Notes under the pieces: model-generated
The model's input: only the letters and a program-made list of their open reading frames with translations
Databases searched by the model: none
What the model was told of the DNA's origin: nothing
Virus record (IMG/VR): IMGVR_UViG_3300036820_000002
Span: 1 to 64,000 of that record
DNA length: 64,000 bases
Source of the DNA: a virus
Strand: one strand, 5' to 3'
Shown: positions 1 through 64,000 of the stretch, in pieces
How positions within the stretch are numbered: the first letter of the stretch is position 1
How the letters are laid out: each line of letters begins with the position of its first letter
Made by a program: the position numbers and the translations under genes

Positions 1-306
1 AAAAACAGCAACGACCGGGGCAATGTCCTGATCGAGCCTTCGCCGCAGAGCAGCATCGGGTACCTGGTCAGCAAGAAGGTGACCGGGGTCGCGCTGACGA
101 CGGCAGCCCTGTCCCTCTATTTCCGGGAGGACAGCCAGGAGACCGGCTACCGGATCATCGCGGCCCCGTCAGGGCTGTGCCTGTCCGCGCTGTCCCTGAC
201 CAGGAAGTCCCAGGGGGTCTTCTGGGAGCCGTGCGGAGCCGTGTACAAGGGCAGCGACGGCGGGAAGGTACCCTGGCACCAGATCTGGACCATCCCGCAA
301 GGATGA
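1..306 (+). CDS. 3' part of ricin-B/beta-trefoil lectin-like protein (truncated by window)
   Basis: Frame open from base 1; GLCLSA...VFWEPC...HQIW resembles the CL...C...QxW pattern of four other ORFs in the window. Confidence 0.5.
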   Translation, partial: KNSNDRGNVLIEPSPQSSIGYLVSKKVTGVALTTAALSLYFREDSQETGYRIIAAPSGLCLSALSLTRKSQGVFWEPCGAVYKGSDGGKVPWHQIWTIPQG

Positions 307-363
307 TCAGGACTGCTGCGGCCAGCCATCGGACACGTCATCAAGCCACCATCGCCGCAGCAG

Positions 364-396
364 GAAGCCCCGCAGGTTCAGTGCCTGCGGGGCTTC
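364..396. terminator. hairpin between convergent genes
   Basis: GAAGCCCCGCAGG/CCTGCGGGGCTTC 13-bp inverted repeat. Confidence 0.55.
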
Positions 397-584
397 TGCG
401 CATCCGCCCAGCCCAGCCGCATCACTGCGTGCGCGGCCTCCCGGTAGGCCTCCCGGTCATCCTCCTCCAGGTCCTCCCAGAACGGCAGCGGGCGCTCCCC
501 GTCATACCATCCTTTCGCGGAAGCATACGCCTCATAGGCCAGCTGGCCGGTCTCCTTGCACCCGTGCCTCATGCGGCCCGGCAC
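378..584 (-). CDS. hypothetical protein
   Basis: ORF coupled to upstream gene; LPFWEDLEEDDREAYREAA. Confidence 0.55.
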   Translation of the reverse strand: MPGRMRHGCKETGQLAYEAYASAKGWYDGERPLPFWEDLEEDDREAYREAAHAVMRLGWADAQKPRRH

Positions 585-1051
585 AGGCCGCAGCGGCCGT
601 CGCGGAGCAGGTCGCGGTGCGGGTAGGAGTCACCGCAGTCCCTGCATGTCTCCAGCTTGCGAGAGGTGCAGTCCCGGCACTGGTGCCGCAGCCCGTCAGC
701 GGAATCACGGCGCAGCGGGAAGTTCACCGGGGTCGCCGCCTTCACCTTCCCGCAGCCGGTGCAGGTCACTGACCGGCCCGAGCACTCGATGCAGACCGGG
801 CGGCCGTCCTCGAACATGGTGAGGTCGCGGACCTCGCGGCAGCTCACGCAGCGGGTCACCTGGCGGGCGGTGTCGGTCTCTCCCGGACGCAAGCGGGCAT
901 AGGGGTCATGCAGTACCGCGACAGGCTGCGGGGCCTGCTGCGCCGCGTAAGCGCGGACCAGCCGCATCACCTGCGCCCTGGCCGCCGGGGATCTCACCCC
1001 AGCAGTGAACAGGGCGTCCTCGATCTGGGAGGGGAAGATCCGGCTAGCCAC
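569..1051 (-). CDS. Zn-finger (multiple CxxC) protein
   Basis: Six CxxC pairs; CTGCGKVK...F...DGLRHQCRDC. Confidence 0.65.
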   Translation of the reverse strand: MASRIFPSQIEDALFTAGVRSPAARAQVMRLVRAYAAQQAPQPVAVLHDPYARLRPGETDTARQVTRCVSCREVRDLTMFEDGRPVCIECSGRSVTCTGCGKVKAATPVNFPLRRDSADGLRHQCRDCTSRKLETCRDCGDSYPHRDLLRDGRCGLCRAA

Positions 1052-1108
1052 TGACCCCGCGTTCCTTCTCTGCCCTCTGCCTGATGACCAGGCAGGCCAG
1101 TCCGTTAG

Positions 1109-2203
1109 TCATCCGCCTGTTCTCCCGTCAATCCGGCGGGGCTTAACCAGCCACACGCCGCCCGGGATCGCGCCCCTGATGTAGACGGGGTCATGCGGGC
1201 CGGTCACCGACACCTGCACCTGCGGCCCCGACAGCGCCGCCAGCAGCAGGTCAGCCCCCAGCAGCAGGGTCACGGGCGGGCCGGGGCACGGGGTCTCCAG
1301 CGTCTCGCTGGCCTGCCCGCGTTCCCCCGCCGCGCTGACCGTGACACGGTCCCCTCCCAGCACCACCCGGACCGTCTTCCCGTCTGGTTCGGTGAGGACC
1401 GCCATCTTCACGGCCCGCGCCAGTTCCGCTGACGGCAGCTCCATCCAGGCCCGGTCCTGGCCGGGCAGCAGCGTGCGCCAGGGCACGTAAGCACCGGGAA
1501 TGACCCGGGAGGTGATGACCTGGCTGCTGCCGCTGATCGCGATCATCCGGTGGTCCCAGGCCAGGGCCACCCTGGTGTCCAGGACGCGGGCCAGCCGGGC
1601 CAGCACCCGCGCCGGGACCAGCACCTCCGGCACCCCTTTCACGTCCGCGTACAGGGAGACGGAGGCGGCCTGCACCGGGACGGCGGCCAGCCGCGCGTCG
1701 TCGGTGGCCGCCAGCCACAGCGTGCCGTCCCTCAGGGACACCGCCAGCGAGCTCAGCACCGGATGGGTCCGCGATGCCGCAGGGGCCACCGCGAGCAGCG
1801 CAGCGGCCAGCTCGGCCCCGTCAGCGGTACAGGCAGGCGGCGGCGGGTCCGGCCACGCCGGGTAGGTGACGCTATCCTGCGCGGCCAGCGTGAACCGGGA
1901 CGCCTTTCCCGTGATGATCACCCGGGTTCCTTCAGAGGTCACGGTGATGTCCCCCGCCGGGAGGCAGCGGGCGATCTCGGCCAGCATCTTCCCCGGGACC
2001 ATGACGCTGCCCGGTTCCCGGGTCACCGCCAGCACGCGGGCGGTCATCACCACGTCCCCGTCACCGGAGGTGAGGGTGAGCTCATCCTCTGCCGCAGTGA
2101 CCAGGATCCCGGCATGGGAAAGCTGCACGGGATTCACGGGGATTCCCTGTGCAGCCTTCCCGGCGGCAGCCGCCAGCATGGCGCTGCCCGTGATGACGAT
2201 CAA
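1109..2203 (-). CDS. dnaN: DNA polymerase III beta sliding clamp
   Basis: About 365 aa; EPGSVMVPGKMLAEIARCLP, LAATDDARLA, ITSRVIPGAYVPWRTLLP; TTG start overlaps upstream stop. Confidence 0.85.
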   Translation of the reverse strand: MIVITGSAMLAAAAGKAAQGIPVNPVQLSHAGILVTAAEDELTLTSGDGDVVMTARVLAVTREPGSVMVPGKMLAEIARCLPAGDITVTSEGTRVIITGKASRFTLAAQDSVTYPAWPDPPPPACTADGAELAAALLAVAPAASRTHPVLSSLAVSLRDGTLWLAATDDARLAAVPVQAASVSLYADVKGVPEVLVPARVLARLARVLDTRVALAWDHRMIAISGSSQVITSRVIPGAYVPWRTLLPGQDRAWMELPSAELARAVKMAVLTEPDGKTVRVVLGGDRVTVSAAGERGQASETLETPCPGPPVTLLLGADLLLAALSGPQVQVSVTGPHDPVYIRGAIPGGVWLVKPRRIDGRTGG

Positions 2204-2715
2204 TCCGCGCGCTCCCAGCGGGCGAACGCATTCTCGCTGAGCACCATCCGGTGGCCCCTGTCCGTCACCCCGGCCCGCCAGCCGGGCTGCATGACACCCC
2301 ACCGGCCGTCGGGATAGCGGACCAGGAAGCGGTTCCCGTCCTGGTCGGTGTTGCCGTCGCCGAACAAGGCGGTGATATCCGCCTGGTTGCTGCCGGTGTA
2401 CTGCACCAGCCCAGCGGTCACGCCGGTGTCAGCCTCATGCAATCCGTCATCGCGGAGACGGAACAGGCGGGCACGGGCCCCAGCACCCAGCAGCTCAACC
2501 TCCCCGGTGGCCGTCTCCTTCAGCACCCACCAGCCCGGGTCGGGACTGGTGTACGTGTCACCGCACTTCACCAGGATACTGCGCTCTCCCGAGGAGGCGC
2601 CGGGGGCGATGCCGGTGATGACGCTGTCCCCGGCGAACATCGCAACCTGCTCGTGGTTGCGGCCGTCGAACTGGAGGGCCTCGAAAAGGCCTGGCTTCTG
2701 CCGGTACCTCATCAT
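2200..2715 (-). CDS. hypothetical phage protein
   Basis: MRYRQKPGLFEALQFDGRN N-terminus; translational coupling. Confidence 0.65.
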   Translation of the reverse strand: MMRYRQKPGLFEALQFDGRNHEQVAMFAGDSVITGIAPGASSGERSILVKCGDTYTSPDPGWWVLKETATGEVELLGAGARARLFRLRDDGLHEADTGVTAGLVQYTGSNQADITALFGDGNTDQDGNRFLVRYPDGRWGVMQPGWRAGVTDRGHRMVLSENAFARWERAD

Positions 2716-3071
2716 GTTCCTTTCTCTTCAAGCCGGTGCCCGGCTTCCTTCAGCAGCTGGATGACATCCTCACCGCTGGTCCGCTCCTGGTTGTTGTACT
2801 GGATAGGGCCGTTAGTGAAGCCGCGCTCCCGCACAATGGCATCAGCTGCGTCAGAGACCGCCCGCCAGCAGTGGTACGCCTCATCACTGAGGGACGAGGG
2901 CATCCACGTGAAGGCGGCCCCCCAGATCACGCCCGCCGGGATCTCCGTCATCGCCGTGACGACGGCCCCGGAAAAGCAGCAGCGCCCTTCCGCGTCCTGG
3001 AGCATGTGCTTGCAGTGACCGCGCTCCGCGATGATCGCGGCGGCATCGTAGGCGATCTGCGACGGTCTCAC
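2712..3071 (-). CDS. hypothetical phage protein (DUF6197-like)
   Basis: AAAIIAERGHCK...GRCCFSGAV...IQYNNQERTSGEDVIQLLKEA. Confidence 0.6.
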   Translation of the reverse strand: MRPSQIAYDAAAIIAERGHCKHMLQDAEGRCCFSGAVVTAMTEIPAGVIWGAAFTWMPSSLSDEAYHCWRAVSDAADAIVRERGFTNGPIQYNNQERTSGEDVIQLLKEAGHRLEEKGT

Positions 3072-3754
3072 TGTGCCTCCTGGTACTTTCCGTAGCCGGT
3101 CATCCCGGGCCAGGGCTGCGGTCCGGGGATGACACCCTTCTCCCGCAGCGCCCTCTCCGTGTCGTAGAAGAGGGTCAGCAGGTCCGGCGCCCCACCGCGA
3201 TCGAACTGCACCCGGGTAACGGGACTGAGCCGGGTGGCCCCGATGCCGGTACCCGCACGGGTGTTCATGATCATGCCCCGGGCATACAGCACATCGTCGC
3301 CGCCCGCGCTAGCTACCGCCACGGCCGGGGATCTCCACTCATAGGTGCGCTCGTGCCAGGCGGCCAGCCCGATCACCCCCGTGTTCTGCGGGGTTCCGGC
3401 CTGGGCTGCGACCGCCTGGGCCGGGTCGGTGAAAACGAACTGGCGGACGTGGCCGTCATCGGTGCGCCACCCCTCGATGTCGCGGTAATCGCGGGCCGGG
3501 ATCAGCAGCCCGGCGTTGCCGTAGGGGTCACCGGGTTCATCCTCCTGCACGTTCCGGCCGTCCACAGACACCACCGCCTCGATCCGGGCGGAGGTCAGGT
3601 TGGTGACCCGCAGTACCCAGGGCATGCCCAGGACCGCCACGGCGTAGGGGATGCCGTCCTGGATGTAGACCGGCTGCAGGGTGCCCTTGATCAGGATGGC
3701 GGCTGAGGCCGTCCCTGCGGGGGTCCCGGCAGCCAGCTTGGTGTAGATCGGCAT
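3068..3754 (-). CDS. hypothetical protein
   Basis: RIEAVVSVDGRNV...IEGWR...NTGVIGLAAWHE; coupled ORF. Confidence 0.7.
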   Translation of the reverse strand: MPIYTKLAAGTPAGTASAAILIKGTLQPVYIQDGIPYAVAVLGMPWVLRVTNLTSARIEAVVSVDGRNVQEDEPGDPYGNAGLLIPARDYRDIEGWRTDDGHVRQFVFTDPAQAVAAQAGTPQNTGVIGLAAWHERTYEWRSPAVAVASAGGDDVLYARGMIMNTRAGTGIGATRLSPVTRVQFDRGGAPDLLTLFYDTERALREKGVIPGPQPWPGMTGYGKYQEAQ

Positions 3755-3815
3755 TACTGTCCTTTCTTATCGGTCACGGTTGATCTCCCGGGTCATCTGC
3801 CACCCCCTGGTGATC

Positions 3816-4250
3816 CTAGAAAGGGGGCTCATCCGAGCCAGTATCCCCGGCCCACGGGTCTTTTGCACGGGCCGGCTGGTTCCGGGGCTGGTTCCTGGTG
3901 AGGGCGGCGCTGCTCCACAGCAGGCTGGGGCCGATGTCATCGGCTTGCACCTCATAGACGGTCCGCTTCTCCCCGTCCTTAGTCTCATAGGAGCGCTGCT
4001 GCAGCCGCCCGTGGACGATGACGCGGGTTCCCCGGACCAGGGATTCCGCGACATTCTCCGCCAGGCCGCGCCAGGCGCTGACCGCCAGGAAGAGGGTCTC
4101 CCCGTCGGCGAAGCTGCCGGTGTCCTTGTTCCACACCTTCGGGGTGCTGGCCACTCGGAAGTTCACGACCCCCGCCCCGGAGGCGGTGAACTTCAGCTCC
4201 GGGTCCTCAGTGAGGTTGCCGGTGATGGTGATCTGGGTCTCGCCTGCCAT
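3816..4250 (-). CDS. ssb: single-stranded DNA-binding protein
   Basis: [22 protein letters not shown]...[25 protein letters not shown]...DEPPF (actinobacterial SSB). Confidence 0.97.
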
Positions 4251-4326
4251 GAATATCTCCTCGGGGGTTAGCTCTGCGGCACGTGCCCAGCCAGCTTACA
4301 CCAGTGTGTTTCCGCAGGCAAGAGGC

Positions 4327-4686
4327 CTAATCAGGCCACTGCGCCTCGTAGGCATCCAGCTCCGGCAGGTACCGCCCGAGCCGGTAGAGGACCGTGCGGT
4401 TTTCTCCCCGGATCGTCACAGTCCACCCGCTAAATTCTGTACTCTCCTCACGCCCCGGGCCGGAACGCACGGTCAGCAGCGGGTTGCTGTAGAGGGGGGC
4501 GCCGCCGCTCTCCCACCATAGCGAGAACAGCACCCTGCTGATCAGGATGCAGGGATCAGCCTGGTCGACATGGACCCGGATCCAGGTGCCGAACCGGTCA
4601 TGCAGGGAAGTGATCCGGCACTCGCCGTACCCTCTGGCACGGACGGTGAACATATCGGAGCGCGCGCACCACGACGGCATGCTCAT
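4327..4686 (-). CDS. hypothetical protein
   Basis: Coupled ORF in operon. Confidence 0.5.
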   Translation of the reverse strand: MSMPSWCARSDMFTVRARGYGECRITSLHDRFGTWIRVHVDQADPCILISRVLFSLWWESGGAPLYSNPLLTVRSGPGREESTEFSGWTVTIRGENRTVLYRLGRYLPELDAYEAQWPD

Positions 4687-5015
4687 CAGCAGGACCCGTC
4701 CCGGGTGGCGGGCCGGTTCCCGGACCAGATGACCCGGCCCCCGAAGCCGCCACGCTGCTCAGCTTTGACTGCCCGCATCTCCTCCAGCTGCTGCGGGCTG
4801 ATGCCGGCGAGGGCAGCCAGCGCGTAGACGACGTCGAGGATATCAGTGAGCTCTGCCAGGTCAGCGCCGGAGCGGAACTCGGCGACTTCCTCGGCGAGCT
4901 TGTCCCGCAACCGGACCGCGTACTCGGCGGGGCCGGCGGTATAGGTGACCGGTTCCAGGCCCTGGTCGCGGATGATCTGCGGGATCTTATCACGAACCAG
5001 CTTGCTCACCGTCAC
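4686..5015 (-). CDS. MazG-like nucleoside triphosphate pyrophosphohydrolase
   Basis: KLVRDKIPQII...KLAEEVAEF...ELTDILDV...KAEQRGGF. Confidence 0.88.
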   Translation of the reverse strand: MTVSKLVRDKIPQIIRDQGLEPVTYTAGPAEYAVRLRDKLAEEVAEFRSGADLAELTDILDVVYALAALAGISPQQLEEMRAVKAEQRGGFGGRVIWSGNRPATRDGSC

Positions 5016-5701
5016 CAGAACGCAGCCCGCACCGAGAGCAGCCAGTCCTGCGCAGTGCGGGTATCCGGGTATTCCGGCAGCGGGGTGGCAGATGCGCCGA
5101 ACAGGCGCCCGGCATCAGCAATCTCGGTGCGGGCTGTGTCCAGGTCACCGGCCGCGACCCGGTCCCCGAACTCCCGGCAGCGCTCCGGGTCCTGCAGCGC
5201 GACGGTGAGCATCCCGGTCCGATAAAGTTCTGTCCCCTGGATCAGCAGCCTCAGCAGGTGCCGGGCATGCTTGGCGGTCCGCTGCCTGGTACCGGAAATG
5301 TCGACATTCATTAGACCGCAGCGACGCTGCAGCCGCTCGAACTGCTGGGTGGCATACCCGAGGTAGGCGCTTTTCACCAGCGGGGCGGACAGGAAGCACT
5401 GCCGGATGGCGATCAGGTCGCTGCCCAGGGCGGTGCGCACCTCATGGAGGTCATCGGGCAGCCAGAGCAATTCGGTGACCGTCGGGTTGCAGGCCAGCAG
5501 CAGCAGCGCCAGCTTGCCCGCCTCGTGGTAGGTGACATCGGGCTTGGTGCTGATGTGAGAGCGCTCGTAGGCGGTCAGCCCCAGCAGCACCGTCGTGGGC
5601 TGCGCGAAGGTGCCCAGCCGATCAGTGTCGGAGTCCTGCGTGGCCAGCCCGTAGGCCCTGCTGCCGGTGATGCCGGAGAGCAGGATGTTAGGGATCTCCA
5701 T
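5012..5701 (-). CDS. Pol-beta superfamily nucleotidyltransferase (RlaP/YcgL-like)
   Basis: GSRAYGLATQDSDTDRLG; NPTVTELLW; KHARHLLRLL. Confidence 0.88.
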   Translation of the reverse strand: MEIPNILLSGITGSRAYGLATQDSDTDRLGTFAQPTTVLLGLTAYERSHISTKPDVTYHEAGKLALLLLACNPTVTELLWLPDDLHEVRTALGSDLIAIRQCFLSAPLVKSAYLGYATQQFERLQRRCGLMNVDISGTRQRTAKHARHLLRLLIQGTELYRTGMLTVALQDPERCREFGDRVAAGDLDTARTEIADAGRLFGASATPLPEYPDTRTAQDWLLSVRAAFW

Positions 5702-6108
5702 TACCGCCTCTCATCAATCTCGGAGTAGAGGTGGCCCTGCACGGACAGCGCGATCATCTCCGCGAGGCCGGAGACCAGCGGGACGTCCGCGATGTCGCGG
5801 ATCCAGCGCAGCCCTGACATCCTGCTCTTCTCCCGGTTCTCCGGCACCCCGGCTGCCGTCCCGGTGTTGACCAGGATGTTCAGGGAGCCGTGGTCCGGCC
5901 GCCAGCAGACGTGGCGGACGTCAGCGAAGGTGAGCTCCGGCACGGTCAGCCCGGTCTGGCCCGCCAGTACCCGGGCGACTGCCTCCAGGACGGGCTCCCC
6001 TACCTCCACATGGTCCCAGGGGGCGGTCCAGTCCTGGTCCGAACGGCGCTGCAGGACCAGCAGGCGGCCGGTCTGGTTCCAGGTCATGACGTAGACCGTG
6101 AGGTTCAT
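5701..6108 (-). CDS. Nudix hydrolase-like protein
   Basis: Degenerate Nudix box PWDHVEVGEPVLEAVARVLAGQTGL. Confidence 0.65.
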   Translation of the reverse strand: MNLTVYVMTWNQTGRLLVLQRRSDQDWTAPWDHVEVGEPVLEAVARVLAGQTGLTVPELTFADVRHVCWRPDHGSLNILVNTGTAAGVPENREKSRMSGLRWIRDIADVPLVSGLAEMIALSVQGHLYSEIDERR

Positions 6109-6362
6109 TCCCGTGATGCTATCTCGTCCGCGAGCGCGGTCACCGCCTTTTCCCGCGACGGCTGCGGCGGTATCGCCGGCAGCGGCTCCGGCGGGCGGTA
6201 CGGCTTCTTCTCCTTGTAGGCACGCAGTTCTGCGGGTGACATCCGGCGGATGCTCACCGGCCCGTTGCGGGCTTTCCAGGCGGCGTTCTCCCGGGCCCTC
6301 TCGATCATCATCCGGTGCAGCTTGCCCGGAGAGTAGGCCATGACGGTGCCCTGCTTGGGCAT
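6105..6362 (-). CDS. hypothetical protein
   Basis: First ORF of leftward operon, coupled to Nudix gene. Confidence 0.5.
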   Translation of the reverse strand: MPKQGTVMAYSPGKLHRMMIERARENAAWKARNGPVSIRRMSPAELRAYKEKKPYRPPEPLPAIPPQPSREKAVTALADEIASRE

Positions 6363-7538
6363 AGTTTCTTCTTTCTTTTTTAGGTGGTAGCACGTGCTGT
6401 GCTTGCTGTTCTCATCGTAAGGAACGGGAACGGCTCAGGTAAAGGGCTCTTATTCCCCCCTTTACCTACCGGTAAAGTAGGAAATGCGGAACTCCTTTGA
6501 CGAGCTGTCCCCTCAGCCCCAGGGTGTTCTTGGCAGGTGATCAGTGGCTGATGTAAAAAGCATCGCCGAAGAGGGCGGGGGGCAGCCTCTGCAAATTCTG
6601 GACGGGTGGTCGCATCCCCCCTTTAGATACCCCGCGTCACTGCTGGTGACTAGCTGTAGTTTCCAGCCAGTAAGGGGGTGAGGGGTGAACGCAGTGAATC
6701 CCCGAACGCCTCGCACTAACCAGGAGACCCGCTCAGAGTAGGGTCGCGGGCGGAGATTTATCCGGCAGGCGACTGATGCGTGGTCTGAGCTGCAGAAGGA
6801 TGCTTAGCCAGAAGGGCGGGTCTGGCTTGTCCTGCTGAGGACAATAGATCCCCCCAAACCGCTAGCGGGGGTTGGTAGCGGGCTCCTCCCTGGCCCCGGA
6901 GGTTTAACTCCGGGCCAAGGCGCCTGTGTCTACCCCTAGACACCCGGCCTTGGCGGGTTGTTCAAACGCGTTTTGAGCTTAGCATGGCCAACCAAATAGT
7001 TACAAGACCCCAGCTGGGGTTTTCTCAGATTTATTTATCCTTGCTAAGAAACGATCTGGTAACGATTGCTTTTTACCCTGACCTGGTTGACCTCTGGGGG
7101 CTGTTACCGGTAGGATTTCTCCTCATAGGGCGACCATCAGGCATAAACACCTGACCAGGCGACCCATCGCAAGACAGCTCGACCTGCCGGGAAAGCTCAG
7201 CGGACGCACGCGGGAGTGCGGGGCACGGCTCACCAGCAGCTAGTCCGGATTTAGTTCGCAGTAAAACAGGGCCACCGGCATGCCTGGACGCAGGTACTGC
7301 AGGGAGTCCACCTTTAGTGTCATCGTTCAGCCGCTCCCGGCCAGGAGCGAGGGTCTGATGACGCTTCTCAAAGCCCCCAGGCCTGGGGGTTACGCAGATA
7401 CAGCCAGGGGTCTGCCTTCTGCAGGGGCGGACCTTACTGGCGTTGCCTGCTACCTTCCTTCTCATGAAAGAGAACAGCCAGGATATAACCCCCCGCTGCG
7501 CCTTCCCGCCGTGGACCCCCGTTCCGGGTGCTGTCCCG

Positions 7539-7940
7539 GTGGAGTACTGGCATGCCTCACGTACCCCTCTAGCAGGGACGTACGTAGTACGGTCATGCCC
7601 GCATGACAACCTCATCGTCTATACCTACATCACTGATATTCATGACGCCTTCTCAGTATGGGCGTATGCTGCTGCCGGACCGCAGGATGTGCGGCTGATC
7701 TCGGTGATGCAGCACATCTTCCCCGGGGGCCCCTTCCGGAAGCTCACCGAAGTGCACCGCTACATCGAGGAGACCTGGCGTGACAGGGAGATCATCATCG
7801 CACTGGCGCAGGGGAGCATGCTCTTCTCCTGGACCCGCGAGGTCCTGGACCGCCGGGGCATCATCGTGACCGCCCGCGACGCCGTCCGGCTGCTGCTCCC
7901 CGCCGGGGAAGTCCGCAAGGAGGACCCGTGGAGGAGCTGA
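7539..7940 (+). CDS. hypothetical protein (start uncertain)
   Basis: GC3-biased ORF overlapping start of HD gene. Confidence 0.45.
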   Translation: MEYWHASRTPLAGTYVVRSCPHDNLIVYTYITDIHDAFSVWAYAAAGPQDVRLISVMQHIFPGGPFRKLTEVHRYIEETWRDREIIIALAQGSMLFSWTREVLDRRGIIVTARDAVRLLLPAGEVRKEDPWRS

Positions 7941-8533
7941 GCCGGCAGGTTTTCGCACTCGTCCAGCTCGCGCTGGATTTCGGCCTGATAGAACGCGGCG
8001 TCTGCCATCCCGGCGGGAAACCGGAGACCGATACCGACCACAGCATCTCGCTGGCCTGGCTGGCCTGCTCGCTGGCCGCCCGCTTCTACCCGCAGCTGGA
8101 TAACGGGCTGGTCGCGATGTTCGCCGTCGTGCATGACGCGGTGGAGGTTTATGCGGGAGATTCCTACGCGATTACCGCCGGGGAGGACGGGCGTGCCCGC
8201 ACGCGGGAACGGGAAGAGCAGGCACTGCGCTGGCTGCGCGATGACTTCACCGTGCTGCCCTGGCTGCCGGAGATGATCGCCCGCTACGAGCGGCAGGAGG
8301 AACCCGAAGCGCGGCTGGTCCGGACAGTGGACAAGCTGATGCCGAAGATCGTGCTGCGCATCGAGGGGCAGCCGGCTCAGCGGCTGGCCGCCCACGGGGT
8401 GACCCGGGAAGCGCTCATCGCGTTCCGGGCCTATGAGGATGAGCTGCTGGCCGTGATCGCGGCGGATTTCCCGGAGGTCCTGCAGCTGCGGGCTGACCTG
8501 CATACGCAGCTGTCCCCGGAGGATCTCCCGTGA
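7928..8533 (+). CDS. HD-domain phosphohydrolase (5'-deoxynucleotidase-like)
   Basis: ETDTDHSISLA, VVHDAVEVYAGD, EARLVRTVDKLMP. Confidence 0.88.
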   Translation: MEELSRQVFALVQLALDFGLIERGVCHPGGKPETDTDHSISLAWLACSLAARFYPQLDNGLVAMFAVVHDAVEVYAGDSYAITAGEDGRARTREREEQALRWLRDDFTVLPWLPEMIARYERQEEPEARLVRTVDKLMPKIVLRIEGQPAQRLAAHGVTREALIAFRAYEDELLAVIAADFPEVLQLRADLHTQLSPEDLP

Positions 8534-8904
8534 CCGGCCCCCTCCCCCCCGCTTCCCTTGCGGAGATGCTGGCGATGATCCGCGAGGTGGACGCTCACTG
8601 CGACGCCAGCAGGGCACCCGCGTTCAGTCAGCAGCCGCTGGCCGCTGACTGGGCACGTATCACCAAGGTCTGCGAGGAAGCCGGGGAGGTCTGGGAAGCG
8701 CTCAGCAAGGCCACCGGAGAAAACCCCCGCAAGGGAACAGGCAGCTGGGACACGGTGCTGGAGGAGCTGGGCGATGTATTCAGCGCGTCTGTCTGCGCTA
8801 TCCAGCATGTCACTAAGGATGAGAGGCGAACCCTGGGCGTGATGATGGCGGCACTGCGGAAAGCACATCTGCGAATATCGGAAGGACGGCATGACCAGGT
8901 ATGA
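8530..8904 (+). CDS. MazG-like protein
   Basis: KVCEEAGEVWEAL...GENPRKG...VLEELGDV. Confidence 0.85.
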   Translation: MTGPLPPASLAEMLAMIREVDAHCDASRAPAFSQQPLAADWARITKVCEEAGEVWEALSKATGENPRKGTGSWDTVLEELGDVFSASVCAIQHVTKDERRTLGVMMAALRKAHLRISEGRHDQV

Positions 8905-9112
8905 CTCCCGCAAGCACCTCGCGAACAAGATCGACTGGGAAGGAGGCCTGATGGAATCCCTGGACTACGGCATCCGCTCTGAGGACATGCCGGACGGCGA
9001 CACCGAACTCACTGAGGCGTGGCAGCTGCTGGAGACCTCGTACTGGGCTACAGCGCAGCTCGCCCGGCGGGTGCAGGCACTCCTGCCGGAACCGGGTGAC
9101 CCGGATGAATGA
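8891..9112 (+). CDS. hypothetical protein
   Basis: Coupled ORF, KIDWEGG motif. Confidence 0.6.
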   Translation: MTRYDSRKHLANKIDWEGGLMESLDYGIRSEDMPDGDTELTEAWQLLETSYWATAQLARRVQALLPEPGDPDE

Positions 9113-9599
9113 CAAGCCCTACGCCCTGATTGACGTGGACGGGGTGCTGCGCTGCTACCACGAGCACCACGACGGTACCCACCCCGGCTGGGAACGGCAC
9201 CTGCTGGATACTGACCCGGGGGAGTTCGTGGTGCACCTGAACCCGCTGGGCCGGGCACTGCCCGCATGGGCCGCTGCGGCTGGCGCAGAGCTGGCCTGGG
9301 CGACCATGTGGGGGGAGCAGGCCAACTTCTACCTCAGCCCGCTGCTGGGCCTGGGAGAGCTGCCGGTGGTGCCGCCGCCGCAGTGGCTGCGGGCCAAGGC
9401 CTCTGTCGCGGTGCCCTGGACCGGGGGGAGGCCGTTCGTGTGGTTCGATGATGACCCCAGCGAGAAGCAGGTCGCTGACCACCTGGCCGTGCAGCCGCAC
9501 CTGATGGTGCAGGTGGACCGGGAGAAGGGGCTGCAGCAGCGGCACCTGGACCGGGCGCAGGAATGGCTGGCCCGGCTCCGGGAGAGGACGCTGGCGTGA
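9105..9599 (+). CDS. HAD phosphatase (Swiss-army-knife RNA repair-like HAD)
   Basis: LIDVDGVL, ELAWATMW, GRPFVWFDDD, VQVDREKGL. Confidence 0.85.
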   Translation: MNDKPYALIDVDGVLRCYHEHHDGTHPGWERHLLDTDPGEFVVHLNPLGRALPAWAAAAGAELAWATMWGEQANFYLSPLLGLGELPVVPPPQWLRAKASVAVPWTGGRPFVWFDDDPSEKQVADHLAVQPHLMVQVDREKGLQQRHLDRAQEWLARLRERTLA

Positions 9600-9991
9600 T
9601 CAAGATCGGCGCTGTCATCCAGGATGACCGCCGCCGCCTGCTGGTCGTGAGAAAGCAGGTACCGGGCCGGGACACCTGGATCATCCCCGGCGGCCGTCCT
9701 GAGGGCGCTGAGGCGCCGCTGGAGACGCTGGAACGCGAGCTCTTCGAAGAACTGGGCGTCCAGGTTGCCTCCTCTGCTTTTTTCGGGTCTTACGAGGAGC
9801 CCGCCGAGTTCGAGGATGCCGTCCTGAGGATGACTGTCTTCGACGTGAGGGTTACCGGTACGCCTTCCCCTCAGTCGGAGATCACCGGCCTGCTCTGGAT
9901 CGGCCGCGACTACGCCGCCCGGGGGGTGAGCGCCGGGTCAGTGCTGGCCCGTCACGTCATCCCCCGGCTGATTGAACTGGACCGGATGTAA
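9596..9991 (+). CDS. Nudix hydrolase
   Basis: PGGRPEGAEAPLETLERELFEELGV. Confidence 0.9.
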   Translation: MIKIGAVIQDDRRRLLVVRKQVPGRDTWIIPGGRPEGAEAPLETLERELFEELGVQVASSAFFGSYEEPAEFEDAVLRMTVFDVRVTGTPSPQSEITGLLWIGRDYAARGVSAGSVLARHVIPRLIELDRM

Positions 9992-10000
9992 GGTTGAGCG

Positions 10001-10360
10001 GTGAACAGCTGGTACCACGCGCAGTCCGCCGCGCATAAATGGGGCGGAAACCCGGAACAGTTCATCGAACTGGAGGAGTTCATCGACTCCAGCAAGAAAA
10101 TCATCGGGGACGTGCGGCACCGCTCCCTCTACCACCACACCGAGGGGGTGTGGCTGTGCCAGCGGATCTTCGGGCGCACCCTCCTCATCGGGCACACGCA
10201 CGTTCCCGTCCGTCTCATCGCTGAGCGTCACATCCTGGAAGACCTCGGCTGGCTGCCCTCACCCGCCGACTACATCGCGGGGATGCCCATCGCGCCGTGG
10301 ATGGGCGGCAAGCAGGAACGCACCGCAGAACTGTCCGTCCTGAACCTGGAGAAGAAATGA
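10001..10360 (+). CDS. DUF6915-like protein
   Basis: HAQSAAHKWGG...DSSK...DVRHRSLYHH...IAERHILEDLG. Confidence 0.75.
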   Translation: MNSWYHAQSAAHKWGGNPEQFIELEEFIDSSKKIIGDVRHRSLYHHTEGVWLCQRIFGRTLLIGHTHVPVRLIAERHILEDLGWLPSPADYIAGMPIAPWMGGKQERTAELSVLNLEKK

Positions 10361-10878
10361 CAGCACAGCGTAATTTCCTCGGGATCCCCGTCGAGGGAGA
10401 GATCACCCGGCCCGAACGCCGGTCCCGCCAGCGCCCGCTGGAGGAGTTTGCGCCGCTGCTGCAGGCGGTGCTGGACAGCGAGCTGGTCACCGAGTTCGGC
10501 TGGGCGCAGTACACCCCCTACTTCATGGACGGCGACCCCTGCATCTTCGGGGCCAGCACCGTGTGGGTGCGCACCACCTCCGATACCGGGGGGACGGGGA
10601 CTTTCGGCGACTACGACGATGACATGTACACGCTGGAGGTCCTCCAGTCCGGCGGTCACCCTACCCTGGGCCTGGCCCGGTGGAATGGGGTGACCCGCGC
10701 CTATGATGAGGTGGAACGCAGCCCGGAGATCACCGGGCTGTCCCGGCAGTGCACGGAGCTGGCTAAGGCCATCGACGGCGGTTCTTTCGACGACGTGCTG
10801 CTGGACGCGTTCGGGGACCACGCGGAGATCACCGTGCGGCGGGACGGGATCACCATTGCCAGCTACTCTCATGACTGA
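10357..10878 (+). CDS. hypothetical protein
   Basis: WAQYTPYFMDGDPCIF...FGDHAEITV. Confidence 0.7.
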   Translation: MTAQRNFLGIPVEGEITRPERRSRQRPLEEFAPLLQAVLDSELVTEFGWAQYTPYFMDGDPCIFGASTVWVRTTSDTGGTGTFGDYDDDMYTLEVLQSGGHPTLGLARWNGVTRAYDEVERSPEITGLSRQCTELAKAIDGGSFDDVLLDAFGDHAEITVRRDGITIASYSHD

Positions 10879-11101
10879 CAGGCCTGTCTATGAGGCTGTA
10901 ACCTGGCCGGAAGAGGACTGGTGGCTGGTGAGGGTGACCGGCGTCAGCGCCGGGGGCGACCCTGTGCCCGTCGGGTACCTCACCCAGGCAAAGAGCCTGA
11001 CAGATACCGAGCCCATGGTCCTGGACCTGATCGCGTGCGTTCTCGATGCTGATGACGCGGCAGGTTTCGACGTGACAATAAGACAGGCGGCGCAGGAGTG
11101 A
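10871..11101 (+). CDS. HicB-like small protein
   Basis: WWLVRV...TQAKSLTDTEPMVLDLIA. Confidence 0.45.
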   Translation: MTDRPVYEAVTWPEEDWWLVRVTGVSAGGDPVPVGYLTQAKSLTDTEPMVLDLIACVLDADDAAGFDVTIRQAAQE

Positions 11102-11108
11102 CCGGCAG

Positions 11109-11405
11109 GTGATAACCCCTACCGAAGACGGCGTGATCATCGACTGCGGCGGCCTGTACCAGACCTGGGGCTGCGGCTGTGACCGCTGCTTGCCCCGCGA
11201 GCACCCGCTGGACCGGGGCGCGCGGTTCACCTGTGATCAGCTCCGGCGGTGGAAGCAGGAGTCTGAAGCCATCGGGTACGCGATCACGCGCAGGTGCATC
11301 ACCTGCCAGGGTGGTGCCCGCCTCTATGCGGGGGGATGGTTCTGTGATGAGCATTCCCCGGGGCAGACGTGCATTATCGCGACAGCAGGAGGGCTGTGCT
11401 CATGA
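11109..11405 (+). CDS. Cys-rich hypothetical protein
   Basis: CITCQGGARLYAGGWFCDEHSP. Confidence 0.5.
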   Translation: MITPTEDGVIIDCGGLYQTWGCGCDRCLPREHPLDRGARFTCDQLRRWKQESEAIGYAITRRCITCQGGARLYAGGWFCDEHSPGQTCIIATAGGLCS

Positions 11406-11827
11406 CGTTCCGTATCCTGGTCACCGGCAGCAGGAAATGGGCTGACCCTGCCCGGGTTGCTCATGAGCTGTCCGCAGCTGCCGGTGACCAGAAGGCTGTG
11501 GCGGTAATTCACGGGGCCTGCCGGACCGGGGCGGACGTGCTGGCGGAAGTGGCGGCTCGTGGGCTCGGGTTCAGGACCGAACCTCATCCAGCCCGCTGGG
11601 GCGGCCCGTGCCGTCCGGCGTGCCCGCCGGGGCACCGTCATCAGCGGGTATGGCAAGGTGCCTGGTACTGCCCGTCCGCTGGGCTGTACCGTAACCAGGA
11701 GATGGTTGATGCCGGGGCTGATATCTGCCTGGCCTTTTTCTGGCCGGGTGCCGCGAACCTCGGTACCACCGACTGCGCCCGCCGTGCACGGGCAGCGGGG
11801 ATACCGGTGACGGACGTGAGGCCCTGA
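11402..11827 (+). CDS. SLOG family (DUF2493/YspA-like) protein
   Basis: RILVTGSRKW, IHGACRTGAD, AGLYRNQEMV, GTTDCARRARAAGIPV. Confidence 0.88.
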   Translation: MTFRILVTGSRKWADPARVAHELSAAAGDQKAVAVIHGACRTGADVLAEVAARGLGFRTEPHPARWGGPCRPACPPGHRHQRVWQGAWYCPSAGLYRNQEMVDAGADICLAFFWPGAANLGTTDCARRARAAGIPVTDVRP

Positions 11828-12105
11828 TGGCCAGGATGCTAGGTACGAACCGGGAGGCCGGATGTGGCCTCGGGAGATGTTACTACTGCCAGCGCGGGGA
11901 TGAGACCCGGCGGACCAAGCGCATTGAGGAGCGGCGGTGGCGCCGGGAGCTCGCTGATGAGATGACGCTGCTGCTGACGGAGGCGGCGCAGGTACGTGAT
12001 GGTTATGGTCCGCTGATGAGCGCGGTCTGCCTGCTGACCGGGTTCACCCCGGAGCGGGTCAATGAGCTCGGCGGGACAGGGGAACAGAATGGCGAAGAAA
12101 CCTAA
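11827..12105 (+). CDS. hypothetical protein
   Basis: ORF between SLOG gene and effector, overlapping both. Confidence 0.5.
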   Translation: MARMLGTNREAGCGLGRCYYCQRGDETRRTKRIEERRWRRELADEMTLLLTEAAQVRDGYGPLMSAVCLLTGFTPERVNELGGTGEQNGEET

Positions 12106-13621
12106 GCTTCCGTACCGGCGTGCCCAGACCTATGCCGCCGACCTGACCCCGGAACAGGAACAGGCTTTCGATGTGCTGGCGGCCGGGGTCCGCTGGGCCT
12201 GGAATCAGTGGTCCGCCTCCCAGGGTGCTCTCTGGAAAGCCCACGAGCTGCTGGAGACAACCTCTGAGCTGGGGAAGAAGATTACCGCCGCCCGTCAAGG
12301 TCATGAAATGTTCCGGTATTACACCACCAGCTGCTTGTTTACCGAGCATTCCTTTGCTGAGATTCCCCATACTTGTCTTTCTAGTGCCCTCCGCCAGTTC
12401 ACTGACGCATGGACACGTCATTTCAAGGCGCTGAAGACCGGGGCGCCCTCCTCGCCGCCTGGATTCCGCAGCTGGAAAGGCCCGCAGTCCCTGTACTGGG
12501 AGGTACAGCAGGACGATCATTCGTGTTCGCCGGGAGACGTGCTGCCCATCACGAGAGGTTCCGCCGTCCGCAGCACTCCGCATACGGCGATGCTACGGGT
12601 ACCTACCGCGCTTGGTTCTGCGATCTGCATCGGGAAGGTCAGTGTTCGCCTGCACCGGCTGCTGCCCGATGACGCCCGGGTGAATTTCGCCGTCCTGCGC
12701 CGGGATAAGATCGGGCGCTATGCGGTGACTGTCCAGTACCAGACAGCAACGGTGCGGCAGGGTGCCGCCACCGGCCTGACCGGGGTTGACCGAGGGAGTG
12801 TGGTCACAGCAGCCACTAGCTCGGGGGAGTTTTACAATGCTCCCGGCCTGACTCCCGGTCAGCTCAAACGTAAGCTCAGGCTGGAGCAGGGACTAGCTCA
12901 TAAGCGTCTAGCGAATAAGTGCATCCACGACGAGGAGATCACCGTCGGCGGTAAGATCTGGGTGAAGAGAGGCGACTGCCCTGAACCCGGTGACCCTGGC
13001 CACGACTGCCGGTGCTGGAAACATACCCGCAGCTATAAAGACCAGCAGCTTGCCTTGGCTAAGCTGTCCGTCCGTGAGCAGCGGATGCGCAAGGCAGTCT
13101 CGCACATGGCTTCCCGCGCGCTTGCTGACAGGTATGCCGTCGTGGTCATGGAAGACCTGAAGCTGTCTGCTATGACCAGGAGGGCGCACGGTCCCGGGTC
13201 GGCCGGCAAGACGGGGCGGAACCGGGAGATGCGGGCCGCGAGTTTGTACCAGCTGCAGAAACTCACTGAGTACAAGACGACGGTCGTGTATGTTCCGCCC
13301 CCCTATACCAGTCAGACCTGCCCCGCCTGCGGGCACGTGGACAAGAAAAACCGCGACGAACAGGTGTTCTGCTGCACGTCTTGTGGCCTGTCGGGTCATG
13401 CTGACGTCATCGCTGCCCGTAACATCGAGAACCTCTACGAGCGTCCCGGTGATGACTCAGATCCCGGGGGTCGCTCGCACGCAGGTCAGGATAGGGAAAT
13501 CGTACGTACGCTCGGGGAAAACCTTATCCCGGCGGCATGGGGGAGACCTGTCGCTCGCACGAGGCGACGTAAGGCCTGGTCAAAGCGGGTAAAAAAGCCG
13601 AGCCCTGGTGATAGTCTCTGA
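12089..13621 (+). CDS. compact type V CRISPR effector (TnpB/Cas12f/Cas12n-like RuvC nuclease, about 510 aa)
   Basis: RuvC-I GVDRG, RuvC-II VVMEDL, Zn ribbon YTSQTCPACG...CTSCG, RuvC-III HADVIAARNI; directly abuts CRISPR array; no tnpA. Confidence 0.9.
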   Translation: MAKKPKLPYRRAQTYAADLTPEQEQAFDVLAAGVRWAWNQWSASQGALWKAHELLETTSELGKKITAARQGHEMFRYYTTSCLFTEHSFAEIPHTCLSSALRQFTDAWTRHFKALKTGAPSSPPGFRSWKGPQSLYWEVQQDDHSCSPGDVLPITRGSAVRSTPHTAMLRVPTALGSAICIGKVSVRLHRLLPDDARVNFAVLRRDKIGRYAVTVQYQTATVRQGAATGLTGVDRGSVVTAATSSGEFYNAPGLTPGQLKRKLRLEQGLAHKRLANKCIHDEEITVGGKIWVKRGDCPEPGDPGHDCRCWKHTRSYKDQQLALAKLSVREQRMRKAVSHMASRALADRYAVVVMEDLKLSAMTRRAHGPGSAGKTGRNREMRAASLYQLQKLTEYKTTVVYVPPPYTSQTCPACGHVDKKNRDEQVFCCTSCGLSGHADVIAARNIENLYERPGDDSDPGGRSHAGQDREIVRTLGENLIPAAWGRPVARTRRRKAWSKRVKKPSPGDSL

Positions 13622-14506
13622 TCAGAGAATGAATTGCGACTAACCATTCCGCTCGCGACCCGCGTCAACAGGTCAGCTGGTGATAGTCTCTGATCAGAGA
13701 ATGAATTGCGACATCGATGACAAGCTCGGCCGCGAGAACTTCGGCCGGCTGGTGATAGTCTCTGATCAGAGAATGAATTGCGACTCATGGCAGCCATGCG
13801 ACATCTGCGGCGGCAACCTCCTGGTGATAGTCTCTGATCAGAGAATGAATTGCGACACCCCGATGCTCGTATTGGCCTCATGCCTAATGTGGCTGGTGAT
13901 AGTCTCTGAGCAGAGAATGAATTGCGACATCACGTACCTGATGACCTCGTTGTCCCCCCGGTGGTGGTGATAGTCTCTGAGCGGAGAATGAATTGCGACG
14001 CCGACTCCTGGTCCCCAGTGCTCACGCGTGCCCAGCCTGGTGATAGTCTCTGATCAGGGAATGAATTGCGACCCGAACGCCAAGGTCAGCAACCACAACA
14101 CTTACACCTAGTGATAGTCTCTGAGCAGAGAATGGATTGCGACACGAAAGCTCCCGTCTGCTCGCCGGTTTTGCCACACCTGGTGATAGTCTCTGACCAG
14201 AGAAATGAATTGCGACTTGAATCTGCGGTCCCGGCGCAACCAAGCCTGTTCCAGCTGGTGATAGTCTCTGATCAGGGAATGAATTGCGACACATCCAGAA
14301 GCCGTAGTGGAGAGCGGATCAGGCCGCTGGTGATAGTCTCTGAGCGGAGAATGAATTGCGACGGGGACATGCTGCTGTGCGAGAGCGCGGTGCCGCCTAG
14401 TGATAGTCTCTGACTAGAGAATGAATTGCGACGCCGTAACTCCCGTGATGATCGTTGGGGCAGTTGCGGGCTGGTGACAGTTTCTGACCAGAGAATGCAA
14501 TAATAA
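13605..14506 (+). CRISPR. CRISPR array, 13 repeats (last degenerate), 12 spacers of 34-38 bp
   Basis: 36-bp repeat CTGGTGATAGTCTCTGATCAGAGAATGAATTGCGAC starting at 13605, 13677, 13749, 13821, 13893, 13964, 14037, 14108, 14180, 14255, 14327, 14397, 14471. Confidence 0.98.
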
Positions 14507-14524
14507 TATGATTTAGGTAAATGA

Positions 14525-14655
14525 TAAGCAGTACCGCCGGGGCGCAACCGGTGTTAGCTACGGGTATGCCTGTCATGCAGGGGCCGCCCAGGAATCATTC
14601 TCTGTATTCTGCATGAAGAACCCCCCCGCCCTGGAAATGGGCGGGGGGGTTCTTT
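14525..14655 (+). ncRNA. candidate tracrRNA
   Basis: TCATTCTCTG (14595-14604) complementary to repeat CAGAGAATGA; loop CGCAA (14543-14547) complementary to repeat TTGCG; ends at terminator. Confidence 0.45.
14616..14654. terminator. intrinsic terminator between convergent units
   Basis: AAGAACCCCCCCGCCC/GGGCGGGGGGGTTCTT inverted repeat. Confidence 0.8.
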
Positions 14656-14662
14656 GCTTGCC

Positions 14663-15220
14663 TTACGGGGCCGGAATCAGCTCGGTGACGGGACGCCAGG
14701 TGCCGGTGACGATCCACAGCTGGGTTAGCGTGTGGCTGCGCAGCGGCTTCCACAGGGCGGGGCCGGGGATCTTCTTCGCGTCGGCGGACAGGGTCTCCCC
14801 GTTCAGCAGCCGGATCCGCCACTGGCTGGCGGTGGCGTTGTAGAAGGTTACCGCCGTCAGCGGCTCTTTCAGGATGACGGCGGTACTGTCCAGCTTGGTG
14901 GACAGGTACAGCAGCCGGTGCTTGCCGGTCTCCTCGTCTTCGGGGACCACGATCGTGCCGGGGGAGGCGTCCAGTCGGGTCAGCGCCCACAGCTGCCCGT
15001 AGGCTGCCGGGTTCTCCTGATGGCATTCCTGGACCGTGATTTCCTCTTCCTCCTTCCTGCTCCCGGCGGTCAGGCACCCGTGACTGCCTGCCAGCCGCAT
15101 CATGGTGATCAGCTGGTAGCCGTCGACCGGCGATCCCTTAGGTGCCGCCTGCGCAGGCATCGTGAAAGCGCAGAGCGCTGCCGCTGACAGCAGCGCTCCT
15201 GCCAGTACTGTCTTCTTCAT
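14663..15220 (-). CDS. secreted ricin-B lectin-like protein
   Basis: Signal peptide MKKTVLAGALLSAAAL...AQA; GCLTAG...VQEC...GQLW, TQLW. Confidence 0.65.
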   Translation of the reverse strand: MKKTVLAGALLSAAALCAFTMPAQAAPKGSPVDGYQLITMMRLAGSHGCLTAGSRKEEEEITVQECHQENPAAYGQLWALTRLDASPGTIVVPEDEETGKHRLLYLSTKLDSTAVILKEPLTAVTFYNATASQWRIRLLNGETLSADAKKIPGPALWKPLRSHTLTQLWIVTGTWRPVTELIPAP

Positions 15221-15447
15221 TCCGTTTCCTCTTCCTTTACTTCCTGCTCCGGCGGCAGCAGGGTGGCTGCCGCCGCGCCGATGATGATGCTCATGTCGCC
15301 GTCCAGCTGTCCGCAGTCGCCGAACACCTGGCACAGTGATTCGATGAGGTCTGTCTCAGTGTCAGATGCCGTTTCGCCGAGGAGGGCGGCAGCCTTCTCG
15401 AATTCCCAGGTCCGGATCGCTTCCTTGCATACCTCAGAGAGAGCCAT
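15217..15447 (-). CDS. hypothetical protein
   Basis: Coupled acidic ORF. Confidence 0.5.
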   Translation of the reverse strand: MALSEVCKEAIRTWEFEKAAALLGETASDTETDLIESLCQVFGDCGQLDGDMSIIIGAAAATLLPPEQEVKEEETE

Positions 15448-15632
15448 GGCCAGAGCGTACCGCGCCGGGGCAGGTACCGGGGCCGCAGCCGCCGAAGGTC
15501 TCCGCGAAGCTCATCAGCACCGTGCACATGACGCAGGCCCAGTCCCCGGGGGCCAGTTTCTCCCCCCGCTTCTGCCCCGCCGGGTCCACCCGGATGTGCG
15601 GGCCGTAGGCGAACAGGTGGATCATCGCCGCA

Positions 15633-16043
15633 TCATGTTCCCGGGAAGCTGGAGTACGGGGACCGGGAGAAGGCGGTGGAGGCGGGATGCGCGGTAACGG
15701 TCTCTGTCACCAGGGGCTGTCCCCAGAGTGGGTACCGGGGAATGGCCTTGAGCTGCTCTTCCAGTTCCTTTACCCGTTCCTGCAGGGCGGTGATGACCGG
15801 GTCCTGCGGTGCGTCCGGACACAGGCCGCCGTGGCCCCCTGATCCCGTCTGGCCGCAGTACCGGCAGGCCCCGTCACCGAATCCGCTGGCATCAGTTTCA
15901 GTGACGGGATCGTTGTCGGGGCCCCCCTTGCCGATGCGGATGCCTAGCGCCTCCAGGATGGCTATCTGCGCAGGTGCAGGAAGTTTGTGCTCAGTCATGA
16001 TTCCGGCCGCTTCCCGGACGATGTCTCTGGCTGTTCTGCTCAT
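15633..16043 (-). CDS. hypothetical protein (likely leaderless)
   Basis: TACAAT 6 nt upstream of ATG; CRYCG...HGGLCP. Confidence 0.5.
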   Translation of the reverse strand: MSRTARDIVREAAGIMTEHKLPAPAQIAILEALGIRIGKGGPDNDPVTETDASGFGDGACRYCGQTGSGGHGGLCPDAPQDPVITALQERVKELEEQLKAIPRYPLWGQPLVTETVTAHPASTAFSRSPYSSFPGT

Positions 16044-16080
16044 CCCCTGATTGTAGTCCAGGGTATTTTCCTTGTTCCGG

Positions 16081-16109
16081 TTGACGGAGTCCGGGTTGCT
16101 CAGTATGTT
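16081..16109 (+). promoter_or_regulatory. SigA-type promoter for leaderless mRNA
   Basis: TTGACG-17bp-TATGTT, ATG 7 nt downstream. Confidence 0.65.
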
Positions 16110-16116
16110 TACCTTC

Positions 16117-16644
16117 ATGTTCAAGACCTTCAGCAAGTTCGCGATGATCGTCGGCCTCGCGATGGGCGCTACCCTGTCCGTCGGTGCGATGGCTGCCCAC
16201 GCATCTCCGGTGCCGCAGGCCCCGCCTTCCTCCAGTCACTGTATTACTATGGGCACTGATAAGCTCGGCACTCCTGTTATTCCTGGCGGCGGCAGCAAGA
16301 ACTGCTGTCCCGCTGACCACGTCACTGAGGGCATCACCGGCCAGGATGGAAACCGGAACAGTCAGGATCAGAACGGTAACTGCAGCTGCCCCGGCAGCGT
16401 GAACACCGGCCCCCTTGTCACCTCGGATTATCAGGGCGCCCAGGCAGGTAACTGCGACCCCTGTCCCACCCCGCAGCCCTGCAACTGCCAGCCTCCCGTC
16501 AAGAACCCTTGCCCCGTGAGTCGGCCTGGCGGCAATGACCCGGGCAGTCACCACACCCCTTGCCCGCCGAAGCAGCCCAAGCCCTGTAAGTCGCACACTA
16601 CCCCGAAGGACCCGTGCGGGAACAGCCACAGCACCTGGAAGTAA
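16117..16644 (+). CDS. secreted Cys/Pro-rich protein
   Basis: Signal peptide ending AAHA; many Cys. Confidence 0.65.
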   Translation: MFKTFSKFAMIVGLAMGATLSVGAMAAHASPVPQAPPSSSHCITMGTDKLGTPVIPGGGSKNCCPADHVTEGITGQDGNRNSQDQNGNCSCPGSVNTGPLVTSDYQGAQAGNCDPCPTPQPCNCQPPVKNPCPVSRPGGNDPGSHHTPCPPKQPKPCKSHTTPKDPCGNSHSTWK

Positions 16645-16674
16645 CCGGAACGTTTTCATCCACTGACATCCTCT

Positions 16675-16707
16675 GAACCCCCTGGCGAGTGCACCGCCAG
16701 GGGGTTC
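16675..16707. terminator. terminator hairpin
   Basis: GAACCCCCTGGCG/CGCCAGGGGGTTC between convergent genes. Confidence 0.7.
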
Positions 16708-16726
16708 TTCCCTGTTCAGCCGCAGG

Positions 16727-17833
16727 TCAGAACGGGCACTGGTTCACCGGGCGCGGGATCAGCCGCTCCCGGTTGCGGCGGGCCAGGATCGCGGCCTGCA
16801 GCTGACTGGTCCGGACCATGCTCACCCCGTTGTCCCGCAGGATCTTCCTGGCCATGCTGACCCCGGCAGTAGCGGGCACGCTCAGCCGGTCCATCATCTC
16901 CGCGATTTCCCGGTACATCCGTTCCGGCATGTCGATCTGCACGAACCAGGTATGCTGCAGCGGCTCATAGGAGCGGGTCAGGGTCACCATCGTGCCGTAG
17001 GGGATGTGCCCGGCTCTGCTTTTCTGGCATTCCAGTAGGAAGGTGGCGTCATCATCGCTGCGGGACAGGCACCACAGCACGTCCAGGTCGCTCTCCTTGG
17101 CGCTGGAGCCGCGCTGCCCCCGGGTGGTGTCCTTCCCCGAGTGGTCCAGCCGCAGCACCGCGATGCCCAGCCGCTTCAGCCGGGTCAGCGAGCACCGGTA
17201 CAGCTGCAGGAAGGTATCCGCGTCATTCTCATTGCCCTTGATCATCCGGCTGACCGTGTCCAGCACGATCAGGTCCGGCTGGTCCGCCAGTGCTAGCGCC
17301 TGCAGGTGCTCCCCGCCTTCCTCGGTGTCCAGCGGCGGCAGCCCCTGGAAGTTGTAGATGCACAGCTTCTCCAGCTCCTGCCAGCTGGCCCCGAACGCGC
17401 GCATCCGGTCCACGATGTCGGTGAGCCGGTTCTCGTCGTCGACGTAGAGGACCGTCAGGCCCTGCCGGACCAGCTCCAGCGCGAGTTCCTGCACGATCAG
17501 GGATTTGCCCACCCCGGGCTGGCTGAACAGGCCAGCCAGGGAGCCTCGCTCGATGAAGTCGGGCTTCAGCCACTGGACGTCATCGGGTTCTTCCTTGTAC
17601 GCCGTCTCCCAGCTGACTTTCTGGTACCGGGCGTGGAGCGGCTCCGGGTCACCGGGCCAGCTTCCCTTCCGGGCCACCGCGTTCAGCACCGCCTGCCGGT
17701 GCAGCGGCCCCTCGGTGCCGCACTCGGGGCAGGCGCCGCCGGGTGCGAGCGGGATGGAGTAATGCCCGTTGCCTTCGGGTGAGCAGGCGCACATCAGCCC
17801 GCCCAGGCTTGCCACGATGTCCTGATCGCTCAC
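16727..17833 (-). CDS. RecA-like/AAA_25 ATPase (RepA-type helicase)
   Basis: Walker A SQPGVGKS, VLYVDDEN, LIVLDT, LDHSGKD...QRGSSAK. Confidence 0.85.
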   Translation of the reverse strand: MSDQDIVASLGGLMCACSPEGNGHYSIPLAPGGACPECGTEGPLHRQAVLNAVARKGSWPGDPEPLHARYQKVSWETAYKEEPDDVQWLKPDFIERGSLAGLFSQPGVGKSLIVQELALELVRQGLTVLYVDDENRLTDIVDRMRAFGASWQELEKLCIYNFQGLPPLDTEEGGEHLQALALADQPDLIVLDTVSRMIKGNENDADTFLQLYRCSLTRLKRLGIAVLRLDHSGKDTTRGQRGSSAKESDLDVLWCLSRSDDDATFLLECQKSRAGHIPYGTMVTLTRSYEPLQHTWFVQIDMPERMYREIAEMMDRLSVPATAGVSMARKILRDNGVSMVRTSQLQAAILARRNRERLIPRPVNQCPF

Positions 17834-18249
17834 TGGTTCCCCTCCAGTTCCTCGATCTCGATGACCAGCTGGCCTTTCTTCACCAGCTGTGGTTTCCCGG
17901 CGTGGGTGCCGGGGAGCAGGGTCAGGGAGGCGACCACCGCATCGTTGTCGTCGGGGAGCACCCCCGCGTCGGTGAACCCGTCGATACACGGCTTGGAGGA
18001 GGGGAAGGTGATGTTGGAGGAGTCGCGGCGCCTCCGGTCAGGAGGGAAATAGGACACACGGATAGCCACCTTCCGCAGCGGGGGGATCTGAGCCTGGCGG
18101 GCCAGCTGCGCAGAGAGCTCACGCAGCCGGGCAGTCACTGCCATTCGGGCGAACCGGTTCGCGGTGGAGACCGCGACTGCGCTGGAGCGCCCGTTGGCGG
18201 AGAGCAGCCGGATCCCCGCAGGGAACTCGACCCGGAATACTCTCCCCAC
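17830..18249 (-). CDS. RusA-like Holliday junction resolvase
   Basis: RRRDSSN...KPCIDGFTDAGVLPDDN. Confidence 0.8.
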   Translation of the reverse strand: MGRVFRVEFPAGIRLLSANGRSSAVAVSTANRFARMAVTARLRELSAQLARQAQIPPLRKVAIRVSYFPPDRRRRDSSNITFPSSKPCIDGFTDAGVLPDDNDAVVASLTLLPGTHAGKPQLVKKGQLVIEIEELEGNQ

Positions 18250-18257
18250 ACGCTCCT

Positions 18258-18600
18258 TCAGAAAAAGGGGGGGATCTCCTCCCTCAGCGACCCGTCATGG
18301 GATAGCCAGACGGCGATGGCCCCTGCCTGCAGGGGGATATCCTCCGGATCGTGACCGGAACGGATCAGGAACCCGCAGGCGCAGGACTCCTGCGGGCAGG
18401 CATGCACATGATCATGGCAGCTGCGGCACAGCGACACCAGGTTCGCCAGGCCAAGGCTGCGCAAAGAATCGCCGGTGCCGCCCATTCCCTTTGGGGAGGC
18501 GGTGGTGCACGTCGCAGGCAGCCTTGCGGCACCGCCGGCACAGCCCCTCATCCCGGGCCAGGGCGGCCTTCCTGGCGGCTTCCCAGGTCACTGCGCCCAC
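18258..18600 (-). pseudogene. HNH endonuclease interrupted by +1 frameshift
   Basis: RDEGLCRRC...HHRLPKG in one frame, MGG...NLVSLCRSCHDHVH in another; extra base at about 18486. Confidence 0.7.
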
Positions 18601-18974
18601 CGGGGCGTGCCGTAGCTCCGCAGCCGCATGCGGGCATCCTGGAGCCGCTGCGCCTCCTTCTCCCCTTCCAGTGCCTGCTGGACCTGCTGCCGCAGGCTGC
18701 TGGTGACGGCAGGCTTCTCCGCCTGGAGCGCCTCCTTTAGCAGGTAGGCCTCCAGCCCCCAGATCTGCCGCCTGGCGTCGGCGTAGGAGAGGTCGCGCCC
18801 CAGCTCCTCATCGAAGTTCCCCTCCGCCGCGCAGGCGGAGCTGCCGGTTACGCAGTAGCCGTTGCGCAGGGTCAGGCAGCACACCGTCACGGTGGTGCCC
18901 AGGAAGATGTGGTACTGCTCCTTCACGATCGCCCTGGCGACGTCATCGGCAGTTACTGACGGTCCTCTGCTCAT
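18588..18974 (-). CDS. phage Gp49-family protein
   Basis: TVCCLTLRNGYCVTGSSAC...NFDEELGRDLS...IWGLEAYLLKE. Confidence 0.85.
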   Translation of the reverse strand: MSRGPSVTADDVARAIVKEQYHIFLGTTVTVCCLTLRNGYCVTGSSACAAEGNFDEELGRDLSYADARRQIWGLEAYLLKEALQAEKPAVTSSLRQQVQQALEGEKEAQRLQDARMRLRSYGTPRWAQ

Positions 18975-19023
18975 GATTCCTCCTTGCGCGAATAACGGGG
19001 ATAGATCTGGACGGCGGGCGCGA

Positions 19024-21978
19024 TCACGGCACCTCGCAGGTGTCTGAGGAGCAGTAAAGCTCGCCCTGCGCGTCGGGCAGTGACGGGTTCCCGTAGAGGG
19101 CATCCCAGTCCACGGGCTTCACCCGTGCGCGCAGCTCATCCCAGCGCTCCTTGCTGACCCGCTGGTACGGCGCCTGGGGATAGGTGCCCTCGGCCATCGG
19201 CAGGAAGGACACCGACTTGAGTTGCCCGTCGAAGGCGCGCAGCACCGCCGGGATGTCTTTTGCCTCCTCGGCGGAGAAGGTGATGGTGCAGCTAACCGCA
19301 TTGTCGGACCACCAGCGCTGGCACTGGGCGGCCAGCGCCGTCTTCTCCCACAGCGATACCTCCCGCTCCGGCCGGATATCGGGGCCCTCTACCGGCAGCG
19401 TGATCACCACCGTGGTCTCCGGGTCCATCACGCTCGGCTCGACGGGGTAGCCCGCCTCTTCCATGGCGCTGGCGAACGGGGAGCCGGCCATGTCGCGGAC
19501 GGTCCGCACGTAGAACCCCCTCTCCCTGGGCCAGTGCACGCCCGGGGTCGCGCCCCAGAGCAGGGATACCGTACCGCTCGGCTTCACCGTCGTCACCCGG
19601 ATTGACTCCCGGACCCCGAGCCATTCGGAGTAAACCCGGTCCCAGCGGCGGATCTCCCGGTAGCCCTCGTCCTGCCAGCGGCGCAGCTCCGCCCACCCGT
19701 TCGCTTCGGCGAACTGGACTACCCCGGTCATCGAGGTGCCGATGCGGCGGTTCCGGTTCATCACTTCGTTGGACTCGGGCCACTGCACCGGCAGCAGGGT
19801 GACGCTCTTGGCGTAGAGGTATGCGAATTTGAGGGTGCGGAGATAATCTTTGAGGTCGGTATGACGATAGGGGAAGGACTCGCATAGTGTGCAGAGTTCG
19901 TTGTCCTCAAGCGCCTGCTCCGCGCAATTTGACACGTTCATGCCACCGGACCAGTAGGTATGGCTCTCCCCGTCGACGGTGATATCCCAGACATCATGCC
20001 TGCCGAGGTGCTCGGTCTCGGTGATGCCGAATGACTGATCTGCGCAGCCGGTGTCCTTGCGGATGGTTTCCCGGAGCTTGTCCATCTTGTAGCCCTGGAT
20101 GAACCCGATGATCTTCGCGAAGCGGGCAGCATCCTGCGCTCTGCCGATATTCACGTCATAGGATTCGCGGGATTCATAATCACCGTTGGCCCATGTGATC
20201 CGTGACGGCTTATTCGTAGTGAAATAGGAGGCAATGCCTAGCGCGGACAGGGAGAGCTGGACGTCATCGCGCATCTGCGGCGACGCCGTCTTGAAGGTGA
20301 CCCGGCCGCTGACCACTGACCCGTTCGCCGAGTACAGCCCCCGGAGTACCGAAGGATTCCCCAGCAGCTCCGGCGGCATGAAGCGCTCGGGGAGCCGCCG
20401 GAAGCAGGAACCGCTGATGACCTTCTCAGTAGTCCAGGCACGGTCGGTGCCGTGGCGCCCCTTGATCAGGCCTGCGATCTCGCTGCTGAAATAATCCTGG
20501 TCGTTCTCGCCGATGCACAGCACGTGGTAAGCATTGCCACGGGTTTCATGGAGGTAGCCGTCGCCGAGCATGAGCCCGGCCAGGATGTCCTTGACATCGC
20601 GGGAGGTACCTGGCAGGCCGCCGCGCAGCCGGTCAATGGACTGGGCATCACCGAGCTCCGTCTTGATGCCGCCGGACATTACCCGGTGATTGACCGTGGC
20701 ATCCACATATCCCGCTGTCGTGCGGTACCGGTAGACGGTTTCCACCCCGGTGCGGATTTTGCGGGTGACCTTCACCCACCCGTCCTGTGACCAGACGGTA
20801 TCGCCCGGCTTGATCTCGCCCATGACGGTGATGCCGCCGGGAGTCAGCAGGGGTGCCCATTCCGGCTGACATGGGTTCGTGCCTTTCGTCCGGTACTCCC
20901 GGTGATCGGGAGGGTCGGCGAGCCGTCCGTGCTCCTGCATCATGTCGAGCCAGACCAGCCCCGGTTCCCCGTTGAGGGCGATTCGCTCTGCCAGGTGCGA
21001 GTAATCACTGCCGGAATAAGCGATGACTGAGTTATTCGACAGGTGACCCCAGCCGTTCGCTCCCATTCTCTCCGGGTTTTTCTTCCAGTTCTTCAGGTCC
21101 AGGAAGTTTTCATCCGCTGGGTCACCGAGCGCAATCTCGGCACTCCTGCGCACATTTCCTGCTACTACGCATTTGCCTGCCAGGTTCATGATGTCGGCAA
21201 TGTCAGTGGAGGTCAGCGGCTGATCCTGCCGGTTCCCTAGCAACCTGGTCAGCTGCTCGTGGAGCTGCTGAAGGATCGCGGGGCCGCTGGCCGTCCCGCC
21301 GAATCCCCGGATGGGCTCCCCGGCCGGGCGGATGCGGGAATAGTCGAAGACCGGCATCCTCCTGGCCGGGAGCAGGAAGGCGCGGAGCAGGCTGGCTACT
21401 GATTCCACCCAGCCTTCACGGCTGTCCGGAATCTGGTGCGGGAATTTTCCCTCCGGCTGGTGCAGCGTGATCTTGCCCGCGCCACGGGTATCGAATCCGA
21501 TCCCGACTCCGAGCATGAGCATGTCCATGGTCCGGGAGAAAGGAAGCGACGGGTCACCGGCTGACGCTATATCTTCGGTGGAAATAAACCCGCAGTTCTG
21601 GAGGGCGCTGGAATCACCGCGCCCGTTGACCATTTCCGTGCCGAGCATCCACAGGCCGCGTCCCGGCGGGCTCCATTTCCCGAGGAATGCCCGGTGGTAA
21701 GCTTCCTGGGCGGAGGCCTGAGCCTTCGCCTCATTCCAGGGCATCCGGTTCTTCGCAGCGTGGTCCTTCTGGATGGAGTACATGCCGGAGATGACCCGGT
21801 CCAGCCCCTCGCTGAAGCGTTCGCGGGTGCCGTCGGGCTTGCGCCGAGCGTACTTGGTCAGCCAGCTGTGCTCGCCGAGAGTGTTGCCCGCGCCCATCGG
21901 GAATCCGAAGCCGGGGTCGCGGCGGGTATAGCCTGCGATGAAATCCGGGTCCATGGTGAAGCTGAGCCATTCAGTCAC
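19024..21978 (-). CDS. nrdJ: class II (B12-dependent) ribonucleotide reductase with intein
   Basis: PPGRGLW, ALQNCGF, VVAGNVRRSAEI, TNP|CAEQ, TTVKPSGTVSLL. Confidence 0.95.
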   Translation of the reverse strand: MTEWLSFTMDPDFIAGYTRRDPGFGFPMGAGNTLGEHSWLTKYARRKPDGTRERFSEGLDRVISGMYSIQKDHAAKNRMPWNEAKAQASAQEAYHRAFLGKWSPPGRGLWMLGTEMVNGRGDSSALQNCGFISTEDIASAGDPSLPFSRTMDMLMLGVGIGFDTRGAGKITLHQPEGKFPHQIPDSREGWVESVASLLRAFLLPARRMPVFDYSRIRPAGEPIRGFGGTASGPAILQQLHEQLTRLLGNRQDQPLTSTDIADIMNLAGKCVVAGNVRRSAEIALGDPADENFLDLKNWKKNPERMGANGWGHLSNNSVIAYSGSDYSHLAERIALNGEPGLVWLDMMQEHGRLADPPDHREYRTKGTNPCQPEWAPLLTPGGITVMGEIKPGDTVWSQDGWVKVTRKIRTGVETVYRYRTTAGYVDATVNHRVMSGGIKTELGDAQSIDRLRGGLPGTSRDVKDILAGLMLGDGYLHETRGNAYHVLCIGENDQDYFSSEIAGLIKGRHGTDRAWTTEKVISGSCFRRLPERFMPPELLGNPSVLRGLYSANGSVVSGRVTFKTASPQMRDDVQLSLSALGIASYFTTNKPSRITWANGDYESRESYDVNIGRAQDAARFAKIIGFIQGYKMDKLRETIRKDTGCADQSFGITETEHLGRHDVWDITVDGESHTYWSGGMNVSNCAEQALEDNELCTLCESFPYRHTDLKDYLRTLKFAYLYAKSVTLLPVQWPESNEVMNRNRRIGTSMTGVVQFAEANGWAELRRWQDEGYREIRRWDRVYSEWLGVRESIRVTTVKPSGTVSLLWGATPGVHWPRERGFYVRTVRDMAGSPFASAMEEAGYPVEPSVMDPETTVVITLPVEGPDIRPEREVSLWEKTALAAQCQRWWSDNAVSCTITFSAEEAKDIPAVLRAFDGQLKSVSFLPMAEGTYPQAPYQRVSKERWDELRARVKPVDWDALYGNPSLPDAQGELYCSSDTCEVP
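19927..20871 (-). mobile_element. intein with LAGLIDADG endonuclease (315 aa) at RNR catalytic Cys
   Basis: CQPEWAPLLTP...ATVNHRV...GLMLGDG...LRGLYSANG...VWDITVDGESHTYWSGGMNVSN|C. Confidence 0.93.
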
Positions 21979-21986
21979 ATGCCTCC

Positions 21987-22373
21987 TCACGAGGGGTCCA
22001 GGGTAAGAAGCGCCTTCTCCCGGCTCAGGAGACTGCGGCCGATCTCTATGCGCTTGTGCAGCGCGGTCAGGCTGGCCTGCTGGCAGCGGACTGCCGCCTT
22101 GGCCCGGGACCAGTCCAGGGAGGCGACGTGGAGGTCCAGCCGGTAACTGCCGGTGACCAGCCGGGCTGTCGCCTTGCGGGCTTCCACGCCCCCGTCCGCG
22201 TCCAGGAATGCCCTGTCCAGCGCGTCACCGAAGGCGTTCTCCCGGGTCCGGAACCGTCCTTCCGCTTCCACCGACTCCAGCTCCAGCCCGGCCAGCGTCT
22301 CCACCGACTCCTCCAGGTCACGGCCCAGCTGCCCGAGCTGGCGGGCCAGCGTCTCCGCATCGTAGGAGCTCAT
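21987..22373 (-). CDS. coiled-coil hypothetical protein
   Basis: Coupled ORF in recombination operon. Confidence 0.6.
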   Translation of the reverse strand: MSSYDAETLARQLGQLGRDLEESVETLAGLELESVEAEGRFRTRENAFGDALDRAFLDADGGVEARKATARLVTGSYRLDLHVASLDWSRAKAAVRCQQASLTALHKRIEIGRSLLSREKALLTLDPS

Positions 22374-23107
22374 GCGGCCAGCACCCGGGGGGCGGTGTCA
22401 TGCAGCCAGCCCCAGATGTCGCGGGCCGCCAGGAAGGCGGCGGTGTTCTCCTGACGGCAGGTCACCGGGATCAGCCGCCAGCTGCGGGGGCGGACGTGGA
22501 GCACCGCCAGCTCGTCGATGGCCGGGATCTCCTCCTCGGTGCCGTCGGGACGCAGGATGAAGTCGGCGTTTGCCAGCGCGCTGACCTGCAGGGCAGCCTC
22601 GGGGTAGGCACGCTTGCCGGTCTTGATGTCCGCCAGCACGGTGCGGCCGGCGATGCAGGCGATCCAGTCGCAGGTTCCCGCGTACCCGTAGGTGCGGGAC
22701 CACAGCGTTACCTCGCTCTCGCGGAAGCGCGGCCGGCATTCCATCAGGAAGCGGACGTACTGGTCAGCGTAGCCCTTGATGCCCTTGGGGACCCCCCCTG
22801 ACGGCACCCCCCGGCCCCATTTCTCCGCGAGCTCGTGAACGGCGTCTCCGGTCTCTCGCGCGGCCTGCGACTCACGGAAGGAGGCTGTCTCCAGCATTTT
22901 CCCACGGTCAGCGGCGGTCATCTCTCCCAGCTCCGCCCAGTGCGCGGCGGCGTAGCGGGCGGTGACGCGCTCTTCCCAGCTGTCCACGTCCGGCTTGAGG
23001 ATGACCTTCAGCACGGTGGTCACGCTGGGGGCCTCCTCGCTGGTACGGGGGTGGGTGTACCGGCGGGAGCCGTCGGGGAGGTCGGTGGCCAGGATCGGCG
23101 AGGTCAC
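22370..23107 (-). CDS. PD-(D/E)XK exonuclease (RecE/Cas4-like)
   Basis: PSVTTVL, GDAVHE, GYAGTCD...ADIKTG...LQVSA. Confidence 0.88.
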   Translation of the reverse strand: MTSPILATDLPDGSRRYTHPRTSEEAPSVTTVLKVILKPDVDSWEERVTARYAAAHWAELGEMTAADRGKMLETASFRESQAARETGDAVHELAEKWGRGVPSGGVPKGIKGYADQYVRFLMECRPRFRESEVTLWSRTYGYAGTCDWIACIAGRTVLADIKTGKRAYPEAALQVSALANADFILRPDGTEEEIPAIDELAVLHVRPRSWRLIPVTCRQENTAAFLAARDIWGWLHDTAPRVLAA

Positions 23108-23324
23108 GCAGGCCCTTCATCGAGGCACACGGGCCCTTCATCGAGGCCGGGGAGCAGCGCCTGCACCCACGGCCTGGCGACGGGGGCATCCCCGCTGAGG
23201 GCGTCCTTCAGCTCCAGGATGGCCTTCCCGATCCCGATCAGGGCCATGACCTGGGCATCGGTCTTCCGGGGCGCTGACTCTGCCCAGATAGCCATGGCCC
23301 TCTGGAGGTCATCACGGGCGGTTG

Positions 23325-25034
23325 TCACCGCGCACCAGCCAGGTCGGTGCCAGCAGCGGCGCCAGTACTGCCAGCGCCGTCCCGAAAGGAGGGGTCCAGC
23401 TCCTTGCTGCGCTGCTCCAGCCAGTCCCGCACCCGGATGGTACTGCCGTCGTCCAGCGGCGCGGCAGCATCGAGCTGGGCGCCGCTGAGGGCCATCTGCC
23501 AGACGGCGCGCAGCTCGTCGATGGTGGAGGCGCCGCCGATCAGCGCGGTGATCTTCGGCAGCAGTTCCCCGCCTTCCTGTTTCACGGTCCTGGTCCGGGC
23601 CGGGCTGGCTACCGGGTGGGCGGGACGTGCTCCCCGGACCGCTTCCCCCGCCGATGCCACCGGGTTCTCGGCGGTGGGGTCGGCGCGGTCCCCCTTGGCC
23701 CACAGGTCCAGGGCTACCCCGAACCGCATCGCCGCATTGCGCAGGCTGTTCCGGACGACTATCCCGTTGGCGGTGTACTCGTGGCTGCCTTCGACGCTAA
23801 GGTTCCAGACTTCTCCTGGTCCGGCGTCCAGCACTGCCACGACAGCTACCGCAGCAGAAACGTGCCCACGGTCGCTTGGCGACGAATTCGGTTCCGCATT
23901 CTTCGCAGCTGCGATTGTCCCTGAAGGATCCCTTACGGGGGCGGATATAGGCCGTTCCCTCTCGACGACGCCGACGTTCCCTGCAGGCGGGAGAACACCA
24001 GCGGCTCCATGGGCGAACTGCTGTGTACGACTCGTTGCATTCGTCACAGAGCCGCTCATAGGTGACCTGGTGGTCGTGGTGCCATCGTGCGTGATCCCCC
24101 GGGGAGAGGGCGACAAGGTTTCCGGGATCGTTGTCAAGCGGGTCAACGTTGCGGTGATGGACGTGCCAGCCTTCTGGAATCGGTCCGTGTGCCGCTTCGT
24201 AGATGCCGACGTGAAGATAGGTACGTGGTGCAGTGGTCGCCATGAAGTAGACACGACGATGCCGGTCGGGATGACCGGGCTGCCGCCGGTACTGGCGCTG
24301 GTTCCAGGCGATGTCATCTGCGCCTGCGTTTTTACGGTACCCTGCCACGTGTAGAGCATATCGCCGTTACGCAACGCGTCCATGCACTGCAGGCCGCGAT
24401 TCGCGGTCGGAATACGGTGATGCGGTGTTCCGACGATCACGCGTCCGTCGGCCAGCAGTGCGGCCTTCGTGGGTGCGGCCGGGTGAGAAAGCCAGTGGTC
24501 AGTCACCCGGCGCCAGCCTTCACGGGTGGGTACCAGGTCCCCGACGCGAACATCCTCGATGCGGACGGCGCCGCGTGCGGTCTGTACGGGCGTACCACGG
24601 AGCAGGCAGTCGCCGATCAGGACTTTCACCGCGTCGTTCTGGCCGCTGGGCACAGATCCGTAGCCGAGCCGCGACACCCCCCCGATGGTGAGCCTGATCC
24701 ACAGCCCGACCGGCGACCCGCTGCTGTCCAGGTCGAAGACGGGCATGCCCCGCTCGTCGGCGGCCAGCGGTGCCCAGTTCCAGGCCGGGTCGGCGTCCAG
24801 CAGCCGGTTCGTCACATCCGCGTGGCCGACATAGTCAATGTGAATGTGGCGGACGGAGATGTAGTTGCCGCAGTCATCGCACTTGCTCTTCGGGTGCTTG
24901 TCGCAGGTCTTGCGCCGGTCGCTGCAGTCCGGGCAGGTGACCCTTGGCAGCTTCCCGATCAGTTCCCCCCCGAAGGGCTTGCGCAGGAGGGTCAGGTCCG
25001 TCACCGGGACATCGTGAGCCAGCGGGATCGTCAT
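23325..25034 (-). CDS. Rad52/Sak-like single-strand annealing protein with intein
   Basis: DYVGHADVTNRLLDADPAWNW, LWIRLTIGGVSRLGYG, KVLIGD|SLRNAAMRFGVALDLW. Confidence 0.85.
   Translation of the reverse strand: MTIPLAHDVPVTDLTLLRKPFGGELIGKLPRVTCPDCSDRRKTCDKHPKSKCDDCGNYISVRHIHIDYVGHADVTNRLLDADPAWNWAPLAADERGMPVFDLDSSGSPVGLWIRLTIGGVSRLGYGSVPSGQNDAVKVLIGDCLLRGTPVQTARGAVRIEDVRVGDLVPTREGWRRVTDHWLSHPAAPTKAALLADGRVIVGTPHHRIPTANRGLQCMDALRNGDMLYTWQGTVKTQAQMTSPGTSASTGGSPVIPTGIVVSTSWRPLHHVPIFTSASTKRHTDRFQKAGTSITATLTRLTTIPETLSPSPRGITHDGTTTTRSPMSGSVTNATSRTQQFAHGAAGVLPPAGNVGVVERERPISAPVRDPSGTIAAAKNAEPNSSPSDRGHVSAAVAVVAVLDAGPGEVWNLSVEGSHEYTANGIVVRNSLRNAAMRFGVALDLWAKGDRADPTAENPVASAGEAVRGARPAHPVASPARTRTVKQEGGELLPKITALIGGASTIDELRAVWQMALSGAQLDAAAPLDDGSTIRVRDWLEQRSKELDPSFRDGAGSTGAAAGTDLAGAR
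23748..24608 (-). mobile_element. intein (287 aa) in recombinase
   Basis: CLLRGTPV...IEDVRVGDLV...GTPHHRI...VWNLSVEGSHEYTANGIVVRN|S. Confidence 0.9.
23797..24348 (-). CDS. HNH homing endonuclease nested out of frame inside intein
   Basis: YLHVGIYEAAHGPIPEGWHVHHRNVDPLDNDPGNLVAL...HARWH plus two CxxC...CSxxC zinc fingers. Confidence 0.9.
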   Translation of the reverse strand: MAGYRKNAGADDIAWNQRQYRRQPGHPDRHRRVYFMATTAPRTYLHVGIYEAAHGPIPEGWHVHHRNVDPLDNDPGNLVALSPGDHARWHHDHQVTYERLCDECNESYTAVRPWSRWCSPACRERRRRREGTAYIRPRKGSFRDNRSCEECGTEFVAKRPWARFCCGSCRGSAGRRTRRSLEP

Positions 25035-25152
25035 GCGGCAGCCTCTTCCCTGGAGTCAGCGGGTGCCTCACGGGGCTGCCCGTCCCTCTAAGTTACAGCG
25101 GTGTGATCATGCTGTCCAGCGCTTCTTTCATGTGTCCTGAGCTGGGAAAACA

Positions 25153-25188
25153 GTAACACCCCTGGTCAGCGGCGACCAGGGGTGTTAC
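25153..25188. terminator. hairpin/terminator
   Basis: GTAACACCCCTGGTC/GACCAGGGGTGTTAC. Confidence 0.6.
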
Positions 25189-25199
25189 CGGTTGTCTTC

Positions 25200-26024
25200 T
25201 TACCGGCGCTCGGGGTCTTCCCCCGTCCACCGGTACTCCTGGGCCAGCCGCCCGCCGTGCTTGACCATCTTGACGGCACGGACGTCCAGGACCCCGATCA
25301 GGGACAGGCGGCGCGCCTCCTGGCGGAAGGCTGCCCCCCGCCCGGACTTGGTATCGCAGGGCAGCGGGCGGTCCGGGTACTGCCGGTCCCACTCCTGGCA
25401 GGCGTCGTCGACGCTGAACCAGCGGTCCTGCGGCTGCGCCCGGACGAACTGCCGCAGCCACCCGGCGCCTCCTTTCATGACCGCCGAGGCCCGGACCGGC
25501 TGGTTGATGCTCCGCGACAGCAGTGCCGCGACTGCTTCCGCCCTGATCCTGGCCTGGGTGATCACCGGGTGGGTGACGCCGGAATCACGAAGGTAGGCGC
25601 TCAGTTCCCCGGCCATCACCTGGGCGCGGCCCATGACGTTCCGGGCATCCCGGGTCCTGGCGTCGTAGAAGACGAACTGCGCCCTGGCGGCGTTGCCCTT
25701 GCCCAGCTGGATGCTGAGCCGCGCTTCCGGCTGCGCCTTGGCGGTCAGCGTCCACACTCCGTCATAGGAGCTGATCAGGTTCGCGTCGGCGAGGGCGTCC
25801 AGGAGGTCGCCGGCGAGGGTCTCCCAGTCTCCCCAGACGTGGCGCACCCGGGTATCGAGGTAGGCCAGCGGTATCTGGATGGCTTTCACCAGCGCGGGCA
25901 GCCGGCATCCCTTCCCGCCGGCATCCCAGATCGCCGTCATGATCTCGCGGAACCCGTCTGCGAGCGGGATGCCGCCCTGGTGGTCCTCCTTGCCTTTCAG
26001 CCGGGCCGCGTAGCCTTCAGCCAT
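25200..26024 (-). CDS. hypothetical protein
   Basis: 274-aa GC3-biased ORF coupled to ParB-like gene. Confidence 0.65.
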   Translation of the reverse strand: MAEGYAARLKGKEDHQGGIPLADGFREIMTAIWDAGGKGCRLPALVKAIQIPLAYLDTRVRHVWGDWETLAGDLLDALADANLISSYDGVWTLTAKAQPEARLSIQLGKGNAARAQFVFYDARTRDARNVMGRAQVMAGELSAYLRDSGVTHPVITQARIRAEAVAALLSRSINQPVRASAVMKGGAGWLRQFVRAQPQDRWFSVDDACQEWDRQYPDRPLPCDTKSGRGAAFRQEARRLSLIGVLDVRAVKMVKHGGRLAQEYRWTGEDPERR

Positions 26025-27084
26025 TGGTGTGACTGAAAGTCGGCGCCAGCGGCGGCTGTGCGTTCTGCTCGGTCTGCAGCATCAGGATGTCGCGGAGGTC
26101 GATGATGGCCTGCTGGATGACCTGCGCGTTGAGCTCGCCGCTCCCGGGGGTGATGTCCACCAGCATCTCCTTGTTGCCGGCCCTGATCCACTCGCAGATG
26201 CCGTGGAGCGCGGACAGTTTAGTGCGGAGCTGCCGGGACCTGGTCACGACCGGCGCGTGACCGGTTTTCGCGCCTTCGCGGGATTTCGCCTCGGCGTCGA
26301 TGGCCGCGATCATCGCGGCCTCGCTGGAGTATCCCGCGAACTGGCGGGACAGCCCCCTGATCTCGCTTCCCGGGACGGCGCAGTCCCGCAGGAACTCCAC
26401 GTAGTGCCGGAACGGGCCGTCGTAGAACTTGGAGGTAGTCTGTCCGATAATCGCGAGGTGGGTGAGGGTGAACGACCCCGGTACCGTGATGCCCAGCTCC
26501 GTCATCCTGGTCTCGGCGTTGCGGGCGGCGATCACGTTCTTCACCGCCTGCTGGCTGCACTGGATCTGCTGGGCCAGCGCGGCGGCATCCGGCTCCGGGT
26601 CACCGGAGATCAGCTGCCGGATGAGGCGGTACAGCTCTATGTCCTTGAGGTTCTTTCCGTGAACCCGGTTGAGCCGCATCTGCAGTACCTGGAACCGCGC
26701 CCTGATCGGCTCGGTGGCGCTGGCGTAGTTGTCGTTGAGCACGATGGCGGGAAAGGAATCCCAGCCGAGCTTCGCGGCGGCGGCGTTGCGGGTGTTGCCG
26801 TCGAGGAGGTAGCCGTCCAGGGTGTAGACCACCGGGGGCATGACCAGGTTCGGCCGCTTGGCCGACGCGGTGTAGGGCTTCATTGCCTCGGCGTAGCGGG
26901 ATACCTCATAGGGGCCCGCCTTCTCTTCCTGGTCCCGGACCTGGGACTGTTTTCCGGGATCGGCGAGCGGGTAGTTCTGTTCATAGGTCCAGGTGCCCTC
27001 GCTGTACCCGAGGGTGGAGATCAGGGCTGCCGTCCACTGGCCCGACGGCGGCAGGGAGCTCGTCCTGGTGATGGGTCGTCCCAT
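26017..27084 (-). CDS. ParB-like N-terminal domain protein
   Basis: MPPVVYTLDGYLLDGNTRNAAAAKLG...NRVHG. Confidence 0.7.
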   Translation of the reverse strand: MGRPITRTSSLPPSGQWTAALISTLGYSEGTWTYEQNYPLADPGKQSQVRDQEEKAGPYEVSRYAEAMKPYTASAKRPNLVMPPVVYTLDGYLLDGNTRNAAAAKLGWDSFPAIVLNDNYASATEPIRARFQVLQMRLNRVHGKNLKDIELYRLIRQLISGDPEPDAAALAQQIQCSQQAVKNVIAARNAETRMTELGITVPGSFTLTHLAIIGQTTSKFYDGPFRHYVEFLRDCAVPGSEIRGLSRQFAGYSSEAAMIAAIDAEAKSREGAKTGHAPVVTRSRQLRTKLSALHGICEWIRAGNKEMLVDITPGSGELNAQVIQQAIIDLRDILMLQTEQNAQPPLAPTFSHTNG

Positions 27085-27434
27085 CGGGACTCCTTTTCTG
27101 TTCCGGTTCTGCACGCCGTAACCGCGTGCTTTGTACGGACAGTACATCCTCCTTCATCACCACGCAAATGATCCGGGAAACTTTCTTCACGGATGCGGCC
27201 GGATCACGGTCAGGGGCCGCCCGGGATGGGGTTCCCGGGATTCGCCGATCCCGCAGGATTCCCGGGATTCGCCGACCTCGCAGGATACGCACCAGCCGGA
27301 GACGGCTGACGTCATCTGCATCGGGGCGGTGCAGACCCAGCAGGGAAAGGGCTCCGGCGGGCGCGGCGGGGTGAGCGCCTCAGCGGCAGGATCGGTGCCG
27401 CCGAAGCGGGCAGACAGGCTGTACCACTGCATGA

Positions 27435-27836
27435 TCAGCTTCCTCCGAGTATCCGCGCCCATGTCAGTTCCGTTTCTATATCGCGGATGACGGTGCTCAT
27501 CTCGCGGCTCGCGGCGGTCATGAATTCCTGCGGCAGGTTTTCTTCCGGCAGCAGGAAGCCGTTGTCTCGTGCCCACATAATGAAACGGGGCCATTCTCCC
27601 GGAGTTGAGCACCATGCGGCGGCCAGCCCGGCGGCGGCGAGCATTTCCGGGAATTCCCCTGCCGTCACGGGATGACCTGCCGCCGGTCGGTCGGCCAGCA
27701 CCAGCAGGCCGGTGATCAGCTCCCGGGTGCTGTCATCGCCGGCCGACGCCAGGAAGCCGGTCACCGCCCCGGTGTCGCCGTCATGCCACTGCCTGACCAG
27801 GCGCGCTGCTGCCGTCAGTCCCGGTTCGGTGCCCAT
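27435..27836 (-). CDS. hypothetical protein
   Basis: ORF with GGAGG RBS. Confidence 0.5.
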   Translation of the reverse strand: MGTEPGLTAAARLVRQWHDGDTGAVTGFLASAGDDSTRELITGLLVLADRPAAGHPVTAGEFPEMLAAAGLAAAWCSTPGEWPRFIMWARDNGFLLPEENLPQEFMTAASREMSTVIRDIETELTWARILGGS

Positions 27837-27938
27837 GCTCGCCTCCGCTGATGATCTCGGGTGAGAAGAAGCGTAGACCCCCGTGGTCCCATCGGCAACA
27901 GCCTTGCGCCGGGGTATCCTGGACCGGGACCGAAGGAG

Positions 27939-28589
27939 ATGACTTCAGTGAATGCGGATGTTTTCCCGGATAGCGAAGGAATGGCATGGACGGACCTTGA
28001 CGGGGGCCTGGAGGTCTACGGGAAATTCCTCGATTCCGTCGATACCGATGACGGCGAGAGGCTTCGCTGGGCGGAGCTGTGCCTTTATAAGGTCATCGAT
28101 ACCGACGAATCCCATGATGCTTCCCTCCCTGACGCCGATGAGAACAAGGATATGTACGGCCACCCGATATGGGTGCTCCATACCAAGGGCCACACCCTGG
28201 TTTACCACCGGACCGGCCCCTGCAAGGGTGGCATCGTGGTGCGCGCCTGCGACTTCCCGCAGCACGCCGAGGATGTGGATGAGCTGGTCGGCTGCGAGCG
28301 GTGTGACCCGCCGGACTGGCAGTCCCTCGGTGAGGAGAAGCTGCGGCTGGAGGTTACCTGGTACACCAGCGTCATCTGCCAGACCGCCGACAAGCTTATC
28401 GACGCGCTGCAGCGCAAGCCGCTGTGCACGGCGTGCCACAAGGAGGAGCGGTACCACCCGCACCCGGGCTGCCAGCAGTACCGCAAGCCGCTGCCGGAGC
28501 TGTCGGCGCCGGGCCGCAACCTGATCGAGCGGGTCCGCTACTCCGAGCCGGACATCGACCGGGCCGCGAACAGGAAGAAAAGGCTCTGA
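27939..28589 (+). CDS. hypothetical protein
   Basis: AAGGAG RBS; RWAELCLYK, CERCDP. Confidence 0.65.
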   Translation: MTSVNADVFPDSEGMAWTDLDGGLEVYGKFLDSVDTDDGERLRWAELCLYKVIDTDESHDASLPDADENKDMYGHPIWVLHTKGHTLVYHRTGPCKGGIVVRACDFPQHAEDVDELVGCERCDPPDWQSLGEEKLRLEVTWYTSVICQTADKLIDALQRKPLCTACHKEERYHPHPGCQQYRKPLPELSAPGRNLIERVRYSEPDIDRAANRKKRL

Positions 28590-28635
28590 CGTGATAGAGT
28601 GCCCGTGAACGGATAAGAAGAAGGACGATGTTTCC

Positions 28636-30057
28636 ATGAGGCTGGACCGCAGCATCCTGACCCCGGCCGCGCGCCGGGCGCTGAAGGCGTGTGCTGATGC
28701 AGGTGGCCGTCCGGTGCTGGCCGGAGGGTGCGTCCGCGACGCCCTCCTTCACGTTGATATCAAAGACTTCGACGTCGAAGTCTACGGTGACGTGGATCCG
28801 GACCGTCTCTGCGCGGAGCTGTCCGCCATCGGGGCCGCCGATCTCACCGGCAAGGCGTTCGGGGTAATGAAGGTGCGCCTCCTGGGTGAGGAGATCGACG
28901 TCTCCCTGCCCCGCCGCGATATCAAGACCGCAGCGGGGCACCGGGGATTCGACGTCGTCACGGGCGGCGACCTTTCCCCGGAAGACGCGTCGGCGCGGCG
29001 TGACTTCACCGTCAACGCGATGATGGCCGACCCGCTTACCGGGGAGGTTACCGACCGCCACGGCGGCCTGGCTGACCTCTACGCGGGGGTGCTGCGCCAT
29101 ACTGGTCCCGCGTTCACCGAGGACCCGCTGCGGGTGCTGCGCGGGATGCGGTTCGCGGCCCGTTACGGGTTCACTATGGCGCCGGAGACCGTCCAGCTGT
29201 GCCGCAGCATCAGCGGCGCGTTCGCCGAGCTTCCCGCCGGGCGTGTCTGGGGGGAGTTCCGGCAGCTGGGCACCCGGGGCACGGACATCACCGCCGGGCT
29301 GGCGGTGCTGGCGGACACCGGCTGGGAGCGCCACTTCCCGCAGCTGGCTGCTCTTCACGGCATTCGCCAGGACCGTCGCTGGCATCCCGAAGGGGACGCT
29401 CACGTCCATTCCGGGCTGGCGGCGGACCAGGCGGCCCGGCTCGCTGATGAGGCGGGGCTGCCCGGCGATGACCGGTTCGTCGTCGTGATGGCGGCGCTGC
29501 TGCATGACCTGGGGAAGGCGGCCCGGACCCGGCATGCCGGGCTCGCCAGCCGCCTGCTGCGCCGCCGCATCACCTCTCACGGTCATGCAGCCGCTGGGGT
29601 AGAGCCTGCGGTCGCGTTCCTGCGCGCCGCAGGCTGCCCGGACGGGCTGATCATGCGGATCACCCCGCTGGTCAAGGAGCACATGTCCTGCCAGGTCCGG
29701 CCGTCCCCGCCGGCGGTCCGGCGGCTGGCCCGCCGGCTGCAGCCCGCCACCCTGGAGGAGCTGGCCCTGATCTGCTCCGCTGACCGGAAAGGACGCGGCG
29801 ACCCGGATGCGGCCAGCGGAGCAGATGCCTGGCTGGAGATGGGGCGCGGCCTCAGCGTGCAGGAGGAGCCAGTACGCGGTATCCTCACCGGGTATCACCT
29901 GATCGCCGCCGGGATGATTCCCGGCCCCGCCTTCCGGCCGGTGCTGGCCGCTGCCGTCACGGCGCAGGATGCTGGGGAATTCGCCGACGAAGAGGGGGCG
30001 CTGCAGTGGCTTACCGGGAACTACCTCCCGGCTGCAGTTCATTCTCGCAGAGCCTGA
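28636..30057 (+). CDS. cca: tRNA nucleotidyltransferase (CCA-adding/poly(A) polymerase family) with HD domain
   Basis: GGCVRDALL...KDFDVEV, RRDFTVNAM, EDPLRVLRGMRFAAR, HPEGD...LLHDLGK. Confidence 0.93.
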   Translation: MRLDRSILTPAARRALKACADAGGRPVLAGGCVRDALLHVDIKDFDVEVYGDVDPDRLCAELSAIGAADLTGKAFGVMKVRLLGEEIDVSLPRRDIKTAAGHRGFDVVTGGDLSPEDASARRDFTVNAMMADPLTGEVTDRHGGLADLYAGVLRHTGPAFTEDPLRVLRGMRFAARYGFTMAPETVQLCRSISGAFAELPAGRVWGEFRQLGTRGTDITAGLAVLADTGWERHFPQLAALHGIRQDRRWHPEGDAHVHSGLAADQAARLADEAGLPGDDRFVVVMAALLHDLGKAARTRHAGLASRLLRRRITSHGHAAAGVEPAVAFLRAAGCPDGLIMRITPLVKEHMSCQVRPSPPAVRRLARRLQPATLEELALICSADRKGRGDPDAASGADAWLEMGRGLSVQEEPVRGILTGYHLIAAGMIPGPAFRPVLAAAVTAQDAGEFADEEGALQWLTGNYLPAAVHSRRA

Positions 30058-30117
30058 TCAGGTCCGAACGTGACGTGGCCAGGCTGACGATTGCTGACCG
30101 GGTTCACCAGGAGAGCA

Positions 30118-30983
30118 TGACCCGGATCGAACAGGAATGGCGGGGATTCGAGGAGCACAGGCGCAGGCTGCATGATGCTCTCCGCAGCATGTACAGCTAC
30201 CCTCCGTACACGATGGGCACCTACCCTCCGTACACGATGGGCGCGGATATTATGCCGGGAAGGAGCGTGGAGATGAAGCTGAATCCGCTTGCGAGTACCC
30301 GTCTTTGCCCGCACCATTGCGGATCCACTCTCGTGGTTGATTATCACGGCAGTGTCTGGTGCACCAGCGCTTCCTGTCCTGATCCGTATCAGGTCACCCG
30401 GTGGCTGAACGACGGAAAATTCGTCAACAGCGCATACGGGGTCATCTACCATGAGGGACGGCCTTTCTGGAGAGAGGCTGACGGCTCTATCGCGCTGATA
30501 CAGATACAGAAGGAACTTGTGCCTGATAAGAAGGAGATGGCGGTCTGCGAGGCCGCCCAGCCCGCGAACAGGGTCACCGCGAGCGTCCTCCCTGACGGGG
30601 TGAACGTGCTGTCCGTGCCCAGGATCGGGGACAAGGCTAAGGGAGACGCTCAGGAGCGGCTGGACCAGGCCTACGCGGAAGGTTTCCTTACCCAGAAAGA
30701 ATTCAAGGCGCGACAGGAGGCGGCTCAGGCCGCGAAGACGCAGACCGAGCTGGATATGCTGGCCGGGGACCTGCAGAAGGTGATTGCTCTTGCCCCTGTG
30801 CAGGGTAGGAAGAAGAACCGGGCGGTCATGCATCCGGCAGTATGCCTGCTCCTTCCTGCGGCCGTGTTTTTCGGGACGTCAGAAGCGCTTAGCTTCGAGT
30901 CTCATCTCCTGGCCTGGCTGTTCCTTGCGGCAGGGATTATTCTCCTGTTCTCCGGGATAATACTGGCGAGCCGGCGTAGATAA
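30118..30983 (+). CDS. membrane protein with DUF1707/SHOCT-like domain (start uncertain)
   Basis: RIGD...ERLDQAYAEGFLTQKEFKAR...AKTQTEL; two C-terminal TM helices. Confidence 0.6.
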
Positions 30984-30994
30984 TATCACCGGAC

Positions 30995-31023
30995 TTGACC
31001 CGGGTCTGCAGTATCGGTATCTT
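30995..31023 (+). promoter_or_regulatory. SigA-type promoter
   Basis: TTGACC-17bp-TATCTT. Confidence 0.65.
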
Positions 31024-31025
31024 CA

Positions 31026-31045
31026 AGCAGAGAATGAATTGCGAC
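31026..31045 (+). repeat. solitary partial CRISPR repeat (3' 20 nt)
   Basis: AGCAGAGAATGAATTGCGAC identical to the 3' end of array repeat 5. Confidence 0.85.
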
Positions 31046-31098
31046 AAGCTATCAATAGCGACTCGGGCAGCCGTGCTGCCTGAACAGGAAGGCAGTGT

Positions 31099-32100
31099 AT
31101 GCCCCGTCTCAAGAGTCTCGCTGCCGCCGCCGCGACCTCCGTGCTCACCTTCGGTGCAGCCGCAGGGATCGCGATGGCGACCGTGAGCACCCCGATCGCC
31201 ACCTCCAACGGCGAGGCGGGCTACGGCACCCAGAGCACCACCCCCCTCACTAACGTGCAGGCGGTCGTCACCCCGGACCAGTACGGCACCACCATTACCG
31301 GCGGCGCCCTCGGGGTCCAGCTCGCCGACCAGAAGAGCAGCACCGACTGCTACGCCGCCCAGCTGGGGTTGGTGGCGAACACCGCCACTTCCACCTACTC
31401 CGTCGAGTACGGCACCGGTAACCAGACGGGGACCTGCCCGGCAGTGGGCGTGGTCAGCGGTACCGCTCTCCCCGGGCTGACCTCGGTCCCGGACAACGCG
31501 TCGGTATACCTGAGCCTCTCCTACGTCACTCACGGGAAGAAGTTCTGCTTCCCGGTTCCCTGGGGCAAGCAGGGCAAGTGGGGGCATAAGCAGTACTGCT
31601 GGAGCGGCACCGGCAGTGATGGCCTCCTGGTTAGCGCCGAGGTGCTGGACAGCACCACCCCGGTCCTGGTGACCAAGATGATCCCGGACCCGGCTGACTT
31701 CACTTTCGCCAGCTTCGGCATCTCGCTGGACAATGACAGCGCGCTGATCCCGGCCGCCGCCGGCCTCGCCGAGCCCGCCACGGAGCAGGGGCTGGGTACC
31801 TTTACCGATGACGTCAGCGTTTACACCTCCTACGCGGACCAGGAGGTCGCCGAGTTCGACTACGCCAGCGTCACCCGGCAGGGCGGCAGTCCCGAGCTGA
31901 TCGACGGCACCGGCCTTACTCCTAACGCGGCGCAGGATGTCTCCGGCGGCAAGGTCGTCGCCGACATGCACGACAGCCTGACCGATGACGCCGTCTTCCC
32001 GCTGTCCCCGGCGGTCGGCACCTACACCCCGGTTAGCATCCACGGCGCCAGCACGATCGGGAACTCCTTCCAGGTGTACACCGGGAACTCGATCGGCTAA
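31099..32100 (+). CDS. secreted protein
   Basis: Signal peptide; Thr/Ser/Gly-rich; SNGEAGY N-terminus. Confidence 0.75.
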   Translation: MPRLKSLAAAAATSVLTFGAAAGIAMATVSTPIATSNGEAGYGTQSTTPLTNVQAVVTPDQYGTTITGGALGVQLADQKSSTDCYAAQLGLVANTATSTYSVEYGTGNQTGTCPAVGVVSGTALPGLTSVPDNASVYLSLSYVTHGKKFCFPVPWGKQGKWGHKQYCWSGTGSDGLLVSAEVLDSTTPVLVTKMIPDPADFTFASFGISLDNDSALIPAAAGLAEPATEQGLGTFTDDVSVYTSYADQEVAEFDYASVTRQGGSPELIDGTGLTPNAAQDVSGGKVVADMHDSLTDDAVFPLSPAVGTYTPVSIHGASTIGNSFQVYTGNSIG

Positions 32101-32186
32101 GCTAGGTCCCGCCCTGGCTGAAGGCACCGAGCAGGAGGGAGCCGCAGTGATACTGCGGCTCCTTCTGCTTTCCCCGGGTATTCCGC

Positions 32187-32215
32187 TTGCACTGCCCGGG
32201 AGCGTGTGGTAGCTT
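32187..32215 (+). promoter_or_regulatory. SigA-type promoter
   Basis: TTGCAC-17bp-TAGCTT following a terminator-like hairpin. Confidence 0.5.
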
Positions 32216-32254
32216 TAGCTCATCAGCAAAGAAAAGAAAAGAAGGAAGAACACC

Positions 32255-32548
32255 ATGAAGCTCCGCACCATCGCAGCGGCCGTCACGATCGCCGGTGCCG
32301 CTCTCACCGGTACCGCCCTGGCCGCTCACGCGTCGGCGCCCGTCATCTTCCAGGCTCAGGTCACCGGCTGGAATACCTTCCGGGCCGCTTACCCGCTGAC
32401 CGTCGGCGAGATCGTCTCCGAGAACACGGGCGGCCGTCAGTTCACCATCACCTCGGTGCAGAGTGCCGGCGGCGATGAGAACGTGACCGTCAGCACCGCC
32501 GGGCTCCCGGCTAAGGGCACTGATGTGGCCCTGACCCTGGTCAGTTGA
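32255..32548 (+). CDS. small secreted protein
   Basis: Signal peptide MKLRTIAAAV...AAHA. Confidence 0.7.
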   Translation: MKLRTIAAAVTIAGAALTGTALAAHASAPVIFQAQVTGWNTFRAAYPLTVGEIVSENTGGRQFTITSVQSAGGDENVTVSTAGLPAKGTDVALTLVS

Positions 32549-32736
32549 CAGGTCCGTCCGTACGGGCTTACGCTTAGTTCATGTTTAAGTGGCAGATCTC
32601 ACACTCCCGGGCCACCCGGCCTGGTACTGAGCGCTGCCCCGGGAGTCTCCCTGGGTGATCTTCCCCGAAGCCCAGGGAGGCCGCCCGGATCAGGATTACC
32701 TGGTTCCACGAGCGGCCTTTCTCATAACTGAATCTT

Positions 32737-32809
32737 TCGGACGTAGCTCAACGGGGAGAGCTCTGGTCTCCAAAACCAGCGGTTGAGGGTTCGAGTCCCT
32801 CCGTCCGGG
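32737..32809 (+). tRNA. tRNA-Trp(CCA)
   Basis: Cloverleaf; CTGGT-CT-CCA-AA-ACCAG. Confidence 0.9.
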
Positions 32810-32914
32810 CGAGGCACCACCTGCGGGTGTACGTGCGTGATCATTGACAACTCCATCTGTTGACGGGCCGGATGACCAGGGGTGAACGATGCCGCTGTAC
32901 CGTCCGGTCTCGTG

Positions 32915-32987
32915 GGGGCCTTGGCGCAGCTGGCAGCGCGTCTCTTTTGCACGGAGAAGGTCGCGGGTTCGATCCCCGCAGGCTCCA
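32915..32987 (+). tRNA. tRNA-Ala(TGC)
   Basis: Cloverleaf, G3:U70. Confidence 0.9.
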
Positions 32988-32992
32988 CGTCA

Positions 32993-33066
32993 GGGGGTTT
33001 GGCGCAGTCCGGAAGCGCGCTTCCTTCGCAAGGAAGAGGGCACGGGTCCGAATCCCGTAACCTCCA
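32993..33066 (+). tRNA. tRNA-Ala(CGC)
   Basis: Cloverleaf, G3:U70, T-loop TCC. Confidence 0.88.
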
Positions 33067-33073
33067 CCTGTAC

Positions 33074-33147
33074 GGGGCTTTAGCGCAGCCTGGTAGCGCG
33101 TCTGCGTGGCACGCAGAAGGTCGCGGGTCCGAATCCCGCAAGCTCCA
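33074..33147 (+). tRNA. tRNA-Ala(GGC)
   Basis: Cloverleaf, G3:U70, T-loop TCC. Confidence 0.88.
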
Positions 33148-33292
33148 CGAAAGAAGGGCCTGGCGCTGTCGGGCGTCAGGACTAAACGACATCCGGCGGG
33201 GCCCCAGTGATTACAACGGGCCGGGCGGCAGTCAGGGTACTACTCATGAGGTCCGCGCTCCCGCTTACTGGTGGTACTGCTAGGAATAGCAT

Positions 33293-33366
33293 CGGGTTGT
33301 GGCGCAGCTTGGCAGCGCGCGTCGTTCGGGACGACGAGGTCGGCCGTTCAAATCGGCCCAGCCCGA
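33293..33366 (+). tRNA. tRNA-Pro(CGG)
   Basis: Cloverleaf. Confidence 0.9.
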
Positions 33367-33449
33367 CTCTGAGGAGCTGCATACGGGGATGAGATAAGCC
33401 CTGGCTGTGTGTGGCGGTGAAAGTCCGTGCCAGTTCCTCAGTTTTTAAA

Positions 33450-33523
33450 CGGAGTATGGCGCAGCTTGGCAGCGCGCCCGGCTGGGGGCCGGGAGGTCGC
33501 GGTTTCGAATACCGCTACTCCGA
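33450..33523 (+). tRNA. tRNA-Pro(GGG)
   Basis: Cloverleaf. Confidence 0.88.
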
Positions 33524-33577
33524 CGAGCAGCCCGGACGCAGGCGCCGCCGGACGGCCTGGGCGGGCTGCCAGGTGTA

Positions 33578-33649
33578 CGGGGTGTAGCTCAGTGGCAGAG
33601 CACCGCGTTTGGGACGCGGGGGTCGTCCGTTCGGTCCGGACCACTCCGA
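33578..33649 (+). tRNA. tRNA-Pro(TGG)
   Basis: Cloverleaf. Confidence 0.88.
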
Positions 33650-33661
33650 CGTAAGTACTAT

Positions 33662-33733
33662 GGTCACCTAGCTGAGACGGATTAGCGGCTGCCTGAAAAG
33701 CAGCAGAGGCAGGGTCGCTACCTGCGGTGGCCA
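33662..33733 (+). tRNA. tRNA-Phe(GAA)
   Basis: Cloverleaf with atypical T-loop GTCGCTA. Confidence 0.8.
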
Positions 33734-34024
33734 CGGGGCTATAGGGAATCTCTTTGATGGTATCCTTGGCCTTTACCGGAAGACAGGACTAGAACCGTGG
33801 CCTCTGGCGGGGCCTTCGAAGAGAATTCCGGACACGATGAGGTCTTCCTTCCCTTACCGCGCTGAACACCTGTCTTCCCTCATAGTCGTGAGCCCCGGGT
33901 CCGCCTCTGCCTGCATGCCGCCCGGGGCACGGCCTGCCCCTGCCCTGACCTGGTCTCCGCGTACGGATAGCTTTATGGCATCCGTATGCAGTGGAGTATC
34001 CGTTTGAATCGGAAAGGGGCTCCT

Positions 34025-34095
34025 GCGGGTGTCGTCCAAAGGCAGGACAGCAGCCCTCCAAGCTGCTTACGCCGGTTCGACCCCGGTCACCCGCT
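34025..34095 (+). tRNA. tRNA-Gly(TCC)
   Basis: Cloverleaf; C at position 33. Confidence 0.82.
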
Positions 34096-34107
34096 CTTAT
34101 CAGCCAT

Positions 34108-34181
34108 GGGCCGCTAACTCAAGTGCGAAGAGTACCGTCCTCTTAAGTCGGAAGTTCCGGGTTCGAGTCCCGGGCGGCTCA
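34108..34181 (+). tRNA. tRNA-Lys(CTT)
   Basis: Cloverleaf. Confidence 0.88.
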
Positions 34182-34223
34182 CTGCTAGTGTTAAGGAGGG
34201 CGGCTCACTGCTAGTGTTAAGGA
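34172..34223 (+). repeat. 26-bp tandem duplication including tRNA-Lys 3' end
   Basis: GGGCGGCTCACTGCTAGTGTTAAGGA x2. Confidence 0.9.
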
Positions 34224-34274
34224 GAATGTCATGCACGCTCTCTATAAACAGGTCCCGGCCATCTGATAAACCGG

Positions 34275-34348
34275 GAGCCGCTAACTCAAATGCGAAGAGT
34301 ACCGATCTTTTAAATCGGGAGTTCAGGGTTCGAGTCCCTGGCGGCCCA
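34275..34348 (+). tRNA. tRNA-Lys(TTT)
   Basis: Cloverleaf. Confidence 0.88.
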
Positions 34349-34470
34349 CAGGAGAGAATATGCCGCAGGTCATCTGCCCGGACTGCAAGGGCGGTGAAGA
34401 CGATAAGAAGGACTGCGAGCGGTGCCATGGCACCGGTACTATCTGGGTGGACAGCGGCTCCGGCTGGTAA

Positions 34471-34546
34471 GGGCGGGTAAGTCCAATCTGGTAGAGCTGG
34501 CCTGCTCAAAACAGGTCGTATGCGGGTTCGAGCCCCGCCCCGCCTA
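34471..34546 (+). tRNA. tRNA with CAA anticodon (Leu) lacking long variable arm
   Basis: GCCTG-CT-CAA-AA-CAGGT; short variable loop. Confidence 0.7.
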
Positions 34547-34727
34547 CGGAAGAGATGAATGGGATGCAGCGGCGGCAGACCCGGGGCCTGGCTGAGGGTG
34601 ATGTCTTCACCGGCTGGAAGCATGTGCTCTGCTACGTGCAGCGAGCGGGAGTGAAGAGCGGTATCAAGCGCGGTGCCCGGCGGCGGGAGCGGCGTGAGGG
34701 CAAGGCGCAGCTGCGGGAAGAACAGAT

Positions 34728-35033
34728 ATGAAGAGAAGGCCGGTGGCGGCATTCGACGTGGACGGCACCCTCCTCCGGGACGACGACAGCCCCCGCGAGG
34801 AGATGGTCTCGTTGCTGATGGCACTGGTGCCGTACTGCAGGATCGTGGTCTGGTCCGGTTGCGGGAGCGATTATGCGGTGATGCAGGGACGGCGGCTCAG
34901 GCTCCCGGACGGCATCACCTACATGGCGAAGGCCGGCGGGTTCGCCGACCTCTGCTTTGATGACCAGGATGTTAACCTGGCGACCGTGAACATCATGGTC
35001 GCCGATGAGGAGCAATCCTCCGATCCCGCTTAG
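34728..35033 (+). CDS. small HAD-family phosphatase
   Basis: AFDVDGTL, IVVWSG, LCFDD. Confidence 0.75.
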   Translation: MKRRPVAAFDVDGTLLRDDDSPREEMVSLLMALVPYCRIVVWSGCGSDYAVMQGRRLRLPDGITYMAKAGGFADLCFDDQDVNLATVNIMVADEEQSSDPA

Positions 35034-35096
35034 TTCAGCTGGTAGAACGCCGCCCTCTGAAGGCGGAAGTGCGAGGTTCGAAACCTTGAGCGGGAG
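35024..35096 (+). tRNA. tRNA-Gln(CTG)
   Basis: Cloverleaf. Confidence 0.88.
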
Positions 35097-35100
35097 CTGT

Positions 35101-35138
35101 GCCCCTGTAGCTCAGCCGGAAGAGCGGTCACCTCGTAC
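35101..35138 (+). pseudogene. tRNA 5' half ending at anticodon loop
   Basis: GCCCCTGTAGCTCAGCCGGAAGAGCGGTCACCTCGTAC; no 3' half follows. Confidence 0.6.
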
Positions 35139-35147
35139 AGAAATCTT

Positions 35148-35221
35148 GCCGTCATAGCTCAGCTGGTCAGAGCGGCTGTCTCGTAAACAGCAGGTGGCAG
35201 GTTCGAGCCCTGCTGGCGGCT
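35148..35221 (+). tRNA. tRNA-Thr(CGT)
   Basis: Cloverleaf. Confidence 0.9.
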
Positions 35222-35260
35222 CTCCGTGGTCAGGGGCTCTGGCCGAAGAGAAGGAGAAGG

Positions 35261-35464
35261 ATGAGCGAACAGGACAGGACGGCGGCCGTTCACGCCTCCG
35301 TCGATGAGAAGGCGGCTGAGCTCGCGCTGATGGAGCACATCCGGGCGGCAGTGTACAGCCTGGAGGTTCCTATTTCCCAGGTCGTGCTCCGCTTCGAGGA
35401 GAAGCTCCGCGAGCTGCTCCCGGTGGCGCCGGGGGAGACCTTGAAGACGCCGGACAGCGAGTAG
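35261..35464 (+). CDS. hypothetical protein
   Basis: Strong RBS, GC3 bias. Confidence 0.6.
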   Translation: MSEQDRTAAVHASVDEKAAELALMEHIRAAVYSLEVPISQVVLRFEEKLRELLPVAPGETLKTPDSE

Positions 35465-35465
35465 C

Positions 35466-35978
35466 ATGGGCCGTATCGCGGTAGCAATGGTCGCGGTGGC
35501 GGTGGCCGCCGGAGCCTGCTTCGCACCGGCTGCGGAAGCCAAGCCAGCTCCGTCGAGCCATGAGGTGGCTTATGATGATATCCGGGCAGCGGGAACCAGG
35601 GAATGTTTCGCGGTCTCGGGGCTGCGGGTGATAATCGCTACCTGCAATGTCCATGACGGTCATCAGGAATGGCTTCTCAACCGCTATGGAGCACTGCTGG
35701 AGATAGCCAGCTCGGAGTACCCCGGGCTGTGCCTCGGCAAGCCCGGCTACCCGGTGACGCTCAGTTCATGTGCGGACCTGAATGCTCACGGTTACCCGCT
35801 CCGCCTTGATGAGACCGCCAGGGAGACGATGACTGTGGAACTGGCGCGTACGGGTGACCTGTTGTCTTCCTGCCTCTCCGGCGACGAGGAGGCGATCGCC
35901 CGCTGGACGGTCAGGAACACTGCCGACTGCCTCCAGGAGCTTGTGCTTCCGGAATGGAAGCCGGTGAAGGACGCGTAA
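35466..35978 (+). CDS. secreted ricin-B lectin-like protein
   Basis: Signal peptide; ECFAV...ATC...HQEW, GLCLG...LSSC. Confidence 0.65.
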   Translation: MGRIAVAMVAVAVAAGACFAPAAEAKPAPSSHEVAYDDIRAAGTRECFAVSGLRVIIATCNVHDGHQEWLLNRYGALLEIASSEYPGLCLGKPGYPVTLSSCADLNAHGYPLRLDETARETMTVELARTGDLLSSCLSGDEEAIARWTVRNTADCLQELVLPEWKPVKDA

Positions 35979-35992
35979 GGAGGGAGAAGGAG

Positions 35993-36217
35993 ATGGCCGT
36001 AGAGATTGCGCTGAAGCACAAGTACCGGATGGGCAGCACCGGCAAGAGGAATGCGTCCCGGGGCAATAACAGCGGTACGAACAAGCACCGGGGCGAGGAT
36101 AAGAACCGGCTTGCGTTCGCCCAGTCTCAGACCAGGGCAAACCAGCGGATGCTGGTTATGCTGCCGACCGGCAGGTTCCGGTGGGTGCTGGCGGCGGACT
36201 GGGGTGGCAGCCGCTAG
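35993..36217 (+). CDS. small basic hypothetical protein
   Basis: GGAG RBS. Confidence 0.45.
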   Translation: MAVEIALKHKYRMGSTGKRNASRGNNSGTNKHRGEDKNRLAFAQSQTRANQRMLVMLPTGRFRWVLAADWGGSR

Positions 36218-36251
36218 CGGGCGGCCTGGCGGGATATCAGGAAGATAACAT

Positions 36252-36336
36252 GCGCTCGTGGCGGAATGGCAGACGCGCAGCGTTGAGGTCGCTGTGCTCC
36301 GCGAGGGGCGTCCCGGTTCAAGTCCGGGCGGGCGCA
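36252..36336 (+). tRNA. tRNA-Leu(GAG)
   Basis: Cloverleaf with long variable arm. Confidence 0.9.
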
Positions 36337-36407
36337 CACCGTGTCTGGCTGGTCACGGTGAGATGATATGAGCAGGGCCCGTGGCGAGTGCCAGCTCGCT
36401 ACGGCAC

Positions 36408-36481
36408 GCCGCCTTAGCTCAGTCTGGCAGAGCAACCGCCCTGTAAGCGGTAGGTCACCCGTTCGAGGCGGGTAGGCGGCT
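36408..36481 (+). tRNA. tRNA-Thr(TGT)
   Basis: Cloverleaf; C33. Confidence 0.82.
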
Positions 36482-36794
36482 CACGAGGTAATCCCAGGGG
36501 AAGGGGACGAATGGATTTCAGTGACGCGCTGAGCACTATGCGGCAGGGCGGCAGGGTACGGCGGCGGTTGTGGTCACAGATATGGCCCGCGCACCTATGG
36601 CTGGAGATCGTGGCGAACTGGGACCTCCTGGCCAGTGACTGGGAGGCAGAGTAATCAGCCGGCGGGATTGGACGACCCCGAAGGCGCATGCCCGCAGGCC
36701 GCACCATAAAGCCATGCACAGCGGCAAGAAAGGGAGAGGTGGGGATAAGAAGCTGAAGGAAGTCAAGCGCCTGCTCGCGCAGGGAGCAGTGTAA

Positions 36795-36868
36795 TGCCCG
36801 CTGGGGTAACCGGCAAGCCCACCGGGTTTTGGTCTCGGGTGTTCCAGGTTCGAATCCTGGGCGGGCAG
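36795..36868 (+). tRNA. tRNA-Gln(TTG)
   Basis: Cloverleaf. Confidence 0.88.
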
Positions 36869-36965
36869 CGAGGAGATAGGGTTCTGCGCACGGAGATGAT
36901 TCTCCTCTGTCTAAACATGGCATAGTGCCTGGGTTACGGTACCCGGTGTCTAAAAGCCGCTGTAA

Positions 36966-37038
36966 GCCTCTCTAGCTCATCCGGCAGAGCGTGGCCATGG
37001 TAAGGTCAAGGCGAGCGGTTCGAGTCCGCTGGGAGGCT
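36966..37038 (+). tRNA. tRNA-Thr(GGT)
   Basis: Cloverleaf. Confidence 0.88.
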
Positions 37039-37154
37039 CACCGGGATACGTCTGGCACCGTGGCGTGTCCCTGCCGGTCCCACGAAGATGCTGACCTTCA
37101 CGGAGGGCCGGTAACCAGCCAGCCCTGGTCAGCGGGCGCTGGCACGGTGCACAC

Positions 37155-37226
37155 GCGGTTGTGGCGCAGTGGTAGCGCACCACCTTGCCAAGGTGGGGGT
37201 CACGGGTCCGAATCCCGTCAGCCGCT
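37155..37226 (+). tRNA. tRNA-Gly(GCC)
   Basis: Cloverleaf, T-loop TCC. Confidence 0.88.
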
Positions 37227-37287
37227 CGGAGGGACAACGCTGGGGGCTGACTTACCCAAGGAGATCGTCACTGGTGTCCCTTCTCAT

Positions 37288-37359
37288 GCGGCCATAATTC
37301 AATGGCAGAATGCCACCTTCCCATGGTGGAGACGAGGGTTCGACTTCCCTCTGGCCGCT
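37288..37359 (+). tRNA. tRNA-Gly(CCC)
   Basis: Cloverleaf. Confidence 0.85.
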
Positions 37360-37392
37360 CTGTTCCTTACGCCGAGACGCGTGAGGAACCCC

Positions 37393-37477
37393 GGGCGAGT
37401 GGTGGAATGGTAGACACGCATGCCTCAGGAGTATGTGTCTTAACGACGTGGGGGTTCGACTCCCCCCTCGCCTACCA
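37393..37477 (+). tRNA. tRNA-Leu(CAG)
   Basis: Cloverleaf with long arm, encoded CCA. Confidence 0.9.
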
Positions 37478-37557
37478 GCAGGAAGCTTTTATGATAGAAC
37501 CCGGATTCCCGGGTACTGTCTGACGGACTCCATAACCCGGGCTTCCTGCTGTTTTCC

Positions 37558-37646
37558 GGAGTGGTCGCCTAGTCCGGCCCATGGCGCTCGACTGCTAATC
37601 GAGTGGGGTCTCACCGCCCTCGGGAGTTCAAATCTCCCCCGCTCCG
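37558..37646 (+). tRNA. tRNA-Ser(GCT)
   Basis: Cloverleaf with long arm. Confidence 0.88.
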
Positions 37647-37677
37647 CCCTGTTTCAGTGAACTGAAGGAAGAGATAC

Positions 37678-38253
37678 GTGATGATACGGTCGGCTGTTCT
37701 CGCAGCAGCAGCTGCCATGACGGCAGCGATTGCCCTGGCTGTCCCTGCTGGTGCGGTGACGGGACCTCCGGCCGGCTCCCGGGGAACCGGGGTGATCTCG
37801 GTGAGGACGAGCAAGGAGAAGCTCTGCCTGACCGCCCTGGGCAGCGGGGTGGTCGTGGCCAAGCCGTGCGTATCCAGGCTCAGCGACGAAGGGGACGGGC
37901 AGGCGTGGTTGCTGTCCCGTTATGACGGCTTCCTGGCCGTGAGGTCAGTCCGCGAGTCAGGTGAGTGCCTGGGGTCGCGTGGCGGGACGGCTTCCGCTGT
38001 GCTGGTGAGCTGCACGGCGAGCAATGAGGGCGGTGACGCTCTCCGCTACGTGGAACTGGGTGACGACGCGTGTCCCGGTATCGCTGCCACCTCAGATTGC
38101 GCCGAGATCACGCTGGTTAACGGGCGTAAGCTGACCGCCTGGGTCGCGGCCCGGGGCCATCGTGACTCCTATGCCGTCGTGACCTGGGATGAGGATCCGG
38201 GAGGCATGAACGTCCGGTTTACCTGGGCGGTGCCGGGGTGGCATCATGATTAG
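37678..38253 (+). CDS. secreted ricin-B lectin-like protein
   Basis: Signal peptide; LCLTA...KPC...GQAW, ECLGS...VSC. Confidence 0.65.
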   Translation: MMIRSAVLAAAAAMTAAIALAVPAGAVTGPPAGSRGTGVISVRTSKEKLCLTALGSGVVVAKPCVSRLSDEGDGQAWLLSRYDGFLAVRSVRESGECLGSRGGTASAVLVSCTASNEGGDALRYVELGDDACPGIAATSDCAEITLVNGRKLTAWVAARGHRDSYAVVTWDEDPGGMNVRFTWAVPGWHHD

Positions 38254-38259
38254 CAGGAG

Positions 38260-38295
38260 CTGGTGATAGTCTCTGACCAGAGAATGAATTGCGAC
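38260..38295 (+). repeat. solitary full-length CRISPR repeat
   Basis: CTGGTGATAGTCTCTGACCAGAGAATGAATTGCGAC, 35/36 to consensus. Confidence 0.95.
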
Positions 38296-38408
38296 AGGAA
38301 TTGCGGCAAGGACCTGTACCGGGAGTGCTTTGACTGCTGGGACGGGTACCATGTCTACGCTACGACACCGGGGAGCAGGATCAGGTGCCCTCCGTGTGAC
38401 CAGAAGAA

Positions 38409-38533
38409 GACCGGGAAGGTGGGCTTAGAGGCAGCCATCCTCTAAGGAGTGAGAGTACCGGCGTGAGGCGTCGGCGGAGCGCCTGGCCTCACCGGGCAGC
38501 TCCGGTCTCTTCGGCGTAACAGCACACCCGGTC
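38409..38533 (+). ncRNA. 23S rRNA L11-binding (GTPase-associated centre, H43-H44) mimic
   Basis: GACCGGGAAGGTGGGCTTAGAGGCAGCCATCCTCTAAGGAGT...GCGTAACAGCACACCCGGTC aligns to 23S nt about 1050-1108 with a hairpin insertion. Confidence 0.75.
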
Positions 38534-38584
38534 AGTCCTGATGGTGTACAGTGAACAGGGAAAAGAAAGAACAGTGAGGAACGG

Positions 38585-39055
38585 ATGAGACTCGCCGAGG
38601 CGCTGCGTGAGCGCGCCGATACCCAGAAGAAGCTCGCGCAGCTGAGTCACCGCATCAGCGAGAACGCCCGGGTCCATGAGGGGGATACCCCCGACGAGGC
38701 CCCCCTGGATCTCCTGGCTGAGGCCAGGGTGAGGATGATCACGCTGGAAGAGCTGATCCGGCGCATCAACGCGACGAACGCCGCGACTCCGCTGACCCCG
38801 GAGATGACGCTCACCGCCGCGATGGCCCGCCGCGAGGCGCTGACCAACCTGCAGAAGTTCCTCACTGCCGCCGCCGATGCTGCCGCCGGCGGTACTGCTG
38901 ACCGGATGTGGGGCCGCCGCCGCGCGACTGAGCTCCGGGAGGTGGCGGCCTTGCCGGTGAAGGACCTCCGCGCCGAAGCGGACCGGGTGTCCGGGGAGCT
39001 GAGGAAGCTGTCCATGAGCATCGAGGAAATGAACTGGAAGACGGAACTGATGTAG
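38585..39055 (+). CDS. DIP1984/DUF6847-family protein
   Basis: MRLAEALRERAD...NARVHEGDTPDE...IRRINATN...IEEMNWKTEL. Confidence 0.88.
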   Translation: MRLAEALRERADTQKKLAQLSHRISENARVHEGDTPDEAPLDLLAEARVRMITLEELIRRINATNAATPLTPEMTLTAAMARREALTNLQKFLTAAADAAAGGTADRMWGRRRATELREVAALPVKDLRAEADRVSGELRKLSMSIEEMNWKTELM

Positions 39056-39059
39056 AGGG

Positions 39060-39250
39060 GAAGACGGTAGCTGCTCGTCACCCGTCCGGGGTGAGTACGC
39101 AATCCTCGCAAGATTCATGGTCTTGCATCACAGCACATGCGCGGGGCCGCATGACAATCATTACCAGTCAGCCCAGCATCTATGCAGCAGTCAGCGGCGG
39201 AAGCCGTTACCAGTTATTTTTATCACCATGTGCTAACCGGACAGGATTAC
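39060..39250 (+). ncRNA. candidate structured RNA downstream of DIP1984 gene
   Basis: Several long-range complementary blocks including a possible pseudoknot. Confidence 0.4.
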
Positions 39251-39252
39251 TG

Positions 39253-39660
39253 ATGGCAGCGAGGGCGGGCCAGGGGAATTCCCCCCAGCAGAAGCCTTTC
39301 TTGAGCATACGGCTCAAGGATTGTGAGGTGCAGACGTTCCAGTCCGGCGGACCGGGCGGCCAGCACCAGAATCATTCCAATACCGGGGTCCGGATCATCC
39401 ACCGGGCGTCCGGGGCCCGTGGGGAGTCGCGGGAGGAACGTAGCCAGCTGCTGAACAAGAAGGCGGCGTTCCGGCGGATGACAGAACATGTGATGTTCCG
39501 GGTGTGGGTGAACCGGATGATCTTCTATGCCGGGAAATCCCCGGAGGAGAGGGTGAAGGAAGACCTGGTACCGCAGAATCTGCGCACGGAAGCCCGTCGC
39601 GGGAACCGGTGGGTACCTTATGCGGCAGAAGGGAATGATCATGGCGGAACCGCAGGATGA
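39253..39660 (+). CDS. RF-1 domain peptidyl-tRNA hydrolase (ArfB/PrfH-like)
   Basis: SGGPGGQHQNHSNTGVRIIH...ERSQLLNKKAAF. Confidence 0.9.
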   Translation: MAARAGQGNSPQQKPFLSIRLKDCEVQTFQSGGPGGQHQNHSNTGVRIIHRASGARGESREERSQLLNKKAAFRRMTEHVMFRVWVNRMIFYAGKSPEERVKEDLVPQNLRTEARRGNRWVPYAAEGNDHGGTAG

Positions 39661-39798
39661 CCAGGCTGACGAGGAAATCATCGAGGAGCTCGTCAAGGGC
39701 TATTCCGGTGACGGCCTGTTCCGCGAGCAGAACTCGCCGCACCCGAAGTAATGGAGATGAACGGGCAGGAGCGCACCTCTCACGGAGGGGTGCGCCGG

Positions 39799-39870
39799 AC
39801 GCGGGTAGCTCAGCGGCAGAGCGACGCTCAGATGAAGCGGAGGCCGGTGGTCCGAGTCCACCCCCGCGTA
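39799..39870 (+). tRNA. atypical tRNA with GAT anticodon (possibly pseudo)
   Basis: Acceptor ACGCGGG/CCCGCGT, normal D arm, loop CA-GAT-GA, T-loop TCC. Confidence 0.6.
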
Positions 39871-39871
39871 C

Positions 39872-40260
39872 TGATCCGCCTCAGGGAAGAGCTGGGGCTG
39901 CCGGGATGCCCGTACGTGATCCGGTGGCGCCTTCAGGTCCCCGGGGGGTCGGTCCGGCTGCATCACTGGCTGGGCCCTGATGATGACCGTGCTCACCATG
40001 ATCATCCGTGGTGGTTCGTGACCCTGGTACTGCGCGGCGGCTACACCGACCGCAGTCCTGGGGGGACCGAGCGCTTGCGGGCGGGATCGGTGCGGTACCG
40101 CCCGGCTCTGTACCGGCATACGGTGGTTCCTGATCCCGGCGGCGCCTGGACGCTGTTGGTTACCGGTCCCCGGGTGCGGGACTGGGGATTTTGGCCGGGG
40201 AAGTTCGTGAAGGCTAACAAGTGGTTCTTCCGGTACGGTCATCACCCGTGTTTCGAGGAT
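39872..40260 (+). CDS. cupin-like hypothetical protein (ends approximate)
   Basis: VRLHHW...DDRAHHDHPWWFVTLVLRGGY...RDWGFW; the frame stays open to 40410 across tRNA genes. Confidence 0.6.
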
Positions 40261-40341
40261 TCGCCTAGCGGCTTAGGGCGCACGCCCGGAAAGCGTGTTG
40301 GGGGTGACCCCCCCTCGCGAGTTCGAATCTCGCATCCTCGG
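40254..40341 (+). tRNA. tRNA-Ser(GGA)
   Basis: Cloverleaf with long arm; C33. Confidence 0.85.
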
Positions 40342-40345
40342 CGAT

Positions 40346-40434
40346 GGAGACGTGGCACGAGTGGCTTAAGGCTCCGGTCCCGAAAACCGGCGGGTGTAAC
40401 AGCCCCGTGAGTTCGAATCTCACCGTCTCCTCCA
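40346..40434 (+). tRNA. tRNA-Ser(CGA)
   Basis: Cloverleaf with long arm; C33; encoded CCA. Confidence 0.85.
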
Positions 40435-40435
40435 A

Positions 40436-40510
40436 GGGCTGGTAACTCAGCAGGTCAGAGTACCCGTCTGATAAGCGGGAAGCCGGCAGGTTCAAATCCT
40501 CCCCAGCCCA
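40436..40510 (+). tRNA. tRNA-Ile(GAT)
   Basis: Cloverleaf. Confidence 0.85.
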
Positions 40511-40511
40511 C

Positions 40512-40586
40512 AGGCCGGTAACTCAAGTTGGTCAGAGTGCCATTCTTATAAGATGGGAGTCACGGGTTCGAACCCCGTCCGGCCTA
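40512..40586 (+). tRNA. tRNA-Ile(TAT)
   Basis: CCATT-CT-TAT-AA-GATGG. Confidence 0.88.
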
Positions 40587-40594
40587 CCGGAGCC

Positions 40595-40855
40595 ATGATG
40601 AAGCGCAAGGATGATAACAGCTGCCGGTGTGATCCGCCGCCTTTTACCGGAGGGTGCCGGTACCGGCTGTGCCGGTACGGTCACTGCGCGGAGTACGTGT
40701 GCTTGCGCTGCGATCTGTTCAGCTGGGGATACGGCCCTATGCTGTGCAAGTGTGATGTCCCTAAGCCCAGGCTCTTCCTTTACCCGGACATGGACGTGAA
40801 ACCGCACGTAGCCCTCAAGTCGTCAGCACGCCGGCGGCGGGTAAGGAAATGGTGA
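40595..40855 (+). CDS. Cys-rich hypothetical protein
   Basis: ORF between tRNAs. Confidence 0.4.
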   Translation: MMKRKDDNSCRCDPPPFTGGCRYRLCRYGHCAEYVCLRCDLFSWGYGPMLCKCDVPKPRLFLYPDMDVKPHVALKSSARRRRVRKW

Positions 40856-41127
40856 ACCGCCAGCCGCTGGCAGCATTCATCCAGGAAGGGTGCTACCGTA
40901 GCTGGCACCGCCACGGGAAACGGGCGAAGCACCGTTCTGTACGGCGTGAGCGGATGCTGGCCCGCACGGAAGCCAGGGAGGCCGTGATGAGCGAACCTGA
41001 GAGCGGATATGATATCTGGCCGTACGGTGATGACAACATGCCGGCGGTCGGTGACCCTGATGATGATTATGAATGGGTAGAGGACCTGCTCACCGCCGAG
41101 CGGGCCAGCCGTTCCGGGCCCCTGTAG
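40849..41127 (+). CDS. hypothetical protein
   Basis: Coupled ORF. Confidence 0.4.
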   Translation: MVNRQPLAAFIQEGCYRSWHRHGKRAKHRSVRRERMLARTEAREAVMSEPESGYDIWPYGDDNMPAVGDPDDDYEWVEDLLTAERASRSGPL

Positions 41128-41190
41128 CTTAACGGAGAAAGCAGGGAGCTTCTAACTCCCGGGATGCGCGTTCGAGTCGTGTCAGGGGCG
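41118..41190 (+). tRNA. tRNA-Arg(TCT)
   Basis: Cloverleaf. Confidence 0.85.
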
Positions 41191-41192
41191 CT

Positions 41193-41265
41193 GGTCCCTT
41201 GGGGTAATGCGCAGCCCGCCGCCCTCTCATGGCGGAGATTGCCGGTTCGAATCCGGCAGGGATCA
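41193..41265 (+). tRNA. tRNA-Glu(CTC)
   Basis: Cloverleaf. Confidence 0.85.
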
Positions 41266-41299
41266 CTGATGTACCAGGAAAAGAAGAGAAAGGTCCAGC

Positions 41300-41881
41300 A
41301 TGAAGAAGATGCTCGCCTGTGCCGCCGCGCTGGCAGGCGCGGCGGCAGGAACGGCAGTGATGGCCGTCCCTGTGCACGCGGTCACGGCTGCTAATGACGG
41401 GGCTGGCCGGATCACCATGACCGTCAGCGGTGTCACCCGGTGCCTGGCAGGTAATCCGGAGACCAAGGCGGTTACCCTCGGCAGCTGCTCGGACGCGCAG
41501 TCCTGGGCGATCACTGCTTCAGCCGGGGTCATGTACGTCGACTGGATCAGGAACCCGCTGCTCTGCCTCGGCGTGAAGCCAGCCAGCGGCAGTGCGCTGC
41601 TGGTCCGGTGCGATGCCCGTGATGTTACCAGCGCTTACCTGGGATATGATTTCCGGAACTCCAGGGACGCGGTCATCACATCCCCCGGTCCGAGTGCCTT
41701 CGAAGAGATCCTGCCTCCCGGGTTTGTTACCCGGGCCCGGCTGACAGTGGTCGTGCCGGAACAGGTCACGGCTACCACGGTCCTCCCGGTGCTCTGGGCT
41801 GGCCGTAACTTCATCGCTGAACCGGGATCGGCCCAGGACGTATGGACGCTGCCTAAGCTCAGCCCGACCCGCAAGGACTAG
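41300..41881 (+). CDS. secreted ricin-B lectin-like protein
   Basis: Signal peptide; RCLAG...LGSCSDAQSW, LCLGV...VRC. Confidence 0.65.
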   Translation: MKKMLACAAALAGAAAGTAVMAVPVHAVTAANDGAGRITMTVSGVTRCLAGNPETKAVTLGSCSDAQSWAITASAGVMYVDWIRNPLLCLGVKPASGSALLVRCDARDVTSAYLGYDFRNSRDAVITSPGPSAFEEILPPGFVTRARLTVVVPEQVTATTVLPVLWAGRNFIAEPGSAQDVWTLPKLSPTRKD

Positions 41882-41903
41882 CTGCCTGGCCGCCGGGGGT
41901 AAT

Positions 41904-41986
41904 GCCGTCGTTGCTCTGATGGTGAGGGGCCGCCGCCCTTTCATGGCGGATTAGCGACGGGGGTTCGATTCCCCCCGGCGGCACCA
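41904..41986 (+). tRNA. tRNA-Glu(TTC), atypical length
   Basis: CCGCC-CT-TTC-AT-GGCGG, canonical T arm, encoded CCA. Confidence 0.7.
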
Positions 41987-42472
41987 GGATAAGGAAGGAA
42001 GCCGTTGATCTGCAGGCACAGCGATGAAGGGAGAGCGGAGGCAGACGCCTTGCTCGCCGAAGTGAAGCAGCGACTCGGCGGCCGGGATGGGCCGGTCACC
42101 GACGGCACCCTGCTTAGCTGCGTGATATATAGCCTGAACCAGGACTTCGGTGCGCAGATCACCGAGATCATGTGTGATCTGTGGGCGGTAGTCTGCGCCT
42201 CTACGTACCGGGATTCGGATGACCCCTTCGAGGTGAGCATCTACTGCGATAACGTGGAAGACGGGATCGCCGCCGCCTGGAAGGCGTTCGCGGACAGGAA
42301 GGACGGAAATGCTGCTGCTGGAGCGGATGGCCCTGGAATCGGACTGGCAGGAGACCTGCCCGGTGAAGGTGGCGGAGCTGATGACGTTCATGACTCCCAT
42401 CGCACCAGTGCTGGGTAACCTGGAAGACAGCACCGGGGAGCCGCGAATCTGGCGGTATCGGGTGTGCGGCAT

Positions 42473-42546
42473 GCCGCCGTGGTGAAGTCGGAAATTCACG
42501 GTGTCCTCATAAGGCACAGAGCCCTGTTCGAGCCAGGGCGGCGGTA
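42473..42546 (+). tRNA. tRNA-Met(CAT)
   Basis: Cloverleaf. Confidence 0.8.
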
Positions 42547-42555
42547 CGAAATCGC

Positions 42556-42584
42556 TTGACGGCACGGGATCTGCCGGCGATAAT
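42556..42584 (+). promoter_or_regulatory. SigA-type promoter before tRNA-fMet
   Basis: TTGACG-17bp-GATAAT. Confidence 0.55.
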
Positions 42585-42595
42585 GGATCCTACGA

Positions 42596-42672
42596 CGCGG
42601 GGTGGAACAGTTCGGTAGTTCGCTGGGCTCATAACCCAGAAGTCGCAGGTTCAAATCCTGCCCCCGCTACCA
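42596..42672 (+). tRNA. initiator tRNA-fMet(CAT)
   Basis: CGCGGGG start with 1:72 mismatch, three G-C pairs in anticodon stem, CCA. Confidence 0.93.
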
Positions 42673-42739
42673 GAGGCACCTGGCACAGTCAGGAGTCGAC
42701 CACGGGCTGCTGCTTACCGTGGCCTCAGAAGCAGCGTAA

Positions 42740-42813
42740 TCCCCGATAGCTCAACTGGCGGTAGCGTCCGGCTGTTAACCGGAAGGTTCCTGGTTCGATC
42801 CCAGGCCGGGGAG
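42740..42813 (+). tRNA. tRNA-Asn(GTT)
   Basis: Cloverleaf. Confidence 0.9.
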
Positions 42814-42917
42814 CGCTAGTCCGGGAAACGAGGGCCAGTGGCCTGCGGCTGCCTGCGCCGCGAGCATGAAGCAGGACAGTATGAGGGGTTCCCCGGTCAG
42901 CCGCCTCATGCGCCTAT

Positions 42918-42992
42918 GGTCTTGTAGAGCAGCCCGGAGTGCTCGCCACCCTGTCACGGTGGAGGTCGCGGGTCCGAATCCCGCCAGGACCG
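42918..42992 (+). tRNA. tRNA-Asp(GTC)
   Basis: Cloverleaf, T-loop TCC. Confidence 0.9.
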
Positions 42993-43008
42993 CATAGAGT
43001 GGAACGAT

Positions 43009-43275
43009 ATGACCGCCAGCAGGAAAAAGCAGATTACCCTGTACCGGATAACCCGGATCAAGTACATCCGCAACCTGGCTCTGGGCTGGAAAGCGGACTC
43101 GGTGAGTATCGTCTACTGCTCCACGAAGGCCAGCCTTACTAATGCCCGCAAGGAACTGATCGTACTTAACGGGCATCAGTGGGCACGCGGGCAAGGCAAC
43201 CCTCGCATCCGGTATGAACTGATAGCAGAGTGGTGCCCGATGCCGGAGTTCCAGCCACTGGACCTGGGCGCGTAG
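43009..43275 (+). CDS. hypothetical protein
   Basis: ORF between tRNAs. Confidence 0.45.
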   Translation: MTASRKKQITLYRITRIKYIRNLALGWKADSVSIVYCSTKASLTNARKELIVLNGHQWARGQGNPRIRYELIAEWCPMPEFQPLDLGA

Positions 43276-43338
43276 CTCAGCGGTATGAGTGCTCGCCTGA
43301 CGCGCGAGAAGGCGGCAGTTCGATCCTGCCCGTGCCCA
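43266..43338 (+). tRNA. tRNA-Val(GAC)
   Basis: Cloverleaf. Confidence 0.85.
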
Positions 43339-43391
43339 CCGGGGTTACTGATCAGGACTGAGGTATCTCTCCTGATTTCTGGCCCTGCCAG

Positions 43392-43465
43392 GCCCCCATA
43401 GCTCAGCGGAATAGAGCGGCCGGCTACGAACCGGCAGGCCGGGAGTTCGAGTCTCCCTGGGGGTA
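43392..43465 (+). tRNA. tRNA-Arg(ACG)
   Basis: Cloverleaf. Confidence 0.9.
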
Positions 43466-43466
43466 C

Positions 43467-43685
43467 GTGATATGGACTGATATCGACCCGGCGGACGCCG
43501 TGGACATTGATTGCCGGGAGCGCCTGGATCTTGACCCGCCGCTCAACGAGAACCAGGAGGCATGCCCGTGGCCCTGGGACCCGCAGCAGCTCAAGGGTGC
43601 TCCGCTGGGCCAGTATCACTGCCCGTACTGCGGGGCGATGGTGATGGCAGGTCTTCCCCATCCGGATTACCGGAGGGATCTCTAA
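43467..43685 (+). CDS. small zinc-ribbon hypothetical protein
   Basis: CPWPWDPQQL...GQYHCPYCGAMVMAG. Confidence 0.65.
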   Translation: MIWTDIDPADAVDIDCRERLDLDPPLNENQEACPWPWDPQQLKGAPLGQYHCPYCGAMVMAGLPHPDYRRDL

Positions 43686-43702
43686 GGGAAAAAAAGAAGC
43701 AA

Positions 43703-43773
43703 GGTCGGCTAGCTCAATGGAAGAGCGAGGCGTTTACACCGCCAGGACGAGGGTCCGATTCCTTCGCTGACTA
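43703..43773 (+). tRNA. tRNA-Val(TAC)
   Basis: Cloverleaf, T-loop TCC. Confidence 0.82.
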
Positions 43774-43775
43774 CC

Positions 43776-43848
43776 GGGTCGTGATCCAAGTGGCTGAGGA
43801 AGCGGTTTGTGGAACCGTTACTGGCGGGTTCGAATCCCGTACGACCCT
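43776..43848 (+). tRNA. tRNA-His(GTG)
   Basis: GCGGT-TT-GTG-GA-ACCGT. Confidence 0.8.
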
Positions 43849-43861
43849 CCCGTCTGATCTC

Positions 43862-43943
43862 GCCAGGGTGTCCGAGCGGTCAAAAGAGGCGCTCTGTAAA
43901 AGCGTTGGCCCTGCCTTCCCAGGTTCGAATCCTGGTCCTGGCA
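43862..43943 (+). tRNA. tRNA-Tyr(GTA)
   Basis: Cloverleaf with long arm. Confidence 0.88.
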
Positions 43944-43997
43944 CGTGAAATACGAGTTCTTTCATTGACGTAATGGACGATCTGTACAGTCCTGTAT

Positions 43998-44070
43998 GCT
44001 CCCATGGTAAAGGGGATATTACGCTGGTTTCCGAAGCCAGAGATCGCCTGTTCGAATCAGGCTGGGAGCA
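43998..44070 (+). tRNA. tRNA-Arg(CCG)
   Basis: Cloverleaf. Confidence 0.85.
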
Positions 44071-44075
44071 CGCCT

Positions 44076-44148
44076 GACCCCGTGCTGAAGCGGCTAACAG
44101 AGCTGCCTGCAAAGCAGCCATTCGCGGGTTCGAGTCCCGCCGGGGTCT
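44076..44148 (+). tRNA. tRNA-Cys(GCA)
   Basis: Cloverleaf. Confidence 0.85.
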
Positions 44149-44171
44149 CGGAGAAAAGAGAGGAAGTCATC

Positions 44172-44369
44172 ATGCTGCTCAAGAGCCAGCAGCGGGTATA
44201 CCTGCTCGCCGCACCCTCTAATGCGGGTCATGTGTCCCGTATCCGGGGTGACCAGTTCACTGTCACCTATGACAGTCCCGGACGGCCCAAGGGCCATCCC
44301 CGGGTCCGGGTGACCTACCAGGAGCGCCAGGTGTCCCAGTTCGGCACCGGCAATCTCGGCCAGCCCTGA
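44172..44369 (+). CDS. hypothetical protein
   Basis: GAGGA RBS. Confidence 0.5.
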   Translation: MLLKSQQRVYLLAAPSNAGHVSRIRGDQFTVTYDSPGRPKGHPRVRVTYQERQVSQFGTGNLGQP

Positions 44370-44434
44370 TAGCTCAGAGGACAGAGCGGGGCTCTCCTAA
44401 GGCCTGCGCGGGGGTTCGAGTCCCTCTCAGGGCA
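44363..44434 (+). tRNA. tRNA-Arg(CCT)
   Basis: Cloverleaf. Confidence 0.88.
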
Positions 44435-44456
44435 CGTTACGCTAGGACCGGAAGAG

Positions 44457-46628
44457 GTGAGGGATATGGATACGGAGCAGGTCGTTTTCGCCCGGACGCA
44501 CCGGGTATCGCTGGATACCGCCCGTGACGGCCACGATGCCGTCACGGAGGCCCGTCAGCTGGACGCGGTGCTGATGAGCACCGGGTTCAAGCTGTCCGCT
44601 GACCTGCTCCGGGCCCTGAGCGTGCTGGATCCCCCGTATGTCATCGACCGGGCCGTGGAGATCATCGGCTGGGCCCGGGAGCTGTCCGGGGATCACGTCC
44701 GGCACAACGCCTATTTCATCGACTTCCCGGCGAACGTGCCGGATACGCTGGAGTTCTGGGCGGATTGCCTGCGTGAGGCGGTCCTCGCCGGCGGCCAGGT
44801 CCGCCACTTCGCGGTGCTGAACACCGACGGCCTGCAGTTCTTCACCGACCTGCTGTCGCTGCCCGGCTACGGCCGCTATCGTCATGCCTATGAAGAGATG
44901 CTGGCCCGTCACGATGAGTTGATCCCGCTGATGACCGACCGGATGACCATCATCCACCTCGGCGTATCAGCGGCGCAGGAGGCGGCTGCGCTCTACGCGG
45001 AGCTGGCCGGGTCGGCCGTGCCGCTGTCCGGGGAGGGGCTGGCCGGGCTGCGGGTGCTGGCGCAGGCGTGCCTGGGTGAGATGCCGGAGATCCCGGTCCG
45101 GGAGAACCGGGCCGTCGTGAACGCCGTCCGGGTCAGGGCCGGGATCATGCCGTCGGTGACCACGGTCACCGACATCCTGCGGCTGGCCGCTGAGCTGTCC
45201 GGATCCGGCGTGACCCTGGCGGAGCCGCCCCGGTTCCGGTCGCTGCCCCGCCCGCAGCGTCACCTGCTGATGCAGTCCCTGGACGCCCTCACGCCGGTTA
45301 ACGACGTGGTGCGGCACCGGGAGCAGTGGAAGAGGCTCGGCGAGCGGCTGCATCCCCATGAGTACCCGCAGTACCCGGTGGCCCAGCTGGCGTTCGCGGC
45401 AGCGCGCGGCGAACAGGAGGTCACCACCCTCGCCGGGAAGGCGGAGCAGGCATTCCGGCGCGGTGACACCGTCAGCGCGGCGAAGTGGCTGTCTGTTGCT
45501 CCCGGGATGCTGTGGCGGTCGGCGGACCGGCTGCTGCGCACCGCTGATCCCGGTGACCTGACTGCCCTGATGAAGGGGTTCAGCGGAGCTGCCCCGGACG
45601 TGTCCGCCCGGGTGCTGCTGTCGGCGGGGGAGCACCTGGTGAACCGGGTCCGCAAGAGCGAGGTCAGCCGCATTTTCACCGGCAGGGGTGCCCGCGCCTG
45701 GGTGATGCCGGACACCCGCCCGCTGCTGGACCTGTCCGTGGTCGCTGACCTGTCGGCACTGATCGATGAGGAGATCGGCCGCCGGCTCCCGGCAGTGCCG
45801 GTGCTGGTCATCGACCCGGCGATCCTGGACGCGGCCGTGCCGCTGTCCGGGAAGGGGATCCCGGACGGGCTGGGCGTGTGGCCGCGCGGGTCGGTGATCC
45901 CGCTGCCGCCGGGAGATACGCTGCGCTTCTTCTGTTACTGGAAGCAGACGCGGCGGCAGACTGACTTCGACCTGTCCGCGGTGTTCACCGATGAGCAGTT
46001 CGCCAACGGCGAGCATGTCAGCTGGACCCGTCTCCACGGGAAGAATGCCGTCCACAGCGGTGACATCGTCAATGCCCGCGACGGTGCGACCGAGTTTATC
46101 GACATCGCCCTGGCCGGGTTCGGGCGTGGCTACATCATCCCGCAGGTCTACGTCTACGCCGGGGAGGGGTTCGATGAGGTGGAGGAGAACGTCTTCGGCT
46201 TCATGACCCGCCAGTCCGGCCAGGAAGGTGCCCCTTTCGAGGCGCGGACGGTGCGGATGAGGTCGGCGCTCCACGGAAGCGGGCGGGTGGCGATGCCGCT
46301 GGTCTTCTTCCGGGGCGAGGATGGCCGTTTCTATGCGAAGTGGCTGCACCTGAACCTGAAGGGGCAGCAGGGCTTCTCCGGCGGCGCCCAGGTCGAGGAT
46401 AACCGGCTGACCACGCGGCTGCTGGCCCGGTCGGTAATGGAACGGGATTATCTCCGGGTCGGCTACCTGGCCGGGCTGATGGCAGCGAAGGCGGGGATGG
46501 TGCTGCAGGCAGGCGGTGACCTGCCGGGCCAGCCGGTGACCTACCTTGGTGTCGCGGAGCCGGAAGGGCTGCCGGAGGGGTCGGCGGTCATCACCCTGCC
46601 GGGCCTGGCCCGGCTGATCCCGGTGTAG
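44457..46628 (+). CDS. divergent TROVE/Rot-like helical protein with C-terminal TerD-like domain
   Basis: HNAYFIDFPANVPDT, EQWKRLGERLHPHEY, PGMLWRSADRLLR, DFDLSAVF, HSGDIVNARDGATEFIDI. Confidence 0.75.
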   Translation: MRDMDTEQVVFARTHRVSLDTARDGHDAVTEARQLDAVLMSTGFKLSADLLRALSVLDPPYVIDRAVEIIGWARELSGDHVRHNAYFIDFPANVPDTLEFWADCLREAVLAGGQVRHFAVLNTDGLQFFTDLLSLPGYGRYRHAYEEMLARHDELIPLMTDRMTIIHLGVSAAQEAAALYAELAGSAVPLSGEGLAGLRVLAQACLGEMPEIPVRENRAVVNAVRVRAGIMPSVTTVTDILRLAAELSGSGVTLAEPPRFRSLPRPQRHLLMQSLDALTPVNDVVRHREQWKRLGERLHPHEYPQYPVAQLAFAAARGEQEVTTLAGKAEQAFRRGDTVSAAKWLSVAPGMLWRSADRLLRTADPGDLTALMKGFSGAAPDVSARVLLSAGEHLVNRVRKSEVSRIFTGRGARAWVMPDTRPLLDLSVVADLSALIDEEIGRRLPAVPVLVIDPAILDAAVPLSGKGIPDGLGVWPRGSVIPLPPGDTLRFFCYWKQTRRQTDFDLSAVFTDEQFANGEHVSWTRLHGKNAVHSGDIVNARDGATEFIDIALAGFGRGYIIPQVYVYAGEGFDEVEENVFGFMTRQSGQEGAPFEARTVRMRSALHGSGRVAMPLVFFRGEDGRFYAKWLHLNLKGQQGFSGGAQVEDNRLTTRLLARSVMERDYLRVGYLAGLMAAKAGMVLQAGGDLPGQPVTYLGVAEPEGLPEGSAVITLPGLARLIPV

Positions 46629-46630
46629 GA

Positions 46631-46709
46631 TGAGTGCGTGAGGCCATGGGCGGGCTTCCTTCTATTCTCTTATACGGAAACTAGCGCGCCCGCTTTCCTC
46701 ACGCACTCA
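46631..46709 (+). ncRNA. Y-RNA-like unit 1
   Basis: Closing stem, GGCCAT-N8-TTCCTTCT motif. Confidence 0.65.
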
Positions 46710-46711
46710 CC

Positions 46712-46848
46712 TCCCGGCGGTCATAGGCGGGGTTCCTTCTGTCCCTCATAATCTGGGTGCCGCAGGTTCGACCCCTGCCTCCCCTCCGGGGAGTAGCTCA
46801 GCGGCAGAGCACCAGACGGCTCCTACCCCGCCTGCTTCCCGCACGGGA
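46712..46848 (+). ncRNA. Y-RNA-like unit 2 with circularly permuted tRNA domain
   Basis: GGTCAT-N8-TTCCTTCT, then T arm, loop-closed acceptor stem, D arm. Confidence 0.8.
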
Positions 46849-46855
46849 TACACCG

Positions 46856-46953
46856 AAGGCCCTGCGGTCATCGGAGAGCTTCCTTCTAGCTGCGTCCTGC
46901 GCAGCGGTTTCAGGAACCGCTTCCTAGCTCCCCGGCTCACCGCAGGGTCTTTT
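46856..46953 (+). ncRNA. Y-RNA-like unit 3
   Basis: GGTCAT-N8-TTCCTTCT, closing stem, U-tract. Confidence 0.65.
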
Positions 46954-47206
46954 CCTCAGTGCGGGCGTACCTCCGCGAGGATCACCAGGATGAGGAAGAG
47001 GACCCCCATCGCGAGCACGATGATGACCAGGTCATTCATGAACGCCCGCATCAGGGGGCGCAGCTTCCGGAACCTGTCCACCTGTTCTCCTTAAACGACG
47101 GCCTGCTGCCGTCCTGATCATATAGAGTCCTGATCCACGGGGCAGCCTGGCACCCGCGACGACAGGCTCCCGGTCACTGCCGTCAGTCTTCCAGGGAGGT
47201 CAGCTC

Positions 47207-47518
47207 GTGACAGCTGCTGTCAAGATAGGCATCAAGCCGCTCGATGACCGGATCGTGGTCCGGCCGCTCGATGCCGAGGAGGTTACCGCCGGCGGGCTGG
47301 TGATCCCGGCCACCGTGCGGGAGAAGCCCCAGGAGGGTGAGGTCCTCGCGGCCGGGCCCGGCCGCTTCAACAGCGCGGGCACCGCTCGCATCCCGACCGG
47401 GATCAAGCCCGGGGACATCGTGCTCTACGGCCGGTACGGCGGTACCGAGGTCAAGCATGACGGCGAGCAGTACCTGATGCTGACCGCCGCCGACGTGATG
47501 GCTCTCATCGAGAAGTGA
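47207..47518 (+). CDS. groES: co-chaperonin GroES
   Basis: IKPLDDRIVV...TAGGLVIP...EKPQEGEVLAAGPG...YGGTEVK. Confidence 0.95.
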   Translation: MTAAVKIGIKPLDDRIVVRPLDAEEVTAGGLVIPATVREKPQEGEVLAAGPGRFNSAGTARIPTGIKPGDIVLYGRYGGTEVKHDGEQYLMLTAADVMALIEK

Positions 47519-47525
47519 GAACAGG

Positions 47526-47565
47526 AAAAATACCCCCCCGTACCTGAGTGCGGGGGGGTATTTTT
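47526..47565. terminator. bidirectional intrinsic terminator
   Basis: AAAAATACCCCCCCG/CGGGGGGGTATTTTT. Confidence 0.85.
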
Positions 47566-47597
47566 CTTACAGCACCTGTCTCTTGCCTTTAAGGCTA

Positions 47598-48233
47598 TCA
47601 CGGGCGGGCGGTCCACGTCTTCCCGTCGGGGGAGGTCACCGGCACGCTGGAGAGCCCGGCGGTCACCACGACGCCCGCCTGCACCTGGTGCGGCAGGAAC
47701 CAGCCGGGGATGGTCACCGACAGGTCGACAGTCAGCTCTGACAGCGTCTGTACGGTCCCGGGAGCCACCGTAGCAGGATTGGAGGAGGGGGAAGCCCACT
47801 GGATGGCTACCACGTCCCCGCCGAGCGCAGCGGCTGCCCCAGCTTCATCCAGGGACCAGTCCGCGATCCAGTACTGCACGTGCCCGGCCAGCCCGGCCGC
47901 CTTCACTGCCGCCTTCACGGCGGCCAGGCTCCCCTGGCTGACGTAGATCCAGGACAGCCACCCCCTGCCCTTGCGGGCCAGCGCTCCTGTGACTGCCTGC
48001 GCGATGGTGCCCGCCCCCGTCTCTACGTCCGCGACGTCGGCCTCCCCGGCGGCGAAAGCGGCCAGCTCCGGGGACTGGTCGATGCGGACCTTCCCCTCGC
48101 TGAACCGGGCCCAGTCCGCCGTGGTCCAGCGGATCCCGCTGCTGCCGGTGACGTAGCCGGCTACCAGCGGGGCGTTCGCCGGGATGCTCATCACGTCAGC
48201 GTGGGTGGCGTCGGTCATCACCTGATAGGTCAT
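47598..48233 (-). CDS. putative endolysin (GH25/DUF1906-like glycoside hydrolase)
   Basis: VAGYVTG...DVADVETGA...WIYVS...YWIADW...AIQW; position after membrane genes. Confidence 0.6.
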   Translation of the reverse strand: MTYQVMTDATHADVMSIPANAPLVAGYVTGSSGIRWTTADWARFSEGKVRIDQSPELAAFAAGEADVADVETGAGTIAQAVTGALARKGRGWLSWIYVSQGSLAAVKAAVKAAGLAGHVQYWIADWSLDEAGAAAALGGDVVAIQWASPSSNPATVAPGTVQTLSELTVDLSVTIPGWFLPHQVQAGVVVTAGLSSVPVTSPDGKTWTARP

Positions 48234-48691
48234 GAATTCTCCTCCGGGGCGGATATCTTCTGGTGGATCTGCTGCGCCAGCCCGTGAATCTGCTCGGTGA
48301 GGTCGGTGTTCCGGTCCAGCAGCTGCTTGTTCTGGTCTTCTACCGTCGCGATATGGGTGAGTGCCTCATGCATGGCCGCCGACTGCAGGTCAGAGGAGCG
48401 CTGCAGCTTGTTCCCGACGTAGACCATCAGCGGCAAGGCGAACAGCTGGAGCCAGCCGCTGGAGTAGAAGAAGATCTTCCCCTCGGCGGCCGGCCCGAGA
48501 TAAGGGGCGATCAGGGGCACCGTGAAGAAAAGCCAGATTGTCCAGCAGACGCCGAAGACGATGGCCAGATGGGTAGCCAGCCAGTCATTGGCGGCGGCGA
48601 TTTTGCCCCGGGCTCCCCGCTCATGGCGGGCGGCATCCTCGCGGAGCCGCATATGCACGGCGTGCGGCACTGCCGGGTGCTGGCTGTCCAT
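48230..48691 (-). CDS. membrane protein (DUF1003-like)
   Basis: Two TM segments; SSGWLQLFALPLMVYVGN. Confidence 0.65.
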   Translation of the reverse strand: MDSQHPAVPHAVHMRLREDAARHERGARGKIAAANDWLATHLAIVFGVCWTIWLFFTVPLIAPYLGPAAEGKIFFYSSGWLQLFALPLMVYVGNKLQRSSDLQSAAMHEALTHIATVEDQNKQLLDRNTDLTEQIHGLAQQIHQKISAPEENS

Positions 48692-48971
48692 GGGCCTGTC
48701 TTTCGTTATGCAGGTGCAGCAGTTGCGCCAGCTGCCTGCCAGGGCGGTGATAGCTGCCGCGCTGCTGCCGCAGCGGCGCGCTTCCTCATCGAGGTAGCCC
48801 GCGACCTGGCACCAGCGGCAGCTCACCAGGCGGGGCGGTCCCAGATGCTGCTCAGGCACCACAGGAACAGGCCCAGGACGGCCAGCACCCTCCAGGTGAG
48901 GGCGCCGTGGGACAGCGTCCAGGCCACCATGACCAGGGACAGGAAGAATGCGAGCATGGCCAGGATGCGGA

Positions 48972-49424
48972 TCATGATTTCCCTGCCTTGGCGATGAGGT
49001 CCCGGACGTAGGATTCGCTGGAGAAGTCGCTGTAGCTGGCGCAGTGGACGCCCATCGGGCCCCGGTGGTGGTTCACGCAGAGCAGGGTGAGGTTGGCGTC
49101 GCCGTCGATCCAGGCGCCGATGTCATCCGCGCTGATCCCCGGGTAGTCCTTCTCCAGCAGCGCTATGTCGATCTCGTTGAGCATGGCCAGCTCCACCACC
49201 CGGTGGTGGGCTTCCAGCGGGCTGCCCAGGTCGCATTCACCGGCTTTGCCGTCGCGGTGCTCCTTCGCGAAGTCGCACCACCAGGTCTCGGCGTTCCTGC
49301 GCCGCCGCTTCCATTCCTCGAAATCACGGCGGTGCGGGTCGGCGGCCCTGGGCGGGTGCTCCGGGTAGTGCACCAGGTAGCGGCGGCTGGTGACCTGCCA
49401 GTGCGCGGGGGTCACTTCGTGCAC
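48972..49424 (-). CDS. HNH-like protein
   Basis: YPEHPPR...LEAHH...NLTLLCVNHHRG. Confidence 0.7.
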   Translation of the reverse strand: MHEVTPAHWQVTSRRYLVHYPEHPPRAADPHRRDFEEWKRRRRNAETWWCDFAKEHRDGKAGECDLGSPLEAHHRVVELAMLNEIDIALLEKDYPGISADDIGAWIDGDANLTLLCVNHHRGPMGVHCASYSDFSSESYVRDLIAKAGKS

Positions 49425-49669
49425 CTGAACTGGTGCTGTACGGTGACGAAGTCCTCATACAGCTCGTAGGTCTGCACCCGGCTCGGGTTGGCCGCCGGGT
49501 CAGCCGGCTTGGGTACCGGATGGCTGATCAGCAGGTTGATCACGTTGCACCACTGCTGATCAGCCCGGTTGATCTGCCAGGCGGTCAGCAGGTAAGCGCC
49601 GGCGATGGCCGCCACCACGATCACCACCAGTGCGGAGATCAGCAGCGCGATCCGGGTAGCGTGGGTCAT
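49412..49669 (-). CDS. membrane protein
   Basis: N-terminal TM helix. Confidence 0.65.
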   Translation of the reverse strand: MTHATRIALLISALVVIVVAAIAGAYLLTAWQINRADQQWCNVINLLISHPVPKPADPAANPSRVQTYELYEDFVTVQHQFRCTK

Positions 49670-49884
49670 GGCCGCTTGATCCTGTCTTCGAGGATCGCTA
49701 TCCGGGTTTCATGGCTCTGGTACATGTTCTTGAGCTCTCCCACTCCCGTGGTCAGTCTCCTCACCGCCTCGGTGTTCTCCTCAGTAGCGGTGACCTGCCG
49801 GAAGATGCCGCGCCCGATGATTACGACGGTGGACAGCAGCACGATGAAGCCGCCGAGGCCGCCGGTCGCGATCAGCCAGGTCAC
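49666..49884 (-). CDS. membrane protein (holin-like)
   Basis: TM helix plus coiled coil HETRIAILE. Confidence 0.6.
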   Translation of the reverse strand: MTWLIATGGLGGFIVLLSTVVIIGRGIFRQVTATEENTEAVRRLTTGVGELKNMYQSHETRIAILEDRIKRP

Positions 49885-50537
49885 GCCGTTCTCCAGGCGC
49901 GCGGCCAGCTCTGGTCAGCCGGCACCTGGCGCAGCCGCTTCCCGTTGTAGGAAGGCTGCTCCGGTTCCCCCGCCATCACCATCGCGGTCCCGGCGCTGGT
50001 GATGGCGGGAAAACGATGGCGCTGCTCGCGAAGCCAGGTGAACCCCGATCCGGGGACCTGGCCGTAGGCGCAAGCGGCCGTCCCGCGCCAGGGCAGCGGG
50101 TGGACCAGGCCGGGCCGGTAGGCGCAGAGCCGCATCTCCAGCGCCACCGGGACGGCGACCCCGGTCTGGGCCAGGTAGCGGACCACCTCGAACCGGGGGA
50201 TCTCCGCCACTGACCCGTGGAGGATGATGTCCCCCTCCGACCCGTCCAGGCCGTGGGCCAGGAATTCGCGGAGGCCGTCTTTGCGCTCTTTCCCCGGCGG
50301 CTGCGGCAGCTCTCCCGGCAGTACGTCCACGTGGGTCCAGCGGCCGTGGTAAGGGCTGAACCGGGTCCGGCAGTTCTCCTTGAAATGCAGCGGCTTAGGA
50401 TCTCCCTGCCAGGTCACGGATGTCTCCGCTATCACGTGAGTGACGTCCGGGATGTCCTCCAGTTCCTGCATCCGGGCGGCCAGCAGATCCAGGTCCTTGT
50501 CCTCCCCGATGAGGACGCAGTCGAAAACGCGTGGCAT
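49881..50537 (-). CDS. glycosyltransferase family 17-like protein
   Basis: RVFDC...DLLAARMQEL...VIAETSVTWQGDPKPLHF. Confidence 0.7.
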   Translation of the reverse strand: MPRVFDCVLIGEDKDLDLLAARMQELEDIPDVTHVIAETSVTWQGDPKPLHFKENCRTRFSPYHGRWTHVDVLPGELPQPPGKERKDGLREFLAHGLDGSEGDIILHGSVAEIPRFEVVRYLAQTGVAVPVALEMRLCAYRPGLVHPLPWRGTAACAYGQVPGSGFTWLREQRHRFPAITSAGTAMVMAGEPEQPSYNGKRLRQVPADQSWPRAWRTA

Positions 50538-50567
50538 GCCGTTCCCCTCCGGTTGGTAACTGACTGG

Positions 50568-53500
50568 TCATTCCCAGTAATTATTCGGTTCGTGGTCCAA
50601 AGTGAGCACCACGCTGCCGGTGACATCGCTGTCATGGCTGCCGTAGGAGATCCGCCGGGTGATCGCGGTCACCCGGTAGGTGTAGACGGTGCCGCCGCCG
50701 CCGATCTGCCAGTCCTGCATCGTCACCACGTCCCCCACGTTGATCCCGGCGACCAGCTGCCAGGCCTGCGGGTAAGGGGCGGCGTCGATCCTGATCCCGG
50801 CCGCCCGCCGCTGCGGGGTGCCGTAGACGCTGAACAGCCAGTTCGCCTGGCTCTGCATCTCAGTGACGCTTTGCAGGTAGGACGTCACCTGGTAGGGCTG
50901 CGCCCCGTCCTGGTCCTGGCTGGCGTTAACCGCCGTGGCATCCTGCGGGGTGAGCAGCGGCAGCGAGGCGCCGGTCGGGGACAGCGGCTGGACGGTGATC
51001 GCGTTCCATACCCGCTGCGGGTCAGTGATCCACTCGGCGGCGCGGTAATAGGGGACCTGCCCCGCCGAGGTAACCGGGCCCAGCGCCCATACCGGGCTGC
51101 TGTACTGCGACTGCAGGTGCGGGCGCTGCCAGTAGGTGAGGTTGTTGCAGTTGTCGACGAACAGCATGCCGTCATCGGACTGCTGGATCGCCTGGATCCC
51201 GGCGCCTGCCTGCACGCCGCCGCCAGTCGCTCCCGGCGACTGGACCTGCAGCGGGGCCTGGTCGATGCACCGGTTCGGGGAACTGCACAACCCGGCCCGC
51301 ATCAGCCGCTCGATCCGCTGTCCGACAGTATCCCCCACGCTGGAGGGGACCGTCGGCGGGGGGGAGCCGTTTCCGCCGGCTACCTGGCAGACCCCTGTCC
51401 CGGTGGCGCTGCCGCCGTAGCCGCCGGAGAAGGCGGCTCCGCTGCCGCAGGTCACCGCCGCCTCCTCTTCCGCGCCCACCTTGCTGGAGGTATAGGCGTA
51501 GATCAGCGGCGCGACCGCCTGCCAGCCCAGCCACAGGCTCGCGTAGCCGGTGCCGGACTCGTCGTTGCGCTGCACCGTCGTGCCGGTCGCCCAGGCGCTC
51601 GGTCCCGAGGTGATGCCGCCGGGGACCACCGCGACCGCGACCCCGGAAGCGGCTACTCCCGTGGTGGCCGTATAGCCGCCGTTGGTGCTGCCGTCGGGGG
51701 AGAAGGTGGTGATCACCTGGTTGCCCGTCGTCGGGACCTGCGGCGTCCAGGTAACCTGGACCGATGTCGGTGCCGGGAGCTGCCCGAACCCGGTGATCGC
51801 GGCCCAGTAGTGGTCCATGATCCGGTAGTAGGGCAGTACGTACGGGTAGAGGGCCAGGTGCGCGATCGCGGTATTGCCGCAGTGCTGGACCTGGCCCGAG
51901 GCCCCGCCGCCGCCGGAGCCCATGTCGGCGTTCGCGATGAGCCAGGTCCAGGCGGAGGTCATCCCGGACGCGGTGCCGCTGACTTCCGCTGTCGCGCCGC
52001 CGTTGACGTAGACCGTCCAGCTGGTCTGGGTGAGGGTCATGCTCACCATGAACCAGGCGCCGGACCGCAGGTCGCTGCCGTTGTAGATGAGATTCGAGGT
52101 GCCGGTGCCGCCGGAATAGGTGATCAGGTGCAGGGCGCCGTTATCATCAAGCTGCAGCACCGCGACCGGGTTGCTGCCGGTGGCCAGCTCGATCAGGGTC
52201 AGCGGGCACAGCGGCTGCTGCTGGAGCGGGGAGGGCTGGTCGGTTTCCCCTATCCCGGTCGGGCCGGCCTGGAACTGGAACTGGAACCACCCCTCGGCAG
52301 TGATCCCCGAGGACAGCGGCGGGAAGCTGCTGTCGTTGCAGGAGAGGTACCAGCCGTAGGAGCCGGTGCTGCCGGACTGCCCCGACGCCTGCCAGGCCGC
52401 CGACCCGGGGGTTGCGGTCTGCGGGTTGCCGGTGTCGACGGTGCTGATCGCGGACTGAGGATCTCCCGGCATCCACCCGGCCAGCGCGCCGGTCGTGTAG
52501 ACGGGCATCGTCGGCGGGATGAGGGTGTCCGGCGCGTATCCTTCCAGGCTCTCCGGTGTCTGCGCGATCCCTCCGAGACTGGACAGCATCACGTCCAGCG
52601 TGTTCGTGTTGCCGAGGGCGGCGTTCAGCAGCGCCGTGGGCAGCACCCCGGCCGTGCCCGGCTGGTCATCGCACGGCCACCAGGCATAGGGGGCGTCCTC
52701 GTAGACCTCGGACCGGTAGAAGGTCGGCGGGGTCGCCGACAGTGCCGCCCAGATGTCAGCGCCAGTCACCGTGCAGTAACGGCGGAAGGTGTCGTCGATC
52801 TGCTCCGCCCACTGCGTCGCGTTCCGGGCGATGACATACCACCGGTTGCAGGTGCTGCCGCCGAGGGTGCCCAGCGCCATCCGCAGCCGTACGGGAGTGC
52901 CGGGGACGCAGTAGGGATAGTAGGGTGACAGGGAATTCAGCGGTGACAGCGCGCCGTCGAAGTTATCCAGGATCAGGGTGAGGTTCGTCGACTGCAGCTC
53001 GCCCAGCTCGAACTGGATCCCGGTCTGCTCATCCCACTCCCAGAGGCGGTTCGAGATGTCGGTCCAGGTCACCTCGCTGTCCGGGGTGTTGAACCCGGAC
53101 CCGAACCCGGCTTCGGCGACGATATGCGGCCAGGCCTGGTTGCCGGCGGGGACCGGGCTGGGGGCATTGGTGTAGACGCCGACCAGGAAGCCGGACATCG
53201 CCTCGGCGGTCCCGGCGGAACCTGATACTGACTGTGCGCTCAGCGAGGAAGACAACACGGCGGCGGTGAGGATATTGTCCGCGAGGGTGTTGACGCCGTT
53301 GGTCTGGGTCTGGGTAACCAGGGACGTCCACCCGGCCGGCGTGAACGCCTGTCCCGACGACGCGTTATTCCCCCCGGTGGCCCCGAGGAAGAAGGAGGCG
53401 GCAGCGGGAGCGCCCAGCGACAGGGATAGCGACGTCCCCGAGCCGGTGTAGGCGGTGTCTGTACCCGCGACAGTGTCCCACGGGCCCAGTCCGGCCACCT

Positions 53501-54755
53501 CGATGACCAGCACGTTCATCGCCGCGACTTCCATATCGGGGGCCACGTAGACATACTGGGGGACGCCGGCGATATTCGGGGTGTAGCTGACGGCGGTGCG
53601 GACCAGCCCGCCGCTCCCGGCGGCCGGGTACTCGCGCCAGTAGGAGCGGATGTCGTCAGCGGTCCCGATGTGGACGTTCGCGATCTGCGGGTTCTGCGTC
53701 CAGCTGGCAATGGTGAACAGCCAGTTCCCGGCGGTCGGCACACCCGAGCCCGGCCCGACCGACCCGGTCGGGGTCAGGCTCACCACCGTCGACTGCAGCG
53801 CCGGGGTGATGGCGGTGAAGGTAGTGCCCTGCCCGTAGCCGCCGGCCCACTGGTTGACCACGGCAGGTGCGGGCAGTGACCCGTAGCCGGCCAGGGTGCC
53901 AGCTCCGGTGAGGGCAGTCGTCCCGTGGAACGTCTGCAGCTGGAGACCGGGCACGACCTGGTGCCGGGCCCTCCCGAAGCGGCGCAGCCAGGTGGGCCCG
54001 GGGGCACGCTGGGGGGCGATCACCGTGCCGGGGACGCCGACTGCCCCGCCGGCGGTCAGCGTGCCGGTTCCCGCCAGCGTCGCGGTCTCGGTGAGGCCCA
54101 GGGTGTAGATGAGGGTGACCTGCCCGCCGGCGCCGCTGCCGCCGTTGCTGGGAAGGGTGTCCCGGGAGCCGCCGCCGCCGCCGGAGCCGGGAACGGTGCC
54201 GTTGGCCCCGGCAGCACCTGCGGTTCCTGATCCCGCGCCGCCTGCCGCTCCGCCGGGAGAACCGGAGCCTGCCGTCCCGCCAGCGCCGCCGCTGGCGGAG
54301 CCGCCGGTCCCGCCGGATCCGCCGGAGCTGCCCGCTCCCGCCGAGCCGCCGCCGCCGCCGCCGCCGCCTGTCCCGGTGCTGCCGGTTGACTTCCCGCCGC
54401 CGCCGGGACCTCCCGCGAACGCGACGGCATTGCTGCCGGCCGGGCCGCCGGTGCCTTCATTGGTCCCGGACCCGGACGCTCCCGCGTCAGCGGTGATAGA
54501 CGGGCTGGCCCCGGTGATGGTCGTGTTCGTGGATGTGCCGCCGGACCCGATGGTATAGGTCAGGACGGTGCTCACCACGACGCCGGGATAGTCCTGCGCG
54601 AATGCGCCGCCTCCCCCGCCCCCGCCGCCATGGTGGTTGGTGACGGAGCTGCTGCCGTCGCCGCCCTCGCCCCAGGCCTGCGCCGTCAGCGATCCGCTGA
54701 CGTAACCGGTGGGGGTAACCCAGGTTCCCGAGGAGGTGAAGGTGACGGTCGTCAC
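50568..54755 (-). CDS. large minor tail protein (Gly-rich N-terminus, LamG-like domain)
   Basis: Gly-rich N-terminus; WTDISNRL, LDNFDGALSP, PYAWWPCDD, LamG-like stretch. Confidence 0.85.
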   Translation of the reverse strand: MTTVTFTSSGTWVTPTGYVSGSLTAQAWGEGGDGSSSVTNHHGGGGGGGGAFAQDYPGVVVSTVLTYTIGSGGTSTNTTITGASPSITADAGASGSGTNEGTGGPAGSNAVAFAGGPGGGGKSTGSTGTGGGGGGGGSAGAGSSGGSGGTGGSASGGAGGTAGSGSPGGAAGGAGSGTAGAAGANGTVPGSGGGGGSRDTLPSNGGSGAGGQVTLIYTLGLTETATLAGTGTLTAGGAVGVPGTVIAPQRAPGPTWLRRFGRARHQVVPGLQLQTFHGTTALTGAGTLAGYGSLPAPAVVNQWAGGYGQGTTFTAITPALQSTVVSLTPTGSVGPGSGVPTAGNWLFTIASWTQNPQIANVHIGTADDIRSYWREYPAAGSGGLVRTAVSYTPNIAGVPQYVYVAPDMEVAAMNVLVIEVAGLGPWDTVAGTDTAYTGSGTSLSLSLGAPAAASFFLGATGGNNASSGQAFTPAGWTSLVTQTQTNGVNTLADNILTAAVLSSSLSAQSVSGSAGTAEAMSGFLVGVYTNAPSPVPAGNQAWPHIVAEAGFGSGFNTPDSEVTWTDISNRLWEWDEQTGIQFELGELQSTNLTLILDNFDGALSPLNSLSPYYPYCVPGTPVRLRMALGTLGGSTCNRWYVIARNATQWAEQIDDTFRRYCTVTGADIWAALSATPPTFYRSEVYEDAPYAWWPCDDQPGTAGVLPTALLNAALGNTNTLDVMLSSLGGIAQTPESLEGYAPDTLIPPTMPVYTTGALAGWMPGDPQSAISTVDTGNPQTATPGSAAWQASGQSGSTGSYGWYLSCNDSSFPPLSSGITAEGWFQFQFQAGPTGIGETDQPSPLQQQPLCPLTLIELATGSNPVAVLQLDDNGALHLITYSGGTGTSNLIYNGSDLRSGAWFMVSMTLTQTSWTVYVNGGATAEVSGTASGMTSAWTWLIANADMGSGGGGASGQVQHCGNTAIAHLALYPYVLPYYRIMDHYWAAITGFGQLPAPTSVQVTWTPQVPTTGNQVITTFSPDGSTNGGYTATTGVAASGVAVAVVPGGITSGPSAWATGTTVQRNDESGTGYASLWLGWQAVAPLIYAYTSSKVGAEEEAAVTCGSGAAFSGGYGGSATGTGVCQVAGGNGSPPPTVPSSVGDTVGQRIERLMRAGLCSSPNRCIDQAPLQVQSPGATGGGVQAGAGIQAIQQSDDGMLFVDNCNNLTYWQRPHLQSQYSSPVWALGPVTSAGQVPYYRAAEWITDPQRVWNAITVQPLSPTGASLPLLTPQDATAVNASQDQDGAQPYQVTSYLQSVTEMQSQANWLFSVYGTPQRRAAGIRIDAAPYPQAWQLVAGINVGDVVTMQDWQIGGGGTVYTYRVTAITRRISYGSHDSDVTGSVVLTLDHEPNNYWE

Positions 54756-54771
54756 GGCGGGTCACCTTTTC

Positions 54772-55167
54772 TCAGACGAGGGAGACGGAGATCCCGGCGG
54801 GCGCGATCTGGAAGGTGTCGCCGGTCGGTACCGAGATCGGCTGGCCGGTCCAGGTCCCGAAGAAATGGCGCAGCGGCGTCCCGGCGGTATCCCAGATCTC
54901 CAGTCCCGCCAGCGACCAGCTGCTGCCGGTATTGATCCAGGAGATGGTCCCTGAATTCGCGGTGGCGGCAGCGCTGACAGCATTCCAGGCAATAGCTGAC
55001 CCGCCGGTTGTGTAGCCGGACCCGCCGCCGAGCTCGGTCATGTCGGCGGTGGCCGTCGGGACGGTGGTGCCCAGCCGGAGATGGGTTGAGGTAACCGTGG
55101 TATAGGCCGAGTCATTGAGGATCGCGGCGAGGATATTTGTAGCGTCGACCTGGTCAAACATCGCCAT
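54772..55167 (-). CDS. minor tail/virion protein
   Basis: TELGGGSGYT...GLEIWDTAGT...GDTFQIAPAGISVSL. Confidence 0.75.
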   Translation of the reverse strand: MAMFDQVDATNILAAILNDSAYTTVTSTHLRLGTTVPTATADMTELGGGSGYTTGGSAIAWNAVSAAATANSGTISWINTGSSWSLAGLEIWDTAGTPLRHFFGTWTGQPISVPTGDTFQIAPAGISVSLV

Positions 55168-55176
55168 GAGAACTCC

Positions 55177-55770
55177 TTAGTTGAGTCCGCTGGCGACCAG
55201 CTGCTGCATGATGGCGGAATTGCTGGAGCTGGCGGTGGAGAATGTCACCGTGAAATACAGCCACTGGTTGACGGAGAAGTCGATGGTGGCCAGGTTCGCG
55301 GGGCCGCCCAGCACGGTCCCGCCGGCAGAGCCGGCGTTCTGGTAGCCGATGCTCATCGATGACCACAGGTTCGTGGACACGGAGCTGGTGCCGTAGCCGG
55401 CCCCGAAGCAGCTCACGATCAGCCGCCCCATGACGGTCGCGGAAGCAAAGGAAGTGCAGGTGAAGGCGTTCGCCGCAACCAGCGTGCTGCCTGATGCGGT
55501 GGTGGTGGACTGCGGGGAGGTGGCCAGCCCGGCGGTAATGATGGCGGTGGTCGCCGACCCTTGCCCGGAGAGGATGACCGCGAAGTCTGCTGACAGCGCC
55601 TGGTTGGTGCGGCCCTGCTGGAAGAAGCCGCCGAACAGTACCGGCTGCTGGTACTTCCCTGAGGCCCCGGCGACCAGGTTCTGCGCTCCGGAGGAGGAGG
55701 CGTTAGCGGTGGGGTAGGCGAACCCGGAGGAGAAGACGACTTCGCTCTGGGTCCCGGTATAGAAGGTCAC
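55177..55770 (-). CDS. virion structural protein
   Basis: Ser/Thr/Ala-rich ORF in tail operon. Confidence 0.65.
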   Translation of the reverse strand: MTFYTGTQSEVVFSSGFAYPTANASSSGAQNLVAGASGKYQQPVLFGGFFQQGRTNQALSADFAVILSGQGSATTAIITAGLATSPQSTTTASGSTLVAANAFTCTSFASATVMGRLIVSCFGAGYGTSSVSTNLWSSMSIGYQNAGSAGGTVLGGPANLATIDFSVNQWLYFTVTFSTASSSNSAIMQQLVASGLN

Positions 55771-55779
55771 ATACCTCTC

Positions 55780-55965
55780 TCAGGGGGTGGCGCCAGCCAG
55801 GCCGGCGGTTGCGGTGATAGTGACGGTCCGGCAGCCCAGCCCGGCGTGATCATGGGGAAGAGGGCAGCAGCCGCACTGCAGCGAGGCGTGGGGCTGCGTG
55901 CCGTCGGTGACGGGTGCCTGCGTACCGCAGGTGTTGCAGGTGACAGTCAGCTCGTCAGTGGTCAT
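55780..55965 (-). CDS. small Cys/His-rich protein
   Basis: Coupled to tape measure stop. Confidence 0.5.
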   Translation of the reverse strand: MTTDELTVTCNTCGTQAPVTDGTQPHASLQCGCCPLPHDHAGLGCRTVTITATAGLAGATP

Positions 55966-58900
55966 GAGCCGTAGCCTTTCTGGGTCAGGCCGCTCTTGCG
56001 GTTCCGCTTGGACTGCTGCAGGATCTTGGCCTCGATCTCGGCGATCAGCTGCTTCATCTGGGCGTTGGACAGGGCCAGGTTGCCGCTGCCGGAGCCGGAG
56101 CCCATGTTGACGCTGACGGTGACGTTGTTCGTGGTGAAGGTTCCCGACTTCAGGTTGGGGGCTAGCACGCCGCCGTAGGCAGCCCCGGCCGCCTTCGCCC
56201 CGAATACGTTCGCGGCCTTGGTGATGGCGCCGTAGAGCTTGTTGATGGCCGCGATCTCGCCCTTGCCGCCGCCCTGCGCCTGGTTCGCTTTGGTCCCGAA
56301 CTGGTTCGCCGCCTTCTGCAGGCTGGCGTAGGCGGCGTTCACGGCGGCGACCTGGTTACCCCCGGTGCTACCCGCCCCGAGCAGTGACTGGGCCAGCGGG
56401 TCCGAGGACGGCCCGGCCTGAATCAGCTGATTGAGCAGGGACTTGTTGAGGTGGTCCTTGCCGAGGGCGCCGACGTCCTTGGTGAACTGCTTCAGGCTGC
56501 TGGTGTAAGTGCCCATCTGCTGCGCGACCGGCCCCTGGGTCGGGTCGATCTGGGCGAAGTTCAGCCCGCTGACCGCCGATGCGCTGGCAGCAGAGGCGCT
56601 GCCCTGTCCCAGGATTGCCTGCGCCTCCGGCAGCGCTGCCGGGCCTGCGCTGGCCAGCTGCTTGAGCAGGGTCTGGTTCAGGCCGCCCTTGGATAGCTCG
56701 CTGATCGCCGTGGTGAACTGCTGGATGCTGGTCAGGTAACTCTGCATCTGGTCGGCGATGCCGCCGTTAGAGGGATCCAGCTGAGCGAAACCCAGCCCGC
56801 TGACCACGTTCGCGGAGGTGGTCTTGGCGTAGCTGACCTCGTTCTTGATCCGGGTCACCAGGCTGGAGGCCAGGCTTGCGATACCTTTGGTGCCGTCGGC
56901 GTCCGCCAGCCCCGACGAGATGCCGCTGACCAGGGAGACGGCGATCTTCTTGCCGATCCCCGACTTCTCGATCGCCGCTTCCAGCTGCGCCTCCAGCTGC
57001 AGCAGCGCGGCGGACAGCGGCGGGTTCGGCTGGCTCGCGCCCGCCCCTCCGGTGGGACCGCCGCCGGCGGTCATCGGGGTGATTACCTCCGGGGAGCCGG
57101 TCCCGTTGTAGGCCATGGTCAGCCCCGGCATCAGCATGCCGCCGGCGTCGAACCAGCCGAACTGGAGCTTGTGTGCCATCGCGTTGCCGGGAGTGCCGTA
57201 GGTGCCGGAGATGTAGGCCATCTGCGAGGTGATCAGCGAGGCTGCCGTTTCCACCGGGGCCGACCCGAGCGCCCCGGCGATCTGGGCCGCCGAGTTCGCC
57301 CCCGTCACGGCCTGCATCATCGCCCCGACCCCCGGCGCGACGCCGCCGGCCGCGAAGCCCGGCACCCGGCCGGCCAGCAGCGGCGCGACCATGCCCACCA
57401 GGTGCTTGGGCACGACCGCCTCGCCGGGTTCCAGCATCGCCGGGATGATGTCGCCGCCGCCGTAGCCGGGGATCTTGCCGCCGGTCTGCTCAGCCAGGAC
57501 GTGGCCCGCGACAGGCCCGGAGGCACCGGGCATCGCCCCTCCGGGCCCGGAAGTGACGTAACGGAGATTGACGGTGACCGTCTTGTTCTGCACGGCATTC
57601 AGGGCCGCCTGGGCCGCGATGGCCCCGGCGGTGTTGGCCTGGATCAGCAGCCGCACCGTCTTGTCAGCAACCGACTGCACCGCATTCTTCGCTCTGGTCG
57701 CACCGGACGTGTCAGCACTGACAGCGAGCTTGATGTCCTTGCCGGAGATGCCGGCGATATCACTTTTGACCTTGTTGATGCCAGAGGTGTCCGCCTGGAC
57801 GCTCAGCCGGATGGTCTTCGGCGAGACGTCTGCGATCGCCGCTTGCGTCTGTGCAGTCCCGGCGGCGGTAGGGCCGGGGAAGATGGGCCTGGTTCCGAGC
57901 GCTGCTGCCGCATCTTCCGTCAGCTTCGACGGGACCAGGGTGGCGAGTTTGCCTTCCTTGGGGCCCAGCGGACTCGTGGAGGTAGTGTCGTGGGGTGTCA
58001 GGCTGGCCAGTGAGCGGCCGGAGATAATATCGCCGACGTCGCCGGTAGCGGCCTTGATACTCGCCGACGTGGCACCGTACCTTGTCATCGTCTGGCTGAC
58101 GACCGCCTGGATGGAGGCGAGATTCTGACCGGTGTCCCGCATGTTCTGCGCCAGCCCGGTCAGGGCGGCCTTATCGAAGGTTCCTGAACCCCGCTTCAGG
58201 GAGCCGGCAAACAGTCCGTATGCTGCTGCCGACCGGGTGACTGACGGGTCGGCACCGCTCAGGGCGGTGCTCAGGGAACTTCCGACGGCAGAGCTGAATC
58301 CCTGTGCCTGCGCACTGAGGTCAGAGGTTGCCTTGGTGCCGTCGGTAACGGTGGCGTTGTACTCTTTCTGGCTGCTTGCTACCTTATCGATAGCTTTGCT
58401 GATGTTCTTATAGTTCTGCGCCTGGGTCAGGGTGGGGTTATAGGCGGCTTGCGAGCCGAGTCCTGCCTGCTGGGCGATAGTGCTTATTTCCGCTAGCGCA
58501 GCCGGGCTCTGCTTTCCGTAAGGGAGGAGCTGTTTGGCCAGGTAGCCTCCCGCGCCTTCCATCTGGGTAGCGGTGATTCCCGGCTGCCCTCCCCAGCCGT
58601 AGGAAGTGGCGGCGGTACGCAGCCAGTCCATCATCGTCCCGGCCTGCTGGATCAGGCCGGGAGTAGTCGTAGAGGTAGAGCTCAGCGCCGCCCACGCGGA
58701 GGCACCCTGGGGGGTAGTGAATGACGTCAGTGCCTTGGCGAAGTTTTCCTGGTCCTTTTTCGAGCTGACCTTCGCTTCCTCAGCAGTATGTTCAGCGGCA
58801 GCTTTCGCGGTAGCTGTCTGGGGCTTGGCCGGGGGGACGCTCATGCCCGCCCCGAGCGTCTGTGCTGCCTGCAGTGACTGGTAGAGGCCGGTGATCGCGG

Positions 58901-61900
58901 TCGTACCCTCGGTCGCGTTCTGGAGAAGCAGGTCCTGGGACGTGTTGACGCTCGCCAGGGTGCCACCCAGGCCCTGAGCGGCGGTAACTGCACCGACGTT
59001 TACGCCGAACTGACCGGTATTCGCGTGCATCATCTGATAGCCGGTGGCCGCATTGAGGACTTGCTGCAGTGCGACGGGGGTGAGAGTGCCGTTCTTGCCG
59101 AAGGCAGTGGACATCTGTACGCCCGCCTGGTCCAGCAGTCCGTAGGCACCGGACAGGGACACGCCGCCGAGCTGCCCGCCCAGGTCCTGCTGTACCTGAG
59201 CTCCGGCGCCCAGGAAATTCGAGTACTGGGTCGCGAAGTTCATCAGGGAACCGAGATCGGTCCCTCTCGCGCCGCCAGAGACCAGCCCTTTCAGGTTCTG
59301 GATCGTGGTGGCGTCCCAGTTCCAGTTTGCGCCGGGGGCCGCTTGCGCGGCGACGGCCGTCTGGTTCATGGCATTGACCAGTTCGCTGCCGCCTTGCAGG
59401 AACGGCGCCTGGTTGATCTGCGTTTGCAGGCTCCCGGTAGCTGCCTGTGCCGGGGTCGGCTGCATAATCGCGCGCCCGGTGATATAGGCGCCGGCCGCAG
59501 CCAGCGCGATCTCCGGGGCGGACAAGCTGCCCAGGAAGCCGGCCGCACCGGTCCCGGCGACCATATCTCCTTCGGCGATCCCCAGGCTTGCCGCCTCGGC
59601 AGCGGTGGCCGGGTGGGCAACTGCCCCGAAGAAACCTCTTATGCCGGTTCCTGCTGTCGCGTCTCCTGCCGCTGTGCCTAGCACCCCGGCTCCGGCTAGC
59701 CCGAAAGCGGACAAGCCGCTCCCGATGCCCTCCAGTGCATTCCCAGCCAGGCCGCCGAGTGCACCGATTCCGCGTCCGACCGACCCGACCAGAGCGGGAC
59801 CGTACCGGCCCCCGGCTTCGGCGGCCAGTGCCGGGCCAAGCAGGCCCGCCTCGCCGAGCCAGCCGGTGGTCAGTGACAGCCCTTTGGTGAACGCATCGAG
59901 TGTGGACAGGATGTCACTGCCGACACCGGGCAGGTTGGGCGCGACGTTCATGAACGTCTTACCCAGATTGCCGAACACCTGACCGAATTGCTGCAGGTCA
60001 CCGACCCCGCCGGAGACTACCCCTGCGAGAGCCTTTCCGGCGCCTCCCTTGAAATCGAGGGTCATCCCGGCAGAGAACCGGTCCAGCATGTCGATTGTAT
60101 TCTGGCCCATTGACCAGAAATTCGACAAGCCGCCGGCAGCGTTGTCACTGGCAGCTTTCACCGAGTTGATCCCGGCACCCATCAGTTCCCAGACACCCGT
60201 GTCGGCCGAGTTCTGTGCTTTCTGCAGAGCGTCACCGAGTCCGAGGAACTGCCCGGATGTCTCGTTCAGTGCACCGGCTCCCAGGGACTGGGAGACGTCG
60301 TTGACAGCGACCAGCCGGTTCCACAGCGTCTGGCCGCCTTGCGCGCCGACGGCCATGGCGTTGCCCGCCGCGATAGCGGCCGGTCCGACCGTGGCCAGGA
60401 TCTCGTTGGTCGCCATCATTGCGTAGTGGAAACGCGGGTACCAGGTGCCAAGCCAGCTGAGCATCGCCGCAGACTGTACTCCCGAGGTGCCGAGACCGAA
60501 TCCGCTGCCGCCGCCCCCGCCGCCCCCGAACATAGCGGCGGCGGCTCCGCCTGCGCCGCCTACGCCGCTGCCGCCAGCTGCCGCCGCCAGGGCGGTAGTA
60601 AGACTGCTGCCGCCACTTCCCTGGACAACCCGCCTGGCTTGTGCTGCTGCTGCTGTAGCGGCGGCAGCGGCAGCACCGCTGTTCCAGCCGCCGCCAGCGC
60701 CTCCTGCTGTTGTTGCCGCTGTCGCGACACTGGAATAAATAACGGCGTTGGCGATAGCCTGCTGGGTCCTGGTGACTGCCGCCGTTGCTTTGCCCATCTC
60801 GGTAGCGACGGCAGCGCCTGTGATAAGAGACTGGTCTGAGATTTCCTTGGTGGCTGCGGCAACATCTCGCTGTGCTGCCGCCAGACGATAGGCGGCTGAT
60901 TCGGAAGGGAAAAACGTCTCATTCATTCTTTCCCAGGCATTTGCCACTTCCTGGGCCGAAGCTTTCGAGCGATTCCCGCTATTGATCAGGGCGTTATTGT
61001 AGGTCTCATTGCGGGTGGCGGCTTCAGTCCATGCAGCTTCCATTGCGGCAAGATTCCTGCGCTGCTCTTCAAAGTCGTCACCGGAAAGACCTCCGCTTCC
61101 GGCATTTCCTCCGCCGTTACCGGAGCCGCCGCCGCCGGTCCTGCCGCCGGATCCGCCGAACCCGCCAGTTCCGCCACTGGAGATAACGTTCTCCAGTTCA
61201 CTGATAGCGTCGTCCCAGTTGCCGCCGCCGAGGGCGAAACCGGAGCCGCCACCGCCCGCACCTCCTCCGGCCAGCGCGAAGACCCGCATGACCTCCGGCG
61301 CCTTCGCCTGGATGGCGTTCATCTTGACCAGGATCATGTCCAGGGCGCTGCCTTGGTCGGACAGGCTGGAGATGGCTATCCGGCTGGCAGCCGCCGTGCT
61401 GGCCCCGAGGTTGTCATAGGCGTCGGAGATGCGGCCTGCGGAGCTGGCGGAGGCATCTGCCATGTCACCGATGGCGGTGATGCTGTCATTCATCAGGTCG
61501 CCGGTCCTGGCTAGCACCAGCTGGTGCTGCTCATGGACGGCGGTGGCCCCGGCAACGGCTTCGCTGAGCCGCGCGTACTCCCCGGCATAGGCGGCGACCC
61601 GGCTTCCGCTGTCATCGGCCACCTGCCCGGCGTCGCCGATCGCACTGGAGACCGCAGCGACCGCCTCGCGGACCTCGCGGAGATCCCCCACGGAACTGCG
61701 CAGGTCCGCGAACTTCTCCCTGAGGCTGCCCGCCGCGTCGCCGGCCCCGCCCAGGACCGTCTTCATGTCCTCCCCGGCCGCCTTGATCAGCGCGAACGAG
61801 GGCGCCATCTCCCGGGCCATGACGATAGTGGCGGCAATAGCGCTGTTGACATCGGCGTGGATGCCGATGATCTGCTGCATGCCGCCGGTGTACTGAGAGA

Positions 61901-61952
61901 CGTCAGCGATGAATTTCTGCTCGACGGTAGGCAGGCCGCGTGACGGCATCAC
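55962..61952 (-). CDS. tape measure protein
   Basis: 1996 aa Ala/Gly-rich; GGKIPGYGGGDIIPAMLEPGEAVV and FDAGGMLMPGLTMAYNGTGSPEV motifs. Confidence 0.9.
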   Translation of the reverse strand: MMPSRGLPTVEQKFIADVSQYTGGMQQIIGIHADVNSAIAATIVMAREMAPSFALIKAAGEDMKTVLGGAGDAAGSLREKFADLRSSVGDLREVREAVAAVSSAIGDAGQVADDSGSRVAAYAGEYARLSEAVAGATAVHEQHQLVLARTGDLMNDSITAIGDMADASASSAGRISDAYDNLGASTAAASRIAISSLSDQGSALDMILVKMNAIQAKAPEVMRVFALAGGGAGGGGSGFALGGGNWDDAISELENVISSGGTGGFGGSGGRTGGGGSGNGGGNAGSGGLSGDDFEEQRRNLAAMEAAWTEAATRNETYNNALINSGNRSKASAQEVANAWERMNETFFPSESAAYRLAAAQRDVAAATKEISDQSLITGAAVATEMGKATAAVTRTQQAIANAVIYSSVATAATTAGGAGGGWNSGAAAAAATAAAAQARRVVQGSGGSSLTTALAAAAGGSGVGGAGGAAAAMFGGGGGGGSGFGLGTSGVQSAAMLSWLGTWYPRFHYAMMATNEILATVGPAAIAAGNAMAVGAQGGQTLWNRLVAVNDVSQSLGAGALNETSGQFLGLGDALQKAQNSADTGVWELMGAGINSVKAASDNAAGGLSNFWSMGQNTIDMLDRFSAGMTLDFKGGAGKALAGVVSGGVGDLQQFGQVFGNLGKTFMNVAPNLPGVGSDILSTLDAFTKGLSLTTGWLGEAGLLGPALAAEAGGRYGPALVGSVGRGIGALGGLAGNALEGIGSGLSAFGLAGAGVLGTAAGDATAGTGIRGFFGAVAHPATAAEAASLGIAEGDMVAGTGAAGFLGSLSAPEIALAAAGAYITGRAIMQPTPAQAATGSLQTQINQAPFLQGGSELVNAMNQTAVAAQAAPGANWNWDATTIQNLKGLVSGGARGTDLGSLMNFATQYSNFLGAGAQVQQDLGGQLGGVSLSGAYGLLDQAGVQMSTAFGKNGTLTPVALQQVLNAATGYQMMHANTGQFGVNVGAVTAAQGLGGTLASVNTSQDLLLQNATEGTTAITGLYQSLQAAQTLGAGMSVPPAKPQTATAKAAAEHTAEEAKVSSKKDQENFAKALTSFTTPQGASAWAALSSTSTTTPGLIQQAGTMMDWLRTAATSYGWGGQPGITATQMEGAGGYLAKQLLPYGKQSPAALAEISTIAQQAGLGSQAAYNPTLTQAQNYKNISKAIDKVASSQKEYNATVTDGTKATSDLSAQAQGFSSAVGSSLSTALSGADPSVTRSAAAYGLFAGSLKRGSGTFDKAALTGLAQNMRDTGQNLASIQAVVSQTMTRYGATSASIKAATGDVGDIISGRSLASLTPHDTTSTSPLGPKEGKLATLVPSKLTEDAAAALGTRPIFPGPTAAGTAQTQAAIADVSPKTIRLSVQADTSGINKVKSDIAGISGKDIKLAVSADTSGATRAKNAVQSVADKTVRLLIQANTAGAIAAQAALNAVQNKTVTVNLRYVTSGPGGAMPGASGPVAGHVLAEQTGGKIPGYGGGDIIPAMLEPGEAVVPKHLVGMVAPLLAGRVPGFAAGGVAPGVGAMMQAVTGANSAAQIAGALGSAPVETAASLITSQMAYISGTYGTPGNAMAHKLQFGWFDAGGMLMPGLTMAYNGTGSPEVITPMTAGGGPTGGAGASQPNPPLSAALLQLEAQLEAAIEKSGIGKKIAVSLVSGISSGLADADGTKGIASLASSLVTRIKNEVSYAKTTSANVVSGLGFAQLDPSNGGIADQMQSYLTSIQQFTTAISELSKGGLNQTLLKQLASAGPAALPEAQAILGQGSASAASASAVSGLNFAQIDPTQGPVAQQMGTYTSSLKQFTKDVGALGKDHLNKSLLNQLIQAGPSSDPLAQSLLGAGSTGGNQVAAVNAAYASLQKAANQFGTKANQAQGGGKGEIAAINKLYGAITKAANVFGAKAAGAAYGGVLAPNLKSGTFTTNNVTVSVNMGSGSGSGNLALSNAQMKQLIAEIEAKILQQSKRNRKSGLTQKGYGS

Positions 61953-61995
61953 TCACCACCTCTGCAGAATGAGTATCTTGAGTTGTCTGTGTTTC

Positions 61996-62478
61996 TTACG
62001 GATCGTAGGGGCGGAAAGCCTCGATGGCTTCCTCCTGCAGGTCCCCGTCACGGATCGCGGCCTCAGTCGTCGGGCCCAGGTAAGGGTGCGGGGGAACCAC
62101 CAGGATCGTGTGGTACCAGGAGCCGCCCGTGTCGGTCCAGTGCAGGAATTTCTTGTTCACGGGCACGATGACGCACCCGAATTCGAGGATGCGGGAGTAT
62201 TCCGCGTCATTCCCGGCAATGGCGGTGGCCCGCATCCCTGAATGGGCGGGACGCACGTACATGCTGGACGCCAGGTTCCCCGAGGCGTAGGCCGGCGGGC
62301 GTCCCGGGCCCTGCCGGTACCATTCCCCGGGGGCGTGGGAGGACTGGCGCAGCGTGTCTTCCGCAGTCCGCAGCGCGACGTAGCGGGCCATCGCGGTGGC
62401 GGCAGCCGGGGCGCCGCCCCGGGTCAGCTGGGCGATGTCCTGCCAGAGGTCAAGGCTCTCCTCGAAGGTGATGCTCAC
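61996..62478 (-). CDS. HK97 gp10-like neck/tail completion protein
   Basis: PPAYASGNLASS, EYSRILEFG, PHPYLGP. Confidence 0.7.
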   Translation of the reverse strand: MSITFEESLDLWQDIAQLTRGGAPAAATAMARYVALRTAEDTLRQSSHAPGEWYRQGPGRPPAYASGNLASSMYVRPAHSGMRATAIAGNDAEYSRILEFGCVIVPVNKKFLHWTDTGGSWYHTILVVPPHPYLGPTTEAAIRDGDLQEEAIEAFRPYDP

Positions 62479-63632
62479 GCTTTCTTTTTCTTCTCCATCC
62501 GGTCCAGCAGCTCCTCGATGGCGGGCTTCATGTAGAGCCGCGCGACCAGGTCGGCGTCATAAGACAGAGCGTGGTCGCGGAGGAGGTCGCGCAGCTCGCT
62601 GCGGCTGCCGTCACGGCGCTGCTGCCAGGCCTGCTCATAGGCTGCCGTGATCCCCGGTACCGACGGGCGGGTCCACCAGCCCTTGTGCACGCCGTTCCAG
62701 AAGGGTTCCCCGGGAACCTGGGTTCCCAGCGGGTTCAGCTCCTCCATCGCCGAGCAGGCGGTGGTGATCACCGGGGTGCCGCAGGCCTGCGCCTCGACGA
62801 CAGGCAGCCCGAAGCCCTCTCCGTAGGAGCAGTTGGTCAGCACGTCCAGGGCGCCGTACCAGCCCGCCAGCTCGCCGGGCTGGACCAGGCCGCAGGAGTA
62901 GCGGTACTGGTCCACGGCGCGGACCCGGTCGGTGATGCCGAGATTCTCGGCGAGGGCGTCCAGGTCCTGGCCTCCGTCGGTGTGAATGCCGGTATGCAGG
63001 GCCAGCAGCCCTTCGGGGTGGCGCTGCAGGAACTGCGCGAAGGCGAGCATCTGCTCGGGGATGGCCTTGCGGATCGCGTCGTTGTTAGCGGAGTTCATCC
63101 CCACGACGAAATCCCCCGGCTCGATGCCGAGGGCGGCGCGGGCCGCCTCCCGGTCGGCCGGGGGGGTGAAGACGGAGGTGTCGATGCCGTGAGGCACGTA
63201 AAGAGGGCGCAGTCCCGCTGTCGCGAACCGGTCATAGCCGAACCGCGACATCGCGATCAGCTCCGACCCGGCCGCGTCGACGACATGGCGGTCCGCCAGC
63301 GACATCGGGCGGCAGTCCGAGGGCAGCCAGTGTGCCAGCGGCAGCCCCTTGAGCACAGCGGGGTCCAGTACCCAGATGTCACCCAGGGTGATGACCAGGT
63401 CAGGCCTGAGCGCCTGCGCGTGCTGAGCGAGGGACTGGGAGCAATACGAGTGCCCGAACCCTGGCATCACGGTGACGTCCTGCCATCCGGTCGGGGACCC
63501 GGACAGCCCCCAGTAGGAACTTACCGTCACCGAGTGGCCCATCTGCGTCAGCTTGCGCACCCAGACTGCCGTCTGGGTGCCGTAGCCGCTCGCTGCCCAG
63601 GGGGCTGTTGAATGCCAGAGGATAGTGCTCAT
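62475..63632 (-). CDS. glycosyltransferase family 4
   Basis: SGYGTQT, YVPHGIDTSVF, SYGEGFGLPVVEAQACGTPVI. Confidence 0.92.
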   Translation of the reverse strand: MSTILWHSTAPWAASGYGTQTAVWVRKLTQMGHSVTVSSYWGLSGSPTGWQDVTVMPGFGHSYCSQSLAQHAQALRPDLVITLGDIWVLDPAVLKGLPLAHWLPSDCRPMSLADRHVVDAAGSELIAMSRFGYDRFATAGLRPLYVPHGIDTSVFTPPADREAARAALGIEPGDFVVGMNSANNDAIRKAIPEQMLAFAQFLQRHPEGLLALHTGIHTDGGQDLDALAENLGITDRVRAVDQYRYSCGLVQPGELAGWYGALDVLTNCSYGEGFGLPVVEAQACGTPVITTACSAMEELNPLGTQVPGEPFWNGVHKGWWTRPSVPGITAAYEQAWQQRRDGSRSELRDLLRDHALSYDADLVARLYMKPAIEELLDRMEKKKKA

Positions 63633-64000
63633 GCGCGGTTCTTCTCCGGGGTTCAGTCGTCAGAATGAAGCTCCCGGTAGGTACTGATCGCCTCTGCTTT
63701 CGCGTCGGCCATCACCGGCAGCCAGAACATTTCATCGAGATCGAGCCTGTCGACGGTGCGCGGATCCCAGTGGTGCAGGTCGGCGAACCGGTCATAGGCC
63801 CACATCCGCTCCGGCATCCCGGCTGGCGGACCGGGGGCGAACTGGGGCGGGTATCCCTGGTAGTAATGCAGGTAGACCGAGGTCAGCTGACGTCCTGCTT
63901 TTTTGGGTCCGGTGCCGTGCGCCCCGAGATCTTGTCCATCAGCGGTTGCACGGCTTCCTCTATCAGGGAGTAGTCATCCAGGTCCATGCAGCCGCCGATC

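What the first reader, a model, noticed from the sequence alone, without database searches (positions are those of the whole stretch)
38260..38340. Second solitary CRISPR repeat, full length, embedded in the tRNA cluster
Seen: a 35/36 match to the array repeat, 6 nt after a lectin gene stop and 24 kb from the array, with no second repeat at spacer distance. Its internal ATG opens a 53-aa Cys-rich ORF (MNCDRNCGKD...). Together with 31026 this suggests a distributed guide system in which extra crRNAs come from strong transcripts, or ectopic repeat integration.
Basis: partly seen in the sequence, partly recalled or inferred. Interest (0 to 1): 0.75.

Follow-up and report, generated by a model that had tools for sequence, protein, structure and literature searches.

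The report
Stray CRISPR repeat starting a phage gene
A soil phage that carries its own miniature CRISPR system has a genuine stray copy of its CRISPR repeat far from the array, sitting at a gene junction where it supplies the start of a small conserved zinc-ribbon gene; it looks more like a co-opted leftover than a purpose-built extra guide.

Summary
Positions 38260-38295 are a full 36-nt copy (35/36) of the repeat of the array at 13605-14506. Shuffles give none by chance, and an independently built contig bridges it.

The window is the first 64 kb of a complete 130-kb phage. A 519-aa TnpB/Cas12-like gene ends inside the first array repeat. There is no Cas1 or Cas2.

This solo is one of four:
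- 38260 (+)
- 111282 (-)
- 128778 (-)
- a 20-nt 3' fragment at 31026 (+)

All four lie at gene boundaries inside + strand gene blocks, so two are antisense to local transcription.

At 38260 the repeat provides the only start codons of a real gene, which has a 55%-identical homologue in the one backbone relative. That relative has neither the repeat nor the lectin-like gene at this site.

The "guide" after the repeat is the phage's own coding sequence, and no target was found anywhere. Two other phages with homologous effector-array modules have no solos.

My best reading (about 0.5) is an array-derived ectopic repeat, now co-opted as a gene start. Its transcript would incidentally look like a crRNA. 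A deliberate single-repeat guide that attacks repeat-less alleles of related phages is not excluded (about 0.2).

The parts
38260..38295 (+). Solitary full-length CRISPR repeat (the finding); 35/36 to the array consensus
   Evidence: bridged by an independent contig
38263..38445 (+). Zn-ribbon ORF (CxxC...CxxC). It is 60 aa from GTG 38263 or 53 aa from ATG 38284. Both possible starts lie inside the repeat.
   Evidence: Homologue in relative phage G001 (L008 4959-5111), 55% identity with synonymous third-position changes. No in-frame start exists downstream of the repeat (read).
38254..38259 (+). CAGGAG, a Shine-Dalgarno-like hexamer 3 nt before GTG 38263
   Evidence: read; inference
38298..38307 (+). 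GAATTGCGGC: a 9/10 copy of the repeat's last 10 nt, 2 nt after the solo. Possible stump of a second repeat.
   Evidence: My chance estimate for an 8-mer of the repeat within 40 nt is about 0.015.
37678..38253 (+). Secreted lectin-like ORF (weak Ricin-B hit) that ends 6 nt before the repeat. In relative G001 its homologue sits at a different locus.
37557..37649 (+). tRNA-Ser(gct). In G001 the Zn-ribbon gene follows this tRNA directly, with no lectin gene and no repeat.
13605..14506 (+). Parent CRISPR array: 13 repeats of 36 nt (one of 37) and 12 spacers
12062..13621 (+). 519-aa TnpB/Cas12-like effector whose stop codon lies inside the first repeat
31026..31045 (+). Partial solo: the last 20 nt of the repeat (20/20 to array repeat 13893), in the 5' UTR of ORF 31099-32100
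30995..31023 (+). Promoter-like site (TTGACC-17-TATCTT) that would start transcription at about the first bases of the partial repeat
   Evidence: 1 found; 0.1 expected in shuffles of 1 kb
14484..14655 (+). Weak tracrRNA candidate after the array: promoter-like site, a 10-nt anti-repeat at 14595-14604, and a terminator-like hairpin
   Evidence: not found in relatives

Best explanation
The element is a genuine ectopic copy of the phage's own type V (TnpB-derived, Cas12-like) CRISPR repeat. It is one of four in the genome.

Origin (inferred). It most likely came from the array by recombination, or by insertion of a repeat or mini-array unit that later collapsed. It survived because it sits at a gene junction.

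Current role in the DNA (shown). It is the 5' end of a conserved zinc-ribbon gene. It supplies that gene's only start codons and its first 4-11 codons, directly after a lectin-like gene that lies elsewhere in the nearest relative.

Not an acquired-spacer guide (shown). The sequence that follows it is the phage's own coding sequence.

Behaviour as RNA (inferred). It is a complete repeat in sense orientation inside a + strand gene block. Its transcript would therefore probably be bound or processed by the effector like an array unit. That would yield a crRNA-like RNA whose guide equals the gene's first codons. This RNA would be harmless to the phage itself, because the matching DNA is flanked by the repeat, exactly as in the array. 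I regard this as a by-product and not the reason the element exists.
For: Real and fixed.

Four solos in mixed orientation. Copies lie at 38260 (+), 111282 (-), 128778 (-) and a partial one at 31026 (+), all inside + strand gene blocks. Mixed orientation is what relics would show and not what selected guides would show.

Exact repeat boundaries. None of the three full copies carries any spacer sequence at its edges. Collapse of repeat-spacer units would produce this.

Repeat stumps next to the solos. These are GAATTGCGGC at 38298, TCAATAGCGAC at 31052, and GTGATAT directly after solo 111282.

Gene fusions.
- The Zn-ribbon gene is conserved in G001, and homology begins just after the repeat-derived codons.
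- PTH2 has a 33-aa N-terminal extension that contains the reverse-complemented repeat in frame. G001's PTH2 lacks it: 140 aa against 167 aa, and the Pfam match starts at residue 34.

Mosaic junction. The lectin-like homologue in G001 lies about 1.6 kb downstream of PTH2, not in the tRNA cluster.

No targets found for the would-be guides.
- Own genome.
- Loci of relatives.
- GenBank phages.
- IMG/VR.
- One-genome-per-species collection, tested only for the 31046 stretch.

Not a family feature. There are 0 solos in G002 (210 kb, complete) and 0 in G005 (159 kb).
Against: - Solos 38260 and 111282 differ from the consensus only at positions that also vary within the array. They have no private substitution in 72 nt. 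That fits either a recent origin or constraint.
- Solo 128778 pairs C13 with G22, where the array has T-A or T·G. This is a compensatory change that preserves the hairpin.
- The partial solo keeps exactly the 3' 20 nt and has a promoter placed to start at it. That looks designed.
- Four solos here against none in two other phages is unexplained.
- No relative is close enough to show an empty site, so insertion is inferred and not seen.
- The solos at 111 kb and 128 kb were not checked against an independent assembly.
Confidence: 0.5

Rival explanations
1. It is a purpose-built single-repeat guide, following omega-RNA logic. The repeat plus the adjacent native sequence is transcribed and loaded into the phage's nuclease. 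The complex then cuts the uninterrupted allele of the same locus in co-infecting related phages. The result is exclusion of the rival, or copying of the repeat and its neighbouring cargo (the lectin-like gene) into it by recombinational repair.
For: - The effector is TnpB-derived and keeps three invariant acidic residues, D243, E364 and D448, in 22 of 22 family members.
- The solo is a full repeat in sense orientation, with its guide-side flank being the start of a conserved gene.
- The solo sits exactly where a cargo gene absent from this site in G001 meets a conserved gene.
- The 3' half of the repeat is intact in all four solos, and the partial one has its own promoter.
- The hairpin is preserved by a compensatory change in solo 128778.
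- TnpB nucleases are described as promoting their own spread by targeted cleavage and homologous recombination (abstract of 10.1101/2023.11.30.569447, seen in the listing).
Against: - Two of the four solos are antisense to local transcription, and no promoter-like site was found for them.
- No repeat-less allele appears among the contigs of run X1.
- No match to 38296-38317 exists in IMG/VR.
- The PAM is unknown, and the upstream flanks of the solos share no motif.
- Homologous systems in two other phages have no solos.
Confidence: 0.2
2. It is a cis-regulatory handle. The effector (or a tracrRNA with RNase III) binds or cuts the repeat within the mRNA. This would uncouple the lectin-like and Zn-ribbon cistrons and occlude the start codons that lie in the repeat. 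Expression of the adjacent genes would then be tied to the level of the CRISPR effector. The antisense copies would instead pair with pre-crRNA.
For: - Both candidate start codons and the weak SD-like AGAGA lie inside the repeat and its hairpin.
- All four solos sit within 0-55 nt of, or inside, the 5' ends of genes.
- A 36-nt anti-repeat lies within the PTH2 mRNA 5' region.
Against: - The Zn-ribbon gene, PTH2, an HNH-like fragment and a secreted protein share no evident function that would explain co-regulation.
- The relative G001 expresses the same genes without the element.
- How the effector processes RNA is unknown.
- The tracrRNA candidate is weak and is absent in relatives.
Confidence: 0.15
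3. It is a selfish palindromic mini-element. The 36-nt unit itself inserts into new sites, as REP or Rickettsia palindromic elements do (recalled comparison, no call). It lands in intergenic DNA or in frame at gene ends.
For: - Copies occur in both orientations, have exact boundaries, and are 36 nt long (12 codons).
- The two solos that lie inside genes are read without a stop codon.
- Solo 128778 is flanked by a 7-nt direct repeat, TCATCGG, adjacent to both ends. This has p=0.0028 per site in 50,000 random sites.
Against: - Flanking duplications are absent or not significant at the other three sites: 4 nt (p=0.07), 1 nt and 1 nt.
- There are no terminal inverted repeats.
- No transposase partner was identified, and the genome holds only one TnpB-like gene.
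- The repeat pattern occurs in no other record of three collections.
Confidence: 0.08
4. It is an RNA anti-CRISPR decoy (Racr-type SRU) that sequesters the Cas proteins of a host or of a rival.
For: Solitary repeats in viral genomes are known, and some act as Racrs (PMC10651486, passages read).
Against: - The repeat matches the phage's own array and effector, so a decoy would poison its own system.
- There are 0 matches to the repeat pattern in one genome for each of 185,579 species.
- No promoter-like site lies in 37400-39200.
- The element overlaps a conserved ORF's start instead of being a free small RNA gene.
Confidence: 0.03
5. It is a chance match or an assembly artefact.
For: None found.
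Against: Shuffles give 0.00 matches. A second assembler's contig bridges the site with 0 differences at about 240x depth.
Confidence: 0.01

Closest known systems
Viral solitary repeat units (SRUs) / RNA anti-CRISPRs (Racrs); PMC10651486 (passages read); review PMC11656645 (passages read)
   Same: A single CRISPR repeat standing alone in a phage genome, far from any array. [quoted passage not shown]
   Different: - SRUs are described as not associated with cas genes and as matching the host's CRISPR subtype. This repeat is the phage's own, with effector and array in the same genome, and no host match was found.
- The 38260 copy has no promoter of its own and forms the start of a protein-coding gene.
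- Two of the four copies are antisense to local transcription.
Delocalized or atypical crRNAs of CRISPR-associated transposons (as described in PMC11656645)
   Same: A repeat-like sequence plus an adjacent guide-like sequence encoded outside the array and used by the same effector.
   Different: - CAST delocalized crRNAs lie near the element, have only partly matching repeats, and target a known homing site.
- This copy is 24 kb from the array and near-identical to the array repeat.
- Its 'guide' is the phage's own gene, and no target is known.
TnpB omega-RNA architecture and TnpB-driven homing (abstract of 10.1101/2023.11.30.569447 and title/abstract of PMC10691335, listing; otherwise recalled)
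   Same: The effector is TnpB-family (NCBIfam NF040570, 142 bits against a cut-off of 100). A solo repeat followed by native flanking DNA repeats the omega-RNA logic, in which the guide is whatever lies beside the element's end.
   Different: No transposon ends, no TnpA and no empty site were observed. The system has a true multi-spacer array. The scaffold or tracrRNA requirement is unknown.
Noncanonical crRNAs derived from cellular transcripts (PMC8224270; title and start of abstract only)
   Same: mRNAs that contain a repeat-like stretch can be turned into guides.
   Different: That case concerns Cas9 with tracrRNA pairing to imperfect repeat look-alikes. This is an exact full repeat of a type V system, and no RNA data exist.
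CRISPR-RNA-like regulators (crlRNA; abstract of 10.1101/2024.12.27.630466)
   Same: A repeat-like unit outside the array used by the effector.
   Different: Those regulators carry guides with partial matches to promoters in the same genome. No match of more than 12 nt exists here.

Membership tests
SRU / Racr (viral RNA anti-CRISPR) | A single repeat with no other full or half repeat within about 100 bp | tested here: met
   Only an 8-10-nt echo lies at 38298-38307. There are no further matches within the flanks.
SRU / Racr (viral RNA anti-CRISPR) | Not associated with cas genes in the element; mimics the host's CRISPR repeat | tested here: not met
   The same genome has a TnpB/Cas12-like effector and a 13-repeat array. 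The repeat pattern gives 0 hits in genome contigs.
SRU / Racr (viral RNA anti-CRISPR) | [quoted passage not shown] | tested here: not met
   No promoter-like or terminator-like site lies in 37400-39200. The repeat carries the start codons of a conserved ORF. Expression itself could not be tested, because no RNA run was listed.
SRU / Racr (viral RNA anti-CRISPR) | Binds Cas proteins and inhibits interference | not testable with these tools
   Needs experiments.
Delocalized crRNA (CAST-type homing guide) | A repeat-like plus guide-like unit outside the array | tested here: met
Delocalized crRNA (CAST-type homing guide) | The guide matches a defined target (homing) site | tested here: not met
   There is no match of more than 12 nt in the phage. 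There is none in IMG/VR for 38296-38317, and only a chance-level hit in GenBank phages. The metagenome scan gave no answer.
Delocalized crRNA (CAST-type homing guide) | Encoded beside the CRISPR/transposition module | tested here: not met
   It lies 23.75 kb from the array end.
crRNA-like transcriptional regulators (crlRNA type) | Partial guide match to a promoter in the same genome | tested here: not met
   the best matches of the four pseudo-guides are 10-12 nt, which is chance level.
Type V CRISPR-Cas (parent system of the repeat) | TnpB/Cas12-fold effector with a RuvC triad | tested here: met
   PF07282 scores 64 bits (cut-off 26.3) and NF040570 scores 142 bits (cut-off 100). D243, E364 and D448 are invariant in 22/22 sequences. 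Reading these as the RuvC triad rests on recalled motif knowledge.
Type V CRISPR-Cas (parent system of the repeat) | An adjacent regular array with unique spacers | tested here: met
   The same layout occurs in relatives G002 (20 repeats) and G003-5 (12 repeats).
Type V CRISPR-Cas (parent system of the repeat) | Assignment to a named subtype (V-F, V-U and so on) | tested here: inconclusive
   Cas12f2 (47 bits against 450) and C2c8 (51 bits against 350) are far below cut-off. The best solved relative is a 540-aa 'Transposase', 9j09, at E=9e-28 over the C-terminal third only.
TnpB omega-RNA-type homing unit | The guide is the DNA that abuts the RNA scaffold's end | tested here: met
   The repeat is followed directly by native gene sequence.
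TnpB omega-RNA-type homing unit | An empty-site allele with a TAM beside the target | tested here: inconclusive
   No repeat-less joint appears among the contigs of run X1, although contigs drop rare variants. G001 is too diverged to align at the junction. The PAM/TAM is unknown.

The most novel reading that the evidence does not exclude
The solos are self-made 'allele-drive' guides. Any insertion of the phage's repeat automatically creates a guide RNA against the uninterrupted version of that site. The phage's TnpB-like nuclease would then cut co-infecting relatives that lack the insertion. The cut rival would be either destroyed or converted, copying the repeat and its neighbouring cargo gene. 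This would be a living intermediate between transposon omega-RNAs and CRISPR arrays, operating between phages.
Probability: 0.12. Interest if true: 0.85.

Novelty: new variant of a known kind. Interest (0 to 1): 0.45.

Why it matters
Solitary repeats in phages are currently read as decoys that mimic the host's CRISPR system. In this phage the solitary repeats belong to its own TnpB-derived CRISPR system, and two of them are built into the 5' ends of conserved genes.

If they are relics, they record how array repeats disperse and get co-opted as coding sequence in a mosaic phage genome.

If they are used, they would show a single repeat turning adjacent native DNA into a guide. That step is postulated between transposon omega-RNAs and CRISPR arrays.

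Either way, the locus offers a compact, testable case: one effector, one array and four solos.

Tried and rejected
Expression. No RNA holder was listed for 37600-39100. Only one DNA run was listed, and it is probably the source sample.

Protospacer searches, all negative or at chance level.
- Array against GenBank phages.
- Array against plasmids: one hit at E=0.8.
- 38254-38345 against phages: E=10.
- 38296-38317 in IMG/VR.
- 31046-31064 in genome contigs and IMG/VR.
- All spacers and pseudo-guides against the phage itself.
- The same against all fetched loci.

Repeat pattern in public collections. There were 0 hits in each of viral, metagenome and genome contigs. The window's own record may be masked in these collections.

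Closer relatives of the backbone.
- The Zn-ribbon and lectin-like queries found only one contig, G001.
- GenBank phages gave nothing near.
- The protein database had no Zn-ribbon homologue.

Metagenome scans. Relatives in metagenomes therefore remain unsearched by protein.

tracrRNA. A 10-nt anti-repeat with a promoter-like and a terminator-like site follows the array. Nothing comparable exists in L015 or L017, so I do not rely on it.

Degenerate 5' half at 31026. Rejected: 3462 of 5000 random 25-mers score as well.

Target-site duplications. Significant at one of four solos only.

Rfam. No family matches 37600-39800 apart from chance rows.

Covariation count for the repeat hairpin across phages. 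Abandoned, because the stems are in different registers in alignment A8.

Paper supplements were not opened. The SRU lists of PMC10651486 may or may not include this record.

Full report
CONTEXT

The window is the first 64 kb of a 130,268-bp virus record. Its ends overlap by 127 bp, so it is a closed assembly. GC content is 65%.

It carries 42 tRNA genes at 32.7-44.4 kb. It also carries a CRISPR array at 13605-14506 with 13 repeats of 36 nt (one of 37) and 12 spacers of 34-38 nt. The four leader-side repeats are identical and the last repeat is degenerate.

A 519-aa ORF (12062-13621) ends inside the first repeat. It is a TnpB/Cas12-family protein:
- PF07282 scores 64 bits and NF040570 scores 142 bits, against a cut-off of 100 for the latter.
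- The named Cas12 subtype models score far below their cut-offs.
- Its nearest homologues are 37-50% identical metagenomic proteins of 500-590 aa.
- D243, E364 and D448 are invariant in 22 of 22 aligned members. I read these as the RuvC triad from recalled motif knowledge.

The genome has no Cas1 or Cas2 and no second TnpB-like gene.

THE OBSERVATION

Positions 38260-38295 match the repeat at 35 of 36 positions. The mismatch (T18C) lies in the hairpin loop and is shared with array repeats 14180 and 14471. Shuffled sequence gives no such match.

A contig built by another assembler from run X1 covers 37618-39500 without a single difference. That run is probably the source sample.
- The upstream ORF stops 6 nt before the repeat.
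- The array end is 23.75 kb away.
- No second repeat lies at spacer distance.
- A 53-aa ORF opens at the repeat's ATG.

THE SOLO IS ONE OF FOUR

A genome-wide scan finds these further copies:
- A full copy at 111282-111317 on the minus strand, with 2 mismatches, both at positions that also vary in the array.
- A more diverged copy at 128778-128812 on the minus strand, 31/36 with one deleted base.
- The last 20 nt of the repeat at 31026-31045 on the plus strand, 20/20 to array repeat 13893.

The sequence upstream of the partial copy is not a decayed 5' half. All four sit inside blocks of + strand genes. Two are therefore sense and two are antisense to local transcription.

ANATOMY AT 38260

The ORF is a real gene. 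The only backbone relative found is a 49-kb IMG/VR fragment, G001. It has a syntenic cluster of 43 tRNAs. Between tRNA-Ser(gct) and tRNA-Ser(gga) it has a homologous CxxC...CxxC ORF that is 55% identical, with synonymous third-position differences.

In G001 that gene follows the tRNA directly, with no lectin-like gene and no repeat. Homology to G001 begins right after the codons contributed by the repeat.

In the window no in-frame start codon exists downstream of the repeat. The gene must therefore start at one of two codons inside it:
- GTG 38263, which lies 3 nt after CAGGAG.
- ATG 38284.

The lectin-like gene has a 54-56% identical homologue in G001 at another locus, about 1.6 kb downstream of PTH2. 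The solo therefore marks a mosaic junction between a relocated accessory gene and a conserved gene.

Two nt after the solo lies GAATTGCGGC, a 9/10 copy of the repeat's last 10 nt. My chance estimate for this is about 0.015. It may be the stump of a second repeat.

THE OTHER SOLOS

At 111282 the reverse-complemented repeat lies in frame within a 33-aa N-terminal extension of a PTH2 peptidyl-tRNA hydrolase.
- The Pfam match begins at residue 34.
- G001's PTH2 is 140 aa and lacks the extension.
- No alternative start lies between the repeat and the domain.
- The leader-type repeat would place TGA in this frame. The solo's loop variant does not (read).

At 128778 the reverse-complemented repeat sits between the stop codon of one ORF and, 23 nt further on, the start of a 70-aa fragment with a weak HNH-endonuclease PHROG hit.
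- It is flanked by a 7-nt direct repeat. This has p=0.0028 per site, and the other three sites are not significant.
- Its hairpin carries a compensatory C13-G22 pair.

At 31026 a promoter-like site (TTGACC-17-TATCTT) would start transcription at about the first bases of the fragment. One such site was found against 0.1 expected.

ARE THE SOLOS GUIDES?

The sequence after each solo is the phage's own gene or UTR. I looked for targets and found none:
- None of the four stretches, and none of the 12 spacers, matches elsewhere in the phage beyond chance.
- Nothing matches in the loci of relatives.
- Nothing significant matches in GenBank phages or plasmids.
- The two pseudo-guides tried have no exact match in IMG/VR.
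- The 31046 pseudo-guide has no exact match in the species genome collection.

The repeat itself occurs in no other record of the three collections.

The effector family does occur with arrays of the same layout in other phages. The array starts at the effector's 3' end, and the repeats are 36-37 nt ending in GCGAC. Those phages share only the effector with this one. They have no solos: 0 in the complete 210-kb G002 and 0 in the 159-kb G005.

No RNA data are available.

INTERPRETATION

The following features fit array-derived ectopic repeats or collapsed mini-arrays that survived at gene boundaries:
- exact repeat boundaries without spacer remnants;
- mixed orientation;
- placement at gene junctions;
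- neighbouring repeat stumps;
- restriction to one lineage.

Two of these repeats became fused to gene starts. This is my best explanation (0.5).

The 38260 copy is complete and in sense orientation, so the effector would probably recognise its transcript. The resulting crRNA-like RNA would be harmless to the phage, because the matching DNA is flanked by the repeat, as in the array. These last steps are inferred, not shown.

Four observations keep a functional reading alive:
- There are no private substitutions in two of the solos.
- The hairpin-preserving change in solo 128778.
- The promoter at the partial copy.
- The unexplained number of solos in this one phage.

The most interesting such reading is a guide against repeat-less alleles of related phages (0.2 as a rival; 0.12 in its full drive form). 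A cis-regulatory role (0.15) and a selfish mini-element (0.08) are further rivals. A Racr-type decoy (0.03) fails two defining features. An artefact is excluded for practical purposes.

COMPARISON WITH KNOWN SYSTEMS

The nearest known kind is the viral solitary repeat unit (PMC10651486; PMC11656645). Those units are defined as lacking associated cas genes and as matching host systems, and this element does neither.

CAST delocalized crRNAs and mRNA-derived noncanonical crRNAs (PMC8224270, abstract only) share the form but not the context.

I found no description of solitary copies of a phage's own CRISPR repeat fused to gene starts. That rests on three full-text searches with the terms 'solitary repeat'+CRISPR+phage, 'delocalized crRNA'+homing, and 'noncanonical crRNAs'+'host transcripts'. 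This is a narrow search and not proof of absence.

CORRECTION TO THE NOTEBOOK

The conserved block in G001 is at L008 5126-5164, not 5121-5159 as written in note 3.

Noticed in passing
window 38413-38451 (and L008 5126-5164): A 39-nt block (GGGAAGG...TAAGGAGTG) is 37/39 identical between this phage and G001. It is better conserved than the Zn-ribbon coding sequence before it. It lies inside the ORF here but after the stop codon in G001. It forms a small hairpin and has no Rfam match.
   Followed up: partly
window 12062-14506: A phage-borne type V locus: a 519-aa TnpB-like effector whose stop codon lies inside the first of 13 repeats. There is no Cas1 or Cas2. The same module occurs in otherwise unrelated phages (G002, G003-5).
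   Followed up: yes
window 14484-14655: A possible tracrRNA after the array: a promoter-like site, a 10-nt anti-repeat (14595-14604), and a GC-rich terminator-like hairpin. No counterpart was found in relatives.
   Followed up: partly
window 38585-39660; G000 111265-111771: Translation-rescue genes accompany the 42-tRNA cluster. They are a DUF6847 ORF, an RF-1-domain (ArfB-like) ORF, and, elsewhere in the genome, a PTH2 peptidyl-tRNA hydrolase.
   Followed up: no
L016 11500-11900: A 101-kb viral contig has a 49%-identical effector but no regular array. It has only scattered repeat 3' ends (..GAGGTGCGAC), which looks like a decayed array.
   Followed up: partly
L015 11600-12954 (G002): The 20-repeat array of the 210-kb relative contains two very short spacers (10 and 15 nt). 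Internal deletions within arrays therefore occur in this family.
   Followed up: no
G000 128837-129049 (L010 3338-3550): A 70-aa ORF next to solo 128778 has a weak hit to an HNH-endonuclease PHROG (E=8e-4) covering only the first third of the profile. It may be a truncated homing endonuclease.
   Followed up: partly
L003 9352-9696 and 12227-12625: An unrelated IMG/VR contig fetched through its TnpB carries two arrays of 29-nt type I-E-like repeats (..CCCCGCACACGCGGGGATAAACC). The subtype label is recalled from memory.
   Followed up: no
window 41904-41986: tRNA-Glu(ttc) is called at 83 nt, longer than its neighbours. It was not examined.
   Followed up: no
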